Source: Guillardia theta CCMP2712
Lineage: Eukaryota > Protista > Cryptophyta
NCBI RefSeq assembly: GCF_000315625.1
Contig: NW_005434661.1
Coordinates: 768,345-832,344, forward strand
Direction: 5' to 3'
DNA: 64,000 bases
A program made the translations under genes and the position numbers. The notes under the pieces are model-generated. The model did not search any database. It saw nothing but the letters and a program-made list of their open reading frames with translations, and was not told the DNA's origin. Positions 1-64,000 of this stretch are shown here, one piece after another. Positions within the stretch are counted from its first letter, which is position 1. Each line of letters begins with the position of its first letter.

Positions 1-4
1 TTAG

Positions 5-100
5 AGGTTCCCTTATTTCCTGCAGGGTCCTTTATTTCGGGCAGGTTCCTTATTTTCCTGGCTAGGTTCATATTTCTTGACAGGTTCCTTATTTCCTGGC
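5..100. repeat. Degenerate ~19-bp minisatellite (AGGTTCCTTATTTCCTGGC-like, ~5 units), possibly truncated by the window edge
   Basis: Units aggttcccttatttcctgc / agggtcctttatttcgggc / aggttccttattttcctggct / aggttcatatttcttgac / aggttccttatttcctggc read directly. Confidence 0.75.
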
Positions 101-105
101 ATGCA

Positions 106-2636
106 GATTTCGGTACCTTGTGCTGGTGGAGTAAGAGCCGCCCAGGATGACGTAAGCCTCCTCATCCTCCTCGTCTTCATCATAGTCATCATCATATTTA
201 TCATCATAATCATGTCGTCATCCTCCTCCTCCTCCTCCTCATTGCTTTCTAGCGGCAGACGGATACTGTCTCTCTCGTTGAGCACTGTGTGCGTAACATC
301 CTACAAGTGTTGTTCTTGCAACACTCTGCTCCCTCCCCTCCCTTCCTCTCGACTTCTATCCGTCTCCTTCCTGACAATTCTCATGCTTCAGACATTCATT
401 GTCGACGTCGCCTCCTCTGCTTTCTCTCAGTGCATTCCCAACGGCTTTGCGGACAGCTCCCTGCTCTCGCGACAACAGCTCAAGGTAGGCGGGGGGCGAG
501 GAAGCGAGGAGGGAAAGGAAGAAGCGAGCAGGGAGAGGAGGAGGGAGGGAGGAAAGGAAGAGGGGTTGATGATAAGGGAGGGAGAGAGGAGAGGAGGGCA
601 AGAGAAGAGGAGGTTCCGATATCACAGGATATGAATGAAAGGAGCTTCATGAAGTTCAGAACTTGTTTGACGTCTTTGCAGGCTCTTTCTGATGTTTGCA
701 ATTCCGAGATCTACCGGTGTGTCTCCTCCTCTTGCTCCTCTTCCACCTTGTCCCTTCCTCCCTCCCTCTCTCCCTCCCCTGTTTTGCTGTCAGCTGCCTT
801 TTCAGCAATCCTCGTCTCCCCTCCTTCACCATCTCCTTTTCTTGCCACCTCCTCTCCTCCTCCTCCTCCTCTCCTCCTTCTCCTCCTCCTCTCCTCCTTC
901 TCCTCCTACTCATTACTTGACCATCATCGCATTGATCTGACCCCTTCGGCAGCATCTGGTATCACTTCCGCCTGAGAGAAGGAGACGGTTCTGTCGCTCC
1001 CGTCATCATCTTCATCGTCTATATGGTCTCTTCCTCTCCCAACCCCTGCTGCTGCTCCTCCTCTCCCTCCTCCTCTCCCTCCTCCTCTCCCTCCTCCTCT
1101 CCCTCCTCTCCCTCCTCTCCCTCCTCTCCTCAACATCCTGACAGTCGTCTCAGGGCCTGACGAGCATCGAGACGGTCATGTACTACACCTACATCCTCAA
1201 CTTCCATGAGGACGGGAGGATCCTGGACCTCTACAGGAGGCTCATCGCGTGAGTCCCTCCTTGGACCCTTCCCGCGTCCTGCCCCTCACGTTTTCCGCTC
1301 GCAGAAAGGAGGGGACGCTGTTCTGCCCCCTCGACGTCGAAGTCAGCCCTGCTGAGCTCATGACTATCCTCCAGGTCTGCCTGCTCTGCTCCTCGTCCCC
1401 TTCTTCTGTTCCCCTCCTAGCGCCATGAGTTACATCTACCCTCCTCCTCCTCCACCTCCTCCACCTCCCCCTCCCCCTCCTCCTCTTCCTCCTCTTCCCC
1501 CTTTCCCTCTTCCTTTCCCTTCCGCCCCCCCCCACCCCACTCGCCTGCTTTTTCCTCCTCTTTCTGCTCTCGGCTCTTGTTTCTTCCTCTTTCCTCTACC
1601 TCCCTTGGGGTGCCTCATTGATGTTTGATTTGTAATTAATCTGAGCAGATGGAGGGGGGAAAGATGGGAGGATGAAGGTACAGCATGGGCTGCTGCTGCA
1701 GACCAGGGGAAAGAGAGAGAGGAAGGGGGGTGCGAGAGGAAGGGAGAAGGAAGGAGTGAGGAAGGGAGAGGGAGGGGGAGAGAGAGGGGGGGGAGGGGAA
1801 CGAGAAGGACGAGGAGGATGTAATGATTTGTCTGCTAACTTTACTCTAGGAATTTAGTTGTCACAGAGATCAACGTCAATTATGAGAGCGAAAGTGAGGA
1901 GGAGACTCAAGCTTCCTCCTCCTCCTCTACCTCAAAAAGCTATACCCACATGGCGATATACACGTAGGAACTCCCCATCTTCCCCTGCCTCCCTCCCTGC
2001 TTCCCTCCCTGCCTCCCCTCCTTCCTGCCTCCCTTCCTTCCTCTTTCGTACTCCCATCCCCTCTTCCCAACCACCCCCCCCCTCCCCCTCACTCTCCTCT
2101 CCTTCCTAGCTGATGGCGCCTGATCGACCTCAGGTGCCAGAAGGAAGGGAAGCGCTTCCTTCATCGCCACTTCCTCCGCTTCCCCACAGGCAGCACCCGA
2201 GCGGTTCCCTCCTTGCCAGCATGACGAGATGCTGCAGGGGCCCTGGCGGAGCTCGTGGGGGATGAGGTGGAGTACCTCGTCTCCGCCTCCATCGTCTCTT
2301 CCATCCACAGGATCGTCGAGAGCTATGAGAGAGGTCTAGAGCACTTACTCCCTCCTCCCTCCTCCCTCCTCCTCTTGTACCTCTAAACCTTCGTTCCTCC
2401 TGCCCCCCACTTTCCACCCGCCTTCACTTGACTCTTCAGCTTCTCATCTTCTCCTTCCCATCTCAAATGCCAGCAGGCGAAGCTGCATGATGTGAAGGAG
2501 TTCAGCCAGGACGCGACGGGCTTTGAGCTTGTGTACATTGAAACATTGCCGGAAGCAACTTCTCTGCTATCATACACACAGTTCACGCTCTCCTCCTCAT
2601 CATCGGCTTCGCTGATTGTCCCAGGGATTTTCTGAG
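106..2636 (+). CDS. OFCC1-like membrane protein, 3' part, multi-exon (approximate bounds)
   Basis: Exons read IWYHFRLREGDGSVAPVIIFIVYM (~950-1025), YYTYILNFHEDGRILDLYRRLI (~1180-1247), LFCPLDVEVSPAELMTILQ (~1318-1373), RFLHRHFLRFPTG (~2153-2190) and IVESY (~2312). These resemble the C-terminal motifs of OFCC1 homologues as I recall them. Confidence 0.5.
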
Positions 2637-2934
2637 CCTGGCTGGCAGCTCCTGTACCATCAAGTCACGAGCCTCCGCCTCCCTCCCTGCTCCTCCCGCG
2701 GCCTCGTCCCTTCTCTGCCTCTTCCTCGTCGTTTTGACACTCTCTTTTCCCTCCCTCTTCCTCCTCGCTCCCCGTCAAGCCTCCTCTCACCTCCATTGTG
2801 TCATCGTCCAGCTCCGACAGCGACGCGATACTCTCCTTCAAGGTGAACCAAAGGCGGTCGAGCTTGGCGACCTGCGCAGCAGAGTTAACCAGCCGAAGGT
2901 CAATGAGACGCAGAGAAAGACGGGGTAAGGGGAA

Positions 2935-4992
2935 TCAAGAGCAGCTGAGGCAGCAGGAAAGAACCTTGTTGTATGAGAGCTTGATCGCCTCCTTCCTCTG
3001 CTTAGCCTCTTCCCACCTAATCATCCAGCGAGTGAGCATAGAAACACAGGAAAGGAGGATGACATGAGGGGGAGGGAGGAGGAGGAGGGGAGGAAGGGAG
3101 CAGGGAGGAGGAAGGGAGCAGGGAGGAGGAAGGTAGCAGGGAGGAGGAAGGTAGCAGGGAGGAGGAGGAGAGGGTCCTAACCTCTTGTCTGCCGCGATCT
3201 CACCCTCAGTCAGATCTTCCTTGCCGAAGGATGGGGGAGCGATGCCCCACTCAACCACGCTGTGCAAACGACACGAGAGTCAACATGAGAGCGAGAGGGG
3301 GGTGGCGAGGAAGGGAGGAGACATGAAGGAAACATTGAGGTGAAGCAGAAATGAAAGTGCCAGGAACACGAGTGAGAGGAGGAGAAGGAGATGACCTTCG
3401 TGTTACGATGTCAACACACTCAGCAGAGTTCTTGCTCAAGACGTCATCATTCACCACCTCGTCCCACTGAGAACAGTCAGCCGCCTCCTTCCCTCCCTTC
3501 TCCCCTCCTCCTTCCCTCCCTTCTCTCGTTCTCTTTACCTGGCATGGCTCCCAGTAATCGTACGTGGGCACACGAATCAGGCGGCACTGGATAAACGTGA
3601 GGAGGAGAAGGGGAGCAAGGGAAATTGCAAGGGAAGATAGACGAGTACAAAGGTAAGAGTCAAGAGGTGAAGAGATGAAGAGGCGAGGGGAGGGAGGAAG
3701 CAGGAACGAGGAAAGATGAAGAAGGAGGAGCAAGGGGGAGGAGGAAGAATGCTCTTATGACAGGATCTTACTTGATCTCCACCCCCCAGCACGTTCCCAT
3801 CGTCATCGAACATGATTGTGCGAGATATTGACACCCATGACATTCCGGAATCCTTTGAAAGCTCATCGCACACAAACTGGGCAGCAAGTCAGCTCCCCCC
3901 GCCTCACTCGCTGACACGGCAGCTGACCTGCAAGCTCTTCCTTGCAGCAAACTCAGGGTGTCCATCCTTACAGTCCTGCCTCGAGAACAGTCTGTAGATG
4001 AACTTGAAACCTAGCACCGCCCCTCAGCTTTCTGCATTAAGGAAAGCCCTCAAGTACCTGCCACCTCCTCCATCGCGGCACAAACTTTGCTCGCCCATGC
4101 CCGTTCGGAGTGCGTGTACACCTGAAGATCCTGTGTCAGCCTATCCCCTCGCTCGATGAGACTCCTCCTCATCCTACCACAATCGTGGCCCCGATTTCAC
4201 GTAGATACTGAATCATGCTGATCAAACTGCCGCGTACACGTCAATCCCTGCTCACATCTTCCTCCTCCTGCTCTTCCTCCTCACCCTGGGCGCAACATCC
4301 CTCGCTTCAGAAAGGGAACGATCTCGTCTGCGTTAAGCCCATGGTGCCTCCCCTCCGGCCACCAAGTCCAGTCGACATTCGTCTCAATGTTGTCCCTGCG
4401 CAAGGCAAGGCACGAGTCAGAACACCCCGAGGAGGACATCAGATTCAAGTCACCGATCGGACAGAGCCACCAGGTCACCGACCATCGTTCTGTCCATGTC
4501 AAACACGACCAGCAGCTCTTCACCGATCTTGGAGGTCGAGTGCTCTTCGTGGTCCTCCTCCTCCTCATCATCCGATTCCACAGCGATCGCGAGCTCCGAT
4601 TGAGTTCTCTTGAGACTCGAGGTGGGTGTGACTGTCCCTACCGTGTGATCCAACGTGTGGTGTTTGGCATCATGCTCCTGATGCTTGGCTGCGGTTTCCT
4701 CCTTGGCTACTGGCGCAGCTTCTTCCTCCTCGTCGTCGAGGTGAAGGTTCGACATGGACATGAACTTCCGTGAGAGAGTGCGGTGCTCTTCATGTCCGGC
4801 TCCCTGCTTGTGATGTCCATTGGCCGCGGTGGGCGACAGGCTGAATTTCTGCCCATCAAGTGACGAGTTGCGGCATGGCTTCACTTGTGGGGATTTGATG
4901 TGCATAAGAAAATCGTCGTCCTCATGCTCCTCGTGGTCCAAGAGTTCGATCTTAGTCTCGGGAAGATGCGAAGCTGAATCTCCTGTTCCCAT
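2935..4992 (-). CDS. FCP1/NIF-like HAD-superfamily phosphatase, multi-exon
   Basis: LLVVFDMDRTMVG (DxDxT motif I), MLRPG, VYTHSERAWA, RLFSRQDC and RTIMFDD (motif IV) in successive minus-strand exons. Confidence 0.75.
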
Positions 4993-5459
4993 GGCAAGAC
5001 TGAGAGATGTGCGTCAAACGCGATTAAGAGCTTGAACCAAATGTATACTTTCTCAAAGTTCGGAATCGGCTTCTGACGATTTGCTACTGCGACGGCTGAC
5101 ACCTCAAATGTTCCTCCTACAAGTAAAAGGAAGCTTAGAAAGAATGTCGCGAATCGATGAAAGCAAAACATCTCCCTTCTGCTTGTGTGTGATTGCAATG
5201 ATGCGTCTAATGGTGTAGACAAAGCAGAACAATCTGCCTCTCACCCTATCTGAACTGTTCAAACGCACAACAGATGCATGATCTGCTATCTACATGTCAC
5301 TCCTGCTGCTCGTCTTTGACATCCCCTAATCCATCCCTTCCCATGTCCACCCTTGACGCGCAGCATTCCATGTGCCTGAGAGCAGCATGTGCAGGGGATA
5401 CCTTCCTATCGATATTACAACAATATTTTAGTCAAATTAATTACAATAGTATTCTGGTA

Positions 5460-6680
5460 GGTCTTTTATACACGTGAAGATCACCCCTACATTCTCGGGT
5501 ATTTAGAGGGGTAGTCTGAGGGTATGCCTGCTTCCGTTCTCCCGGCTTTGGGCGGTAGACAGTGGGGGTAGGGGGCGATGAGATCCCCATGTGAGGCAAT
5601 TGAAGGGGGTGGGGTTCTTCACGGAGGGGTCCTATGAAAGTGAATTGATATGAGGGGTCCTTGAGATGAGAGTACCTACCCTCCTTTCTGGAAGTTGCAT
5701 TCGGTGAGATGCTGGGGAAAGGGGGTACCTCACAACAAGGAAGATTGTGGAGGATGGTGGGGTACATTTAGGCCATCTCCAGAAGCGCAGGGTGGGGTAC
5801 CCATACTAAAAGTATTTTATTTTGAGCCGGTTTGAAGCCATGAAGGGTCATGATAGGATAAGATGGGGTGAGGGTGGTACATAATGAGGGACTCAAGGGT
5901 AAATGGTGGGGTATTATGAGGTTCCAAATGGGGTGGTCTGTCCTAATTGGTGCATTCGTCTCGGGGTACGGGGTAATGTGGATACCGGTCACTCGAACTA
6001 CCCCCATGGGGGTGATTTTGTACCTTTGCATCTGTTCGAAAAATGGGGTGGGATGGCGGAGTCAGGGTCTTGAGGTGGAGAAGGGGGAGGGTGGGGGTAG
6101 TCCTTTGTTGAAGAAGGTGCAGCCGACCGTAGCTTCAAACTCACCGGGCCCCCGGCCCGGCCCCGGCCCCCGCCGGGCCCGGCCGGGGCCGGTGGGGGCC
6201 GGCTCCGAGTGCGGACTGATAACCGACGGTGGGACTCTTGTGACAACTTGTACTTACTTTTAACTTAGTAACTTTGAGAAAAAGTCTTGTCCGATCAACT
6301 CTCAGACTCCTAACTTAGGCTCCGCTGACGGTCTCGGAGTGAGTAACCCAGGTCGAGTGACCGGCATGGACTCAGTCGGGCCCAGCCGGTCCCCAGACTC
6401 GCGTGTAGCCTAGCATGATGTGATTTTTTGAAATTTCAAGATAAGGTTGATTTTGACAACTTGTAGATAAAACTTCAAATTAAATAACAAATGTTCAAAT
6501 AAGAATTGGACCGTACTGGGGGATTCGTTCCTGCCGTTGGCTTGTGGCATCTGTCTCAGTGAGATGGGGGGGTAGGGGGTGATAATCTTATATCGATCAC
6601 CCCTACTTTATACCAGGTAAACCCCCTCAACACACGGGGTAGTCTGACTCATCTATCATACGATCCTAACCCTTTGAACT
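5460..6680. promoter_or_regulatory. Divergent intergenic region with a dense GGGGT/ACCCC motif block and a GGCC/CCGG-rich block (6143-6400)
   Basis: Many GGGGT/ACCCC pentamers between head-to-head gene starts (4992 minus, ~7024 plus); the same pattern recurs at other divergent gaps. Confidence 0.5.
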
Positions 6681-7023
6681 ATGCAACTGGGCTGGCAGCC
6701 AATGAGCGGCAGGGCGTCAGAAACCAATGAACTGACAGGAGGAAGAGGAGGAAGAGGAGGAAGAGGAGGGGAGAGGAGGAGGAGGAGGAGGAGGAGGAGG
6801 AGGAGGAGGAGGAGGAGGGGTTCTCCTGAGGAGGAGGGGGATAGGATGAGGGGAATGGGAATGGGAATGAGCGATGAAGCGAGATGAAGGCAGCAGGTTT
6901 GCAGGACGAACTATTCTGAGCTGGAGGGCAATGCTTGAAGTTACTTGACTATGAGAGGATGTCAAGGACGATAGGGTTGTCAGGGGATATACGATGACTT
7001 GCATGCAAACTGATGTCTTCTTC

Positions 7024-9045
7024 TGCAGATTTTCGTCCTGGAAGATGGAGGTATCGGACAAAGAGAACTTGGTTCAGCCCGAGAGCACCACCAACTGGCT
7101 GAATGGCCGAAAGATGAATCTTCTGTCGAATGTTGCGATCGGAGGGAAGGCGGGCCTGCAGTTGAAGAGCAATCACGGGGACTCGCACGCGAGCATGCAA
7201 GACGAGTCTGGTCACGAGATGAAGAAGAGCAACAAGAGAGTATGCTTTGAGATCGATCAGAACGTGATCGCAAACCAGAACATCTCCTCGTTGCAAGCAA
7301 ACGTAATATCTAGAGAGCCCAAGGTCTTTCGTGTGCTGCCCGAGAAGAGGAGCCAGGCAGAAGACGATGAGGAGGTCGTGGAGACTGAACCACAACAAGA
7401 CATGTGTCAAGGCATCGAGGAATCCGAGGGAGAGTTGAAGGGGGGAGAAGCAGTTTCGAATGAGGAGGAAGAAATGGAAGGTGTTGTGCATGAAAAGGTG
7501 GAACATGTCAATCCAGCACAACCGAAAGAGGACAAAGAGAACTCGCAGGTAGACGACAAACAGACCGATAAGCCTCCAGCGTCTGGTAGCTCCTTTCTTA
7601 TCCTTGTAGCTTTTGTTGACGCTGGCAGTCTCAGCCGTCGATGGTGCGAACGAGGGAGTTTGTCGTGGACCGAAGAAAGAGCACAACTTGCGCATAGTCA
7701 GCCTTGCTATGATGTCAGATGGTGCGATGATTGACTTGAGCTCAGGCGGTTCAGAAGAGCAGGCGGTCGGAGGAGAATCGAAGTCTCCTGGAGATCTCGT
7801 CTCCTGCTACTAAGACGATCTCCTTCAAGAAATCAGATGAGCCGATGAGAGATAAGCTCGTCGTCGTCGAGAGCCTCGGCCTCACTCTCGTCAACTCAGA
7901 CTGCATGGATGTGCTTGTTGCCCATGTGGACAAGAACCGAAACGCGTACAAGGCAGGTGTGAGATCAGGAGATCTTGTTGTCTCTCTCTGCTTCAAGCTA
8001 GAGGCGTCGACGACGTTGCAAGAGGTGATATGATGTACTGATGTGCTTCAATGTTGTCTCAACCAACCATCAGCTTCGCCCTGACCTTGCGCTCTTGGTA
8101 GGTGCAAGAACGACTGCAGACTATGGAGGACGACGATGTCGTGATCATCGAAGAAGATCAAGAGCTGGTAGCAATCGCCAAGTCGGACGAGAAGATCCAG
8201 CGAGTGCTCGCAGGGAGATCCTCGCACGACAGGTTGGTGGCTCTGGGGAGCAAGAGGATATCGGGGATGCATGTCAAAGAGATTGGGAACCTGTTTGCCA
8301 GCGACGGCAGCCTTGCCATCATCCTGGGACTCGCTGTGAACCTCGAGAGGCTGAATGTTTCCATTCAAGATTTCGCCAGCGACTATGAGGGGATGGTGGA
8401 GAGCTCGGACTCAATCGTCAGGTGCATGAAGTGGATTCAGGTTGACGTCGGCGCCGCATGTGCGACCGAGGAGCACAGGTTCTGTCCTTCCCAAGGCAGT
8501 GCCACAGCAGCAGGAGCAGGAAGCTCCCGGGGGCTACCCAGTCAAACGGCAGATGAACCAAAGATAGAGAACAAGGCTGCAGCATTGTTTCATGCTCCCT
8601 ATGATGACGTTTCCATGCATCACACTCGATTGCCTGTGGCTCGCGGCCCAGGAGCCGAAGACCTCTCCTTCACCCCAAGGCAGCAGCTTGTGAGACAAGA
8701 GAAGCGATCAGTTCCGGACTACCTCTCGTGGCTGGAAGACGTCACCATTACCGACCTCAAGCAGGCAGCCTGGATCCACCACTCCCAGCAGACTCCACTC
8801 AGAGACGAGATGCCAAGGGTGGCCAGGCAGGAGGAGAAGATGGAGATCGACGCCATGTGCGTCGCCAGCAGCGCTGGAATCGACGTCATGTCCGCCAAGC
8901 AGGTGCCCCTGCCATGAGAGAGTGAGAGCAGCAGGTTGCTCACGTGCCCGTGCAGGTCCTGCGCATGTACAGCATGGACGTTGTGGAGGCGATCTATGCC
9001 CTCAAGCATGGGCTCGTTCGCCTGCCCCTCGCAAGAGACGCCTGA
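7024..9045 (+). CDS. Hypothetical protein with a PDZ-like domain and a C-terminal NAC/HYPK-type UBA-like helical domain, multi-exon
   Basis: LGLTLVNSDCMDVLVAHVDKNRNAYKAGVRSGD (PDZ-like). EIDAMCVASSAGIDVMSAKQ|VLRMYSMDVVEAIYALK (UBA-like) is joined by a GT-AG intron; stop at 9043-9045. Confidence 0.55.
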
Positions 9046-9244
9046 CGCGTCTCCGGTCAAGCCTCCTTGTACATACCTGATACATTACCAAAAGGACTCT
9101 TTCACCCCGTGGACAAGTTTTGTTGCGCATGATTTACCAGCAACAACAGTTCAAACTACAAACAGCTGAGACTTCGCAAGTGAAGTTCTCGAAAAGATTG
9201 GAATCAATAAATCAACAGTCGTCTCCCAGAAAAAGATCCTCCTC

Positions 9245-11065
9245 TCATCGTCTTGATGGCGGAACATACTTGCCCATCGGTCTCGCTTTGTTTCCCGGAG
9301 AAGCTTTGGGCGTCGTTACTTTCTGTGGAGTTTTCCGCTCGAGGCTTGGCGACTTCTTGAGGCTCGCTTGGTTCTCGGCTTCTTCTTCTTCGCTGTTACT
9401 TGAGGTGCTGTTGCATTCCTCGTCTGGCTTGTTGCGCTCCTGGTTTGCAAACTCCACCTTCAACGTCGTGCAGCCACGTCCCCGGAGCTTCCGGCGCCCA
9501 AGCTCCGGGCAAGACGTGGACGTCAACGCCCTCAGCATCCTCCGCACTACCCACGGCACAGTCTGCATCAGCGGGTACCCCTGCTGATGATACTGCTCCA
9601 GCCTCTGAGCTACCGCTAGCGGAACGGTCTCCCAGCCGTTGTCTGTCTGAAAGCTCGTAGGCATCAAGATGCTGATCTCTCTCCCCGACGACGGCTTCCA
9701 GTCCCGCAAGATCCATCGCTGCACGTCGGTGATGGTGTTCTGACCGGCACATCCCGCACACTCTGCAATCTCCGTCGCACAGTTGAGATCTGGAACAAGA
9801 ATCACGCTCTGCAGCTCCTGTTGCACAACTGTGCCGGCCCCGCACAGGGCCTGGAACTGATCAGCCACCAGCACGGCGAACTGAACGCTCACTTCCCCCT
9901 GATTCTCTTCTTTTGACGAGGGTGCATACGCCCGTACCAAGATCAGAATCTGTACCAAGCAAGCAAGAGCGCTCAGGGGAGCCGCAGGGTAGTGAGAGCG
10001 AAGAAAGCTCTTGACGAACCGCAGCGGATCCTCGTGGTTGTTCCTCAGCTTGTTGATGTGCTCCAAGAAGGTCTGGACGAAGATTTTGCCGTACCGCTGC
10101 TCGTCCTCCCAGCTGTTGGGGACCAGTCCCTTGTCGCAGATCGCATGCGCATAGAGCAAAAGACCGTTGACCACCACCTTGGGATCATGGACATTTAGTT
10201 TGCGATGCGCGATCGTTGCCAACGCATCCTCAAACTTCGTCGCCAGCGATCGCGGCACTATTGCAAACTTCGTCTTCTTCCCATACATCGCATGTTGCCA
10301 ACCATACTGAGCCGGAGAAGGGAGATTGATCACGAAGGCGTTGGCGTGATCGAAGAAAGACCGCGTTTGCTTGATCTCCGAAGGAGTCCCGCGACAGAAC
10401 TCCAAGTCAAGGTTCCTGCCTGTTGTCGGATCGCCGATAGAGAGCAGACTGAACGATCCCACGACCACCTGCTTCTGAAAGTAAAAGCTTCGAACAATCG
10501 TCGACAGGTCCTTTGAGGGCGGTTGTACTGATCTGCTTTCAAACCACGTTGTGTATGCCTCTATGATAGCTTTCTCCACCACGTCTCTGCACTTGTCGAA
10601 GTCTAGCGTGCCGATGTAGAAGCGGAGGTCCAAGTCCGTAGGGACTACCCGCAGATCTTGGATTTTGAAGTCGTGTGCAATCACCGATCTTGCAACGCCG
10701 CCATACACTTCCACCACAGTCTCATATTCATTCTCTGAGTTCTTTTCTGCAATCTCGCGAAGTAAGCCATCCAGCTCCTCGGATATTTGCGCTATCAGAT
10801 CTCGAGGCTTCACGATCAACTCAGGCAAGTTCTCAGGCAGTTCAGACACCTGCGGCGTGACCATACGTCGTTGTGTGGGAACGACTTTGAAGTCGCTCGC
10901 CAGGATGTCACACAGTTTCTTTTGGCCGAGCTCACCCAATATCTGGTTATCACTCGCTGTCGCCGTGCTGCTGCTGTCGCCATTTCCGTTCGCTGGGCCT
11001 TTGCTGCTCATATTAGTTTCTGTAACGAGTGTACCATTTACAGAATCATTTTGTGCACCAGTCAT
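9245..11065 (-). CDS. TENT5: TENT5/FAM46-family terminal nucleotidyltransferase (non-canonical poly(A) polymerase), intronless, 606 aa
   Basis: VYGGVARSV...TDLDLRF (G[GS]...DxD), SLLSI..GRNLDLEF..RSFFDHANAFVI (cf. FAM46 GKNVELKF..RQFEFSVDSFQI) and FEDALATIAHRKL..DP..V.NGLLLY (cf. FEEAFDHLQNRLI..NPEEIRGGGLLKY). Confidence 0.85.
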   Translation of the reverse strand: MTGAQNDSVNGTLVTETNMSSKGPANGNGDSSSTATASDNQILGELGQKKLCDILASDFKVVPTQRRMVTPQVSELPENLPELIVKPRDLIAQISEELDGLLREIAEKNSENEYETVVEVYGGVARSVIAHDFKIQDLRVVPTDLDLRFYIGTLDFDKCRDVVEKAIIEAYTTWFESRSVQPPSKDLSTIVRSFYFQKQVVVGSFSLLSIGDPTTGRNLDLEFCRGTPSEIKQTRSFFDHANAFVINLPSPAQYGWQHAMYGKKTKFAIVPRSLATKFEDALATIAHRKLNVHDPKVVVNGLLLYAHAICDKGLVPNSWEDEQRYGKIFVQTFLEHINKLRNNHEDPLRFVKSFLRSHYPAAPLSALACLVQILILVRAYAPSSKEENQGEVSVQFAVLVADQFQALCGAGTVVQQELQSVILVPDLNCATEIAECAGCAGQNTITDVQRWILRDWKPSSGREISILMPTSFQTDNGWETVPLAVAQRLEQYHQQGYPLMQTVPWVVRRMLRALTSTSCPELGRRKLRGRGCTTLKVEFANQERNKPDEECNSTSSNSEEEEAENQASLKKSPSLERKTPQKVTTPKASPGNKARPMGKYVPPSRR

Positions 11066-11755
11066 ACTTTGGCCTCCTCCCTCGAGCGAACGGCTTGGGC
11101 TAAGCCCTTGCCCTTGAATGTTTGAAGAAATTGAAATAAACTGCCGTGCAACCTGTTCTGTTTGTATGCAAGTCTGTCTTCAAACAAATTGGATACAAGA
11201 GCTTGCTGAGTTCCCAATCTCTTCACAGCCTCCCAGTGCAACTACTCTATTGATACGCAGAGTACAGGTCGAGATTCTCAGATCCAAAGCCGTCTGCCCG
11301 AGAGGGGAGGGAAATGTTGGTTGCGGTACTGATGTGAAGGGGGAATGGTCAATATCAATCACTCAAATTACTGTGATTTGAAAGAGCACACGAAACTAAT
11401 GTTACACACCAAGACCAATCGACCTACACGAAATTATTCAGAGTCGATGTTTTCGTCCCCGGTGTTTGTGCTTCGATTGTTGTCTGATCTGATTTCCAGA
11501 ACAGTGGCTACGAGAGAACTTCGTTGCTGACTTAGCTCGAACCAAAGTGTCCCAGAGACTGCAGCAGCAACTCTGAAAGGGTTACGCCGCAAGCACAACA
11601 AAAAGAACAATCCGAGGTGAGAGAAAAAGCAGGAGCGGCAGTAGCAGCAGCTCTCGGGAGGTGTGTGGAAGCGATGACGAGGGGAGGAGCGGCAGGCGCG
11701 GAGGGGAGCGGCGCGAGCGGGAGGGGAGGGGCAACAAGGGTGGTCATGATACAAG

Positions 11756-13120
11756 GGTGGGTAGTGTATAGAATTTGGTAGGGTAGTCTCAAATGGTTTG
11801 AGCCAGTATCCATTTCAGCAATGCGTTGAAAGAGTAGGGTGGGGGTAAAATGATGGTAATGGACGGGTACACTGAAAACTTGCTCGAAATCTTCAAAAGG
11901 TTCAAAGCGTTGGAAGCCATGGATAGGACAGATCCGAGGGTGCTTGAACGTTCCGATGGAGGTAGGGGTGGGGTACCCCTTGGCTAGCAAGGGATGGGAT
12001 GCATGAAAGGTTCACCAATAGCTAGGGGGTAGTATCAGGATTCGAGGTGGTAATGGGGGTCATAGTTCATGTGTGCACCGGTGAAATTCCTGGGTAATCA
12101 AGGGGTCCTTCGGGGTACTTCTGAACGTGACAGCACGGGTACTGAATAATGGTTACTGGTAGGGGTCGTCGGCGCACGACCATCTTGAGTACCCCTACCG
12201 ACTAATGTCCTGATTCTCGTAGGGTGGTACATCCGCTCCATGGTATTTGAATCTCTTTACTCGGACCCCTCATATGGACCTATCAAGTACCCCCTCTACA
12301 CAACTTTCAAACCAAAGTACACCCCCACCCCTGTTTCAAATCGACACCCAGCAGCAATTGGCAAATATTTCGAAAATACTCCAGAATTGTCACAAGTTTC
12401 ATCTACTTTTTCTTTTCAAATTTGAAATTTTGAGTTTAAGAAATCAACATGTGTTGAAGTAAGAAATATACCCCACCCTCTTTCACCGTCCCTCAAAAAT
12501 TATCGAAGGAAATGATAACCAATAAACAGCTTATATCAAGGGGATTGAACTGAAAACAAGCAACTTTTGGTTATTATAACAGGGTCCTTACTTTAGAATA
12601 CAGTAGGGTGGGGGTACATGCACGTGCAATGATTTGTGGGTGGGTGGGGTACTGACATTTCTGATTGTACCCTATGATTTGCAGGAAGCAAGTGGGGTAA
12701 TTTCGAGAAGGGTGGGTAGTGAGATCTTTCATCATGTCATGGATTGCACGGCCAGAAAGTGTCTTTGGGTGGGGTGGGTACCACCACCCCATCAAATCTC
12801 TCTTTGACACATGGGTGATCAGTAAAAGTAGTAAAGAGGTACAGATGGGTTTAAAAAGATATGGTATCTTATTTTTATTAAAGATAGTACTAATTATATA
12901 GTCTCGTACATGACAATAATATTTATATAGGTACGATAGTCAATTCACTCATATGAACACCTATGTGGTACCGTGTGGTAGCCTAGAACTACTGATGAAG
13001 GTGTACCAATTCTTCAAACAGTACTTATCTGCACCCGGCTGCTTTCCATTACGATCACAAACTTATCATGCCACACGCTAGCGGCAGCGGCGCCCGGCCG
13101 CCAAGTCAGCAGCATTGTCA
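11756..13120. promoter_or_regulatory. Divergent intergenic GGGGT/ACCCC-rich block plus a short GGCC block
   Basis: Dense GGGGT/ACCCC motifs at 11756-12850 and gcggcagcggcgcccggccgcc at ~13081-13102, between TENT5 (minus) and the 13452 ORF (plus). Confidence 0.5.
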
Positions 13121-13451
13121 TCAGGTAGGCCCTTCAAAAATATTCATTTCTCCCAAGAAGATTTGATTATCCAGGAGAAAATGTCATACAAAATTTACGA
13201 TCATTTCAATGCGCCTGGTCTGCCCTCATTCTCGGTTCCACGTGGACCTCAGCCCGTACGTATCTCCCGAGTGCAACCTGAACTGATCAACCCGGTACAG
13301 TTTTAAAAGTAGGTTTTATATTGTACCGAATATGGTTCTGCACAAATCAAAATGTGTTTTACAAGTTACAAACTTTAAAAGTGTGTTTTATTTCCCCCGC
13401 CCATAAATAGGTAGTCGCCCTGCCTCCACCCTCCCACGACACGACGCGACA

Positions 13452-14045
13452 ATGCAAGGAGCAGGGAGAGGAGCGTGCATGCGACTCATGTATGCAGGAC
13501 ACTCAGGACCGGAGGCAATGAGATTCATGGGTGGCTGCTGTGCCAAGGCAGGACCAGTTGGTGGGCCACTGTCTCTCCGAGGTGGATTTGGAACTGGCGC
13601 CATGTTCGGAAAAGGAGGATGGGGCAAAGGGAAGGAATGCAAGTATGGACGATGGGGAGAGTCCGGAAAGGCGATCGAATTCACTTCCTCGTACAAGAAT
13701 GCCGATGCGGGAGCTTTTTCCGGAGCTGGAACCGGAGATTCCCAAGAAGCTCAGTTCACACAGCAGGAGATGTGGAGGGGCAGAGGTCGCTGTAGGAAGG
13801 GGTACGGCATGGGCCAAGGAGGTTTTGGAACTGGACAATGCAAAAAAGGCGATTTTCCAAGGAGTTGCCGTAAGCAAGCCATGCATGGAAGCAGGCAGGG
13901 TGCCACCGCGGAAGTTGCTGCCTCGAACGAGGCCAACGACTCGTCTCCTTCAAATGTGCCTGGCAACTGTTGCAAAGGCAGACGAATGGGACGGAGGAAC
14001 TGCAGGCAGCCAGCGATGGCAAATGCTCCAGGAGATCATGTCTAG
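13452..14045 (+). CDS. Gly/Cys/Arg/Lys-rich hypothetical protein, 197 aa, with an LSLRGG motif
   Basis: Clean ATG-to-stop ORF after a promoter-like region, followed by an AT-rich UTR-like tract; no recognisable domain. Confidence 0.5.
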   Translation: MQGAGRGACMRLMYAGHSGPEAMRFMGGCCAKAGPVGGPLSLRGGFGTGAMFGKGGWGKGKECKYGRWGESGKAIEFTSSYKNADAGAFSGAGTGDSQEAQFTQQEMWRGRGRCRKGYGMGQGGFGTGQCKKGDFPRSCRKQAMHGSRQGATAEVAASNEANDSSPSNVPGNCCKGRRMGRRNCRQPAMANAPGDHV

Positions 14046-15215
14046 GAGCCTATGAAAATTAGCTCCTCACAGACTCTAATGGGCGAAAGGGGGCGAGGAG
14101 GAGAATGAGTAAGTTTGTTTCAAGAAATCAAATCTTTCGCGGTTTTGATGCGATTTCATGTTGTGCTTAATTCTTTCTTTCTCTGTGTGTGAAGTGTGTA
14201 TCAAGTGAGGATCGAGCCCATGTTTCGCTTAAAAAGAATTCTGAATACAGAAGTCATCAAAACTCCGTGCGTCCTTCATTTCCATGTTTGACAGCCTTGA
14301 GTTCGCCAATTTCACCTCCGATTTCGCTTTCCCCAGACTCTAAACGAAAAGTCAACATATTGTCTTTTTTGGTTTGTGTCAATCTTGCTGTTGAATCGTT
14401 TTCCCGTTGCTCAGTTGCTTATATGATCAACAGTTGCTGCCTAACATGCCAGTTCAAGGTCTCAGCTCCTGACGCCACCATTACGGGGGAACTGAGATCT
14501 TGGAGCATCAATGGTGCACAGCCCATGTGTAAAAGACTTTTACACAAGTTCTTCTCCTTGGGCAGATTTACCATCCCCAAACTTGTTATGCTTGAGAACT
14601 GTCCTCTCGTCCCCACAGCAGAAACAAGTCACCCTTCGAAGCTTCATGTCGGCGTACTGCAAGTGAAGGGACCCATGACTGGGCAATACAAACACTCACC
14701 CTTCCTGTCTGCCTGGCCTACCGACGGACGGACAGACTGCAGCAATCCTGCCTTCTGTAACTCTTCCCCACCCCCCCTCCCCCCTTTCCCTTCTTTTCCT
14801 CCCTCTCCTCTTTCGTGGAACTTCCTCTCATGCTCGTCTTGCCCTCTCTCTGGAGCATCCTTCGTTGCCAGACCATCTCTGACCAGCACAACCCCTTTCC
14901 CCCCCTCCCCCCTCCTCCCATCCCCTCCCTTTCCTGCCAGTTCCATGCGTGCCACCGATTCCATCTCCTGCTTCATCCGTTCAAACTTGCCACAAAGATC
15001 ATATAAATAGTTGTAGACAAGTCTTTTGTACCAGAAAAAGTGAGAATAAAACCTGGTTTATATCGTTGTACCAGGAAAATTGGATTTCGCTCAGTCTCTA
15101 GGCGACCCTTTCCTAGCCTACGGCAGGGCTTCCCGCGACCCATAGTTAGAAAATCTCAAGAATGCCTGACGGTGACAGTGTGACAAGTTGGTCCTTGAAG
15201 TCAAAGTAATGTTTG

Positions 15216-15276
15216 AGTTTTGGTCATGAAGAAAAAGTATGATACTTAGTTTTGGTCATGAAGGAAAAGTAATACT
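15216..15276. repeat. Two ~30-bp tandem copies (AGTTTTGGTCATGAAG...AAAAGTA..ATACT)
   Basis: Copies start at 15216 and 15248. Confidence 0.7.
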
Positions 15277-15499
15277 CTAAATTGTCAACGAAGTCAAAGC
15301 ATGAAAAGCTGCTAGGGAGGAGCAGGAGCAGGAGCAGGAGGGCATGCATGAAGCAATATGAGAGCGACGTAGATGTGCCAGAAAGTTGGACATGTGAGAG
15401 AAAAGGAGGATGTGCGTGTGTGGAGGAACAGTTTTGCTTCCGATCTTTGTGCACTACGAATGACTGAGTGTTTCTTGATTATAGATATACCTCAGCACT

Positions 15500-16754
15500 A
15501 TGAAGTTCGCATTGGCCCTGTCGCTGGTTTTAATGATCTCTCCTGTTACTTCTTTCCTCACCTACACCGAACCTCGTGAATCGATCTTTTCCAGTGTGCG
15601 AGAGAGGGCAGTGAGTGTCTTGAGCTCTCCTTGCAGAGGATCGGATCCGGTAACAGCATGGAAGCGAAAAGACCTCCAGGAAGTCGAACTTTACAGAGAG
15701 AAGAATTTGCTCTAGATACCCCCAAGTCGAGGTTTTATCTTAACCCCTTTCCCCTCAAGCCATACAACACTGAGAGGAAGACAAGACAATAGCGAAGAAG
15801 ATAGATGACAACATCTACACCTTCGAGCAGGAGCACGGCTTTGCCAACGTTTCTGTCAACTTCAGGATGACAGTGGTCAGGCTCAACGATGGAGGACTCT
15901 GAGTGCATGCCCCCGTAGCCCCGACTGAGGAATGTGTAGCCATGATGAAGAAGCTAGGAGAGTTGAAGTACGTTGTCCTCCCCACCACGGGCCTCGAGCA
16001 CAAGACTGAGATCTTCATGAAGCCCTTCATGAGCTACTTCCCCAACGCCAAGGCCTACGTCGGTAGTGGATCTGGCCAATCGACCTCTCCCGCATGCGGT
16101 AAGGTGTATTTGACGTATATGACCTCGGGTTCAAGGTGAGCTAGCGAGCCCCTAGCCCTCTTGTTCCTGACATTGGCCAGGTGGAGGGAGTGCTGCAAGA
16201 CATGGACCCCAACGTTCCCTGGTCGAAGGAGATCGAGCAGAAGGTGGTGTATGCCGAGGTTGGCATCGGGAAGACCAGTGAGGTCGCCTTCTTCCACAAG
16301 AAGTCGTCGACGCTCTTCGTCACTGACGCGGTCATCTTCATCCCTCCCGAGGCCCCGGAGGTCTTACAGGCCTACGGGGAGGAGGAGAACAAGTGGAAGG
16401 GGTCAGCTCTTCCTCGGTCTCCCCTAAGTTCCCTCATTCGACGTGATAGCAGGGAAGCTCTTCGTCAGCCCGGTTATGAGAACTTTCATCTATGAGCGGA
16501 CGCCGGACGAGACCAGGGACTGGATCCAGCGCATCTGCCAATGGAGGTTCAGGAGGATTATCCCGGCACATCTCAACGCTCCTGTCGCTGCTGGGCCCGC
16601 AGACTTCAAGGAGGCGTTCAAGTTCCTTGACGTACCCACGTCGAATCCCCTCCCGAGGGCGACATGGGCCCCCTTAACCCCATCAGCAAGCTCCTCACCC
16701 TCTCCTGCTCGTCCCGGCTCGAGCGGCAGATCGCCTGTGAGAGCTGGAGGATAG
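15500..16754 (+). pseudogene. DUF4336-family protein with a plastid-type signal peptide, disrupted
   Basis: MKFALALSLVLMISPVTS-F leader; IYTFEQ..RMTVVRL.DGGL*VHAPVAPT, LPTTGLEHK, EVAFFHKKSSTLFVTDA and W.FRRIIPAH. Lesions: TGA at 15900-15902 (conserved Trp), TAG at 16064-16066 and a 5-bp duplication frameshift at 15778-15787. Confidence 0.75.
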
Positions 16755-17607
16755 TGAACCATCTGAGTGATTAAACCAACATGTCGTGAAGAGATTCGCC
16801 TTCAGCATAGTCCAATAGGCTGAATAGCGTCGTTCACATTATTCCTTAAGGTGGTCACCAGTCCTGCTCACTCGTGGGGTTAACGCGCTGAATTTCACAC
16901 AATCAGTCCAGAAACCTTCAGGTGAGTTTCAGTGGACAAGTGTCGGTGCGATGTCAACGTCTTATGTGATAACGAATTCATGTCGAAGAATCATAGCAGG
17001 GTAAGAAAGGTTCATTGTTGAATATTCTTTGAGGCCAAAAGGGCCAACCTTTCTGAAGCTTTCTTCATATCACTGCCGGGACTCGCTCGACAAAAATCTC
17101 AACCTCTTAAGATTCGCCATTGAATCGATCAGGTTCTGCCTTCACCAGTAGCTCGTGGGCAAGAAAGAGAGAGTACAAGGGCACGCAACGCCCTGCCGCC
17201 TCCTATCGTTCTGCTCTCACGAATTTCATCTTCAAGGGGCATCGTAACCCTCTAGTGGTGGTCATGCTCATACTCAAAGGAAGCCCGATCAGAATCCAAA
17301 GAACTATCATGATTCCATGCATGGTAGACGACGAGAGGCAATCAGATGACTGCAGAAAGAGGGGAAGCACTCGTATAGTTGTACCTCCTAATGTAATCCA
17401 GCTTGACAGCTTGCTGGCCTTCAGGCTGCTGCCTTGGTGAAGGGAACATCCTTCCACGTCTTCGCTCATCAACCCTGCCAGTGAACCCTGACACGTTCTT
17501 TGTGCTGCTTCAGTGTTGTCTAACGAACCATATAGGACTTGGTTCCTCGAGAGATCTTGAAGTTGAAATGTTGAGCTTCAGTGGCAACCTAACAGTCATA
17601 GTCAGCA

Positions 17608-17799
17608 AGCCACGTCCCCGGAGCTTCCGGCGCCCAAGCTCCGGGCAAGACGTGGACGTCAACGCCCTCAGCATCCTCCGCACTACCCACGGCTTCATGG
17701 TCCGTCGGTGCATCCGACCTGCTGATGATACTGCTCCAGCCTCTGAGCTACCGAAGCCGTGGGTAGTGCGGAGGATGCTGAGGGCGTTGACGTCCACGT
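17608..17799. repeat. Partial duplication of the TENT5 CDS forming a perfect 47-bp inverted repeat
   Basis: 17608-17693 = 9472-9557 (86 nt identical); 17718-17753 = 9580-9615 (36 nt identical); arms 17650-17696 and 17753-17799 are exact reverse complements. Confidence 0.95.
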
Positions 17800-18149
17800 G
17801 TAAAAGACGATCTCAGGCCTCTTAGCGAGTACACGCGCACAGGTGTCAAACACACAAAGCGCTCTCTGAGCTTCTTGCACTCTTCACGGCAACCCGCAGG
17901 CATTCTGCTCTCCCCTTGCGATGAGCGCCTTCCAGGACCCCCGGGGTAGTCATGGTGCTGCTACTCAGATAGCCCTTACTTCAAAGCCTTGAGAGTCGCA
18001 ACGGTTCTGGACTTGTACGTCGGTTGCTATGAGCAGAGAAGGACTAAAACGGACGGAGATCATTATGTCCAGGTCGGCCAGCCGAGGACTACTGTTGAGA
18101 TCCTACTGAAACAACACCAGCATCGTCAGCAGCTGTTAAATCTTTGATA

Positions 18150-21100
18150 ACCTTCAAGCCTCCAAATTTCCTCAATCATGATCCTGATGGGTCTCAGGTT
18201 TCAAGCTTTGTTTTCCTCTTCTGCACCCCTCTCTGCCTCTGCCTCTGCCTCTGCCTTTGCCTCACTTGCAAGGTTCCTCGTCTTCTGCCTCTCTCTTGCT
18301 CCTTCCCGCTCCTTCTCCTTGTCTGCATACAACATCATGACAACTAGAAGCACAGCCAGCCAACCTCACCTGCCGCCCTGCCTCACATGACATTCTCCCG
18401 CATCGGCCTGGATCTCCTCCTCTTCTGCAGCATTTGCTGTAAAGCACATCAGTGGCTGATCTGCCTGCTCCTCTCCTATAACCTCATACTGCGGAATCTC
18501 CTTCAGAATGTACTCAAAGTCCCTGCTCAAGCTCACGATCAGACGATCGTGAGTCGGAGGACAAGGCAGAGCACCAGTGCTTTCCCCTGTGCCCCGAACG
18601 GAGAGCCTTCTCGTATCCCTTGTCTATGGGGCAAGAGCGACTGGCATTGAAGGCCTGGGCGACAAAAGCCATGGGAACAACCTCAACGGAAAGTGAGCAA
18701 GAAACAGAGATGCGGGAAGAGGAGGTAGGTAAGAAGAGAGAGATGCTGAAAGGAGCGGAGGATAGAAACGTTGTTTGAAAGGAATGCTATGTTGAGAAGA
18801 GAGAGGAAGGGGCATCGGAGGTCTACCAAGGTTGGCCGGGCGCTTCTTTTGCGTAGGAGGTACCAAGTTTCGTTGTTTACCCTATAGTGCATGTAGCTGA
18901 AGAAAAACGTCAGCAGAACCTCAGCACAGTCCTCGTCATCTCACCCGAACATATCGATGAAATTGACGCCCTCTGCCTTTACTGTACAATATTCACCACA
19001 TCCAGGGGAGCCATCCCCCTGCCCTGCTGTAGCTCCTGCATCTTGCTCCTGGCTCCCTTGCAGGGCATCTCCCTCCTTCTCCATCACGCGGTCCATCACT
19101 GCGTCCACGGGTGAGGAGAGGATCGCTGAGATCGCCCGCTGGTCATCCGTCCCACCCTCTTCCCTCCCTGTCGGGCAGACACTGCATGAGCCGGATGGCT
19201 GCTGGACTCCTGCTGCATGAGCAGTGGCCTCCAAAGAGAAAGGCTGGAGGCAGAGGGGAGTCAACAAGCACGAAGAAGAGTACACAAACAACGACGAGGA
19301 CAGGACTGACGTCAAACAAGTGAGATCGAGGAGGAGGGAGCGCAAAGGACATGAGATCAGCAGCACAGACCTCCGAGTTTTCTCTCTTGTGGTCTTTGCA
19401 ACCTTTCTTGGACGGGTAGAACCTGTCGAGAGAAACCTGGGACGACTCATGCGAGTTGAAGTGATAGTAAGTGATAAAGGATCCCCTGAGAAAAATAAGC
19501 GTCAAGAACAAGGGGAGTGATGAGTTCTTGACGCTCATTTTTCTGATGAGTTTCGTTATCAGAAAGGCGAAAGATAGGCGAGATATGTTGTAAAAGCATA
19601 ACAAGGATGTCAACATCTGAGCGCCATTACCGGATAGCATGAGCGGTTCTAGAGTGGCATAAGATCGGATACCATGCAACGGCAAACCTGCAAGAGAGTC
19701 AGTGGGTAGTGGAACATACATGCTTCCTCCTCTGACACGCATGCTTCCTCCTCTGACACGCATGCTTCCTCCTCTCACCATGAGCGTTCGAGCACAAGAT
19801 CGTCATTGCTGATTTCCATCAGGATGTGCGACAGCAGCTCCTCTTCCCTCTCGCCCTCCTGCACCGATAGGGTCAGCAACGAGTCAGCACCGTCGAGCTC
19901 GCAGACGGAGACGTCACCGTCTTCAAAGAAGGCAGCTCCAGAATCCCATCATACAAGGGAGGTCGTTCTCCAGGGCTTCTCTCCTCGTAGAACTACGGTC
20001 CCTTTGTCAACTCCCGTGTGAAACGCGCATGCTCCCTCGCTCACCTCGAAGACTGCTTCGCTTTGCATGTCGCCAGATGAGGCTGCAGAACGTGGCCGGT
20101 AAGCTTTCCAGTGTCTTCACCATCATCCATCAGCCTACCGCCGTCACCTCCATTCCTCGTCTGCCTTCCGTCTGGGCCTGCTCTCTTCTCCTGCTCGTCC
20201 CGCAACTCGCCTGGCAGACCTTCTGCCATTGAAAGTGAGTCTCGACATGCCGCCTGACCCCGCAGGCCTACTTTGAGCACGTCGGTCAGTGAGCTGCTGG
20301 CTGCTGTCCTGCTCCCCTTTGGAACTCTGCGTTGCGGGCCAGCTCACAGCAGAGGTATAAGAGTACTTGGGACAAGACGATCCTTGTCCTTGATTGCAAG
20401 GCCGCCCGCCAGAGTTTGAGCCGTCCCCTCCTGCCTCCATCCCAGCATCTTCGTACGGGTTGATACCTCCTTGTATCTGGGCAGACACTCGACTAGCCCA
20501 TGAGAGCGAAGCAGCTTCCTCCCTCCTCTGCTGAGCCTCCAGTGCCTGATGACCAACATCATGCGTGATCGCGGAACAGTTACACTCTCACCAGCTTAGC
20601 AGTTTTGATCTCCTCCTCTCGTCTTTGCTTGATCTCAGCGAGCTCGACACATAGGGGATAGCTCGGTGAGTCCTTCCGAACAAACAACTGCACAAAGGGG
20701 AAAAGAGTCAACTGGAGCAAAGGTGCTGGCGAGTTGAGAACAGAAGAGAAAGACGAGAGTAGAGCTGAACAAAGAAGATAGACAGCACCGACCTTGATCG
20801 CAGACAGGTGAGGCACGTAGAAAGCTGGCGTGATCTCTGCAGCAATATGGTGCGTCTTCCCATACAGCAATCATTCTCGCGCAGACGACGGACAAAAACC
20901 AACCTGAGTGGTGGAACTTTTCAGGAGGATGGGAACTTCAAACCCGTAAGGCTTGTCGAACCATTCCCACAGCTGCCTCAGACTAGCACAAGGACTCAAC
21001 AACAAGAATCCACAGGATTCCTCCTCGTTGCAGACCTGAAACTTCCCTTGGGCACCTTTGGGACAACTGCCTGAAAGAAGAAATAGATGTTCTCATCTGC

Positions 21101-23322
21101 AGCACCAGACTGTTTAGGATGCAATCGGCACAATCATGACAGCATAACACCTGATGTTGGTTTCCCGTCTTTGTTGATGTATTTCTGATTTGATTGAGCA
21201 TCACATCAACACAAAAAGATGAAACACCCCACCTTCCGCGATGCATTCAAACCAGAGGTTGTAGAGTCGACCGAGGTCGTGTGCGAGGTTTCAGAAACAT
21301 CGTCAGGCCTGATATCTCCCGACACCCTCACTCCCTGCGATCTCGTGTACTCTGCATTCTGGATCTGGATGAACTGGTTCAAAGACGTTGACCCGGTCGT
21401 CTTGGTAACAGCTTCCGTCTCGTCCTGCGACACATGCAAAACTTCACGAGAGACAGACAAGGAGCTGACAGTCTGCTGTGCAGTCTGCTGATACTGGAAT
21501 TGCGTTATTGGCACTGCAGTAGGCTGTGCGGGTGCAGGGAAAAAGTAGGCTCCCTGTGCTTGCCCGTCGGTGCCCTGCATCACCATGTAATATTCCGGCT
21601 GGGCACCTAACAGGGGACTTGTGTTGCTCTGGCTGTCGCCGTTGCCGTTCGCGGGGCCTATGTTGCTCTTGAATGTTTCTGTTATCAAGCTGAGTGGATA
21701 CCACTTCTGCAAACTCCAATCTCAATGCTGTATATAGCATCGACAGCAGCTCCTTTACCTCAGCCTGGACGCCCTGCGCCATCCAGGAATCGCCGGGTGA
21801 CACAGGAAGAGCCATTTGGGAGTGCAAGGGACTTTGCGCTGCTGTTCCGATGTTACCTCTTCCCTCGTGAGATCCACTCTTAGTGGAGGGAGCGCAGAGC
21901 TGGGAACCATCGGTAATAGTCATTCACGATAAGGAAGGTGTCTCGGACATCAAACCTCAGCGAAGCTCCCAGACGTTTGGAGGACCTGCAATGCTCTGGC
22001 AAACTCCTCAAGAATATCTTGTACGGTGTAGTCGTTGACGTATCTCCCCAAGTCAAGGTTGATGTCGAAAGGATCCTCTATGCAAAATATATGCCTGTGA
22101 CCCGTGAGCAAGTTGAAATGTTTTGGATGAAGGGCTCTTACCTGTTTCTGAAGTCTTCCGAGGTATCCCATCCCTTCGCCTTCTTCCTGAGAAGCCTTCC
22201 ACTTCGTATACTCACAACTCCCTTATCAATCGGAAAGACTGGAAACATGCTTTAGTCGGCGTTGCTGCATCCATTCCGGTGTACCATTGGAGTAGAAGTG
22301 GAAGAACCCAACGAGAAGAAGCCCCAGCGATGAACGATTGTTCCTTTCACCGAAACCTGGAGAACTTTCATCGAAGAAACGAGCCTTGCACTGTTACTCG
22401 CTAATGTCTCAACGTTTCTGTAGAAGTAGCAGTCGTACACATCTCCGTCACAGGAAACAGCAAACGATGGATCGTTGTTCAGCGTGGCCTGTACGCGCCG
22501 CAGACTTTGCAAGCACGGCAGCACTCTTTCATACTGCAGGTATTGGATTACCATCAACGTATACGTGTAAGAACTCAGATAGCCTCTGAAGGTTTTGTGA
22601 ATTCGACGTTGCTTCACCCAGTGCTTGATGCACATGATCAGCGGCCTGACCCTCTTGTCCAGCATGGTGTATGTGAACAGCAAGTCGGTATTGATACAGG
22701 CAAGGACATTGTTGACACTCAGATCGCAGTCAAAGACAAAATCAAGACCGTCTTGCGCCTTGAACTTGATGATAGGAACTCGGGCATAGGGCAGAGCCTC
22801 AACATTCAACATTCCTTCCCTTTCCAGCAGCCTAGCAAGACCAATGAGAAAAGATATAAATTTTTCTTTCTGTGAGTTTGCCGTCATCATGCAATTGTCC
22901 GCGAACCAGCAGGATTCAAGCTGTGTGTTCATAAACACTCCTTGACTCTTTTGAATCTCATCTTCAGGAACAACAACACACAAGTCTACATCTGAGCCCT
23001 TGGAGCAAAGGTTGCTCCCAAATGAACCAAACATCTGTACTCTCGAATTTGGATAAGTCCTTGCAATGGTCGTGTTCAATGTTGTACAGACGCTAATCTT
23101 ACGATCGATTTCTTCTCTAGGAGGACAGATCTCCGCCACAAAACTCATGCAATCATTAGAAAGGAGATCCATATGTTCGGCTTTCACCTTGGGGTTCACA
23201 ATGCTCGTACACAAAGTTGGCGGTTGTGTGTCGAGACTGGTCGTGAGGTGCTCATCGCTGACCCCTGCAGCACCCCTGTAATAGGCTCCCTTGATCTCGG
23301 CAACATACAGCGATGGCAGCAT
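18150..23322 (-). CDS. Cid1/TUT/URT1-type terminal uridylyltransferase with a PAP-associated domain, apparently spliced in frame to a C-terminal DUF789 domain (3' end approximate)
   Basis: MFGSFGSNLCSKGSDVDLC, ARVPIIKF, CDLSVNN, IKHWVK..LSSYTYTLMVIQYLQ, SLGLLLVGFFHFY and IEDPF. Then the DUF789-like NIYFFFQAVVPKVP, SLRQLWEWFDKPYGFEVP, FYVPHLSAI, FYEERSPGERPPLYDGI, SW and SFITYYH. Confidence 0.8.
19718..19778. repeat. 21-bp tandem repeat (CATGCTTCCTCCTCTGACACG, ~3 units), intronic
   Basis: Read directly. Confidence 0.85.
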
Positions 23323-24438
23323 GCTTGGGTTTATTAAAATCGGCGAGCACTGATTTGCCTGAATCCCTCAGCTCCACCCTGTTCATTGCCCGGTCATTAC
23401 CGTGGGAAATCTCCCGCCAAGACAGTTTCAAGAAAAGAATGCAAACAAAAGGGCAAGCTCAGCAGAAGATACCAATCCTTGAAAAGACATGAATATGTTT
23501 CTTCTCCTCCTCAACCTCCTAGTACGCTAACTTATACCTCTTGCACATATCCAGCTCAGATTTGTGGTCAAAGAAAAAGAAACCCTCCTTCTGGACTGAA
23601 AGCAACATGTAGAGGGGAAACGTTTCGATCAACGAGCTGTCTATCTGCCATGACATATGCAGGTGGTGGTAGGGGGGGGGGGGGGGGGGTAGGTGGATGA
23701 CGAGTCAAAACTGATCGTTTGAAATCAGATGGAAAGGAAGCCTAGGTAGTATGATAGCCTCTAAATACTGGGATACTTCTTATGAAATATCGACCCTTGA
23801 CGCGAGCTGCACATGGTCATTTCAGCTTTATATACATGTACCCACCCCTGCTCTGTACCCGAGCTTCAAAATTTCATAGCAGCGAGCTAGGAACCGGGGT
23901 TTATTAGACCGAGGGTATAGACTCTGGGGGTGGGTGGGTGATATGACCCCGCCTCAGAGATTTACAATATAGTTTTATTCAAAATTATGATTCATAAGAC
24001 ATTATTGCTGCTTCAAGAATGTTGAAAGTTTTGAAGTTTAAAGTTTATTGAGTTCACTCTACAAGAGAGTTCTGATCTATTGAGGTTCATAAGAAAGAGT
24101 TTTGTCGGCATCTATCTCACCGAAGATGCACAACTCGGGTCTCTCTTCTCCTTGGGCACTGATTTCCGTACTGCAAGTGAAGGGACCCATGACTGGACGC
24201 TGCTAGCAGGCTCTGATCGCCCCGCCCGGGGGGCTGGGGGGGCCGGCAGCCTTGCCAAAGGCAGTCACTGAGACTCCGGGACCGTACGCCGCCTAACTGT
24301 TCAAGCCGGGTTCCGAGTTCAAACTTACCACAAAGACTTTGATGAGTGAAACATTAGTAGGAGAATGAAAAATAACTTAACTCCTTGTTGCCTTGCCCAA
24401 TGCTGCGGCTGGTTGACAGTGCAGGCGTTCGGCGCTCC

Positions 24439-26070
24439 ATGCGCGCCATGCACGCGATGCCCTCCTTGCCCATCTCATCGTTCCTGCCTTGCCAACGTCT
24501 CTGCTACTCTAAAGGAAGCAGCAGGAGGATCGGCACCACCGGTAAGTGAGACTCAGGGGACATGCCAAGGTCCCTCAAGTGCCGGGGGGGAGGGATCGGG
24601 AGTTTTGGAGCAGGGGCTGACTATAAAATCCCTTGCTATCAGGAGAAATGACCGGAAGAGGATTGATGTGCCGTGTTAGCTGCAGCAAGAGCGATCTTCT
24701 GACGAACCGCTACTTCAGACCCTTCAGCTCCCGAGGTGAGGACATGAAAGCTTGGGCTGGTACTCACTCAATTTGAACAAGCTGGCGGGAGGACAACAGC
24801 ACGTCGTGTCTGAACAGATACAGTAAACGCATCACCCAGGAGTTGTCTCAAGGAGCATCTCAAGCCATGTTGTATGCTACCGGCATGAAGGAGGAGGACA
24901 TGAGCAAGGCTCAAGTCGGCATCGCCAGCGTGTGGTGGGAAGGAAACCCCTGCAACATGCACTTGCTGGACCTCGCGGCGGCGGTGAAGGTTGGAGTGCA
25001 CGAGGCGGGCATGCAGGGGATGCGATTCAACACCATAGGAGTGTCGGACGCCATCTCGATGGGCACAGACGGCATGTCCTACTCCCTCCAGTCTCGGGAC
25101 ATCATCGCCGACTCGATCGAGACCGTCATGGGAGCACATTTCTACGACGCCAACATCTCAATCCCTGGTTGCGACAAGAACATGCCTGGTCCCTCAGCTC
25201 TCCCCCTCTTTGCCCTGCTGACTGTTGGTATCGAAGGAACGATCATCGCCATGGCAAGGCTCGATCGCCCGTCGCTCATGGTACGATCTGACCTGCATGA
25301 CTGCCGCTGGTCAGCCGATGGCTGATGAACGTCTCCTCGCAGCTGTACGGAGGAACCATCCGAGCCGGAGGAGCTCCTTCCATCGGTCGGCCAGTGCTGG
25401 ACGTGATCGCAGCATACGAGTCTTATGGGGAGTTGGCGTACGGAAAGATCAACTTGGAGGAGAGGAACAAGATCGTCCAGAGCTGCTGTCCTGGACCTGG
25501 AGCATGCGGAGGCATGTACACGGCGAACACGATGGCAACAGCGATAGAGGCGATGGGAATGTCGCTGCCTTACTCTTCCTCATCACCAGCTGACTCGGAG
25601 GAGAAGATGAAGGAGTGCAGGTGAGGGAGGAGGAGTGAGGAGGAGCGAAAATGGTAGAGTGGAAGGGAGACGGAAGGGATGGTGAAATAGAAAGCGGGAA
25701 TGGAAACATCGAAAGGGAATGGAGGGAGACAGGAGTCAATGGAGGAAAGAGAGCGAGGGGATATGAGTGTGCGAGGATGGAGAGGAGAGAGAAGGGAGGA
25801 GCATGAAGAAGGAGGAGGAGGAGGGTGGAGAGAGAAGCCGATGGGTCGTAACGTTAATCACATCAGAGATGCGGGAAAGGCAATCCGAACATTGTTGGAG
25901 AAAGACATCAAGCCGTCGATGATCATGACTGAAGCTGCTTTCCGCAACGCCATGGTAGTGAGGCAGGAAGGGAGGCAGGAGGCAGGAGGCAGGAGGCAGG
26001 AGGCAGGAGGCAGGAGGCAGGAGGCAGGAGGCAGGAGGCAGGAGGCAGGGAGGCATGCATGCCGGAGGGG

Positions 26071-26103
<33 letters not shown>

Positions 26104-27366
26104 AATGGGTCAGGAAGTGAGGCTCGAGCATGGCAAGGATGTGAAGATGGAGCAGGTGATGGTGATGGTGACGGGAGGGAGCACGAACGCTGTGCTGCAT
26201 CTCATCGCAATGGCACGCGCAGTGGGGGTGAAGCTGACCATCGATGACTTCCAGAAGGTGATGGAGGAGAGGAGGGGGGGGATGGGGAAGGAAGTTGAAA
26301 GGAGGAACAGGAAGGAGGAAGGAAGGAGGGGAGGGAACAGGGACGAGGAACGATGATGGAAAGAGGCCAAGGCAGGGAGAGGAAGGGAGTGGACGGAGGG
26401 GATTAAAGAGAAAGAAGCGGAGGAGAGAGGAGGGAGCATGATACGTTTCAAGGTGAGCGATTCGACACCCTTCCTTGCGGACATGAAGCCGTCGGGGAAG
26501 CATGTGATGGAGGACCTGCACAAGGTGGGAGGGACGCCGGCGCTGATGAAGTACCTGGTGGAGAAGGTAGACACCTGCTTCCTCCTCCTCCTCCTCCTCC
26601 TCCTCCTCCTCCTCCTCCCACGTGTGACGGGGGATCGCAGCACCTCATCGATGACAGCCAGCTCACGGTGACGGGGAAGAGCATCGGAGAGAACCTGCAC
26701 GGGCTCCCCTCCCTCCTCAAGGACCAGAAGGTGATCTTTCCAGTCGAGCAGCCGATCAAGAAGTCCGGACATCTCCAGATCCTCTACGGCAACATCGCAC
26801 CGGAGGGGGCAGTAGCCAAGATCACAGGGAAGGAGGGGGAGATGTTCGAGGGGGAGGCCATCGTCTTCGACTCCGAAGAGGAGATGCTCTCCGCCCTCTC
26901 CCGCAAGGAGATCCGGCCCGGCATGGTGGTCGTGATCAGGTACGAGGGGCCCCAGGGAGGGCCTGGCATGCCGGAGATGCTGACTCCGACCTCCGCCATC
27001 ATCGGGGCCGGGCTGAGCAAGTCTGTCGCCCTGCTCACCGATGGAAGGTTCTCAGGAGCGACCCACGGCTTCTGCATCGGGCATGTGACACCGGAGGCCC
27101 AGCGGGGAGGAGCGATCGCGCTGATCAGGGACGGAGACAGGATCAGGATTGATGCTCGTCCCCAGAGGAGGTCCATCGACGTGCTCCTGTCCCCCGAGAT
27201 TCTGGAGGAGAGGAGGAAGGCGTGGAAAGCCCCTCCTCTCAAGGCGAGCAGAGGAACGCTGTACAAGTACATCAAGTGCGTATCGTCTGCGTCAACGGGT
27301 GAGGAGGAGGATGAGAGATGTGCTGGTGGTGACGAACGTCTTGCAGGCTGCATCACCGACGAATGA
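24439..27366 (+). CDS. ilvD: Dihydroxy-acid dehydratase, multi-exon
   Basis: [74 protein letters not shown] and [21 protein letters not shown]. Confidence 0.97.
25964..26101. repeat. (GGAGGCA)n and (GGCA)n microsatellites in an ilvD intron
   Basis: Read directly. Confidence 0.9.
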
Positions 27367-27500
27367 GAAGCTCAGAGGAGGAGGAGGAGGAGGAGAAGCA
27401 AGGAAGAGAGATGAGTGCAGATGGGATGGAGGAAACTTGTATCGATCAGACTGAGAGCAGATGGAGTCGTTGACATCAATGTCACATGATATGTTACACT

Positions 27501-30500
27501 TCAAGACATCAGATAATACAAACTGATCTGTACAAGCTGCTTCGTCACGTTCAATCGTCCTGGAAACCTCCTTCTCTGTCCCAGGCATAGAGCGGAGGGG
27601 GAGGAAGAACTCTCGAGGAAAGGAGCGAAGGGTTGTTCGTGGCGGTGAAGAGAAACTGAAACGGATGCGTCACTTGACATGGAGAGAGGGAAGAACAAGA
27701 ACAAGAACGACTAAGAGGAAGTTGAGGGTGGTGGAGGAAGGAATGGGGCACAGTATGGAACAAGAAGGTAGGGGACAGGGAGGGAGGGAGGGAGGGAGGG
27801 AGGGAGGGAGGGAGGGAGGGAGGGAGGGAGGGAGGGGAGGGAGGGAGGGAGGGAGGGAGGGAGGGAGGGGAGGGAGGGAGGGAGGCGGTTGGCGGGAGGG
27901 GTCGAGGGTCGTGAGAGGATGGAGAGAGCTGCTTCAACATCTCCGTTAGTCTGCTTGAGAGCGTCGGAAGCCTTTGAGGAGAGCAGCGAGTCAGTGCTGG
28001 GGGATGACGAGGAGGAGAACCTGATGAGGGTCGCAGGAGGGAAAAGCCTCGATAAGTCTCATCACCTTGTACTCGAGCTGAACGAGCTTGTTAGCGATGT
28101 GAAGAAAACCCCTCCTCTCCTCTCCTCTCCTCTCTTTCCCCTCCCTCCCTCCCTCTCCTCCCTCATTCCCATCCTCTTGCTCACAAGAGAACAGCTGTTC
28201 TTCCCATAGAGATGCATTTCTGTCTCCACAAGCTGCCAAAGCTGTGAGTTTCCCCCTTCCTCCTCCCCATCCTCTCACTCACTTGACTCCAGAAGTTGAA
28301 GTTCGGCGCGATGCATCCTCGTTGAGCCTGCACTTGTCTCACTAACTCCTTGTGCTCGTCCTCCCCCTCNNNNNNNNNNNNNNNNNNNNNNNNNNNNNNN
28401 NNNNNNNNNNNNNNNNNNNNNNNNNNNNNNNNNNNNNNNNNNNNNNNNNNNNNNNNNNNNNNNNNNNNNGAGGGAGAGAGGGAGGGAGGGAGGTGATCTT
28501 GCCTGCCATCGATTTCTCTGAACGATTGCTATCTTCTTTCGCTCCCTCGCGGCTTTTCCTTCAGTGGACTGATCCTGCAAGGCAAAGAGAGGTGAGCGCA
28601 AGAGAAGGAAAGCAAAGAGAGGGAGGAAGAATGAAAGATGGAGGCTTGCAGGAAGCTGAAGGGTGAGAGGAGGGAGTGAGCTAGAAGGGAAGCAGGAGGC
28701 AGTCGTAGCCAGAGAGGAAGGGCAGGAAGGGGAAGGGGAGGATGGACTTCGAGGCTCCTACCGCCTCCGAGATCTGCTTGAGCTCCCTCCGGCGGTACAG
28801 CGCGTTGGAGAGGTTGTAGGCCATGACGGAGGTGACGGGGGCGTTGTAGAAGAAGTCGAGGTAGAGCATCGCCATGAAGGCAGCATGCCCGGGATCGAAG
28901 TTGGCGAGGGAGCCCTCGAGCACCGGGATGTCGAGCCTGCAGAAGTTGATGGCGAAGTCAGCGTATGTGAAGAGGACGCGGAGGACGGCGAGAGCGGGTC
29001 CAGTGAGGAAGTGGAGGTAGAGGCCGATGAAGTCGTAGACGCCATAGATCCTTCTCGAACGGATGTAGATGCCGCTCACTGCTATGCTGTTGACCCAGGC
29101 CCGCAGTCCCCAGCAGCCGAGCTCGATCAGAGCCAGCCCCCCAAGAGGGAGGAAGACGAAGAAGACAAAGAAGCGCTGGGTGGGCTGCCACAGGAGGAAG
29201 GAGACGAGGAAGAAGACGGGAATGAAAACCAGCATGGCCGACACGAGGCTGGACCAGAGCTGCCTCCCCACGTAGCCAGAAGCGTCATGGATGGGGAAGT
29301 GCCAGACGCGGATGAGGGTATGGTCAGCCCTCAGCTGCATCATCATCCGCCGGTAGGAGCGAAAGATCTGCAGCCATGCCCATAGGAAGGAGGCGATGAT
29401 GGCTAGCTGACCTGCCGAGGTCCCCGTGAGCATGGAGGAGAGGAGCTGCTCGAAGAACGCGGGCCCGTCTCCGTAGATCGACTCCATTACCGTGTAAGAG
29501 AGCGCGACGATGTCGTACCTGTTGGAGTAGGGGGCGGTAGGATAGGCCGCCATGCTGGAGGAGGAGGAGACGGAGGTCTGGTAGTTCCCCAGCGCCTCAC
29601 GGTACCTCACGACCTCTGCTCGCAGTCTCTCGAGCCCGAACACGACCCTGTTGGTCAGCGACTGTAGGGCAACCAGGAGAACGAAGACGGCGCAGGCTGA
29701 CATCCCGAAGCCCTGGAGGAGGCGGACGGGGTAGTTGAAGCCCGTCTCGAAGCTTCCTCCTCTTCCTCCTCCTTCCCCGACCAGCCGGTCCACGAGTTCC
29801 TTCCCGTAGTCTGCGAGGATGCCGAGGAGCCCCCAGAAGCCCTCCAACTCCACCACCTCCCTCTTGACCTCCTTCTCGTCCTGGATCCGAACTTTCTTCT
29901 GCCGCGCCATCGCCTCCTCCGTTGACGCCTTGCGAGCAAGGACGATCTCGCGGTCCTTGGCGTTCTCTTTCCTCAAGATCTCCCTCCTCTTTTGCAGCCC
30001 GGTGGCCTCAGCCTGCGCCTTCCCGTCCTCGTTGCTGCCCAGGTTGTGTCCGTGCACCATGGGGCCATGGGAGGAGGAGGACGCTCTGGTGACCTCCTCC
30101 TCCTTGGGGTGAACTCTGTTCTTCTTCCTCCGCATGCTCCAAGTCCTCTTCACCTTCTTCTCCCTGGCCTCAGGGCTGACCAGCAGGTTTCTGAAGGCAG
30201 TCAGGTAGCGTTTCTGCCTGTACGTGAAGTACTGCAGGCTGTCAGTCTGAACCACCAGCCGAAGGAGGATGATGGTGATGGCGAAAGTGTTGATCACCAT
30301 GAGCCCTCCGCACAGGACGATCTCCTGCTGCACCTGAAGCAACAGTGAGCAGCGGCAGACTGGTAGGACGCTCCTCCTCTTACCTTGGAAGGAGACCCAT
30401 AGGAGGCGATCACAGCACGGAAGTACAAGGCAGAAACGATGGCGAAGACTATGCAGCCGAGGAGGGAGAGTTGAATCCAGACCCGACTTCTGTCCACGAT

Positions 30501-33500
30501 GTTGGCGTTGAGGAGGAGGATCATCCCTCCCAGCCCGAGCATCAGCACGAGCCGGTACGAGAGCAGCTCAGATGCAGCTGGGATTGCAAGGTTGCTGGCG
30601 TACAGGGGCTGCGCCTGGCTGGCCACGTACCCGTCAGAGGCGAAGAAGACGTAGTAGAAGCCTGTCTCAGCTGTTGTGAAGAAGTTGACCCCAGCAAAGA
30701 GCGTGTAGCCCCTGTCGCATGCTCCATCCTCGCACACCCACGACGGAGGCTGCGTCAGGTTCCAGTCTACAAACTCCTCGCACCCGCTAGTGGTGTTGGG
30801 AGGGAACACTAGGGTTCCTGGCTCCACCCAGTCCTGCCCGCACGTCACGATGTGCAGCGAAACCTCTGAGCTCCTTCGCAGTGCGTTGCCGCTGCTGTCG
30901 AGGACGCGGACCTGAGCTGAGGTGATGGTGGGCTGGGAGCCGACGACCCCGGTGATGGTGTAGACGGAGGGGAGGGAGACGAAGCTGCTGCCCAGGTTGA
31001 AGTCGTAGGGACCGAGCGAGCGCTTGGGGACGGAGAGTCCAGGAGCCGTTCCGACGAGAGGGACGGAGATGTTGATCGAGGCGACGAGGTTGGTCACAAG
31101 GAAAGGATCTGAATCGTCGCTGAACGTGCCCCCGTTGCGGAAGCGGATGCGATAACGACCAGGCTGGGCCCTTCCCAGCACCACCAGCACGTCAGCGACG
31201 CCGTTGGTGTCGGTGACGTCGGTGGAGGCGTTGAGGGAGAAGCCGGTGGTGGTGAGGAGGATGAGTCGGGTGGTGTAGACGGTAGTTATCAGCACCTGAT
31301 CCTTGAACAGGTAGGAGCTCTGGGGGGAGGGGCCGCCACTGACCGTCTTGAACTGTAGGGGCCCGCAGTAGCTCGCGTCCTCAGCTGTACACTCCACTGC
31401 GATCTCCGCCTCTACCGTCACGCCCTCCAGCGGCTGCCCGTTGGCCAGCCTGGCCTGCACGCGCACTAGGAACTCCTGCCCCTGCCCAACCACCTGCGGT
31501 ATCCTGCTGATGATGCTGAGGAGGAAGGGCTTCTCCGATACGCCGAAGGGAGGAGAGAGCAAGTAACCTTGCCCCTCCGGCAGCCACAGCGAGCTGTTGT
31601 CCAGCAGAGTTTCTACGTCCCTGGTCACCCCCTCACCCCCAATCGCGAACGAGTACCACCCGAAACGCAAGGTTCTCGACATACCAAGGATAGAGGAGGA
31701 AGCGAGGAGCGGGGAGCCCGTGCTGGCTGCCCGAGCATACCCCAGCTGAAGGCCCTGTAGGGTGACGTTGACAACCTCCGTGTCTCCTGCTCCTGGTTGC
31801 GTCCCGACGGCAAGTCCCGCCATCTGGACGGTGAGCACAGGAGGTCGCCATGCGCTCGGGTAGAGGAAGGCGGTATTGCCGCTCCAGCGCTGGATGCGCA
31901 CAGAGACGGCTGCCAGGATCTCTTCACCCCCTCCTCCTCCCGCACCCAGCGCAGTCTTGTTCCACAGGAGCATGTCGGCCCTGCCGGGGAGGAGGTTGAA
32001 GGGGGGAGTGGAGTAGGAGATGTAGACTTGGTCCATGACGGTGAACTCAGACGTCAGGATGTGGAGCTTGGAGGTCTGGCTGGCAGCAGACTGCCAGGAA
32101 GGGCCGAACAGGAAGACCTGGAAGCGATAGGTGCCCGGCCTCGCTGCTGACAGCGACAGGCTCGGCACGTGCGCGTAAGTCTCACCATCCGAGTGCAACG
32201 CGGACTGTAGGGAGACGATGCCTGACAGCTGCCCAGCGTTGGCCGAGCACTGGGATACGCACTCGAGGAGCAGGTAGACCTGCGCCCCCTCCACCGCCTT
32301 CCCGCTCTGGTCGAGGAGGGAGAACCTGAGGTCCTGCGGGTGGACTTGCCCGATGTTGGAGACGTTCTTGGCGTCGCAGTCCCACACACAGGGGATGGGA
32401 GTGAAGTCGCTGTAGAACGCGTTGCGATCCCTGAGCTGGGCCATGGCACTGACCTTGCTGTACCTCATCCGCAGAAAGACTCTCCTCCGCAGGTTGAACG
32501 CGTTCAGCTCCAGCACGTACACGCCTGCTAGGGTTGTGTGCAGGCTGATCAAGAGCTCGCTGGTGCTCACGGACATGCTGTAGTCCATGCTCACCGCCTC
32601 CTCCGACCGGCTGTTCCACAAGTGAGACATCCGCACCTCGAGGCCGTGGAAGGGCACGAGGGCGTCAAGGTCGTCGTAGCAGGAGACAGGGATGGAGAAG
32701 TTGATGCTGCGACTTTGCGACGAGAAGTCGGACGGGTCGAGGAGGAGGGAGGGCTGCCCGTTGACGGTGGCGGACTGAACGAGGGGGGTGGGGCCTGTGA
32801 CGATGCGGGCGATGGGGTTGCGTACAAGGGAGGAGCGGACGGAGCTCGCACAGGCGGGGGCCCAGGCCGAGTATCCCCTCAAGCACGAGATATGCTCGTT
32901 CGAGAAAGCGTTGAGCGCGACGAACCTCCACAGCGTGCGGGTAGAGTTGTCAGTCGAGGAGGAGTTGATGAAGAGGTTGGTGAAGGTGACGTCACCAGTG
33001 CTCTCTGTGAAGTTGCAGGCCCTGGGGAAGCTGGCCTCCTGTATGTCCATCAGGCCCAGGGAGGCTTGCGTGCTGTTCTTCAGCCCCGGCACCACCGAGT
33101 CGTCTACGAACGCCTGCAGGCTCGTTGCAGCCTCCAAATACTTGGCTGTCCCATAGATGAAACAGACCAGCCGCCCTGACAGACCTTCTCCCCTTGCGTC
33201 AACGATCCTTGCTGCTGGGAAGGGCTTCAGAACCTCTCCTGCCTGCACGATGTCGGGGACTCCAACGACTGTCCTGATGAAGGCGCAGGCGCGCAAGGCT
33301 GAGCAAGCGGCCTCAGCCTCTAGCACCATGCTCGATGCCTGCACTTGAATTCCCGTGGGATAGAGCGTGTCGTCTATCCTCAAGCATGGCTGCAGGGAGC
33401 TGATGGAGGGAGGAACGACGAGGAGCTGGAAGGAGGCGAGGGAGGCGGAGCCATACTTGCCGGAGCCAGCGACAAATTTGGAGCTGGTCACGACGGGGTT

Positions 33501-36277
33501 CATGTCGACGCTGTAGCTCGACCACAAGGACACGTTGACTCCCCAGGGGACCATCTGGAGCTCGACGAATTTGCCAGGCACGAAGGCGTTGGAGGAAGAG
33601 CCATGCACGAGGATCCACAGCAGCGACTGGCCCAGCTCTAGCGACGTATACACCGTCATGGCAACAAGACCCTGACACGGCGAGGAGGGCGGGACGAGCT
33701 TGTCCCCGAAGAAATGCCCGAAGGAGCACTGGCCCCCGGCATGGCGGCAGACGGGCTGGTAGGAGGGGCCGCACAAGGAAGGGGAGGCTCCGACAGTCAC
33801 GAGCCCGACTGAGCTTGTCACGTTGATCTGCCTGGACGCTACTGGCCGACCGAAGAGGTAGAAGATTACCTCGTACTCCCCAGCAGCCCCGAAGGTGGAG
33901 AAACGGAAGGTGCCCGCCGCTCTCCCGCTCCCCGCACTCCCCAGCAGGACCACAGCAGGGCTGCCCAGCAGGATCTTGAACCTAGAGTCTATCTCGTTCA
34001 TCCTCACTGGAGTTCGCATCTCCCCGAAGGCGATGGAGGAAGGACCCTCTAGGTAGAGCTCAGCTGTCTGCACAGCGGAGGGGAGAGGTCGGACGCGGGG
34101 CACTAGCGCAGCTCCATCGAGCGAGCTGGGATGCTGGAACTTGACCTCGAACTGCTCGCCTTCTACTGCCCGGTCCGGCCACGAGAGGATGGAAACAGAG
34201 GAAGGGGAGCTCGCCGCCAGTGGTGCTGGGAGGTGGAGGAAGGCGACGGTAGCAAGCGCGCCGAAGCCATCGGAGCTTGCCGCCCGCTCGCTCACATTGA
34301 ATGCTGGTTGGAGCTGCACCTGAGACCACACGAAAACTTCCCCGTGACAGACAAACGCGAGGAGCAGCAGGGGTTGATCGTAGCCCAATACGGAGAGGTT
34401 TGGGAAGCTGACGAAACCATCAGTGCTTGCCTGTAAGCGTCAAGTCAGCGCGAGACAGCTTGAAATCTCGATCGAGCAGAACAACGACACAGGCAGCCGA
34501 GGACATCACTTTGAACAGCGAAGATGAGAGAGAAAACATCTCGCACAAACGGAAAAGGCTGTGAGAGCGAGATGGGGGAGGGAGGGGAGGGGAGGGAGGG
34601 GAGGGGAGGGAGGGAGGGAGGGAATGCAGATCACCTGAGCTGTGTTTCCTGACAGGACAACAGAACCCAAAGACCATTGCTCCATCTCCTCAGCATCCAG
34701 TGCAATCGTCTCCTCTAGACTTCCGTTCAGATCGTAACGGAAGTCCAACCCGACAGCGTGAACGGTGACATTCAGATCGATCCCAGGGACTCCCCTACTC
34801 GGCAGCGAACCAATCCCAGCAAAGCCTCCACCTGCGATCACTCGAAGAGCTGGAGGAGAGCTCGAGAGCTTCATCGGAACCTCCCGGTTGTCAAACTGGA
34901 TATCTGTGCCTGACTCGCGACCCGGGGAAGCGAGGGGATCGGCTTCGATGGAGGAGATGGCAGGCTGCGGGGTGGAGGGAGAGGAGGAGAGGAAGTGAGT
35001 TGGAGAAGCGAGTCAAGCAGGCTTTACCTTGACTGTCACCCACTCGGAAGCATTCAATGCCGACTCGGCCGTGTAGAACTCTAGACGATAAGCTCCCGGC
35101 AACGCTGTCAGGTCAATCAGAACATGACACGCGAAGGTACACGAGAGCTTCACCAGCGTCGAAAGCCAGACGCTTGAAGTCGGCCACTCCATCTCGGTCT
35201 GTAAGGACGGAACTTCCAACGAGACTCACTTGGCAAACCTGTTCCACATCGCTCTCATTCGCTGGCAAAGGCAACATGGGACAGGTTCACCGGCTGGTTG
35301 CTCGCCGCATGGGCGGTGCTGGACCACGTTGGGTCGCAGAAGGGAAGTCGAGATCGAACGACAGGACTCAGCCTGAAGTCAACCACGTGCACCGCAATCG
35401 TGATATCCCTCAACGGCCATCCGTTCCTGTTCAAGGCCTGTACCTTGAAGGACATGTTGGTCAACGGGTAGCAGTCAATGATCATCGGGTTGCCGCTTGC
35501 GAAGAGGGTCTTGAGCACTGGGCGCTTGTCGAGCTTCAGGACGGTTGAGGTATCCCAGACCCCTCTCAGCAGGACTGTAGAGAGCACAGAGATGATGCAG
35601 GTGAACGACAGGACTGAAAACCATCGGCTCCTCACTCGGTCTTCCACTGGGTCGAACCAGACCGGCGGCTCACGTAGGATCTTGAACGAGTCCTTGAGCT
35701 GGACGTCCTTCCCTCCTGCAGGGCTCGCGTCCCTCGAACGATCTTCCGACCATGTGACGCTTTGCTGTTCGTCTCCGTCCTTGTCTGCCCTTGACTTCAC
35801 CTCCCTCGTCCTCCTTGAGCTCGTAACGCTCACGTCGTCTCTTGCAGACACGCTGATGCTGTTCGACCTCCTCCCCGAGTCTGGAGGGCGTGAGGAATGC
35901 TCCTCGGCATCAAAGATGTGGTTGGCATCACTCAGGTCGTCCTTCAAGGTTGCTTCGGACTTGACCGACTGAACCTCGTAGTCGTCCTGGGCCTTCTTGG
36001 CAGAGAAGTAAGACAGGAGCTTCTTGAAGAAGCCTTGCTTGTTCGGCAACGGAGGTCGATCGAGCTGTTCACTTCCTCGCACAGGAGGGGTCTTGATCCG
36101 CAAGCCTTCCATCCCTACCGGTCTAAATCAGCCTGAAAGCGGCATGCTGCTTTGCAGGTCCGGTAAGAGAGAAGCGCCTCGGGTTCAAACCACAGCAAGC
36201 TCGTCCCTCCCACTTGCCGTCTCCTTCCTCGCCATCTCCTTCCTCGCCGTCTCCGCTCCTTCACCTCACCCTGCCAT
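27501..36277 (-). CDS. Very large STRA6/RBP-receptor-like polytopic membrane protein with a ~1700-aa predicted ectodomain and probably a C-terminal CUE-like domain (spans an assembly gap)
   Basis: C-terminal SRRIYGVYDFIGLYLHFLTG..RLDIPVL....FDPGHAAFMAMLYLDFFYNAPV and QRNRW resemble the STRA6 family. There is an N-terminal TM at ~35560-35625, a 1364-aa beta-rich ORF (30294-34388) with Ig/invasin-like segments, and LIEAFPSCDPHQ|ASDALKQTNGDVEAALSIL beyond the gap. Confidence 0.65.
28370..28469. other. Assembly gap (100 N)
   Basis: Run of N. Confidence 1.
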
Positions 36278-36651
36278 GGCCGTCGGAGGGGGGAAACCCA
36301 GCTAGAGGGGCGGTTGCATGGTAAAAGGGAAATGCCGATTTAAACCGCACTAGAATACCATGAATCGAATAGAACCGCTCTACACTCAAGGTTTCGCACA
36401 TGCGGTATATGCGGTGGGAGGCGAGAGTCAAGGGTGCTGAACATGGCGTCGGAGAGGATCAAGCGATGCCGGCATGTCCGTCATGAAGGTCACCAGCTCT
36501 CAATGAGGAGGATGCATGTCTCTTGCGGACCCCCCTCATGCTCTCATGGGAGGTAGCGATCAAGTAGTTGGCAGATCAAAACAAGGCGTGTGTGCCCTGT
36601 CTCCTGTTAGAGGCAGCCGTTGATCCGCCTTGAGGACGAAGGAGCGAGCTC

Positions 36652-38479
36652 TTGGACATGGTGGTGAACCAGGAGCAGAAGAGGGAGAAGACGCATGACA
36701 ACCAGCAGCAGCGAGCAGCTCCCTTGGGGATCAGGATATTCGAAAGGTTTGCCTCAAGTCCTGCCGCTGCCGCTGCCGCTTACAATGCCCTTCCAGCCTC
36801 TTCCCAGGAAGATGGTATGGTCATGCCGTCCTTGCCTCTTGCATTCCCATCTTTCTCTCTGCCAACCCGGGGCAGGTGAGCGCCTCCCATGATGTTTGCA
36901 AGATCCTGACCATTGCCTCAGAGCTTCTTTCTCGGGCTCTACACAGAGTATCTTGTGCAAGGTCTCTCGAGATGTCTCGAAGGCCCTCTTTGTGAACGTC
37001 TTGTACAGATTTCGGTGTATCGCGCGAGACTGTCTCTGCCCTGTTCTTCTTCTCCCTGGCGGGAAGCTCTGTCTATCTACAGCTGATCGGGCGGGTAGTC
37101 GATAGGATAGGTCACCGTCCCTGGAGGCTGGGAGGAGGCTCAAGTTGCATGACAGGAACCAGAGCAACGGTCAAGCTCGGGCTGCTTCCCTTCTGCATGT
37201 CGCTGCTGGTTATGTCGCAGTCCCGGAATTTCTACCTTACATGGTGACCCGTTCCGCTACCCACCTTGTCTTGTGACAGAAATTCCAGCCTCTCGTACGT
37301 TGGGATGCGCATGCTGGGCCCGGAGACTGTGGCCTTCTCAGCTATGGTGACTGTGAACAGATGGTTCCGCAAGCTGAGAGGGAGGGCAGCAGCAGGTGAG
37401 TCAGATGTCCCCAGCTCGAGGGGTTGGGCTGAGTCCGGAGGGTTCAGGGCTCCAGATAGCGCTGGCGCTACAATTGCAACTTGCTGCTGTTGTGAATGTG
37501 CTGATGCAGCAGTATGGATGGAGGGAGGTGTGAGAACTTGAAGAATCGCCTCCTCCCTCTCTTCTCTGTCTCCCTCTCTCCATTCTACCCCATCCCCCTC
37601 CCCCTCTTACGCTGCTCTCTATATCGTCACTTGATGGATTGCAGGTCACGATGCTGTGCACGCTCGTCGTCCTTCTGCTGGACCTCCCTGCCCTGCTCTT
37701 CCTGCAGAATTCACCGGAAGAAGTCGGGTTGCTCCCCGACGGGCTCAAGCACGAGGGCGACAGTCTCGAAGAGGCAGAGGGAGGGAAGGAGGAGGAGCGC
37801 GAGATTAACTTCACCTTCTGGGAAGCCATTCGAACCTACCAGTGCTGGTTCATCATCGCCGTGGCCTTCACCTTGGGGTCTGGGTGGGGGGGCATGAACG
37901 TTCACTTGCAAGCCTTCTGCGCAGAGCGGGGGATGCTCCCTTCGAGCACGTCGCTGATTTACTCTGCGGTCGGACTGTTCGTTCCAGCAGGAGCAGTGAT
38001 CACCGGAGGCCTGCTAGACGGTGTGAGCAACAACAACGACAAGCTGCGGAGATGCTCCGTGGTAAAGCTCCCCTCCCCATCCCTGATCCTGCCCGGCCTC
38101 GTAGACTGACTGGCTGTCCGCAAGCTTCCGTTCGCTGCTGCTGTCGCGCAGATAATAGCTATCTTCATGTCCAACTCCGCCATGGCGTTCTCTTTTGGAG
38201 TGTTCACGGGGTTGTTTGTGGGAGGCAACCAGGTTCGATGTTTCACCTCCGTCGTTCCCTTTCCCCTCACCTCTTCTACATAACTTGTCCGCTCTCCCAC
38301 CCCTTCTTCTCCCTCCGCTGATATCCTGCTCAGCTTCCCCTTTCTTTCAGCACGCTGACTATGAAGTGTAGGTGATGGGGATTACCATCTTTGCGTCATT
38401 GTATGGAAGGGCGCATGTTGGTAGCATGCAGGTGAGAACCATGATGATGATGATGATGACGACGACGACGACGATGACC

Positions 38480-38534
<55 letters not shown>

Positions 38535-38837
38535 GGAGGAGGAGGAGGAGGAGGAGGAGGAGGAGGATTCAATTCTAAACGTAATCATTTGCAGGCACTC
38601 TTGGCTGCTGCAGGCCTCCTGGGGGTAGCGATTGGGCCTGTCTTCTTCGCAATAACACATTCAGTGTGGAAATCATTCAACCCGATATTGATTGCAACGG
38701 CAAGCACACAACTCTTCTTATGCGCCATGTTCTTCTTCATCGCAGCTCCCAGGAAGGAAGGTGGAGGATGCGATGAGGGGAACCCTGGAGACAATGCTCA
38801 TCCTCTAGCGGAGAAGGATGAGCTCGATGGGGTGTAG
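36652..38837 (+). CDS. Major facilitator superfamily transporter, multi-exon (start uncertain)
   Basis: IGRVVDRIG (motif A), VNRWFRKLRGRAA, NSPEEVGLLPDG, FTFWEAIRTYQCW, FASLYGRAHVGSMQ and multiple TM segments. Confidence 0.8.
38441..38566. repeat. (GAT)n/(GAC)n/(GAG)n trinucleotide repeat in an MFS intron
   Basis: Read directly. Confidence 0.9.
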
Positions 38838-38999
38838 CGATGCCTTGAAAGGATCCTGTGCATAGCATGTTCAATGTTTATTGCTTTTCTTTCTACTCTA
38901 TGAAGGTCCAGAACAAATCAAGGAATGCCTGTCCATAGCTTCATTCTAGCGCTGCGCTGCGCTGTTCACACTGAAGGATAAGAACCTGAGAACATGCCA

Positions 39000-40116
39000 T
39001 TAAGCGCCGCACAGCAGCAGCCTTGACATTCCCACCTGCGCGCGAGGAAACAGAGATCTTGAGAAGGAGGAGATTGAACTCTCGTGTGAGACAGAACTGT
39101 TTCTCATCTCGACCAGGACCTTATCCTCTCATCAATGTGCAAACCGATCAACCACATGATTGAAAGTCACCAGCTTCTCGACATCTTCTAACCTCTGCTG
39201 TGAAGACAACACTGCAACGATAGCTGCCTGCAAACATTACAAGAGCAGCGGTGAGCGAGGAGAGGGGGGGAACTGAGCAAGAGAAACCACCTTGAGAGGG
39301 CTGATCGAAGGGTTGAAGGCACAGTTCTCTGCGTATCCTCCTCCAACGATCTTTCCGCAAGATAGCATCAGCGCAACGCCTGATGGTGAGCGGGTGTACG
39401 GCTGCGAGCAGATCAACCAGCAGAGCGAGAGTGGGAGAGGCAAACCGCGTAAGATCGGTTAGCACGTTCGAGTGCGACATCTGCTAGAGGCCTCCATGCC
39501 TCCTCGGGCACTTCGACAAGCTCCAGCTCGTGTGCTTGCTCGCTCAACAGTCGTCCTCTGCCTCCGAGGTCCTTCGGGGAGAAGGCGGAGGGAAGGAGAG
39601 CATCGATGTCTGTGGGTTTCTTGGACGGTGAGATCCAGATCGACAGCTGAGAAGCTTCAGCGAGCTCTGAGATGATCTGCCTGCAGTCTGGAAGCACGGA
39701 GTCACATGCAAGTGCAACAGGAAGGCAGCGAGTGAGGGTCAGGGGAAGCACAGCCTCGAGAGTTTCTCACATCCGCAGGGTGCCATGGAGACGGCCAGGT
39801 GGGATATGGACCTTTCCCCATGATTGATCGCGTTGGTGATGGCGAACTCCTCTGCATGTATGACATGCTCGAGCCCCTGGTGCCGGAACTCTACATTGCC
39901 TCCCAGATAGGACGTGCCGCTCTCCCCGACTGCAACGGCTCCTACCCTGAAACCCGAGATCTGAGACAAGTCAGGAGGACAGTCAACTGGAGCAAGCAAC
40001 ACACCTCTGGCTTCGAAAACCCCTTCGCTTCCTCGAGCAACCGATACAGACCAACTGCAACTACCTGCACGAGACGGCTCAGCCATGGCATCTCGCCGCT
40101 TTGCACCCATGGCCAC
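39000..40116 (-). CDS. cdd: Cytidine deaminase, homodimeric (E. coli/plant) two-domain type, multi-exon
   Basis: ISGFRVGAV, YLGGNVEF, IHAEEFA, APCG(Y)CRQ, LLPSAFSPKDL, ANRSYA|PYTRSPSGVAL and YAENCAFNPSISPL. Confidence 0.9.
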
Positions 40117-40289
40117 CTGTTATGACACCCCCGGTCGATCCTCTCGCACTCTCCTCTCCGTCCCCTAAACACCACCTGCCCACCCTGCCCGCCCGCCCGC
40201 TCTCCCTCCTTCCTTCCGGTTTTACTTGGTCTCAGATTTCTCCATGAGTCTGAGTCTGATGCTGCTGCTAATGCTAATGATGATTTTCA

Positions 40290-40298
40290 TATTGCTGC

Positions 40299-40360
<62 letters not shown>

Positions 40361-40563
40361 GTGCTGGTGCTGGTGCTGGTGCTGGTGCTGGTGCTGATGA
40401 TGATGCTAGTGATGCTGGTGCTGGTGGTGGTGCTGGTGGTGGTGCTGGTGGTGGTGGTGGTGGTGGTGCTGTTGGTGGTGGTGGTGGTGCTTGTGCTGGT
40501 CCTGGTGCTGGTGCTGCTGGTGGTGCTGGTGCTGGTGCTGCTGATGATGATGACGATGATGAT
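40290..40563. repeat. Compound (GCT)n/(GAT)n/(GGT,GCTGGT)n microsatellite
   Basis: Read directly. Confidence 0.9.
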
Positions 40564-40719
40564 GCTCTACGACTTCTCTCATGTCTTGCATCACCTCGTC
40601 GTCTTCTTCGTCCTCCTTGTCATCACCGCATCCTCCCATGCGACTCCTTTGGCAAAAGTTTCATCCCCCTCATCCCCATGCTTCATCTCCCTCATTACTG
40701 CCTCATTACCCATGCAAAA

Positions 40720-41180
40720 TCCGTTATGAATCACCAGAGATTTGTAACCATCAAAATGCTGTATGAGGGTTGAGTACCCACCCCCTTTTAAATTCATGGC
40801 GAAACCCCATCCGTTGGTACGATCACCCTTGCAGGACCCCCTTTCAAAGAACCCACCCCACCCTCTGTTCTCATGAAGTACCCCTTGAAAGTACTTTGCA
40901 AGGAGGGGTCCCTGGCTTGCAGGGACCAGCACGAGGGAGAAAGTTCGACAAGTTCCTTTGTACATGACCCCACCCCTAATGAAGAGTACCTCCACCCTAT
41001 CACAAATCCATCACTACCCAGCGGACCCAGGAAGACTCGAAGAAGTACCGGTACTTTTCAACATTTCCTTTGTAGGAGAAGACCCGTATTCAACAATTTC
41101 AGTACCCCTGACCCCAATCAAGTATACCCCTACCACCATTTCGAATTACCCCTACCCCCAGTTTTCTCAATACTCTCCCC
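40720..41180. promoter_or_regulatory. ACCCC-rich divergent intergenic block
   Basis: Dense ACCCC/TACCCC motifs between cdd (minus) and HSP110 (plus). Confidence 0.5.
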
Positions 41181-41736
41181 TTGCGCCCGCTGCTTCTCGC
41201 CATGAGCTCGTCCGCTTGTACCTCCAGCATCAGCTCTTCTACCTCCCCTCTGCCCCCTTCCCTTCCTGATCATGCTCATGCGTTCTATCCTCTCTTATGT
41301 TCTTCCTCCCCTTCCAGCCCCTTCGAGTATGCAAGTACTGTACATGTCCTCCAGCATGGAGTGGAATCAACAAAGTGATACTAAAATCATGTCTTTCACG
41401 ATCATTTGGATCATCATTCACAGCAACGCATTGATTTGTAGCGAAATCAATCTCCTTGTATTGATGAATGTCTCTGTATTCATAGCATCTCTTCTTCTTA
41501 CAGTCAGGATCCTGGATCTCTACATCGCAGCCTGTGAACTTCATGTTTGCGTCCCATTTAGTCTTGTTCCATCCATGGAATGAACTCGAGATGCTTGTTT
41601 GTTTGATAATTGAAGATACAAGAGCTTTTCTTGATCTGACATGTCCTTGATCAGGAACCCTTAGCGCTAGGCTTCAATTCGCGCACAGAATTGACCTGAG
41701 GCCCGATCCTGGAATCTTTGCTCGCGCCGTGCCACC

Positions 41737-44330
41737 ATGCCATTCAATATGCCATGGAGGAATCCTCTGCTAGAGATATGCTTCCTGTCTGCCATCGCGT
41801 TGCTGTGCATGATTGATTGTTGCAATGGCGCGCCAACGGGGGCTGTTATGGGCATAGATTTCGGTACTGACAACTGTGTCGTTGCGATTGCACGCAGGAA
41901 GGGAGTTGATATTGTTAGCAACGAAGCCTCTCAAAGAAGCACTCCCTCAATTGTATCTTTCGGAGCAAGTGAGAGGTTCATCGGAGAGCGAGGCTCCTCA
42001 CAGAGGATGATGAACCTCAAGAACACCGTGTCAGAGCCGAAGAGGTTACTCGGAAGGAAGCTGCATGATGGGGAGGAGCTGCAAGACTTCACCATCAAGC
42101 TTGAGGAAGAGAACGAGGAAGTTGTTTCCAGAGTCTCTCTCTGTGGACATGATAGGACGTTCACCCCCACTCAGCTCGTGTCAATGATCCTTGGGAACTT
42201 GAAGAAAATAGCTCAAGCTGATCATGGATCTGAAGTGATTGACTGCGCCATCGGAGTTCCTGTGTACTTCACCGAAAAGCAAAGAACTGCTTTGAGAGAG
42301 GCTGCTTCCATTGCCGGATTGAAATCCCTTCGATTGATCAATGACAACACAGCCACAGCTCTGGCATACGGTATTACCAAGACTGACTTGCCAGAAGACA
42401 ACCCGAGACATGTAGTCTTCCTGGATTTAGGACATGAGAGCACGCAAGTTTCTGTAGTTGCTTACAAGAAGGGGCAACTCAAGGTCTTATCACATTCGTA
42501 CAACAAGGAGATCGGCGGTAGACACATTGATAAATTGCTGTTCGAGCACTTCGCGGAAGTTTTCAACCAGAAATACGGTGTCGATGCTAGGAAAAATTCA
42601 CGTGCAAGCTTGCGCCTTCGCACTCAATGTGAAAAGTTGAAAAAAACCCTTTCAGCAAATCCGAAGGATCTCGAAACGCCGATTCATGTTGAATGTATGA
42701 TGGAAGATAAGGATGTATCAGGTATGTTCACTAGGGCGCAGCTCGAGGAATTGTTAGAAGGCCAGGGATTGTTGGCCAAGATCCAATCTACCATTGAATC
42801 AGCCATGGAGTTGTCTGGAATCAAGATGGATCAGGTGGACAGCGTCGAGATGGTTGGAGGAACTTCGAGAATCCCTAGAGTTCGTGAGTTGGTATCGGAA
42901 TTCTTTGGCAAGGATTCAAGAACAACCATCAACGCTGCCGAGAGTGTGGCAAGAGGTGCATCCTTGGCTTGTGCGATGCTCTCGCCAGCCTTCAGGGTTC
43001 GTGAATTCCGCGTGTCGGACTGCTGCTTGTTTCCCGTTGAAGTGCAATATTACTCGGAGGACGGTTCGTGCAAAGGCAAATTGGAGTTCGAACGAGGCTC
43101 TGAGGTCCCAGGACAGAAGAGCCTGAAGCTCAAGACCGCTTCTCCGGTGCACTTTGAATGGATGCACAGTCAGGCTGAAGGTCTTCCGAAGGATGCATCT
43201 GTTGTGCTGTGCAAGCACAAAGTTAATGTTGATCCGAAGAAAGGAGAATGCTTGTTGAAGTTGGACTTGGGTTTGGGACTTGACGGATGCCCGGCCATCT
43301 TTTCTTGCGTGAAGGAAACTCAGGAAGAGGTTCTTGTCGAGCCTTCACCCCAGCGTACCCCCAAGAATCCAAGCTCAAACGCAACCAACACTACAGAGGA
43401 AGGAGCCGATAAGATGGCTGACGAAGCTGAAAACCTGCGGTTCCTGAAGCCCCGAAGACCAAACTTGTTACACGACAGGAGAAAATCTCTGTGGACACAA
43501 CGTTTCAACTCGGAAATCTTCCTGAAGCCCTTGAGAGATTGATGGAGGATGAGCGAAATATGGCCAGCCACGATGAGCTTGTCCATGAGACCCATGCAAG
43601 CAAGAACTCGTTGGAAGAATATGTTTACAAGATGCGAGATGCAATCTCCTCCACGTACTCTCAGTACGAGTCGGAAGACAAGAAGCGCGAGTTTCTCAAG
43701 AGGCTGGACGACATGGAAGAATGGCTCTATGGAGATGGAGAAGAAACCAGCAAGGACGTGTACGTCGAGAAGCTCAAGGAGCTGAAGCAGATTGGGGATC
43801 CTATCGAGAGCAGGGCCAAGGACTTTGAAGACGTTCGAGAGGCCTTTGGGAAGATGAGGAGCTACATCGACTTGTGCAGGAGGATGTCGCATACCGAAGA
43901 CAAGAGATTCTCTCACATCACAGCTGAGGAACGTGCCAAGGTTGTTGAGGAGTGCAACCAGTATGAGAAGTGGGTGCAGGAGCAGGAAACCATCATAAAG
44001 GCAGCTCCCAAGACTGAAGTTCCACCCAAGTTTGCGTCGGAAGTGGAGTCCAAGAGGTCTGACCTGGAGCATGCTTGCAAGAAGATCATGAACAGACCGA
44101 AGCCCAAGGCTCCTTCCCCTCCTCCTCAAGCTGACAAGCCTATGGAGGATCAGCCGAAAGAGGATGAGCAGGCCAAGGAGCAAGATGAGGATGAGCCTGA
44201 GGAAAGGAAGGATGAGGATGCCTGGATGGCAGACGAGGCAAAGCCCGACCAAGCAGCCCCAATGGACACGGAGGCAACAGGCGCCGCTGCGGAAGAGGAT
44301 GGGCCCGTGGAGATGGAGAAGATGGACTGA
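41737..44330 (+). CDS. HSP110: HSP110/Sse1-type Hsp70-family chaperone with an N-terminal signal peptide; one frameshift near 43430
   Basis: GIDFG, IVSNEASQRSTPS, LINDNTATALAYG, VEMVGGTSRIP, SKNSLEEYVYKMRD and EEWLYGDGEE; two overlapping ORFs 41737-43542 and 43491-44330. Confidence 0.9.
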
Positions 44331-44460
44331 AGCGTTGAGTGCCAGGATGAGGCAGACTAGAGAAAGGTGTGAGTGTTGGAAGTGGTTTAGAGTGAATCTT
44401 TTGTGGTCGGTTCTATCAGATAGTCTTCCTTCCTGCTGTACGTCCTGAGCTGCTGACCCC

Positions 44461-46130
44461 TCACGGCTTTTTCTGGCGAACTTCAAGGAATCTCTCAAGG
44501 GAGTAGGCGGAGGACCCTAGCAGGGTGATGGCGATTCCTACAGAGTTCCAAAAGGAGACTCTGTTACCGAAGATGATGACGGACAGCACCGTCTGCAGGG
44601 CCGTCTTGGCGCAGCCTGAGATGTGAGTTGTGAGCGGCGATCCGTACTTGATGAGCGCGAAGTAGGCCAGGTTGATCAGAAAGCCGACGACCGCCGCCTG
44701 AGGACGAAAGCGTCAGCTCCGACCGAGCGCATGCCGCCGGCGACTCACGTTGGTCATCATCAGCCAGAACATCCTTGACTCCATAGCCCCCGAGCTCAGA
44801 GCTCCCTTGAGCTCCCCCGAGATGTAGACCATGGGCGCTAGCGCGAGGATACCGAGGAAGGTCGTGTAGTGCATGAGGCGCCAGGTTGAGTTGCCCACCA
44901 CCGGCAGAATCTTCTTGACCGAGGTAGAGTAGCAGGCTACCATGATGGAGGAGAAGATCCCAAAGATGAAGCCCTGCAACGAGTGCTGAGACTCTGCGCG
45001 TGGGGCTGGTGGGACATGGACAAGGAGGAGGAGGAAGGGAAGGGAGAAGGGGGCAGCAGGGGTGGGGGCAGTAGAGGGAGAAGGGGGAAGAGGGGGGAGA
45101 AAAGCGTAGGGGAACCTCATGGCTGAAGTTTAACTCCGTCACTGTCCCCAGGGCGAAGCCAACCATGACGACGATGGAGCAGGTTGAGGCGTTGAAAGAA
45201 GGCAGGACTCCGAGGAGGAGGTAGCTGATGAGAATGTTGAAGGGGATGACTAGAGATCGGAGGATCTGCTGAAAGTTCAGATCCTATTGATGGGAGGAAT
45301 TTGGGGTGGGGTGGGTCCTGTTGATGGGAGGGAGGAGGACGGGAGGGGATCATGTTGATGGAAGGAAGGAGGGGTGGTGAGGGTCCCTTTGATGGGAGGA
45401 AAGAGGGAGGGGGGGATCCTGCACCTGGTAGAAGCTGATGTCGACGTGCTTGAGGCAGTAGTTGGTCGACGACAACATGGAGACGAAGAGGAGGGTGACT
45501 GGCAGAATCTTCATGGCGATCGCTCCATCCAGGTCAACCTGCCGCATGCTGTCACAGGACAGCCAGAAAGGAGCAGCTCGCCATGACAGGAGGAATGAAG
45601 GTAAGGACTCCGAGCTTGGTCGAGACCTCTCCGAGGATGTAGAGCAACGCCATGGCTACAACGAGCTGAAACCTGCGGGAGAATGATGAGAAATGAGGAG
45701 GAGAGAGAAGCTGCGCAAGTACTCGGTCACGAAGAGAGGATACTTGAACCGCGAGAAGATCAGCTTGTTCAAGAGGGTCAGGCTGAGGGACCTGTGGCGG
45801 TGGGTAAGGGAGATACGGGCCATGACAACAGCAAGCTCACGTGCTTAGGTAGAACAAGACCGCTCCCAGCGTCATCAGCGGTGAGTTGCTCTCCTCCTCC
45901 GCCACCTTCTTGCTCGTCTTGCCGGCGCTCGGCGCATTCATGCCCTGCCTCCTCCTCCATGGCGCGTGCTTCAGGATCCCGGCCGCGCCTATCCCCAACC
46001 CTCCTCCTCGGAGCCTGACTGCCGCCGAGGTAGCGATGCCACCATGGGTCAAAGAGGGCAATGAAAAGGAGACGTCCACATGGGAAGTGACGGCAAGGAG
46101 GAGCAGGAGAACAGTCCTGGAAATCGCCAT
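44461..46130 (-). CDS. SLC35C1: GDP-fucose transporter (SLC35C1-like nucleotide-sugar transporter) with a signal peptide and RLRGG leader, multi-exon
   Basis: NYCLKHVDISFYQ, RSLVIPFNILISY, GFIFGIFSSIMVACYSTSVKKILP, GFLINLA..IKYGSPLTTHISGCAKTALQT. Confidence 0.85.
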
Positions 46131-46329
46131 TCGTTGGATCCGCAGGAGAAAGCTTGAAAGAGAAGCACGGACGAGAGCAGGTGCAAGGAGGATGAAGGAG
46201 GGGAGGGGAGGGGAGAGAGCAGGAAGGAGGAAGAGGAGGATCTGAGTACAAGAAGGAGGAGGGAGAGCAGCAGGAGGAACGGAACTAAGCGATGACAATT
46301 GCTGCCATTGCCGGGGGCCGGTCCTCTGG

Positions 46330-46410
46330 TCATCCATCTTCCCTGGTCGATACTACCTTGCGGCTCATGACCAGCACTTGACTGGAGGGCACCAGGAAGG
46401 AGACGGGGGA

Positions 46411-46465
<55 letters not shown>

Positions 46466-47000
46466 GGAAAGACCACAGAGAGCAGACAGCAGGGACATGG
46501 GATGAGATGTTCTGGTGTCACAACATGTTGTTTGGATCTCAGAATGTCATAGCTGACTTCTTGGCAGGGAGATGTCAACGACAATCTATCGCTGCGGCAC
46601 AGGTGGAGTAGATCTTCAGGCCTTGCAGTCGATCTGACGCTCGTCTCAGCTGGTTTCTTCGCTGCATTTGCATCTGTCTGTGCCAAGTTTGCATTCTCCG
46701 ACTTGAACGATGTCAAGTTCCTAACCCAGGCCTGTAAGACCAACAACACTGAATTTCTTCTGATCCTCCTTGAACACCAAATCCTCCTCCTCCTCCTCCT
46801 CCTCCTCCTCCTCCTCCTCCTCCATCTCCTCCTTAGTCATCCCCATAATTCTTTTTTTTATTCTAATAAGAAGGAGCGAAGGCGGCCGAGCATAATCAGG
46901 AGAGGCAGCTCCTGCAGCGTTTTAGCCAGAATCCGCTGACGACGACGTTGTTCTCGTCGGCGGTCTTCTCATCGTCGGCATGATAATCTCCATCATGATG
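46330..47000 (-). CDS. Hypothetical multi-exon gene fragment, 5' part lost in the gap
   Basis: Short non-repetitive segments bounded by GT-AG and microsatellite introns (e.g. AWVRNLTSFKSENANLAQTD...); no family recognised. Confidence 0.3.
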
Positions 47001-47072
47001 ATGATGAAGAACAACAAGAAGATGATGACGATGTCCACCTCCACCACCACGACCACCACCACCACCTCCTCC

Positions 47073-47714
47073 NNNNNNNNNNNNNNNNNNNNNNNNNNNN
47101 NNNNNNNNNNNNNNNNNNNNNNNNNNNNNNNNNNNNNNNNNNNNNNNNNNNNNNNNNNNNNNNNNNNNNNNNNNNNNNNNNNNNNNNNNNNNNNNNNNNN
47201 NNNNNNNNNNNNNNNNNNNNNNNNNNNNNNNNNNNNNNNNNNNNNNNNNNNNNNNNNNNNNNNNNNNNNNNNNNNNNNNNNNNNNNNNNNNNNNNNNNNN
47301 NNNNNNNNNNNNNNNNNNNNNNNNNNNNNNNNNNNNNNNNNNNNNNNNNNNNNNNNNNNNNNNNNNNNNNNNNNNNNNNNNNNNNNNNNNNNNNNNNNNN
47401 NNNNNNNNNNNNNNNNNNNNNNNNNNNNNNNNNNNNNNNNNNNNNNNNNNNNNNNNNNNNNNNNNNNNNNNNNNNNNNNNNNNNNNNNNNNNNNNNNNNN
47501 NNNNNNNNNNNNNNNNNNNNNNNNNNNNNNNNNNNNNNNNNNNNNNNNNNNNNNNNNNNNNNNNNNNNNNNNNNNNNNNNNNNNNNNNNNNNNNNNNNNN
47601 NNNNNNNNNNNNNNNNNNNNNNNNNNNNNNNNNNNNNNNNNNNNNNNNNNNNNNNNNNNNNNNNNNNNNNNNNNNNNNNNNNNNNNNNNNNNNNNNNNNN
47701 NNNNNNNNNNNNNN
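47073..47714. other. Assembly gap
   Basis: Run of N flanked by CCA/CCT microsatellites. Confidence 1.
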
Positions 47715-47866
47715 AACACCAACTACCTCCTCCTCCTCCTCCTCCTCCTCCTCCTCCTCCTCCTCCTCCTCCTCCTCCTCCTCCTCCTCCTCCTCCTCCT
47801 CCTCCTCCACAACCACCATCTGCTCCATACTCGCAATCTCATCAGCACTCCTGACTATCGTCCTAG

Positions 47867-48465
47867 GTCAAGTTCTCGGAGGGACATGCGAGGGCCATCG
47901 ATCTGCAGTACGTGACCCGTCGCCTGTTGTGCCATAGTTCTCACCTGCTAACAAGGTCTTTCTTGTCTTCCGCGCGACATTCTTCGCCGGCATGCTGATC
48001 TCCAATGGGCTGATGATGACCAACTACACCAAGGCCATGCACTTGACCTCCCCCTTCACCGCGACCGTGGCTACCACCTCCTTCAACTTCTGCATCACGG
48101 TTCGATCGCCTCCTCTCTGCACTGATCTTCACCCCTCTACTATCCGCTCCTGCTTTCTCCCCTCTCCCTCACTCGCCTGCCCGTACACCAAACCCCTCAC
48201 ACCCTTTCCTACCCTCAGTTCCTGCCTCTGCTCTCTCCTCTGCTTCCCTGTGTTCTTCCTCTCCTATCGTCTCACCCATCCTCCTCTCTCTCCTCTTCGC
48301 CCATCCCGCGTCATGCTGATCGCCAGCATATCGCAGGCACTTCTATCCATGTGGCTCTTCGGCGAGCAGCTGCCGCTGCTGTGGTGGATCGGATTCTCCC
48401 TGATCCTCCTCGGAGTCACACTGCTGGCGGTCGGGCAGCGGGGAAAGGAGCAGAAGATGGACTGA
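47867..48465 (+). CDS. TMEM42: TMEM42-like small DMT-fold membrane protein, 3' exons
   Basis: MLISNGLMMTNYTKAM..ATVATTSFNFCIT|ALLSMWLFGEQLPLLWWIGFSLILLG. Confidence 0.75.
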
Positions 48466-48479
48466 GAGGCACGCGAGGT

Positions 48480-49395
48480 CGACATGGCTGCCATGGCGGA
48501 TGGAGTGGGGGTTCAATGGGAGTTAATATCAAGACTGCGGCTGCTGGAGACGAGCTGGTCTTGACTAGTCCAGGATCTGGAGCTCTTGTGGGATGTTTGT
48601 CTCCAGCACTGTGTCCAGCAGGTCGAGTTTCTGTTGGCTCAGGTTCAGCCAGCGCACGTTCGCGGCCCTCCGAGGTCACCTGGATGGTCTTCTTCATGTC
48701 CGTGATGATTTGGGAAGAACGCTGGCAGGAGGGTCAGAATCTCCCTCGTTGATTTCAAATGTTGAGGGACCTGCTTCGCCTCTTCGACGACTTTCAGGAT
48801 CTCGTGCTCGTTCTCTTTGATGTCGTCCCGATTGATATCCTGGTGGTCATTGAAGTCACCGACGGAGGTCACTGGAGCGACGGCAGGACGTCCCACCTCC
48901 TCCGATGCCAGCAGAGGATCCGCACAGAACGCGTCGAGCTCGTCCAACCTCCTGGCCAGCTCCTACAGTTGACGTCACTGCTGAGCGACGGGGGAGGAAG
49001 AGCGGACGTGCTCGTCGGCGAAGTTCTTCAAGGACTTGAAGACCTGGGGTAGCAACATGCGCGTCAGTCGAGACGTGGGCAGGCAGGAGAGCTCACGAAG
49101 GTTGTAGGGAGGATGATCGGCTCCTCCTGCTCGTCGCTGCTGGTCGTGTGCAGGTAGGGGTGCTGGGCAAGTCAGTGGCGGCAAGTAGGATGCTTCGGGG
49201 TTACATAAAATCCGATCTCAGGCTTGGCCTTGATGTTGTCGGACTCTGACGGCATGTCCACCTGGCTGAAGTTGCCTGTCGCCATGTCCAACTGAGGTAG
49301 AGGCAGACAGTGAGAAAGAGAGGGAAGGACGGGGGGGGGGAGGGAAGGGAGGAGCACGAGCACGAGCACGAGCACGAGCATGAGCACGGGCACGG

Positions 49396-49432
<37 letters not shown>

Positions 49433-52385
49433 GGAAGGGTTGCGCAGGGAGTTGAGAGCATCCTCGGGGTTGTGGTGACCTCTTGCATCAACGTCAGCAT
49501 GTTGTCCGTGCTGATCATCTTGGAATATTTTGCGTACGCCCTCCTCGAGAATCTCGACATGATCCTCGCCTTGAACACCACTAGCAACGTCCACAAGTCA
49601 TCCATGGGGCAGGAGCAGCAGGAGAACTTTCACCAATCTCGTGAAGGACTTGATCGAGGAAGAGGTGGTTGACAAGAACTGCAAGACCGTCCTCACTGAA
49701 CGAAGGTCAGAGGATGAGCAGCAGCCTGTGGGAACGAAATCTTCTCACTTTGACATTCGCTCGAACTGCGCGACGACATTGGAATAAGCGTCCATGATGA
49801 TACCAACCATGACTGCAGGAGAAATTGTGTGAGAAAGAAATACAGATGATAGTAAAGAAGTGAATGAGAGTGGAAAAGAATCAGCACAAGGAGGAGGGAG
49901 GAGGAGGAGGAGGAGGAGGAGGAGGAGACGCAGGGGCAGGGGCAGGGGCAGGGGCAGGGGCAGGGGCAGGGGCAGGGGCAGGGGCAGGAGGAGGTGCATG
50001 GGCTGTGTGAAACATCATTCCAAGTTCTGACCGTTAAGAGCCACAAAGACCATGACGATGAGAAAGATGTAGTAGAAGAGCAAAGCTTCTGCTGGGCCTG
50101 CCAGGAAAACAAGGCGGATCAGAACTCGAGGGGATGAGGTCAGGGAGTAACGGGAGGAGGAGAGGAGAGGAGCAGACGGTAGGACCAGGAAGCAGAAACA
50201 GGTAGGAGGGAATGGAACAAGGAACAAGAGGAGGGAGAGAGGAGGGAGAGATGGGAAGCAGAGAGAGAATGCAGTGAAGCGAAGGAGGAGTGAATGGAGG
50301 AAGTCGATCGAAAGGGATCGCGGATGGCAGGGTCACCATTTCCCGTCTCGTCCTTGGGAAGGCTGTCAAAGACCAGCTCCCTCCCACTCAGCCCGAGGAA
50401 GAGCTGGACCATGGACTCGAAGGCTGCCCCGATGGTGCTGAAGTTCGGGTTGCGATACCCCAGGATAGAAACAGCGATGATGGACCACAGGAGGAGCAGG
50501 CAGACGATGATGAGGAGGTACTGGAGGATTTCCTGCAGCTCTAGTCAACCCCCCCATGCCATCCTCCTCCTCTTTCTCAGAGAAGCATTACCTTGCGCAT
50601 GAGGACGAGAGTTTGTGTGAGGACAGAGAGGTGGATGTTGATCCGGAAGTAGTTCAGCAGCTTGATGGTTGACAGCGCTGCGACGATACCGCAGAGGGTG
50701 AAGTAAGACTCGACGATCGTCGACGACATGGACAGCTCCAGCCTTTCAGTCCCAGAGAAGATTCCATCGGCCGTGACCCTCAAATTCGGTGCGAGAGGCG
50801 TGAAGATCATGTAGGCACGGATGGCGATGAGGATGGCGATGAGGATGAAGTAGATCCAGTCGTAGATCGTCCAGAAGTTCAACAGGATGGAAGTGTAGCT
50901 CTGGTTCATGGCTCTGAGGACGCTGTAGTCTCTAATCTCCTGCACCAGGTACCCCAGGAAGCAAGTAAGGAAAACCAGCTCGAGCCCCAGCCGCATGTAG
51001 TCAGTCCTGCAAGCGTACTTGTTGATCTCCATGGCCTCGATGAAGTAGGAGGTCGTGACCTGCCCCCCCAGCGAGATCTCCGCGTACAACTCTACTTGCA
51101 TCAGCAGACCCAAGTTGGGATTGTGACCGACAAAGTCCGTCCTGAGCCACCTTGTCCCGTTGTTGACCCACAGGTTGTCCCTCAAACTCTGCATCTTCGT
51201 CCGGCTCTCCTCCAGCTGACCGAGGCCCCCGAAGTACTCATAGTAACCGTTCTCGAAGATTGACTTGGACTCGTATGTGTACACGATGCTTGAGTTCTGT
51301 GCGCCCCTGGTATCCGAGCTTCAGGTGACTCAACTGCCTACCACGGAGCTCAATGGTTACCTGAAAGGAGATTTGTCGACTGCCCCGCAACATCGCGCAG
51401 CCAGGTAAGTCTGACCATAGCAAGTGCTTTGGAAGGGCTTGAACTTCGGGGCCTGCAAATGGACAAGTCAAAAGAGCATCAGCAGAGGGAACTTGGAGGA
51501 GGAGACGTGCCTGAAACATGCATGTGTCTGGTGCTACCCTGCGTTGGGTGATACGGAAACCACCATTCAGCCTAATATGCGACATGACGACTTGCTGATC
51601 GATCTTGCTGGCTACTTTGTCGTTGTAGTATGTGCTAACGTAAAAGCTATCGAGCAAGACTGTTTGGTGCCAGTTCCACCAATCTTCAACCGAGGCCACG
51701 TCGTACCAAGTCTTGAACTGATAGGATGTATCTCGGTAAGGAGGCTCCACCAACACATTCATCACGGCAGATCTCATTCCGTTGGTAGCATATGCATTTC
51801 TCTGCATCAAGATGACTACAAACATGATCGTGAAGAATCCAGCGAACCTGCGATGAGACGATTACAACAAGAAAACAGAGACGACGAGAATCACTTGCAG
51901 AATTGACGAAACAATGTTGACTGAGAGATCAACTGTCTGCAAACAATTTTGACTTTCGTTATGTTCACATGGCTATATTCTGCAACGCCAAGAATGGCGT
52001 CGTAATCTGTCTTGGGGTCATACCCAGGTTTGGTCCTTCCAAATCGATACAGCGACTTTCTTAGAGTCGTATCCTTGCGCCTCTTCCTGAAGCTGGAGTG
52101 GGAGCCACGGCCATTGCTCAACAAGTCACTATTCGAACCTTCGTGTTCCGTGGGATGGCTGTCTCCGTTCGCTGGACTCCCCACCTCTCCGCCAGCCTCT
52201 CCTCCGTTCTCATCCCCTGTCTTCGATGTGCCATTGGAGTTGCGCAGCTTGGGAAGGAGCTTCTTGGGAGGAGTGATGCTGATCTCCTTCGCGGCATGAC
52301 CTTCTCCTCCTTCTACCGCCACCACAACTCCATTCATTCTTCCTCCTACGTCTCCTACCCCTCCTCCTCCCCTCGGCTCTTCCAT
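48480..52385 (-). CDS. PKD2: Polycystin-2 (TRPP) cation channel, multi-exon (3' end approximate)
   Basis: GGFRITQRRV, LRDNLWVNNGTRWLRTDF..HNPNL, NFWTIYDWI, IKLLNYFRIN..LSVLTQTL, FSTIGAAFESMVQLFLG and VMVGIIMDAY. Confidence 0.85.
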
Positions 52386-52759
52386 GACCCCTGATCGCCG
52401 ATGAGCAAGTTTGACAAGTGCCATCTGACGATCAGGTCCGCCTCAGGATATGATAGTCATGGGCCCGGCCAGTCGTTGGGCCGATCCGGCGATGGGACCG
52501 TACTGAACGGTCGGACCGGCCGCGGGCCGGATGGCCCGCTCAGCTCGGCCACTGCCCGGCCAGGGCCGGCCAGGGCTGCCAGTCGGAGTCGGAGCACCAC
52601 TGGATGAAGGATCTCCAGTTCGTAAGTTTCACTGAGTTCTGATCTTTTACTGACAGTGTAAGCCTCTGGCTTCAGATCAAAGAGAAGTTTCATAATGGCG
52701 GATCAGTCGGATGTATCAGGTTCATCTCTCTATCCCTCTATAGCAGTTCCCTCAGATCC

Positions 52760-53599
52760 TCATCCTACTTTCTGATTCATCCCTTCAACCCCATGCTCCG
52801 AGAAAGGGATGTTATTGAACACACAGTGAATACCCTGCCTGCTCCGCGTCTATCAGAACAGATGTTCCCCTTTCTCTCTGCACTCACATACCTCACGTGC
52901 TCGATCGTGTTCTCTGGCAGGTTGTCCACAGCAAAGAACTGCAGATCGTCACATTTGTCTGGCTCGTTGTTTACTATCGGTCCCTTCCAACTGTTGACCA
53001 TGCAAAAGAAGTCCATGTATTCTCCTGCAGTGGGAATGAGAAGAAGCATCGTCCATGCTCAATGATGTTCATCCTCACTCTTCTTGTTCAGTCGGTGCAT
53101 CGTTGACATCACGGAGATTTCTGCTGGATCTACCTCGATCCCTAGCTCTTCTTTCGCCTTTGCAAGGAATCAAACAGCAGAACGAAGTGCAAAAACAGCA
53201 CAACATAGGAAAAGGAAAAAATCAATTTTCTGTTGTTCTTCGGTCTCATCCAAGACAGATCAAGCAATAGCTACCCTGCACTCTCATGTTTCTCGAATTC
53301 ACATGAATTCAATAAAAATCCTGGCCCTTTGTCTCTCTCATTACAAAATCGTCATCACTCGTTACTCACTGGACATTTTGCCATCTTTTCAACTGATGCA
53401 TTACCTCTCTCATCACGGTCTCGTGGATCCGTTCCGTCGGCCTTACATGGCCGGCAGGTAAACCATACCAACCATCCATAAATCCAGTGTTGAATCTCCT
53501 GCTCAGCAAGATCATGGACTTGCTGTCCTTCAGCGCTGTCTTGGGATCTACAATCTTTTCCTTCATCTTCATCATCATTCCTCCCGTCGCTGTCGCCAT
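52760..53599 (-). CDS. NUDIX hydrolase (bacterial MutT-like subtype), multi-exon
   Basis: ILLSRRFNTGFMDGWYGLPAG; intact Nudix box GHVRPTERIHETVMRE|AKEELG across an intron; WKGPIVNNEPDKC. Confidence 0.85.
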
Positions 53600-53649
53600 G
53601 TCTTGCCGAATGATCATGTTCGCAGCTGCGAACAAGTGAGCTATACGCC

Positions 53650-54030
53650 CCATTTCACCGACACAGGTTCACCCCCACCCCCTCAATTGGATGAATCAAC
53701 ATACCACCCCCTCTTTCCGAAACAGAAGAATCACCCTCTACCCCAAAATTTATTATACAGGTGGTGGTACCACCAACGTTTCCTCTATCATATACCCCAC
53801 CTTGGGAGTTCACCCCTGCCCTTGTTCTGTCATGAGGGGTGGGTTGAACACGACCACCCGTACCACTTCACTGACAATGAAGGCCACTTCTTGTAGCTCT
53901 GGTTCACCCATCATCCCCGTGGCACTGCCGGCAAGGCTCACCGGGCCGGGCGGTAAATCCGATCACTGACTCACATGCTACCGTGACCCGGCGGGTATCA
54001 GTGACTACTTGCAGTAGCTAGGACTCCGGG
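53650..54030. promoter_or_regulatory. Divergent intergenic ACCCC block plus GGCC/CCGG block
   Basis: Same two-part composition as the other divergent gaps. Confidence 0.5.
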
Positions 54031-54269
54031 GCTAAAATTCCGATGTACGTAACATATAAATAATGCCGTACTGTCACACAGTACCGAGAGTTGTCCGTCA
54101 CTTAAAGGGTGATCTCCCTTTCAGTAAAAGTACGGGTTCTTTTGTAACACAAATTGCAAAAGATGTAGTAGATACGAATATTGTACCAGACGAATTTGTA
54201 CCAGATGCTTGATTCTTGTGTACCAACAGACTAACAGTGGTCTTGGTCCCTCCAGCTGGACGAGATTCT

Positions 54270-57200
54270 ATGGCAGGGGGTATGATGACAGCCGGCGAGC
54301 TCCTGCTCGTAGCAATGGCGTTCCTGCTGAGCAGCGCACCTTGTTGTGACGCGAGAGTAAGCAAGGAAGAGTTCGAACATGGTTTTCGGCATGGAGAAAG
54401 GCGTTCTGTGGTTGCCAAGAACCTTCCCGGAAGACCTCTCATGATTCACAACCCCGACACTTTGCTGCTTCATCATACAGAAGACAGAGCACATGCAAAG
54501 CTCAAGACTCGATTCCGACAAGACTCGACCATTGCTCAGCAACAGATTGTGTTTGAGAAATCAAGCAAGAGTCATTACCTCGTTCGAGTGAAATATCCTG
54601 CTCCTGCAGATATGCTCTCCCAGTTGAAGGCCACCAGCGGAGACGACTTTGTGCAATACATTCCATACGATACGTATGTGGTTGCCATGGAACTTTCTAG
54701 GAAACTTGACGTTGCAAACATGGAGTATGTGGAGTCGATTTATCACCTCCCGTCGAGCATGAAGATATCCAACGACCTGCAGGATTACATCTCGTTGGCG
54801 ATGAGATCGCTCTCAGCCAAGCAGCCCGAGACAGTCATCAACAGCAACCCCCAGCACCCTGAGAAGCGAGGCACCCTAGACAACAGCCACAAGAAACACA
54901 AGAGAAACCAGGGAAACGCGAAGTCTCAGACCAAACAAGACAAATATGGACATGGCAAAGTGAAGGGAGCACCGGCTGGACCTGATGAGAGCGTATTTCT
55001 TGAGGCAGCCATCTCAGTTCATCCCAATCATCTGTCTCTAACTAATATGCTCCGATTGTTGGAAAACGCTTTCAGCACAAGTTATGGCAAGATCGCTCAA
55101 GTATGGGCGAAAACGAGCAGCAAGCTGACGATTGAAACCAACGCGCAAAATGTTGTGAAGGTTGTAGAGCACTTGGCCAATCAAGCATCGGTGAAATGGA
55201 TGGAAAAGAGGAAAGGGTACCGCACTATGAACAAGTATTCTTCTTTGATCGTTCAAGGGACCTATAGGTGGCAACCAACCCAAACCAAACTGGAACAGCT
55301 CGGGTTGAACGGAACAGGGCAAACAGTGGGAATAGCAGACACAGGCATTGATTTTGACTCTTGCTTTTTCCATGACCCCAAAGTCGAGGTCTTGGTGTGT
55401 TTGGATTGTTATTTCTCTGACGTTTGTAGCAAAATATGCCCTGCTCAACCCCGTCACCGTAAGATTTTGTCCTACAACTCCTACGCCCCTCCTACACTCT
55501 TTCCTCAGTCTTATGACTCGTATCATGGTCACGGCACGCACGTGTCCGGTATCGTTGCTGGCGCCGCTGGTCCCATCAACACTCTTGCTACTCAGTATAA
55601 TGGATCAGCTCCAGGTGCAAAGATCGTGTTCGAAGATGTCTCGAGTTCGGAGCCTTACCTCAACTACCTGCCATGGGATCTCGGCTCCAGTCTGTTTGCT
55701 CACGCATATAACAACGGAGCGAAGATTCATTCAAATTCGTGGGGTGGTAGTCCTTCTGAATACGATTTCCAGTGCATGGAAATCGATGCATTCATGTATA
55801 GCATTGACGATTTTCTGGTTGTCTTTGCTGCAGGGAATAGCGGTCCCAATCACTTCTCTATTGGCAGTCCAGGGAATGCCAAGAACATTCTATCGGTAGG
55901 ATCAAGCTTGAACTCCCGTGAGTCGTACGTGGCGCATGGTTATGGTACCTACTTCAACCTCTCCATGCTGCTCTCTGATGGCTCAAAGGAGAGAATGGTT
56001 GACATCCTGCCTGCCTCCTTCGGAGCTCCGCTGACCCCCGACATGGAACCAATCAACGCTTCGATAGTGGGTCAAGAGTTTTACAGCTGGTGCGATCCGT
56101 CTGCTCCGTGGTGCATGAATATAGAGTCATTGCTGTGCCTGCAGCGTCCGAACTCGAACTCAACTTGCTCGAGTCAGAATTCACCTGAACCTAAGATTTC
56201 AATGAGGTGGTCGGACATCCAGACAGTTGCAAGCCTTGGAAACGTTCAATCCAGCATTCGATTCCAGGATTTCAAGTCATGTTTTGTTGAGCCTTGGGCT
56301 TCACAGTCAACATGTACGTTCTCAATGTACGTCAACAGAATATCTGGCGGCGATGTTGATCTCATGATTCAAGTGCCCTTGCAGTACTGGATGGGCAGCC
56401 ATAGCGTTACTAATGTCAAGGGAATCACTGTTGCTGGTAACTATATTCCAATGGATTTCAGCATGTCAGACAGTCAGTCTTGTGGACAATCAATTAGTAC
56501 AACCTACAGGATACCACCGCAAGTGTCAGGAACGATTCAGATCATCGTTTACTTTGACCAATCGATGATGTACGCATATGCTTGCATCACGTCGGGAGTC
56601 ACCTTCACGATGATTTCTCATGACAATACCTTATGGGACATCTTGTATGACTCGTTTACCTCTCAGGAATACAAGTACAATTACAACCCACAGATGTACG
56701 TTGATTTGCAGACTGACTTTGATTTTTGTATTTTTGGAGAAAATGCCAAAAGTCGAACCTATTTAACGAGACATTCTCTGAGATTTGCTCATTCCGACAA
56801 TTTGTTATACTCACAATTCATTTTCAACAATGACTATGAGTCATATCCAGTGTTCATGGCAGGAAAGAAAGTTCAAGACCATGGTATAAAGGGGTACACT
56901 ATCTACATCAAGAGCCATAATGTGGAAAACTCACATGATGAAGAATCGCAAATTACTTTGTATGAGAATAATAGCATTACTTACACCGTTATTACCCCGG
57001 TACAAAATGATGATGACTCCTTTTCATTTTCCATTTCTAAAGGGTATTCTATCTTCTCAGGTTTTGTCAACATCAACAAGACGGTGACTTTAACAGGCTT
57101 CTCTAATCCATTGAGCGATTACTTTCGAGGCTTCTTCAAAGGCAGCATGGTTGCTTCTCCTTTCACAGGTTATTGCGATGAAGTGCTCATGGCCTGGAAT

Positions 57201-60200
57201 GCTCAGAACATGGGAGCCCCTGCACTGATCTTGTACGAACCTTCGGTCCAATTTCCTCCCCCTCTTTTGAAAGGAACAGAAGGCCTGAACGACATCTTGA
57301 AACATCAGATCAAAATACCAGTCGCTGGCATCTCAGGTTTGGACGCACTAAGACTGCTTTCGAAGTGGATTCAAGGAGGATCCTGCGCTTCAGGTTTTCC
57401 TTATCTCTGCCTCCGTTCTATGCAGCTGGCCAAGTTACCACTGGTTAGCAACGTTCGCTCAGGACAAGAGTACAAGCACACCGACTTATCGATCTTCTCA
57501 TCGCGAGGACCAACCTTTGATCTCAGAAACAAGCCAGACATCGTCGCTCCTGGTCAGAACATCTTCTCCGCTTCTTCCGATGGAATCCGCAACAGCTACC
57601 AGTGCGCTGACTCCGTCGGGCTCAACAAGAGCTGCATCCTCGAGATGAGCGGAACCTCCATGGCTACTCCAGCAATCGCCGGGGCAGCCGCCATAGTGAG
57701 GCAGTACTTCGAGGAGGGCTACCAGGTCACGGGCTCTCCCTCAGACGCGGATGGTGTCAACCCTTCCTCCGCGCTTGTCAAAGCTATGATCATTCAAAGC
57801 GGCAAGCCTCTGCGCCATGCTTACCAGTATGGGTCTAAGTTGGTGAGGAATGGTTTGTGGAGTTGGTTTCAAGTCTACGGAGGGTCTGAAGTTACATGGC
57901 AAGAGTCGACTGCAAGCCCTTCAGCGGAGCAGGGGTACGGGCTGCTTGACTTGTCGTCGGTCTTGTGGTTCGGAGCGGATTCAGACTTTGTGTTGAAGAC
58001 TTACGATCGGGTGCAGCTGTCTCAAGGTCAGGTCGTAGAGAAATGCTTCTCCGTCTCCGGCGGCTCTCAGTTCCGAGTCACTCTAGTGTGGACGGACCCC
58101 CCCGGGTCCCCTATGCCTCCAAGGCGCTCATGAGCGATCTCGACCTCGTGCTCATCGATAGCAGTGGCAACACCTTGTACGGCAACAACCGCTCGGGCTC
58201 GGACATGGACCGAACCAACAATGTCGAGCAGATCACCCTGCACCAGGCCCCCGCGGGGACCTATAGCGTCGTCGTGTCTGCCTATGACTTGCCTTGGGGG
58301 TCGCAGAACTTCGCGCTGGTGGTGACGGGGGCCATCACTGCCGAGACAAGCTGCAGCTCGTTGCCTCCCTGCCCTAACAGCTGCTCAGGGCACGGCACCT
58401 GTAGAGCCTCTGTGTGCGATTGTGCTGCAGGATACTACTCAGTTGATTGTAGTCAGTCACCTCGATGTGGAGATGGTGTTTTGACAGCTCCAGAGCAGTG
58501 CGACGACGGCAACTCAGTCTCAGGCGACGGCTGCTCGTCGACCTGTCAGGTGGAGCAAGGCTGGGAGTGCGACCAAGAGTTGTGGCCAGAAGTCAAGTCC
58601 TCCTGCTTCAAGTGCGCGTGCGGATGCCATAAATACAAGGAGGAGTCTGGCATTGTCAACGAGTCGAGTTTTGTCAACTACGTGGAATGCGTGTATGACA
58701 TCGAGCCGACTGGTTTGACTTCTATTCAATTTTCGTTTCCTGATATGTGGAACAATCCAAATCTCGACCTTGAGATCTACACCTGTGCCAACTCAGACTG
58801 TAGCCACTGGAGCTTCGATGGTTGGATATCAGGAACATACATGAGCCTGTGGTTGCCAGAATCATATTTGTACAAACGTGCTTTCAGAGTCATGTCGTCA
58901 AAGGTGAGGGTGGTTTCTTACAGCCCGTTCGTGCTCAAGTATGGACCCATCGTGTATGACGTGTGCGGCGATGGCATTCAAGAAGGGCTGGAGGCGTGCG
59001 ATGACGGAAACCTCGTCGACGGCGACGGATGCTCATCGACTTGCAAGAAGGAATGCACGGCAGCACATTGCTGTCACATTGAATTGTCAACGCATGACGT
59101 CTTCACCAACATGTACAAGAACGAAGTTGTTCCTGGTGCCACTTGCGCCTCGTTCAGCATCTACGACAGCAACAACGGTATGGGCGAGATCGAGCTGGCA
59201 GTCATCCCTACCCTCCTGCTCCCAACCGTCTGCGAGCAACCAGGAGTCGACAACTCGTCGTCTACCAGCCTCAAATTCAACGGATCGCTTTCAACAAGTC
59301 AGTACAAGTTTGCAGCTGGAAACATCATGGGGGATTGGAGCTTGCTCTATCCTTCCTCTTTATCCAACGGCATGCAGAACATGGATGATGGTAACTGGCT
59401 GCTCCCGGACTTTGGCTTCGACTTTTGTGTGAATGGCAAGAACGTGAGGAATCGGACGTACATCAGTTCCAACTCCTACATCACCTTCTACAACGGCTTC
59501 TCCTTCTACTCTGGTCTGTCTGCTTCCTGGCCTCCCACACCCACCATGTTCATCGGGGGATCCGACACGTCGGCTCAGCTCGTGCTGACCAAGACAGTGT
59601 ATGAGGCGGGCATGCGAGGCTTTCTCGTTCGGTTTGAAGGTACAGCCTCAAGCAGCGGTCAGCTCGGCTGGCCCAACATCATCTGGGAGGCGACATTCTT
59701 CGAGGACAACCGCATCAGAGTGTCTGTCGGGCTCATGGCGAACAGCTACGGTCTCTCTCTGCTGAGCGATGGCAACGGCAAGATCCTCCTGCCTCTTGCC
59801 TTCCAGCAGAACTCAGCTGAGCTCCTGCACCTCAAGAACCTGTGCTCGTACAAGCAGCAGGTCGCGTGCGACAGACTTGAGTTGAGCTCGCAGGAGGAGA
59901 ATCAAGTCTTGTCCAACAAGTTTCAAGTCTTCCGCGGTCGCTCGCTCACCTTGAACTACTTCTCCACCGTCAACAATCGAACTGCATCGCCGTTTCCCTT
60001 CGAGCTGTCATGGGGAGGCAAGTCAAAGCCCATGTGCGGCAACGGGCTCCGAGACTGGATGTTCCGCAGGCTCACTATGGTGAGCTGCACTTCGACGACA
60101 TCTTACTGGTACACGTCAACGATCAATGACGGGACGGGACGAGTCTCCTCATGGAGTTACCGGATGTCTTCTTGCAATGCTCTTCTCAGTCTTCTGATCA

Positions 60201-60976
60201 ACTCAACGGGGCCCATGTACCTTCTCGTCGACATTGACTCGACCTCTCTCTACGGGAGTTCGATCATGAACGTCACTCTCAACGGCGTCAGCATCCCCTT
60301 CTCCTCTCCTGACCAGATGAGTCCCATGTGCGGGATGAAAGTTCCCATTGTCCTCACTCAAGTCCCCACCAACGTGCAGGGGTCGAAGCTCTCTCTGCAG
60401 ATCAACGTCATGTATCCTAACTGCTGGTACTGCTCCAACACTCCCTCCTGCCTCTACATCAACGCAGAGGCTATCCTCGCCACTCCTGACGTCTTCGAGC
60501 AGTGCGACGATGGCAACCAAGTCGACGGTGACGGATGCAGCAGCACGTGCACCATAGAGCCCGGGGCCACGTGCGACAGCTCCTTCAGCATCGGGTCGCT
60601 GCAGAGAGGGCCGGACGTCTGCCTCGGCAAGTACGGCAAGCAGGTGCCGGGAGGATGCTCCAACTGGATGGCGATGCTCAACTCGTCGACGTATCCGTTC
60701 CTGTGGGGTGAAGACCCGAGCTACAGGAACTGCTCGCTCCCTTACACGTGGGAAGAGATTGCCATTCCAGCTCTCAAGACCTGCTCAGTTCAGTACAAGA
60801 TGGGAGGCCTGGGGCTTCTCATGACGGATCAGTTTCAAGTTTGGATCTGCGTGAAGGATCACCCGTGTGCGTTGAGTGCGAGCAACCCTTACTTCTGCTT
60901 CGTCTACGATGAGGACAAGGAAAGGTTCATCCCTTGGGGAAGCAACTCCAAGCTTCAGCTCTTTCGACTTTCCTAG
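54270..60976 (+). CDS. Secreted S8 subtilase (KP-43/TagC-like) with PA-type insert, EGF-like, Myxococcus-type cysteine-rich repeats, CUB-like and NIDO-like domains; intronless, one frameshift near 58108
   Basis: Signal peptide; catalytic motifs GIADTGID, HGHGTHVSG, AAGNSG and GTSMATP; VTLVWTDPP and DLDL..NNVEQ; CPNSCSGHGTC; three CDDGN..GDGCSSTC repeats. Confidence 0.9.
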
Positions 60977-61676
60977 TGAGGATTGTTACTTCGGCGTGCT
61001 TGTTCGAACATTGTGATCATGATCGGATTGTTCTGTTGGTAATCTTATTTGCAATTATTCGCAATAAACGTTTATCATCATTTTCGTTTGAAAAGCATTT
61101 TGATCACGATCGCAGTGTAAAAGATGGGTTTTCACAACGATGCTCGTAGTCATCATGATCTGGTAGCAACTCTCTGTGCATGATCTTGTAGGCAACGTTC
61201 TTCATGCAGACCCTTCAGTTGGCACAAACAACTTGGCAGCCCCCAGAGTGCAGGGGAGGTCTGATTGCAGCAGCCGTAAAGCTGCAGATCACCGCAGGAT
61301 CGTCGTTATTCCTTGAGCACGTGAGCAGAACAGCAGCGGCCTCCATCGGAGATCAGGTTCATGCATGGGTGAACTTTCAGATTGAGAGCAAAATGAGATT
61401 GTCAGTAGACCCAATGCGATCAAGGCATACAGAAAGGAAGGAGAAGAGAGAGGAATGCAACTTGACAACAACTAAATGACGTTTGCTGCGCTGCAAAGAC
61501 CTGTGCAAAGACGCTCAGTTGTAGCAGCTTTCTAAGGGGTTTGTTGTATGAGCTCTTTACTGTATGAGCGTTTGATGTGGAACAAGCTTGCCTCAGACTC
61601 TGGATTCGTGAGAGGCAGTCCAACAATGTCCGTATAGACGAAATTGCTGCCCCCGTCGTCGTCCTCCACCGCGAGC

Positions 61677-63161
61677 ATGGTGTGGGTGCTGGTGGGCGGC
61701 GGGAGGCGACTGGAGATCGGGGGGGAAGGAGGAGGAGCGGAGGAAGGGAGGAAAGGCGACGTGAGGATCGGGAAGTCAGAGGATAATGACGTGGTCATCA
61801 GCCATGAATCCGTGTCAAGGCGCCATGCAGTGATAGGATACAGTGACAGAAAGAAGGCGGTGTGGTTGGAAGACGACTCCTCCAACGGCACTTGGGTGAA
61901 TGGCGAGAAAGTAGAGAGAGATCGAAGGATTGAGCTTGCAAACGGATCAAAAATTAGGTTCGGAGAGCATGATGAAGCCTACGTCTTGGAGCTTGTGGAC
62001 AAGTCCGAGGGGACCAAAGAGTTGCTATCAAGACTGGAAGGGTATGGGGATGAAGACGCGGAGGAGGATGAGCCGGACAGCGATGAGGAGGGGAAGTCAA
62101 AGGTCAAAAAGCCTGCCGCCAGACGAGAATCCTCCTCTAGGTCTCGATCACCGATCAGAAGAAGGTCGCGTTCTTGGGAAAGGAGATCCCGCTCTCCAGC
62201 AAGTCGATCTCGGGACAGGAGGAGGTCTCGATCCCGGGACAGGAGGAGGTCTCGTTCTCGGGACAGGAGGATATCTCGATCTCGGGACAGGAGGAGGAGT
62301 CGATCTCGGGACAGGAGGAGGAGTCGATCTCGGGACAGGAGGAGGAGTCGATCTCGGGACAGGAGGAGGAGTCGATCTCGGGACGGGAAGAGGTCTCGAT
62401 CTCGGGATAGGAGGAGTCGTTCAAGGGATCGAAGGTCCTGGTCACAAGAACGGAGAAGGTCCCGATCGCGAGGCTCAATGGATGGAGGAGAGGATGAGAG
62501 CAAGAGCAAAGAACCAGCGGGAAACTTGCGCACAAGTGCAAACACCGTGCAAACACATGCTGGGGGAGGTAACCCTTGCACGTGGAGCCATGGCGAATTT
62601 TCACACAGCAGCAGGTCAACCAAACGTCATGGTGGGAACCAGCCCAGCATTCAGCCTTGCCTCTGCCTCCCAAAAGCGAAAACTTCTGTCTGACATATCC
62701 GGCTCTCCGAGCTCTTTGCTAATGCTGCCTTAGATGGGCCTCTAAGCCTAAGGAGGAGACGGGCAACAACACTGCAAAATGGACAAGTCTTTCAAGCTCT
62801 CTGGGTGATTCACAAGCTCAGGTGTAATGATGGTAGACAGGCTGCAAGACGAAGCATCTGAACGTCCTGAGCAGGAAAAGTTTCTTAAGCTCATGGGAGG
62901 GAAGAAGCCAGGTAAGGGAGGAGACCGTTAAGTGAGATTTTCGATGGGCATGCCTGACTGCAATGGAGGCAACGAGGCCATGGCAGGTAAGGCGCCGGAA
63001 GCCCCTCCAGGAGATCGTGCTAGCTATCGGAACATGCAGCAAAACCTGGAGAAAGAGTTCGATGAAGCCCTCCGACGTGAGCTGATGCATTTCATTTGTT
63101 GCAGTTGGTTGAAAATTTGTCAATAGGAAGCCAAGGAATGGGGAAATTTGGACTAGGCTAG
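61677..63161 (+). CDS. FHA-domain, RS-rich, SMAP-domain (RSRC2-like C-terminus) protein, multi-exon
   Basis: IGK..DNDVVISHESVSRRHA..SSNGTWVNG (FHA), SRSRDRRR repeats, KRKLL, RQEKFLKLMGG, QQNLEKEFDEA and terminal GLG*. Confidence 0.8.
62204..62420 (+). repeat. 24-bp coding tandem repeat (SRSRDRRR)
   Basis: TCGATCTCGGGACAGGAGGAGGAG-type units, about 9 copies. Confidence 0.9.
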
Positions 63162-63555
63162 GGTAGAGCATACATATGTTTTTCAATTAACGTAGAGAAA
63201 GATTCAACGTTCATATAAGTACAATGGGCCCAGATACATCGTCATGGGAAAGAATGTTTATTACCAAAACAAAAATCTCAGCGCAACAGTTTATCCCTAC
63301 AGCTTCATTTCCCATGCTTTTGCTTCATGCAGTTCATGAAATGTACTCTTGCTATATATAACCATTTCGCTACATCTGTTTCGAAATCATATTGAAACAT
63401 CCGATCTGAAATCCAAAAAGGAATGTGCAACATCAACCACAGATTCAAAAGTCAACCAGAAAATTCCAGCATGGCTTCGAGTTCCGATGCCTGGGTGCGA
63501 CAACTGAATCATGGATGGACTGCAATCAGATCTCCAAAGAATGTGGAGGCACAAA

Positions 63556-64000
63556 TTATCCTTGAGGCCTTTCAGGCTGGATTGTTTCCTGATACTTCAA
63601 AATCGTCCAGTCGAACACATAATCGTACTGGAAGCCTTCTCGAATGAACAAATCACGGAATAACTTTCTCAAATATCTACAGCAACGTATGAGTATAAAG
63701 TAACGCCATCCAGTTATCCTAAGCTTACCCATAATCTGGCTTGTCATCGAATCTCAAGGCCCGAACATAGTTCAGGTAGGTGGCAAATTCCTGGGGGAAG
63801 CCTTTGCCTGGGATTATGTCAGGATTCGAACATGATAAAAATCACTAACTCACAGAGCTGCTCCACTTGAGTGCCCATCTTCTTCTCTGAGATCTTCTCA
63901 TACTTTTGCTTCTTGTTTGCAGCGCGCAATCCTTGCCACGGAAGGCTTCCACGATTGAAATACATGAGGACGTATCCCAGCGACTCCAGATCATCGCGGC
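63556..64000 (-). CDS. CK1: Casein kinase 1, 3' exons (runs off the window)
   Basis: [49 protein letters not shown] and [14 protein letters not shown]. Confidence 0.95.

What the first reader, a model, noticed from the sequence alone, without database searches (positions are those of the whole stretch)
10973..11029. 19-aa motif shared between the TENT5 N-terminus and the TUTase linker (21632-21688)
TENT5 LVTETNMSSKGPANGNGDS versus TUTase LITETFKSNIGPANGNGDS: ungapped, 14/19 identical. Five identical residues use different codons (ctc/ttg, act/aca, cca/ccc, gga/ggc, aat/aac), and all 3 nucleotide differences in GPANGNGDS are silent, which points to selection on the peptide rather than recent copying. 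Both copies lie in predicted disordered regions outside the catalytic folds. The TUTase copy is in frame after ordinary GT-AG splicing. I do not recognise it as a known short linear motif.
Basis: partly seen in the sequence, partly recalled or inferred. Interest (0 to 1): 0.8.

Follow-up and report, generated by a model that had tools for sequence, protein, structure and literature searches.

The report
Old TENT5 gene fragment beside TUTase
The peptide shared by two neighbouring RNA-tailing enzyme genes of the alga Guillardia theta is real, but it is most likely an old copied piece of the first gene left behind the stop codon of the second, with no sign of expression there; this is ordinary genome turnover and not a new binding motif.

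Summary
On the minus strand, 10973-11029 and 21632-21688 encode 19-mers that are 14/19 identical (43/57 nt), far above chance, and they are the only two copies in the window.

The reading as a selected short linear motif is not supported. The window is Guillardia theta CCMP2712 (JH992977.1). A sister copy of the TUTase locus on JH993005.1 carries the same peptide. There the similarity to TENT5 runs on collinearly through codons 12-52, into the first conserved helix of the TENT5 fold. So the "motif" is the best-kept core of a copied piece of TENT5 N-terminal coding sequence.

The copy is old: 70-80% nt identity, about the Guillardia-Hanusia divergence. That age explains the different codons.

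On the TUTase side the piece lies about 260 nt past a stop codon kept in all three TUTase paralogues. It comes into frame only if two unverified small introns are spliced. No RNA covers it in 13 G. theta RNA data sets, and the gene shows no codon-position signal of constraint.

In TENT5 the peptide is transcribed, sits in a disordered tail and is kept in Hanusia phi (18/19). A 96%-identical environmental relative has deleted most of it.

Interest is low.

The parts
10973..11029 (-). Copy 1 of the peptide, residues 13-31 of TENT5 (LVTETNMSSKGPANGNGDS).
   Evidence: Translation. It is 100% identical to the G. theta transcript contig L003, and an in-frame stop lies upstream of M1. pLDDT is below 50. 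Hanusia phi keeps 18/19 residues.
9245..11065 (-). TENT5/FAM46-type nucleotidyltransferase ORF, 606 aa plus stop, single exon.
   Evidence: Pfam PF07984, 33.2 bits against a cut-off of 27. YGG and DxD residues are invariant in the 18-sequence alignment. Mismatches to Hanusia by codon position are 55/34/206. The NCBI model P0021 starts at M19 (11011), which cuts the peptide.
21632..21688 (-). Copy 2 of the peptide (LITETFKSNIGPANGNGDS).
   Evidence: Translation. No RNA depth here. RNA assemblies hold 0.00-0.01 of the words of 21438-23322.
21626..21691 (-). Full extent of TENT5 similarity at copy 2, matching TENT5 residues 12-33.
   Evidence: tblastn 15/22. DNA identity is 78% to G. theta TENT5 over 58 nt and 80% to Hanusia TENT5 over 64 nt. 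The sister locus L005:9185-9298 extends the similarity to residue 52.
21950..23322 (-). Cid1/GLD-2-type nucleotidyltransferase ('TUTase', GUITHDRAFT_66394). Exons are 23322-22398, 22356-22285, 22238-22142 and 22094-21956, followed by GTT TGA (stop at 21950-21952).
   Evidence: Pfam PF22600 and PF03828. My introns reproduce the annotated protein P0028, which ends ...SGSFAEV. The stop is kept in L005 and L006. Mismatches by codon position are 20/22/18 against L005 and 16/14/11 against L004.
21438..21899 (-). Hypothetical extra exons that would bring copy 2 into the TUTase frame: E5 21899-21759, a 52-nt GT-AG gap at 21758-21707, and E6 21706-21438.
   Evidence: The frame is open in the window and in L005. 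E5 differences to L005 are 5/5/1 by codon position. No RNA and no annotation.
21437..21437 (.). Breakpoint. Spliced RNA contigs that match 19484-21437 at about 97% stop matching here, in mid-ORF and not at a splice site. A DNA data set has loose ends in both directions here.
   Evidence: (tables 5, 7, 8).
17543..17799 (-). Second TENT5-derived patch. It resembles TENT5 residues 484-531 (146 nt at 90%) and carries an inverted 44-nt copy. It shows that TENT5 pieces get copied locally.

Best explanation
The two peptides are alike because one is a copy of the other's gene. A piece of the TENT5 N-terminal coding sequence was copied at the DNA level to a place about 260 nt downstream of the stop codon of a Cid1-type nucleotidyltransferase gene. 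The piece covers codons 12-33 as preserved in this window and codons 12-52 in the better preserved sister locus on JH993005.1. That it is a homologous, collinear copy is shown. The direction TENT5 to TUTase is inferred from the copy running into the conserved first helix of the TENT5 fold. The copy was made before that nucleotidyltransferase locus was itself duplicated; this is shown, since both 94%-identical loci carry it at the same place. It is about as old as the Guillardia-Hanusia split; this is inferred from 70-80% nt identity against 81% between the TENT5 orthologues. Age, plus purifying selection on the TENT5 side, explains identical residues written with different codons. The TUTase-side copy is most likely an untranslated relic in a gene region that is not detectably expressed and drifts freely (inferred). 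Whether the piece was copied alone or is what remains of a larger TENT5 copy is open.
For: The window is G. theta CCMP2712 JH992977.1.

Sister-locus evidence:
- The TUTase has paralogues on JH993005.1 (L005, 94% nt) and JH993056.1 (L006, 80% nt).
- L005 carries the peptide at the same position. Its similarity to TENT5 continues as TLMTETSKSNIGPANGNGDSQSNTSANENRVLGEL---KLC, matching TENT5 residues 12-52 (E 5e-10 for G. theta, 4e-11 for Hanusia).
- L43 and L51, reached by this copy, are nearly invariant and invariant across distant TENT5 homologues and lie at helix 45-56 of the model.

DNA-level similarity is 58-96 nt at 70-80%.

Evidence against translation on the TUTase side:
- The annotated TUTase proteins of the window and of L006 end at ...(A/E)EV. 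The GAG GTT TGA stop is kept in all three loci.
- No RNA covers 21500-23490 in one raw RNA run and two RNA assemblies that do contain TENT5 and the neighbouring spliced transcript.
- Twelve RNA-type assemblies hold 0.00-0.01 of the words of 21438-23322.
- NCBI annotates nothing from 16496 to 21011.
- phmmer of the L005 ORF against 1.84 billion representatives finds no protein containing it.

Evidence on constraint:
- TUTase substitutions are flat over codon positions: 20/22/18, 16/14/11, and 5/5/1 for E5.
- TENT5 gives 55/34/206.
- L005 carries a 40-nt frameshifting deletion.

A second TENT5-derived patch at 17.6 kb shows that local copying happens. A 96%-identical environmental relative has lost 18 of the peptide's flanking and core residues by two in-frame deletions while the rest of TENT5 stays intact.
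Against: After GT-AG splicing with introns of typical size, the frame from the TUTase into the peptide is open in both the window and L005. In the window it stays open through twelve RNA-supported intron positions into a DUF789-like C-terminal part. Within GPANGNGDS the four known copies differ by six or seven base changes, all silent. The window and L005 fragments give dN/dS of about 0.3, but from seven changes only, so this is not significant. Absence of RNA is weak evidence: only about 6% of the raw run was read, and read laying could be used only once. The GT that overlaps the stop is conserved too, so 'conserved stop' and 'conserved donor' cannot be told apart by sequence.
Confidence: 0.75

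Rival explanations
1. Functional shared module. The TENT5 N-terminal peptide is also translated as part of a spliced C-terminal extension of the TUTase (or of a TUTase-DUF789 fusion). Selection keeps it because both enzymes dock to the same partner through it.
For: The frame is open after GT-AG splicing in two paralogues. GPANGNGDS is invariant in four copies with only silent changes. In TENT5 the 19-mer differs at 1 of 19 residues between Guillardia and Hanusia, against 10 of 23 in the flanks (Fisher p 0.006). The peptide lies in a disordered tail.
Against: There is no RNA or annotated protein for the TUTase-side copy. The linking exon E5 changes 5/5/1 by codon position, and the catalytic exons show no constraint. 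L005 is frameshifted upstream. A close relative deleted LVTET and NGNGDS from TENT5. Distant TENT5 homologues lack the peptide. The silent-change argument is circular once the best conserved nine residues are picked, and such a run arises by chance in 14-30% of simulations.
Confidence: 0.13
2. Reverse direction. The peptide arose in the TUTase 3' region and TENT5 acquired its N-terminal tail from there.
For: Neither the first 11 TENT5 codons nor its 5' UTR resemble the sequence upstream of the TUTase-side copies, so the copied block has sharp ends in both genes.
Against: In L005 the block runs into LGEL..KLC, the start of the conserved TENT5 core that is shared with distant homologues lacking any TUTase neighbour. 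Hanusia TENT5 has the whole block. The oldest TUTase paralogue, L006, lacks it.
Confidence: 0.04
3. Chance or low-complexity coincidence between two polar, Gly/Asn-rich stretches.
For: A DNA pattern for GPANGNGDS finds 10 unrelated hits in metagenomes, so the nonapeptide alone is not unique. A dockerin-like repeat protein resembles NGNG..QSN.
Against: The match is 14/19 against a maximum of 10 in 300 shuffles. The DNA match has E 2e-5 within the window. Similarity is collinear over 41 residues in L005.
Confidence: 0.01

Closest known systems
Gene-fragment duplicates and relics left by segmental duplication and rearrangement (partial pseudogenes, possible raw material for chimeric genes)
   Same: A short collinear piece of a parent coding sequence sits in a foreign context and was duplicated again together with its new neighbour. 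It has no expression evidence, shows drift-like substitutions, and lies in a region with other copied patches and breakpoints.
   Different: The reading frame into the piece happens to be open after plausible splicing in two copies, so an exonised fragment is not excluded.
Short linear motifs in disordered tails of RNA-tailing enzymes (docking peptides)
   Same: The peptide is short and polar, lies in a disordered tail, and is better conserved than its flanks between two TENT5 orthologues.
   Different: It recurs only in copies related by descent and not in unrelated proteins. It is lost in a close relative and absent from distant TENT5 proteins. No partner is known. Its second context is not shown to be translated.
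FAM46/TENT5 non-canonical poly(A) polymerases; a Guillardia theta member is already listed by Kuchta et al. 2016 (PMC4857005)
   Same: Pfam PF07984 scores above its cut-off. The G-G and DxD active-site residues are present. The AlphaFold2 model gives a confident fold from about residue 41 to about residue 515.
   Different: The N-terminal tail carrying the peptide is specific to Guillardia and Hanusia. Activity is untested.

Membership tests
FAM46/TENT5 (PF07984 NTP_transf_7) | Profile match above Pfam's gathering score | tested here: met
   33.2 bits against 27, E 4e-8, residues 79-342.
FAM46/TENT5 (PF07984 NTP_transf_7) | Nucleotidyltransferase active-site pattern (G-G/S followed by DxD) | tested here: met
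   Y121 G122 G123 and D144 D146 are invariant in the 18-sequence alignment.
FAM46/TENT5 (PF07984 NTP_transf_7) | Poly(A) polymerase activity | not testable with these tools
   Needs an enzyme assay.
Cid1/GLD-2-type terminal nucleotidyltransferase ('TUTase') | Central palm domain plus PAP-associated domain | tested here: met
   PF22600 E 4e-29 on exon 1. PF03828 E 3e-18 on P0028.
Cid1/GLD-2-type terminal nucleotidyltransferase ('TUTase') | Preference for UTP, which would justify the name TUTase | not tested
   The selectivity residues were not examined, so 'TUTase' is only a label here.
Short linear motif | Translated in each protein said to carry it | tested here: inconclusive
   TENT5: yes at the RNA and ORF level. 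TUTase side: no RNA and no annotation, and it lies beyond a conserved stop.
Short linear motif | Recurs in proteins unrelated by descent, or is kept across orthologues against a variable background | tested here: not met
   All copies are one homologous block. There are no hits elsewhere. Hanusia TENT5 keeps it, but a 96%-identical relative has deleted it.
Short linear motif | Lies in a disordered region | tested here: met
   TENT5 residues 1-38 have pLDDT 26-39 and no secondary structure. The TUTase side was not modelled.
Gene-fragment duplicate (relic) | Collinear similarity to the parent gene beyond the conserved core, at the DNA level as well | tested here: met
   TENT5 residues 12-52 in L005. 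58-96 nt at 70-80%.
Gene-fragment duplicate (relic) | No expression and no coding constraint in the new context | tested here: inconclusive
   No RNA and flat codon-position counts around it. But the counts inside the fragment are too small: 4 non-silent and 3 silent changes between the two copies.
DUF789 (PF05623), said to be fused downstream | Profile match | tested here: inconclusive
   Only one 26-residue exon gives a sub-threshold hit, E 0.11, 12.6 bits against 25.5. The spliced protein could not be submitted whole.

The most novel reading that the evidence does not exclude
The TENT5 N-terminal tail peptide (L-x-T-E-T...G-P-A-N-G-N-G-D-S, up to 41 residues) is a transferable docking module. 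Exon capture placed it on a spliced C-terminal extension of a Cid1-type nucleotidyltransferase, so that two different RNA-tailing enzymes of Guillardia are recruited by the same partner.
Probability: 0.1. Interest if true: 0.55.

Novelty: new member of a known kind. Interest (0 to 1): 0.15.

Why it matters
As found, it matters little. It is one more example of a coding fragment carried to a new place by duplication in a rearrangement-prone stretch of the Guillardia theta genome. It also warns that identical residues with different codons between two genes do not alone show selection on a motif when one partner is a constrained parent gene and the copy is old. Two by-products are useful for annotators. 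The TENT5 start codon is probably 18 codons upstream of the annotated one. An 83-nt stretch of the TENT5 gene in the assembly disagrees with every transcript. Only if the TUTase-side copy were shown to be spliced and translated would it become an interesting case of a captured docking peptide shared by two RNA-tailing enzymes.

Tried and rejected
1. An exact look-up of the 606-aa ORF found nothing on record. The cluster look-up then showed that the annotated model starts at M19 and that transcripts differ in an 83-nt patch.

2. The metagenome scan with a degenerate DNA pattern for GPANGNGDS gave 10 loci. All were bacterial or non-ORF chance contexts without LxTET. The collection does not hold the cryptophyte transcriptomes, so the blank says little.

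3. phmmer of the L005 117-aa ORF against 1.84 billion representatives gave two spurious repeat proteins: a dockerin-like GD-x-NGNG..QSND repeat and an unrelated repeat.

4. Nei-Gojobori dN/dS on 25-35 codons gave saturated or undefined dS. It was judged too noisy and replaced by DNA identity and site-pattern counts.

5. I looked for a whole decayed TENT5 copy between the two TENT5-like patches at 21.6 and 17.6 kb. tblastn at word size 2 finds nothing between them, and the two patches differ in age (75% against 90-100% identity).

6. I looked for similarity of the TENT5 5' UTR or first 11 codons to the sequence upstream of the TUTase-side copies and found none.

7. No Hanusia TUTase orthologue was found within the length limits of the word search. 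The third word search was not spent.

8. The paper search for TENT5 in Guillardia found none.

Read laying was kept under 6000 letters.

Full report
**What is there**

- They align without gaps, with 14/19 residues and 43/57 bases identical. The three base differences inside GPANGNGDS are all silent.
- A six-frame scan finds only these two copies in the 64 kb.
- Shuffling TENT5 gives a best 19-mer identity of 7.6 on average and never more than 10 in 300 trials, so the match is not chance.

Copy 1 is residues 13-31 of a 606-aa single-exon ORF (9245-11065) that matches Pfam NTP_transf_7 (FAM46/TENT5) above its cut-off.

Copy 2 lies about 560 nt downstream of an ORF (22252-23322) with the Cid1-type palm domain. 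The annotated protein from this locus also has the PAP-associated domain.

**Whose genome, and is copy 1 expressed**

The window is Guillardia theta CCMP2712, scaffold JH992977.1.
- A G. theta transcript contig (L003) is 100% identical to 11713-9556. It has an in-frame stop upstream of the first ATG at 11065 and no intron there.
- So copy 1 is transcribed and lies inside the ORF.
- The NCBI model starts 18 codons later, at M19, in the middle of the peptide.
- An AlphaFold2 model built on 18 homologues gives pLDDT 26-39 and no secondary structure for residues 1-38. The confident fold starts at about residue 41, with a helix at 45-56.
- TENT5 as a whole is under strong purifying selection: mismatches to Hanusia phi by codon position are 55/34/206.
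- A G. theta FAM46 member is already listed in the literature (PMC4857005).

**The key result: the similarity is longer in a sister locus**

The nucleotidyltransferase has two paralogues in the same genome:
- L005 on JH993005.1, 94% nt identity to the window from 23293 down to 21617;
- L006 on JH993056.1, about 80% identity down to 21853.

L005 carries the peptide at the same place, and there the similarity to TENT5 goes on. TLMTETSKSNIGPANGNGDSQSNTSANENRVLGEL---KLC matches TENT5 residues 12-52, with E 5e-10 for G. theta and 4e-11 for Hanusia.

The end of this block (LGEL..KLC) is the start of the conserved TENT5 core. L51 is invariant and L43 nearly invariant across distant homologues, and the block reaches helix 45-56 of the model.

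In the window the homology to L005 ends at 21617, just after the peptide, so only the first 22 residues of the block survive here.

The "motif" is therefore the best-kept part of one copied segment of TENT5 coding sequence. The copy was made before the nucleotidyltransferase locus was duplicated. The direction TENT5 to TUTase region follows from the block containing native TENT5 core sequence, and from L006, the oldest paralogue, lacking it.

**Age**

| Comparison | Length | Identity |
|---|---|---|
| G. theta TENT5 vs window copy | 58 nt | 78% |
| G. theta TENT5 vs L005 copy | 96 nt | 70% |
| Hanusia TENT5 vs window copy | 64 nt | 80% |
| Hanusia TENT5 vs L005 copy | 96 nt | 74% |
| G. theta TENT5 vs Hanusia TENT5, same region | 280 nt | 81% |

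The copy is thus about as old as, or somewhat older than, the Guillardia-Hanusia split. The copies share states with Hanusia TENT5 (SNT..NEN) that G. theta TENT5 has since changed.

**Does the codon pattern show selection on the peptide?**

Not convincingly.
- Half of the path between TENT5 and a copy runs along the constrained TENT5 lineage, which contributes mostly silent changes.
- On the branch separating the two TENT5 genes from the two copies I count by hand, from the codon table, about 7 silent and 9-10 non-silent changes. The binomial probability of at least 7 silent changes among 17, given a neutral silent share of 0.24, is 0.09.
- Between the two copies there are 4 non-silent and 3 silent base changes (dN/dS about 0.3, too few to test).
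- Zero non-silent changes inside GPANGNGDS is circular evidence once the best conserved window is chosen. At 61-68% identity, a run of nine identities in 38 positions arises in 14-30% of simulations.
- Nei-Gojobori dS on these 25-35 codons is saturated or undefined and was not relied on.

**Is copy 2 translated?**

On paper it can be. Introns of 41, 46, 47, 56 and 52 nt with GT-AG ends give one open frame from the first ATG through the peptide.
- The first three introns reproduce the annotated protein P0028.
- The frame is open in L005 too.
- In the window it continues through twelve intron positions seen in RNA contigs into a DUF789-like C-terminal part.

But the 56-nt intron would begin at a GT inside GAG GTT TGA.
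- That is the stop codon where the annotated proteins of the window and L006 end (...SGSFAEV and ...SGSFEEV). It is kept in all three loci.
- The L005 annotation does splice there, but then uses another frame that ends inside the peptide.

No RNA supports any of this.
- One raw RNA-seq run (about 6% read) and two RNA assemblies give zero depth on 21500-23490. The same data contain TENT5 transcripts and a strongly expressed spliced transcript next door.
- Twelve RNA-type G. theta assemblies from several studies hold 0.00-0.01 of the words of 21438-23322.
- NCBI annotates no gene between 16496 and 21011.
- No protein among 1.84 billion representatives contains the L005 ORF with the copy.

**Constraint around copy 2**

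- Differences between the window and L005 are flat over codon positions in the catalytic exon (20/22/18). In the hypothetical linking exon they are 5/5/1. Exons are no better conserved than the introns.
- L005 has a 40-nt frameshifting deletion, so part of this drift is its own.
- An independent comparison with an environmental relative (L004) is flat as well (16/14/11), and that relative's gene is truncated.
- The TUTase genes of this clade therefore look like a family in turnover, in contrast to TENT5 next door.

**Constraint on copy 1**

- Between Guillardia and Hanusia TENT5 the 19-mer has 1 change, against 10 in the 23 flanking tail residues (Fisher p 0.006). The tail core may matter for TENT5.
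- Against this, two metagenome contigs that are 95-97% identical in DNA (L001, L004) carry an otherwise intact TENT5. Two in-frame deletions, of 36 and 18 nt, have removed NDSVNGTLVTET and NGNGDS.
- More distant TENT5 homologues have unrelated tails.
- A metagenome scan for the nonapeptide found only chance contexts.

**Context: a patchwork region**

- A second TENT5-derived patch (146 nt at 90%, plus an inverted 44-nt copy) lies at 17543-17799.
- At 21437, 195 nt downstream of copy 2, spliced RNA contigs that match 19484-21437 at about 97% stop matching in mid-ORF. A DNA data set has loose ends in both directions there. This points to a paralogue or haplotype boundary.
- The environmental relative has 1.09 kb where the window has 10.4 kb, between 22498 and 12059.
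- In L006 the TUTase paralogue is followed, in an open frame, by a canonical poly(A) polymerase-like ORF.
- Copy 2 thus sits in a mosaic of copied and rearranged pieces.
- It may be what is left of a larger TENT5 copy. This is suggested by the collinear N- and C-terminal patches on either side of the DUF789-like segment. It cannot be shown: nothing TENT5-like lies between them, and the two patches differ in age.

**Verdict**

The interpretation as a selected short linear motif shared by two enzymes is not supported. Copy 2 is an old duplicated fragment of the TENT5 N-terminal coding sequence, most likely untranslated there (confidence 0.75). A functional captured peptide remains possible at roughly 0.1-0.13 and could be settled by junction-spanning RNA reads.

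This is a new instance of a known kind of event, and interest is low. Earlier notes of this scan concern only this same window, and none reports the feature on other DNA.

Noticed in passing
window 9473-9555 (minus strand, TENT5 residues about 504-531): The assembly's TENT5 has an 83-nt stretch (PWVVRRMLRALTSTSCPELGRRKLRGRG) with no resemblance to the 86 nt found at this place in the G. theta transcript contig L003, in RNA contigs of two runs, in the environmental relative and in Hanusia (LNALRYSDHSVTKVREYAKYSVEEICKMR). It equals the copy at 17.6 kb, and the flanks are 100% identical to the mRNA. It could be a gene-conversion patch, a second allele or an assembly error.
   Followed up: partly
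window 11011 vs 11065: The NCBI gene model for TENT5 (588 aa) starts at the internal Met19. Transcript-derived ORFs start 18 codons upstream at 11065, with an in-frame stop before it and a 5' UTR of at least 648 nt.
   Followed up: yes
window 19484-21437 (minus strand): A strongly expressed spliced transcript (12 GT-AG introns of 46-145 nt) matches at about 97%, with a 6-nt indel, and diverges at 21437. It probably comes from a paralogue or another haplotype with a different 5' end. The window's own copy is unannotated at NCBI, yet keeps an open frame into a DUF789-like C-terminus (...SWFAVAWYPI...).
   Followed up: partly
window 17500-17747: RNA contigs of two runs (2382 nt and 532 nt) match this stretch exactly and stop at 17747. 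The TENT5-like patch therefore lies inside a transcribed region, possibly the end of the plus-strand DUF4336 gene's transcript. If so, that transcript would carry antisense TENT5 sequence.
   Followed up: no
L004:1104-2193 vs window 12059-22498: In an environmental relative (95% nt identity) the TUTase is cut off at the equivalent of 22498 and is followed, after 1.09 kb of unmatched DNA, by the TENT5 upstream region. About 10.4 kb of the window is absent there.
   Followed up: partly
L006:8940-9420 (JH993056.1): The third TUTase paralogue is followed within about 450 nt by a canonical poly(A) polymerase-like gene. Its open frame reaches back into the sequence homologous to the window's 21760-21900. 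This may be a fusion or a shared exon.
   Followed up: no
L005:7600-8560 (JH993005.1) and window 22890-22930: The sister TUTase has a 40-nt frameshifting deletion and a 15-nt deletion in the catalytic exon. The window has a 36-40-nt stretch (VFMNTQLESCWFADNC) that is missing from both L005 and the environmental relative.
   Followed up: partly
P0035: The only significant phmmer hit of the L005 fragment ORF is a bacterial-type dockerin-like repeat (GD-I-NGNG-x-LQSNDT), which resembles GPANGNGDSQSNTS. This is probably compositional, not homology.
   Followed up: no

What the first reader, a model, noticed from the sequence alone, without database searches (positions are those of the whole stretch)
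17608..17799. Perfect 47-bp inverted repeat built from a copied piece of the TENT5 coding sequence
17608-17693 is identical to 9472-9557 and 17718-17753 is identical to 9580-9615. The intervening 22 nt of the gene are replaced by 24 different nt containing a mini-hairpin (gtcgg-tgcat-ccgac). Arms 17650-17696 and 17753-17799 are exact complements around a 56-nt loop. If transcribed, the RNA would form a Dicer-sized dsRNA stem with 44 nt matching TENT5 mRNA, resembling inverted-duplication birth of hpRNA/miRNA genes. Alternatively it is a fold-back, template-switch repair scar, as it appears to sit between two truncated gene remnants. Complete identity implies a recent origin.
Basis: partly seen in the sequence, partly recalled or inferred. 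Interest (0 to 1): 0.78.

Follow-up and report, generated by a model that had tools for sequence, protein, structure and literature searches.

The report
Repair scar linking two algal loci
The perfect hairpin-shaped repeat is real, but it is a very young DNA-repair scar in the alga Guillardia theta: one site was folded back on itself and patched with 36 bases of a neighbouring gene, and 84 bases of the scar overwrote part of that gene, so it is probably not an evolved regulatory RNA gene.

Summary

- The right arm (17753-17799) is native. It begins a 3.7-kb segment that is 91% identical to contig C58, which has one arm only.
- The left arm plus the "24 different nt" is an inverted copy of that native arm and its flank.
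- Only the 36-nt loop piece comes from the TENT5-like gene.
- The 86-nt "source" block in TENT5 is foreign to it. Two related cryptophyte sequences, Hanusia phi, a G. theta transcript fragment and an otherwise identical JGI protein all carry a conserved 29-aa segment where the reference has 28 unrelated residues. That segment is absent from the whole assembly.

The two loci therefore carry reciprocal patches, with 4-nt and 1-nt microhomology junctions and nested snap-back palindromes. This points to fold-back/template-switch repair that is very recent and probably not fixed.

One transcript-derived protein reads across a scar junction, so that junction exists in RNA. No Piwi/Argonaute or tandem-RNase-III Dicer was detected, and the stem has no target in the TENT5 transcripts on record.

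Unchecked notes from this scan report similar hairpin scars elsewhere in this genome.

The parts
9245..11065 (-). TENT5/FAM46-like nucleotidyltransferase ORF (606 aa) of the reference assembly
   Evidence: ORF listed. Pfam NTP_transf_7 matches aa 79-342 at 33.2 bits, above the 27-bit cut-off. The reference gene model P0003 is a suffix of this ORF.
9473..9556 (-). Foreign 84-nt in-frame patch in the TENT5 ORF (aa 504-531). It replaces a conserved 87-nt (29-aa) segment. The identity block shared with the 17.6-kb site is 9472-9557.
   Evidence: P0001, P0006, P0007, P0005 and the Hanusia phi proteins P0002/P0008 all carry a conserved 29-aa segment here. P0007 is otherwise identical to the window ORF over 503 + 75 aa. 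The ancestral segment occurs nowhere in the assembly.
9558..9579 (-). Ancestral TENT5 coding sequence (block b, the G-YPLMQTV codons). It was not copied to the 17.6-kb site.
   Evidence: Conserved in all orthologues. It differs from 17694-17717.
9580..9615 (-). Ancestral TENT5 coding sequence (block a, the VAQRLEQYHQQ codons). Donor of the 36-nt filler at 17718-17753.
   Evidence: Conserved in all orthologues and 100% identical to 17718-17753.
17442..17607 (.). Stretch U, left of the scar. It is not alignable to the C58 paralogue. Its start (together with the preceding native bases, 17426-17476) resembles a short piece on contig C89.
17608..17649 (.). 42-nt block d. It is found only here and in the TENT5 patch. 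It is itself a snap-back palindrome: a 10-bp stem plus a 6-7-bp outer stem that pairs across the junction with the left arm.
   Evidence: Unique to the two C13 sites. Positions 17610-17626 are the reverse complement of 17630-17655 minus 3 nt. The fold appears.
17650..17696 (.). Left arm: an inverted copy of the native right arm
   Evidence: It is homologous to the reverse complement of C58.
17694..17717 (.). The '24 different nt' (block b'). They are the inverted copy of the native flank that preceded the right arm, and they include the mini-hairpin.
   Evidence: The minus strand aligns with the C58 flank (CAGGTCG ... ACCATGAA) directly next to the arm.
17718..17753 (.). 36-nt filler copied from the TENT5 coding sequence (antisense on the + strand). 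It forms most of the hairpin loop.
   Evidence: The junctions have 4-nt (CCTG) and 1-nt (G) microhomology.
17753..17799 (.). Right arm: native sequence of this locus. At least 21 nt of its original upstream flank are missing in the forward orientation.
   Evidence: It is collinear with C58:336251-336297 (41 of 47 identical) and with 3.7 kb of following sequence.
17753..21437 (.). Segmental duplication shared with contig C58 (336251-339895, 91% identity). It serves as the pre-event comparator.
   Evidence: Weaker homology continues leftwards at 17282-17441.

Best explanation
This is a very recent, probably not yet fixed, complex DNA-repair rearrangement. It links two sites 8.1 kb apart on one scaffold of the Guillardia theta nuclear genome.

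At an intergenic site near 17.7 kb, repair synthesis folded back and copied about 70 nt of native sequence in inverted orientation. That copy comprises the 44-47-nt arm, its 24-nt upstream flank and CCTG. Synthesis then switched by 4-nt microhomology (CCTG) to the TENT5-like gene and copied 36 nt of its coding sequence as filler. It rejoined the native sequence with 1-nt microhomology and lost at least 21 nt of the original flank. A nested snap-back produced the 42-nt palindromic block d.

In the same event or a closely following one, 84-86 nt of the new structure (block d plus the inverted arm) were copied into the TENT5 ORF. There they replaced a conserved 87-nt coding segment and happened to stay in frame.

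Shown: the identities, which pieces are native and which are foreign, the microhomologies, the absence of the ancestral TENT5 segment from the assembly, and the presence of one scar junction in RNA-derived data.

Inferred: the enzymology (microhomology-mediated template switching, or polymerase-theta-type templated insertion), the order of the steps, and that the reference carries one allele or culture variant while the transcriptome shows the ancestral one.

The hairpin is a by-product. Any dsRNA it forms is incidental.
For: 1. Native right arm. Window 17753-21437 is 91% identical to C58:336251-339895. C58 has a single arm, preceded by a flank ending ...CAGGTCG...ACCATG.

2. Inverted native flank. 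On the minus strand, the left copy's 24 'different' nt align to that same C58 flank directly beside the arm. The left arm plus those 24 nt is therefore an inverted duplicate of native sequence.

3. TENT5 is the recipient of the 86-nt block. P0001 and P0006 (ENA), P0002 and P0008 (Hanusia phi), P0005 (UniRef, G. theta transcriptome) and P0007 (JGI/IMG) all carry a conserved 29-aa segment between ...PLMQTV and CTTLKVEF.... The reference has 28 unrelated residues there. P0007 equals the window ORF over the other 578 residues. The ancestral segment is absent from the window and from the whole assembly.

4. TENT5 is the donor of the 36-nt block. Its codons are conserved in all orthologues.

5. Junctions. 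They show CCTG and G microhomology, and block d is an internal palindrome that spans the d|arm junction.

6. Age. There are 0 substitutions in 169 nt of copied sequence, against about 7% divergence between the C13 and C58 segments.

7. Independent support for one junction. P0004 (MMETSP/JGI transcript) is TENT5 aa 1-495 followed by VGCTDGP and a stop. That is exactly the reading from the 36-nt block into the 24-nt block of the scar.

8. A second fold-back insertion of 25 nt distinguishes C13 from C58 at about 19519.
Against: No genomic reads could be inspected, so the TENT5 patch junctions rest on the assembly alone. No transcript-derived protein with the patch was found.

The origin of about 23 nt of block d and of stretch U is unknown.

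The order of events cannot be fixed. Two separate events between the same two sites would be needed if it was not one concerted repair.

P0004 may be a k-mer chimera of the transcript assembler through the shared 36 nt. It could instead reflect a third, unassembled allele in which full TENT5 is joined to the native flank, which would call for a different rearrangement model such as an inversion with staggered breaks.
Confidence: 0.68

Rival explanations
1. Assembly or cloning artefact. The hairpin and/or the TENT5 patch exist only in the reference assembly (chimeric clones, mis-joined reads at palindromes). The real genome would then carry ancestral TENT5 and an un-duplicated native site like the one on C58.
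For: The G. theta transcriptome fragment P0005 and the otherwise identical P0007 encode the ancestral 29 aa, which the assembly lacks completely. No transcript-derived protein with the patch was found. Perfect palindromes are a classic product of library artefacts (own knowledge).
Against: The junction between the 36-nt and 24-nt blocks of the scar is read through by an independent RNA-derived sequence, P0004. An artefact would have to create five clean junctions at two loci, with the TENT5 replacement in frame and free of stops, inside contiguous sequence of a 1.06-Mb scaffold. Microhomology junctions and nested snap-backs are biological repair signatures. A comparable fold-back insertion lies 1.8 kb away.
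Confidence: 0.12
2. Newborn hairpin-RNA (endo-siRNA or proto-miRNA) gene. The locus is transcribed and folds into a 47-bp stem, and the stem is diced into small RNAs that repress the patch-bearing TENT5 mRNA, as in the inverted-duplication model of miRNA birth.
For: The stem is perfect and very stable on both strands. 44 nt are identical to the reference TENT5 ORF. RNA that contains one scar junction exists (P0004). P0005 starts at the first full codon 24 nt before the branch point. That fits a k=25 assembly graph in which the path into the scar was taken by the main contig, which hints that scar RNA is not rare (inference).
Against: A six-frame search of the whole genome finds no Piwi and no ArgoL1. 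The only PAZ hit is weak and lies in an ORF with no Argonaute features. The only RNase III is a 277-aa single-domain protein, and the Dicer_dimer hit is a DEAH helicase. No RdRP was found, although that search had no positive control. The stem sequence is absent from the ancestral-type TENT5 transcripts, so the 'target' was written by the same accident. The C58 paralogue has no hairpin. Rfam gives only sub-threshold generic hairpin matches at 45 bits or less against gathering scores of 81-95.
Confidence: 0.06
3. Old TENT5 pseudogene remnant refreshed by gene conversion. A decayed second TENT5 copy once spanned about 17.6-21.7 kb, and its C-terminal fragment was recently homogenised with the intact gene.
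For: A TENT5 N-terminal motif lies at 21626-21691 on the same strand and in the expected order (68% aa and 80% nt identity).
Against: The arm and the 24-nt block are native non-TENT5 sequence shared with C58. The 86-nt block is foreign to TENT5 according to its orthologues. Stretch U or other flanking sequence shows no residual TENT5 similarity. C13/C58 homology continues to the left of the scar, so the scar lies inside that unit and not at its edge. Conversion also needs flanking homology, which is absent at the patch borders.
Confidence: 0.06
4. RNA-mediated origin. A reverse transcriptase jumped between templates (TENT5 mRNA and a transcript of the native site), and the chimeric cDNA was used to repair breaks at both loci.
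For: The genome is rich in active retroelements according to unchecked notes of this scan. A chimeric TENT5/scar RNA-derived sequence, P0004, exists.
Against: There is no poly(A) tract, no target-site duplication and no loss of an intron to mark reverse transcription. Inverted snap-back copies and 1-4-nt microhomologies are equally typical of DNA polymerases. P0004 is more simply a transcript-assembly chimera.
Confidence: 0.04

Closest known systems
Microhomology-mediated template switching (FoSTeS/MMBIR) and fold-back inverted duplications with a spacer (own knowledge of the DNA-repair literature)
   Same: An inverted duplicate lies next to its source. A short templated segment from a nearby locus is inserted between the copies. 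Junctions have 1-4 nt of microhomology. A few tens of nt are lost at the breakpoint.
   Different: The scale is tiny (tens of nt rather than kb). The second locus also carries a copy of the newly made junction, so the patches are reciprocal. The mechanism was not observed, only its sequence signature.
Polymerase-theta-mediated end joining with templated or snap-back insertions (own knowledge)
   Same: There appear to be iterated rounds of priming on microhomology. These include snap-back on the nascent strand (block d pairs across its own junction) and copying of flanking sequence in both direct and inverted orientation.
   Different: The copied tracts (36, about 70 and 86 nt), and a template 8 kb away, are longer and more distant than typical insertions. 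No polymerase-theta gene was looked for here.
Quasi-palindrome correction and hairpin-templated mutation (own knowledge); hairpin-type micro-insertion scars noted elsewhere in this genome by this scan (s1-435479, s1-445577, unchecked)
   Same: Palindromes are created or perfected by intra-strand templating. Another 25-nt palindrome-forming insertion separates C13 from C58 at about 19519.
   Different: Those scars are 8-25 nt and local. This one involves two loci and rewrites a coding sequence.
Birth of plant miRNA/hpRNA genes by inverted duplication of the target gene (own knowledge)
   Same: A perfect inverted repeat shares sequence with a nearby protein-coding gene, and there is evidence of some transcription.
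   Different: The arms do not derive from the target gene; the gene received the arm sequence. No Argonaute or Dicer is detectable, no small-RNA data are available, and the structure is not conserved.

Membership tests
Template-switch / fold-back repair product | An inverted copy of sequence that is native to the adjacent site | tested here: met
   The left arm plus the 24-nt block is the reverse complement of the native arm plus flank, as defined by the C58 paralogue.
Template-switch / fold-back repair product | Short microhomology at the novel junctions | tested here: met
   CCTG (4 nt) at 17717|17718 and G (1 nt) at 17753|17754. Microhomology at 17649|17650 is 0-2 nt or cannot be determined.
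Template-switch / fold-back repair product | Templated filler whose donor can be identified, and loss of sequence at the break | tested here: met
   The 36-nt filler is the ancestral TENT5 codons. At least 21 nt of the native flank are missing in the forward orientation. In TENT5, 87 nt were lost and 84 gained.
Template-switch / fold-back repair product | Junctions present in the real DNA molecules | not testable with these tools
   There is no access to reads.
hpRNA / endo-siRNA or young miRNA gene | A long, near-perfect intramolecular stem | tested here: met
   A 47-bp perfect stem at -142 kcal/mol, z about -13 to -15.
hpRNA / endo-siRNA or young miRNA gene | The hairpin is transcribed as one RNA | tested here: inconclusive
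   P0004 shows RNA across the junction between the 36-nt and 24-nt blocks only. Strand and extent are unknown, and it may be a chimeric contig.
hpRNA / endo-siRNA or young miRNA gene | The host encodes a Dicer-type RNase III and an Argonaute/Piwi | tested here: not met
   No Piwi or ArgoL1 was found. PAZ is weak and sits in a non-Argonaute ORF. There is one single-domain 277-aa RNase III. The Dicer_dimer hit is a DEAH helicase. Caveat: six-frame searches of an intron-rich genome can miss split domains.
hpRNA / endo-siRNA or young miRNA gene | 20-24-nt small RNAs from the arms and cleavage of the target | not testable with these tools
   No small-RNA or degradome data are available.
hpRNA / endo-siRNA or young miRNA gene | Arm complementarity to an expressed target mRNA | tested here: not met
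   The transcript-derived TENT5 proteins P0005 and P0007 lack the 28 aa encoded by the arm and block d. Only the reference model P0003 has them.
Rfam miRNA precursor families | Score at or above the family's gathering threshold | tested here: not met
   The best hit is MIR9677 at 45.3 bits against 90. All hits are generic hairpin matches.
MITE or other transposon with terminal inverted repeats | Multiple dispersed copies with terminal repeats and target-site duplications | tested here: not met
   The sequence occurs only at the two C13 sites and as a single arm on C58. No flanking duplication is present.
Gene conversion between paralogues | Homology flanking the converted tract at both loci | tested here: not met
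   There is no similarity beyond 9472/9615 and 17608/17753. The tract is a mosaic with opposite donors.
TENT5/FAM46 nucleotidyltransferase (the gene at 9245-11065) | NTP_transf_7 domain above Pfam's cut-off | tested here: met
   33.2 bits against a cut-off of 27, aa 79-342. Catalytic residues were not examined.

The most novel reading that the evidence does not exclude
One repair accident created a hairpin locus and, at the same moment, wrote the hairpin's arm into the coding sequence of a gene 8 kb away. A transcribed dsRNA and its only perfect target would then have been born together as a polymorphism in a laboratory strain. If the alga has some non-canonical dsRNA-processing route, despite no detectable Argonaute or Dicer, this would be a live snapshot of how a small-RNA regulator and its target arise as a pair.
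Probability: 0.05. Interest if true: 0.72.

Novelty: new member of a known kind. Interest (0 to 1): 0.36.

Why it matters
This natural example of multi-junction template-switch repair is unusually easy to read. A paralogous segment shows the state before the event. Orthologues and the alga's own transcripts show the ancestral coding sequence. Every copied piece is still 100% identical to its source.

It shows three things:
- Such repair can leave reciprocal patches at two loci.
- It can overwrite 29 conserved codons of a gene with unrelated sequence while keeping the reading frame.
- It can create a perfect hairpin that looks like a young small-RNA gene without being one.

There are two practical points. 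The reference protein model of this TENT5-like gene carries 28 residues that the species' transcripts do not encode. Inverted repeats that share sequence with a neighbouring gene in this genome should not be read as regulators without small-RNA data.

Tried and rejected
1. I first read the right arm as exon 1 (ATG ... GT donor) of a plus-strand gene, from the C58 alignment. I rejected this. The TUTase domains lie on the minus strand. The 47 nt are more diverged between C13 and C58 than the supposed intron. Divergence across the 3.7-kb segment shows no exon/intron pattern.

2. DUF789, suggested by another first-reader note, was not found by a family search of the genome (no positive control) or by Pfam scans of minus-strand ORFs at 18-22 kb.

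3. I tried to fetch the DNA of the contigs that encode P0001, P0004 and P0007.
- The search for related loci on metagenome contigs found nothing.
- A 20-nt pattern scan returned three unrelated chance matches.
The nucleotide sequence of the ancestral 87 nt, and what follows the junction in the P0004 transcript, therefore remain unknown.

4. A second protein search with the C-terminal 137 aa, looking for transcript fragments that carry the patch, returned nothing. This is uninformative, because only cluster representatives are searched.

5. C89 was checked as a possible third paralogue. It shares only about 70 nt.

6. Literature searches on G. theta RNAi components and on its ploidy or heterozygosity returned nothing relevant.

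7. A simple two-break inversion model explains P0004 but not the assembled structure, so I did not adopt it.

Full report
**Organism and setting**

The window is G000:C13:768345-832344 of an 87.1-Mb, 669-contig eukaryotic assembly. An earlier follow-up in this scan names it Guillardia theta. That fits the UniRef member A0A7S4J8D7_GUITH in the TENT5 protein cluster.

The finding lies between two genes. A plus-strand DUF4336 gene ends by about 16.75 kb. A minus-strand terminal nucleotidyltransferase has its MTPAP-like palm domain in the ORF at 22252-23322. The stretch 17.8-21.4 kb gave no Pfam hit.

**1. The observation**

- 17608-17693 equals 9472-9557 (86 nt).
- 17718-17753 equals 9580-9615 (36 nt).
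- 22 nt of the gene are replaced by 24 others that contain the gtcgg-tgcat-ccgac mini-hairpin.
- Arms 17650-17696 and 17753-17799 are perfectly complementary over 47 nt, with a 56-nt loop.

Nothing comparable exists elsewhere in the window. The predicted RNA fold is -142 kcal/mol on either strand, 13-15 standard deviations beyond shuffles. The gene at 9245-11065 (minus strand, 606 aa) does carry a TENT5/FAM46-type NTP_transf_7 domain.

**2. The right arm is native, not a copy of TENT5**

A search of the whole genome with 17550-17850 found a third site, C58:336251-336348. Extending it shows that window 17753-21437 is 91% identical to C58:336251-339895. Divergence is uniform at about 4-8% per 100 nt. 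Weaker homology continues to the left at 17282-17441.

The high-identity block starts exactly at the first base of the right arm. C58 has one arm only (41 of 47 identical) and no inverted partner within 29 kb. The arm therefore belonged to this locus before the C13 and C58 segments diverged. The hairpin is a later addition, specific to C13.

**3. The "24 different nt" are the inverted native flank**

Read on the minus strand, 17717-17694 aligns with the sequence just upstream of the arm on C58. Both run CAGGTCG ... ACCATGAA into the arm and differ by three small indels.

The left arm plus these 24 nt plus CCTG is thus an inverted duplicate of about 70 nt of native sequence. In the forward orientation the native flank is gone, and its place is taken by the 36-nt TENT5 piece.

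**4. TENT5 is the donor of 36 nt but the recipient of 86 nt**

A protein search with the C-terminal region of the ORF returned two clusters. Their members were listed and aligned.
- **Ancestral segment.** Two ENA proteins (P0001, P0006; about 94% identical overall), two Hanusia phi proteins (P0002, P0008), the G. theta transcriptome fragment P0005 and the JGI/IMG protein P0007 all carry a conserved 29-aa segment (LNALRY...EEICKMR). It sits between ...GYPLMQTV and CTTLKVEF....
- **Reference version.** The window ORF and its reference gene model P0003 have 28 unrelated residues there (PWVVRR...RGRG). These are encoded by 9473-9556, that is by the arm sequence plus the 42-nt block d.
- **Same background.** P0007 is identical to the window ORF over the other 503 + 75 residues, so it represents the same genetic background.
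- **Absence from the assembly.** The ancestral segment is found nowhere in the window or in the whole assembly.
- **The 36-nt block.** Its codons (VAQRLEQYHQQ) and the 22 nt after it (the G-YPLMQTV codons) are conserved in every orthologue, so they are ancestral TENT5.

The two loci therefore carry reciprocal patches. This is the opposite of "a hairpin built from a copied piece of TENT5" for everything except the loop.

**5. Junction anatomy**

- The junction from the 24-nt block into the 36-nt block (17717|17718) has CCTG in common between the native flank (as seen on C58) and TENT5.
- The junction from the 36-nt block into the right arm (17753|17754) shares one G.
- Block d (17608-17649) occurs only at the two C13 sites. 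It is itself a palindrome: 17610-17626 is the reverse complement of 17630-17655 minus three bases. It pairs across the d|arm junction, so at least part of it was synthesised by snap-back after that junction existed.
- In TENT5 the patch borders show at most 1-2 nt of possible microhomology.
- All copied pieces are 100% identical to their sources, against about 7% divergence between C13 and C58. The event is therefore far younger than that duplication.
- Within the same duplicated segment, C13 has another 25-nt insertion at about 19519 that is the reverse complement of its own flank. Fold-back insertion thus recurs here.
- Unchecked notes of this scan describe hairpin-type micro-insertions, and another inverted-repeat locus with captured fragments of a neighbouring gene, elsewhere in this genome.

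**6. RNA evidence**

P0004 (MMETSP/JGI Transcript_13979, 502 aa) is TENT5 residues 1-495 followed by VGCTDGP and a stop. That is exactly the translation of the scar's minus strand from the 36-nt block into the 24-nt block. RNA-seq reads therefore contain that junction. This is independent evidence that the junction is real and that some RNA covers it.

P0005 begins at the first full codon that lies 24 nt before the point where TENT5 and the scar diverge. A k=25 de Bruijn assembler would leave this pattern at a branch. This is my inference from how such assemblers work, not a tested result. P0004 is therefore most simply a chimeric contig that joins TENT5 mRNA to a scar transcript through the shared 36 nt. 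A real, unassembled allele that joins full TENT5 to the native flank cannot be excluded. No transcript-derived protein with the patch was found.

**7. Is it an hpRNA gene?**

Six-frame family searches of the whole genome gave the following.
- No Piwi (the search's controls responded) and no ArgoL1 (no control responded).
- One weak PAZ hit, in an 883-aa ORF that shows no Piwi domain and no Argonaute match among solved structures.
- One RNase III, a 277-aa single-domain protein.
- A near-threshold Dicer_dimer hit that proves to be a DEAH/dsRBD helicase.
- No RdRP, though that search had no positive control.

Split exons could hide divergent genes, so this is absence of evidence. Still, a defining requirement was tested and not met.

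The stem's only perfect "target" is the patch written into TENT5 by the same accident, and the transcripts on record lack it. Rfam returns only sub-threshold generic matches to miRNA hairpin models. I put a functional small-RNA role at about 6%.

**8. Most likely history**

Shown: which pieces are native and which are foreign, the junctions and their microhomologies, the recency, and one junction in RNA.

Inferred: a break or stalled fork just upstream of the native arm was repaired by synthesis that did the following.
1. It snapped back and copied the arm and its flank in inverted orientation.
2. It switched through CCTG to the TENT5 coding sequence 8.1 kb away and copied 36 nt.
3. It rejoined the native arm.
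4. In the same episode or soon after, a break inside TENT5 was filled with 84-86 nt copied from the new structure.

The signature fits microhomology-mediated template switching (FoSTeS/MMBIR) or polymerase-theta-type templated insertion (own knowledge). The tools cannot tell these apart or fix the order of steps.

The strain's transcripts encode the ancestral TENT5 segment and the assembly does not contain it at all. The rearranged chromosome is therefore probably one allele of a heterozygous cell, or a variant that arose in the culture used for DNA. An assembly artefact remains possible at about 12%.

The replaced 29 residues are strongly conserved as far as Hanusia phi (23 of 29 identical), so the patched protein is probably impaired. 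This is an inference.

**9. Comparison and novelty**

The closest known things are complex template-switch rearrangements and fold-back inverted duplications with templated filler. This is a small, clean natural member of that kind. Its unusual features are reciprocal patches at two loci and an in-frame overwrite of conserved codons. It is not a member of any known RNA family, transposon family or simple gene-conversion tract (see the membership table).

**10. Limits**

- No reads, no small-RNA data and no other strains were available.
The transcript and relative contigs could therefore be studied only as proteins.

**Verdict**

The repair-scar alternative is supported and refined. The hpRNA reading is weak. 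Interest is moderate to low (0.36).

Noticed in passing
window 9473-9556 (minus strand): The reference gene model of the TENT5-like protein (P0003) contains 28 residues that G. theta transcript-derived proteins (P0005, P0007) do not have. The conserved 29-aa segment they encode is absent from the whole assembly.
   Followed up: yes
window 17753-21437 and G000:C58:336251-339895: A 3.7-kb segmental duplication at 91% identity with no obvious exon/intron pattern of divergence. Weaker homology continues at 17282-17441. No Pfam domain was found in it.
   Followed up: partly
window 19472-19561: An imperfect 38-nt inverted repeat (82%). It was created in C13, relative to C58, by a 25-nt insertion that is the reverse complement of its own flank. 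This is a second fold-back insertion in the same segment.
   Followed up: partly
window about 19719-19781: C13 has two extra 21-nt tandem units (42 nt) relative to C58. The tract translates as repeated MRVRGGS on the minus strand.
   Followed up: no
window 17426-17508 and G000:C89:121720-121785: A short piece of about 70 nt just left of the scar is 92% identical to a site on contig C89. It is circularly permuted and flanked there by a 13-nt direct repeat. It may be a small dispersed repeat or an older templated patch.
   Followed up: partly
window 21626-21691 (minus strand) and G000:C41:438951-439064: Copies of a TENT5 N-terminal motif (aa 12-33, 68% identical; 80% at the nt level) lie next to the TUTase gene and on another contig.
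   Followed up: partly
G000 as a whole; L020 (C54), L021 (C71), L022 (C28): No Piwi, ArgoL1 or tandem-RNase-III Dicer was detected by six-frame searches. The only RNase III is a 277-aa single-domain protein. An 883-aa ORF on C54 has a weak PAZ-like stretch and nothing else recognisable.
   Followed up: partly
G000:C52:518881-519915: A second NTP_transf_7 (TENT5-like) paralogue, 39% identical over aa 37-407 and lacking the C-terminal region.
   Followed up: no
window 18150-23322: The TUTase palm domain is on the minus strand (ORF 22252-23322). The DUF789 part proposed in note s1-434922 was not detected, either by a family search (which had no positive control) or by Pfam scans of ORFs.
   Followed up: partly
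window 27770-28177, 499-1518 and 2057-3512: Long purine/pyrimidine low-complexity tracts ((GGGA)n facing (CCCT)n-like runs) that form imperfect inverted repeats.
   Followed up: no
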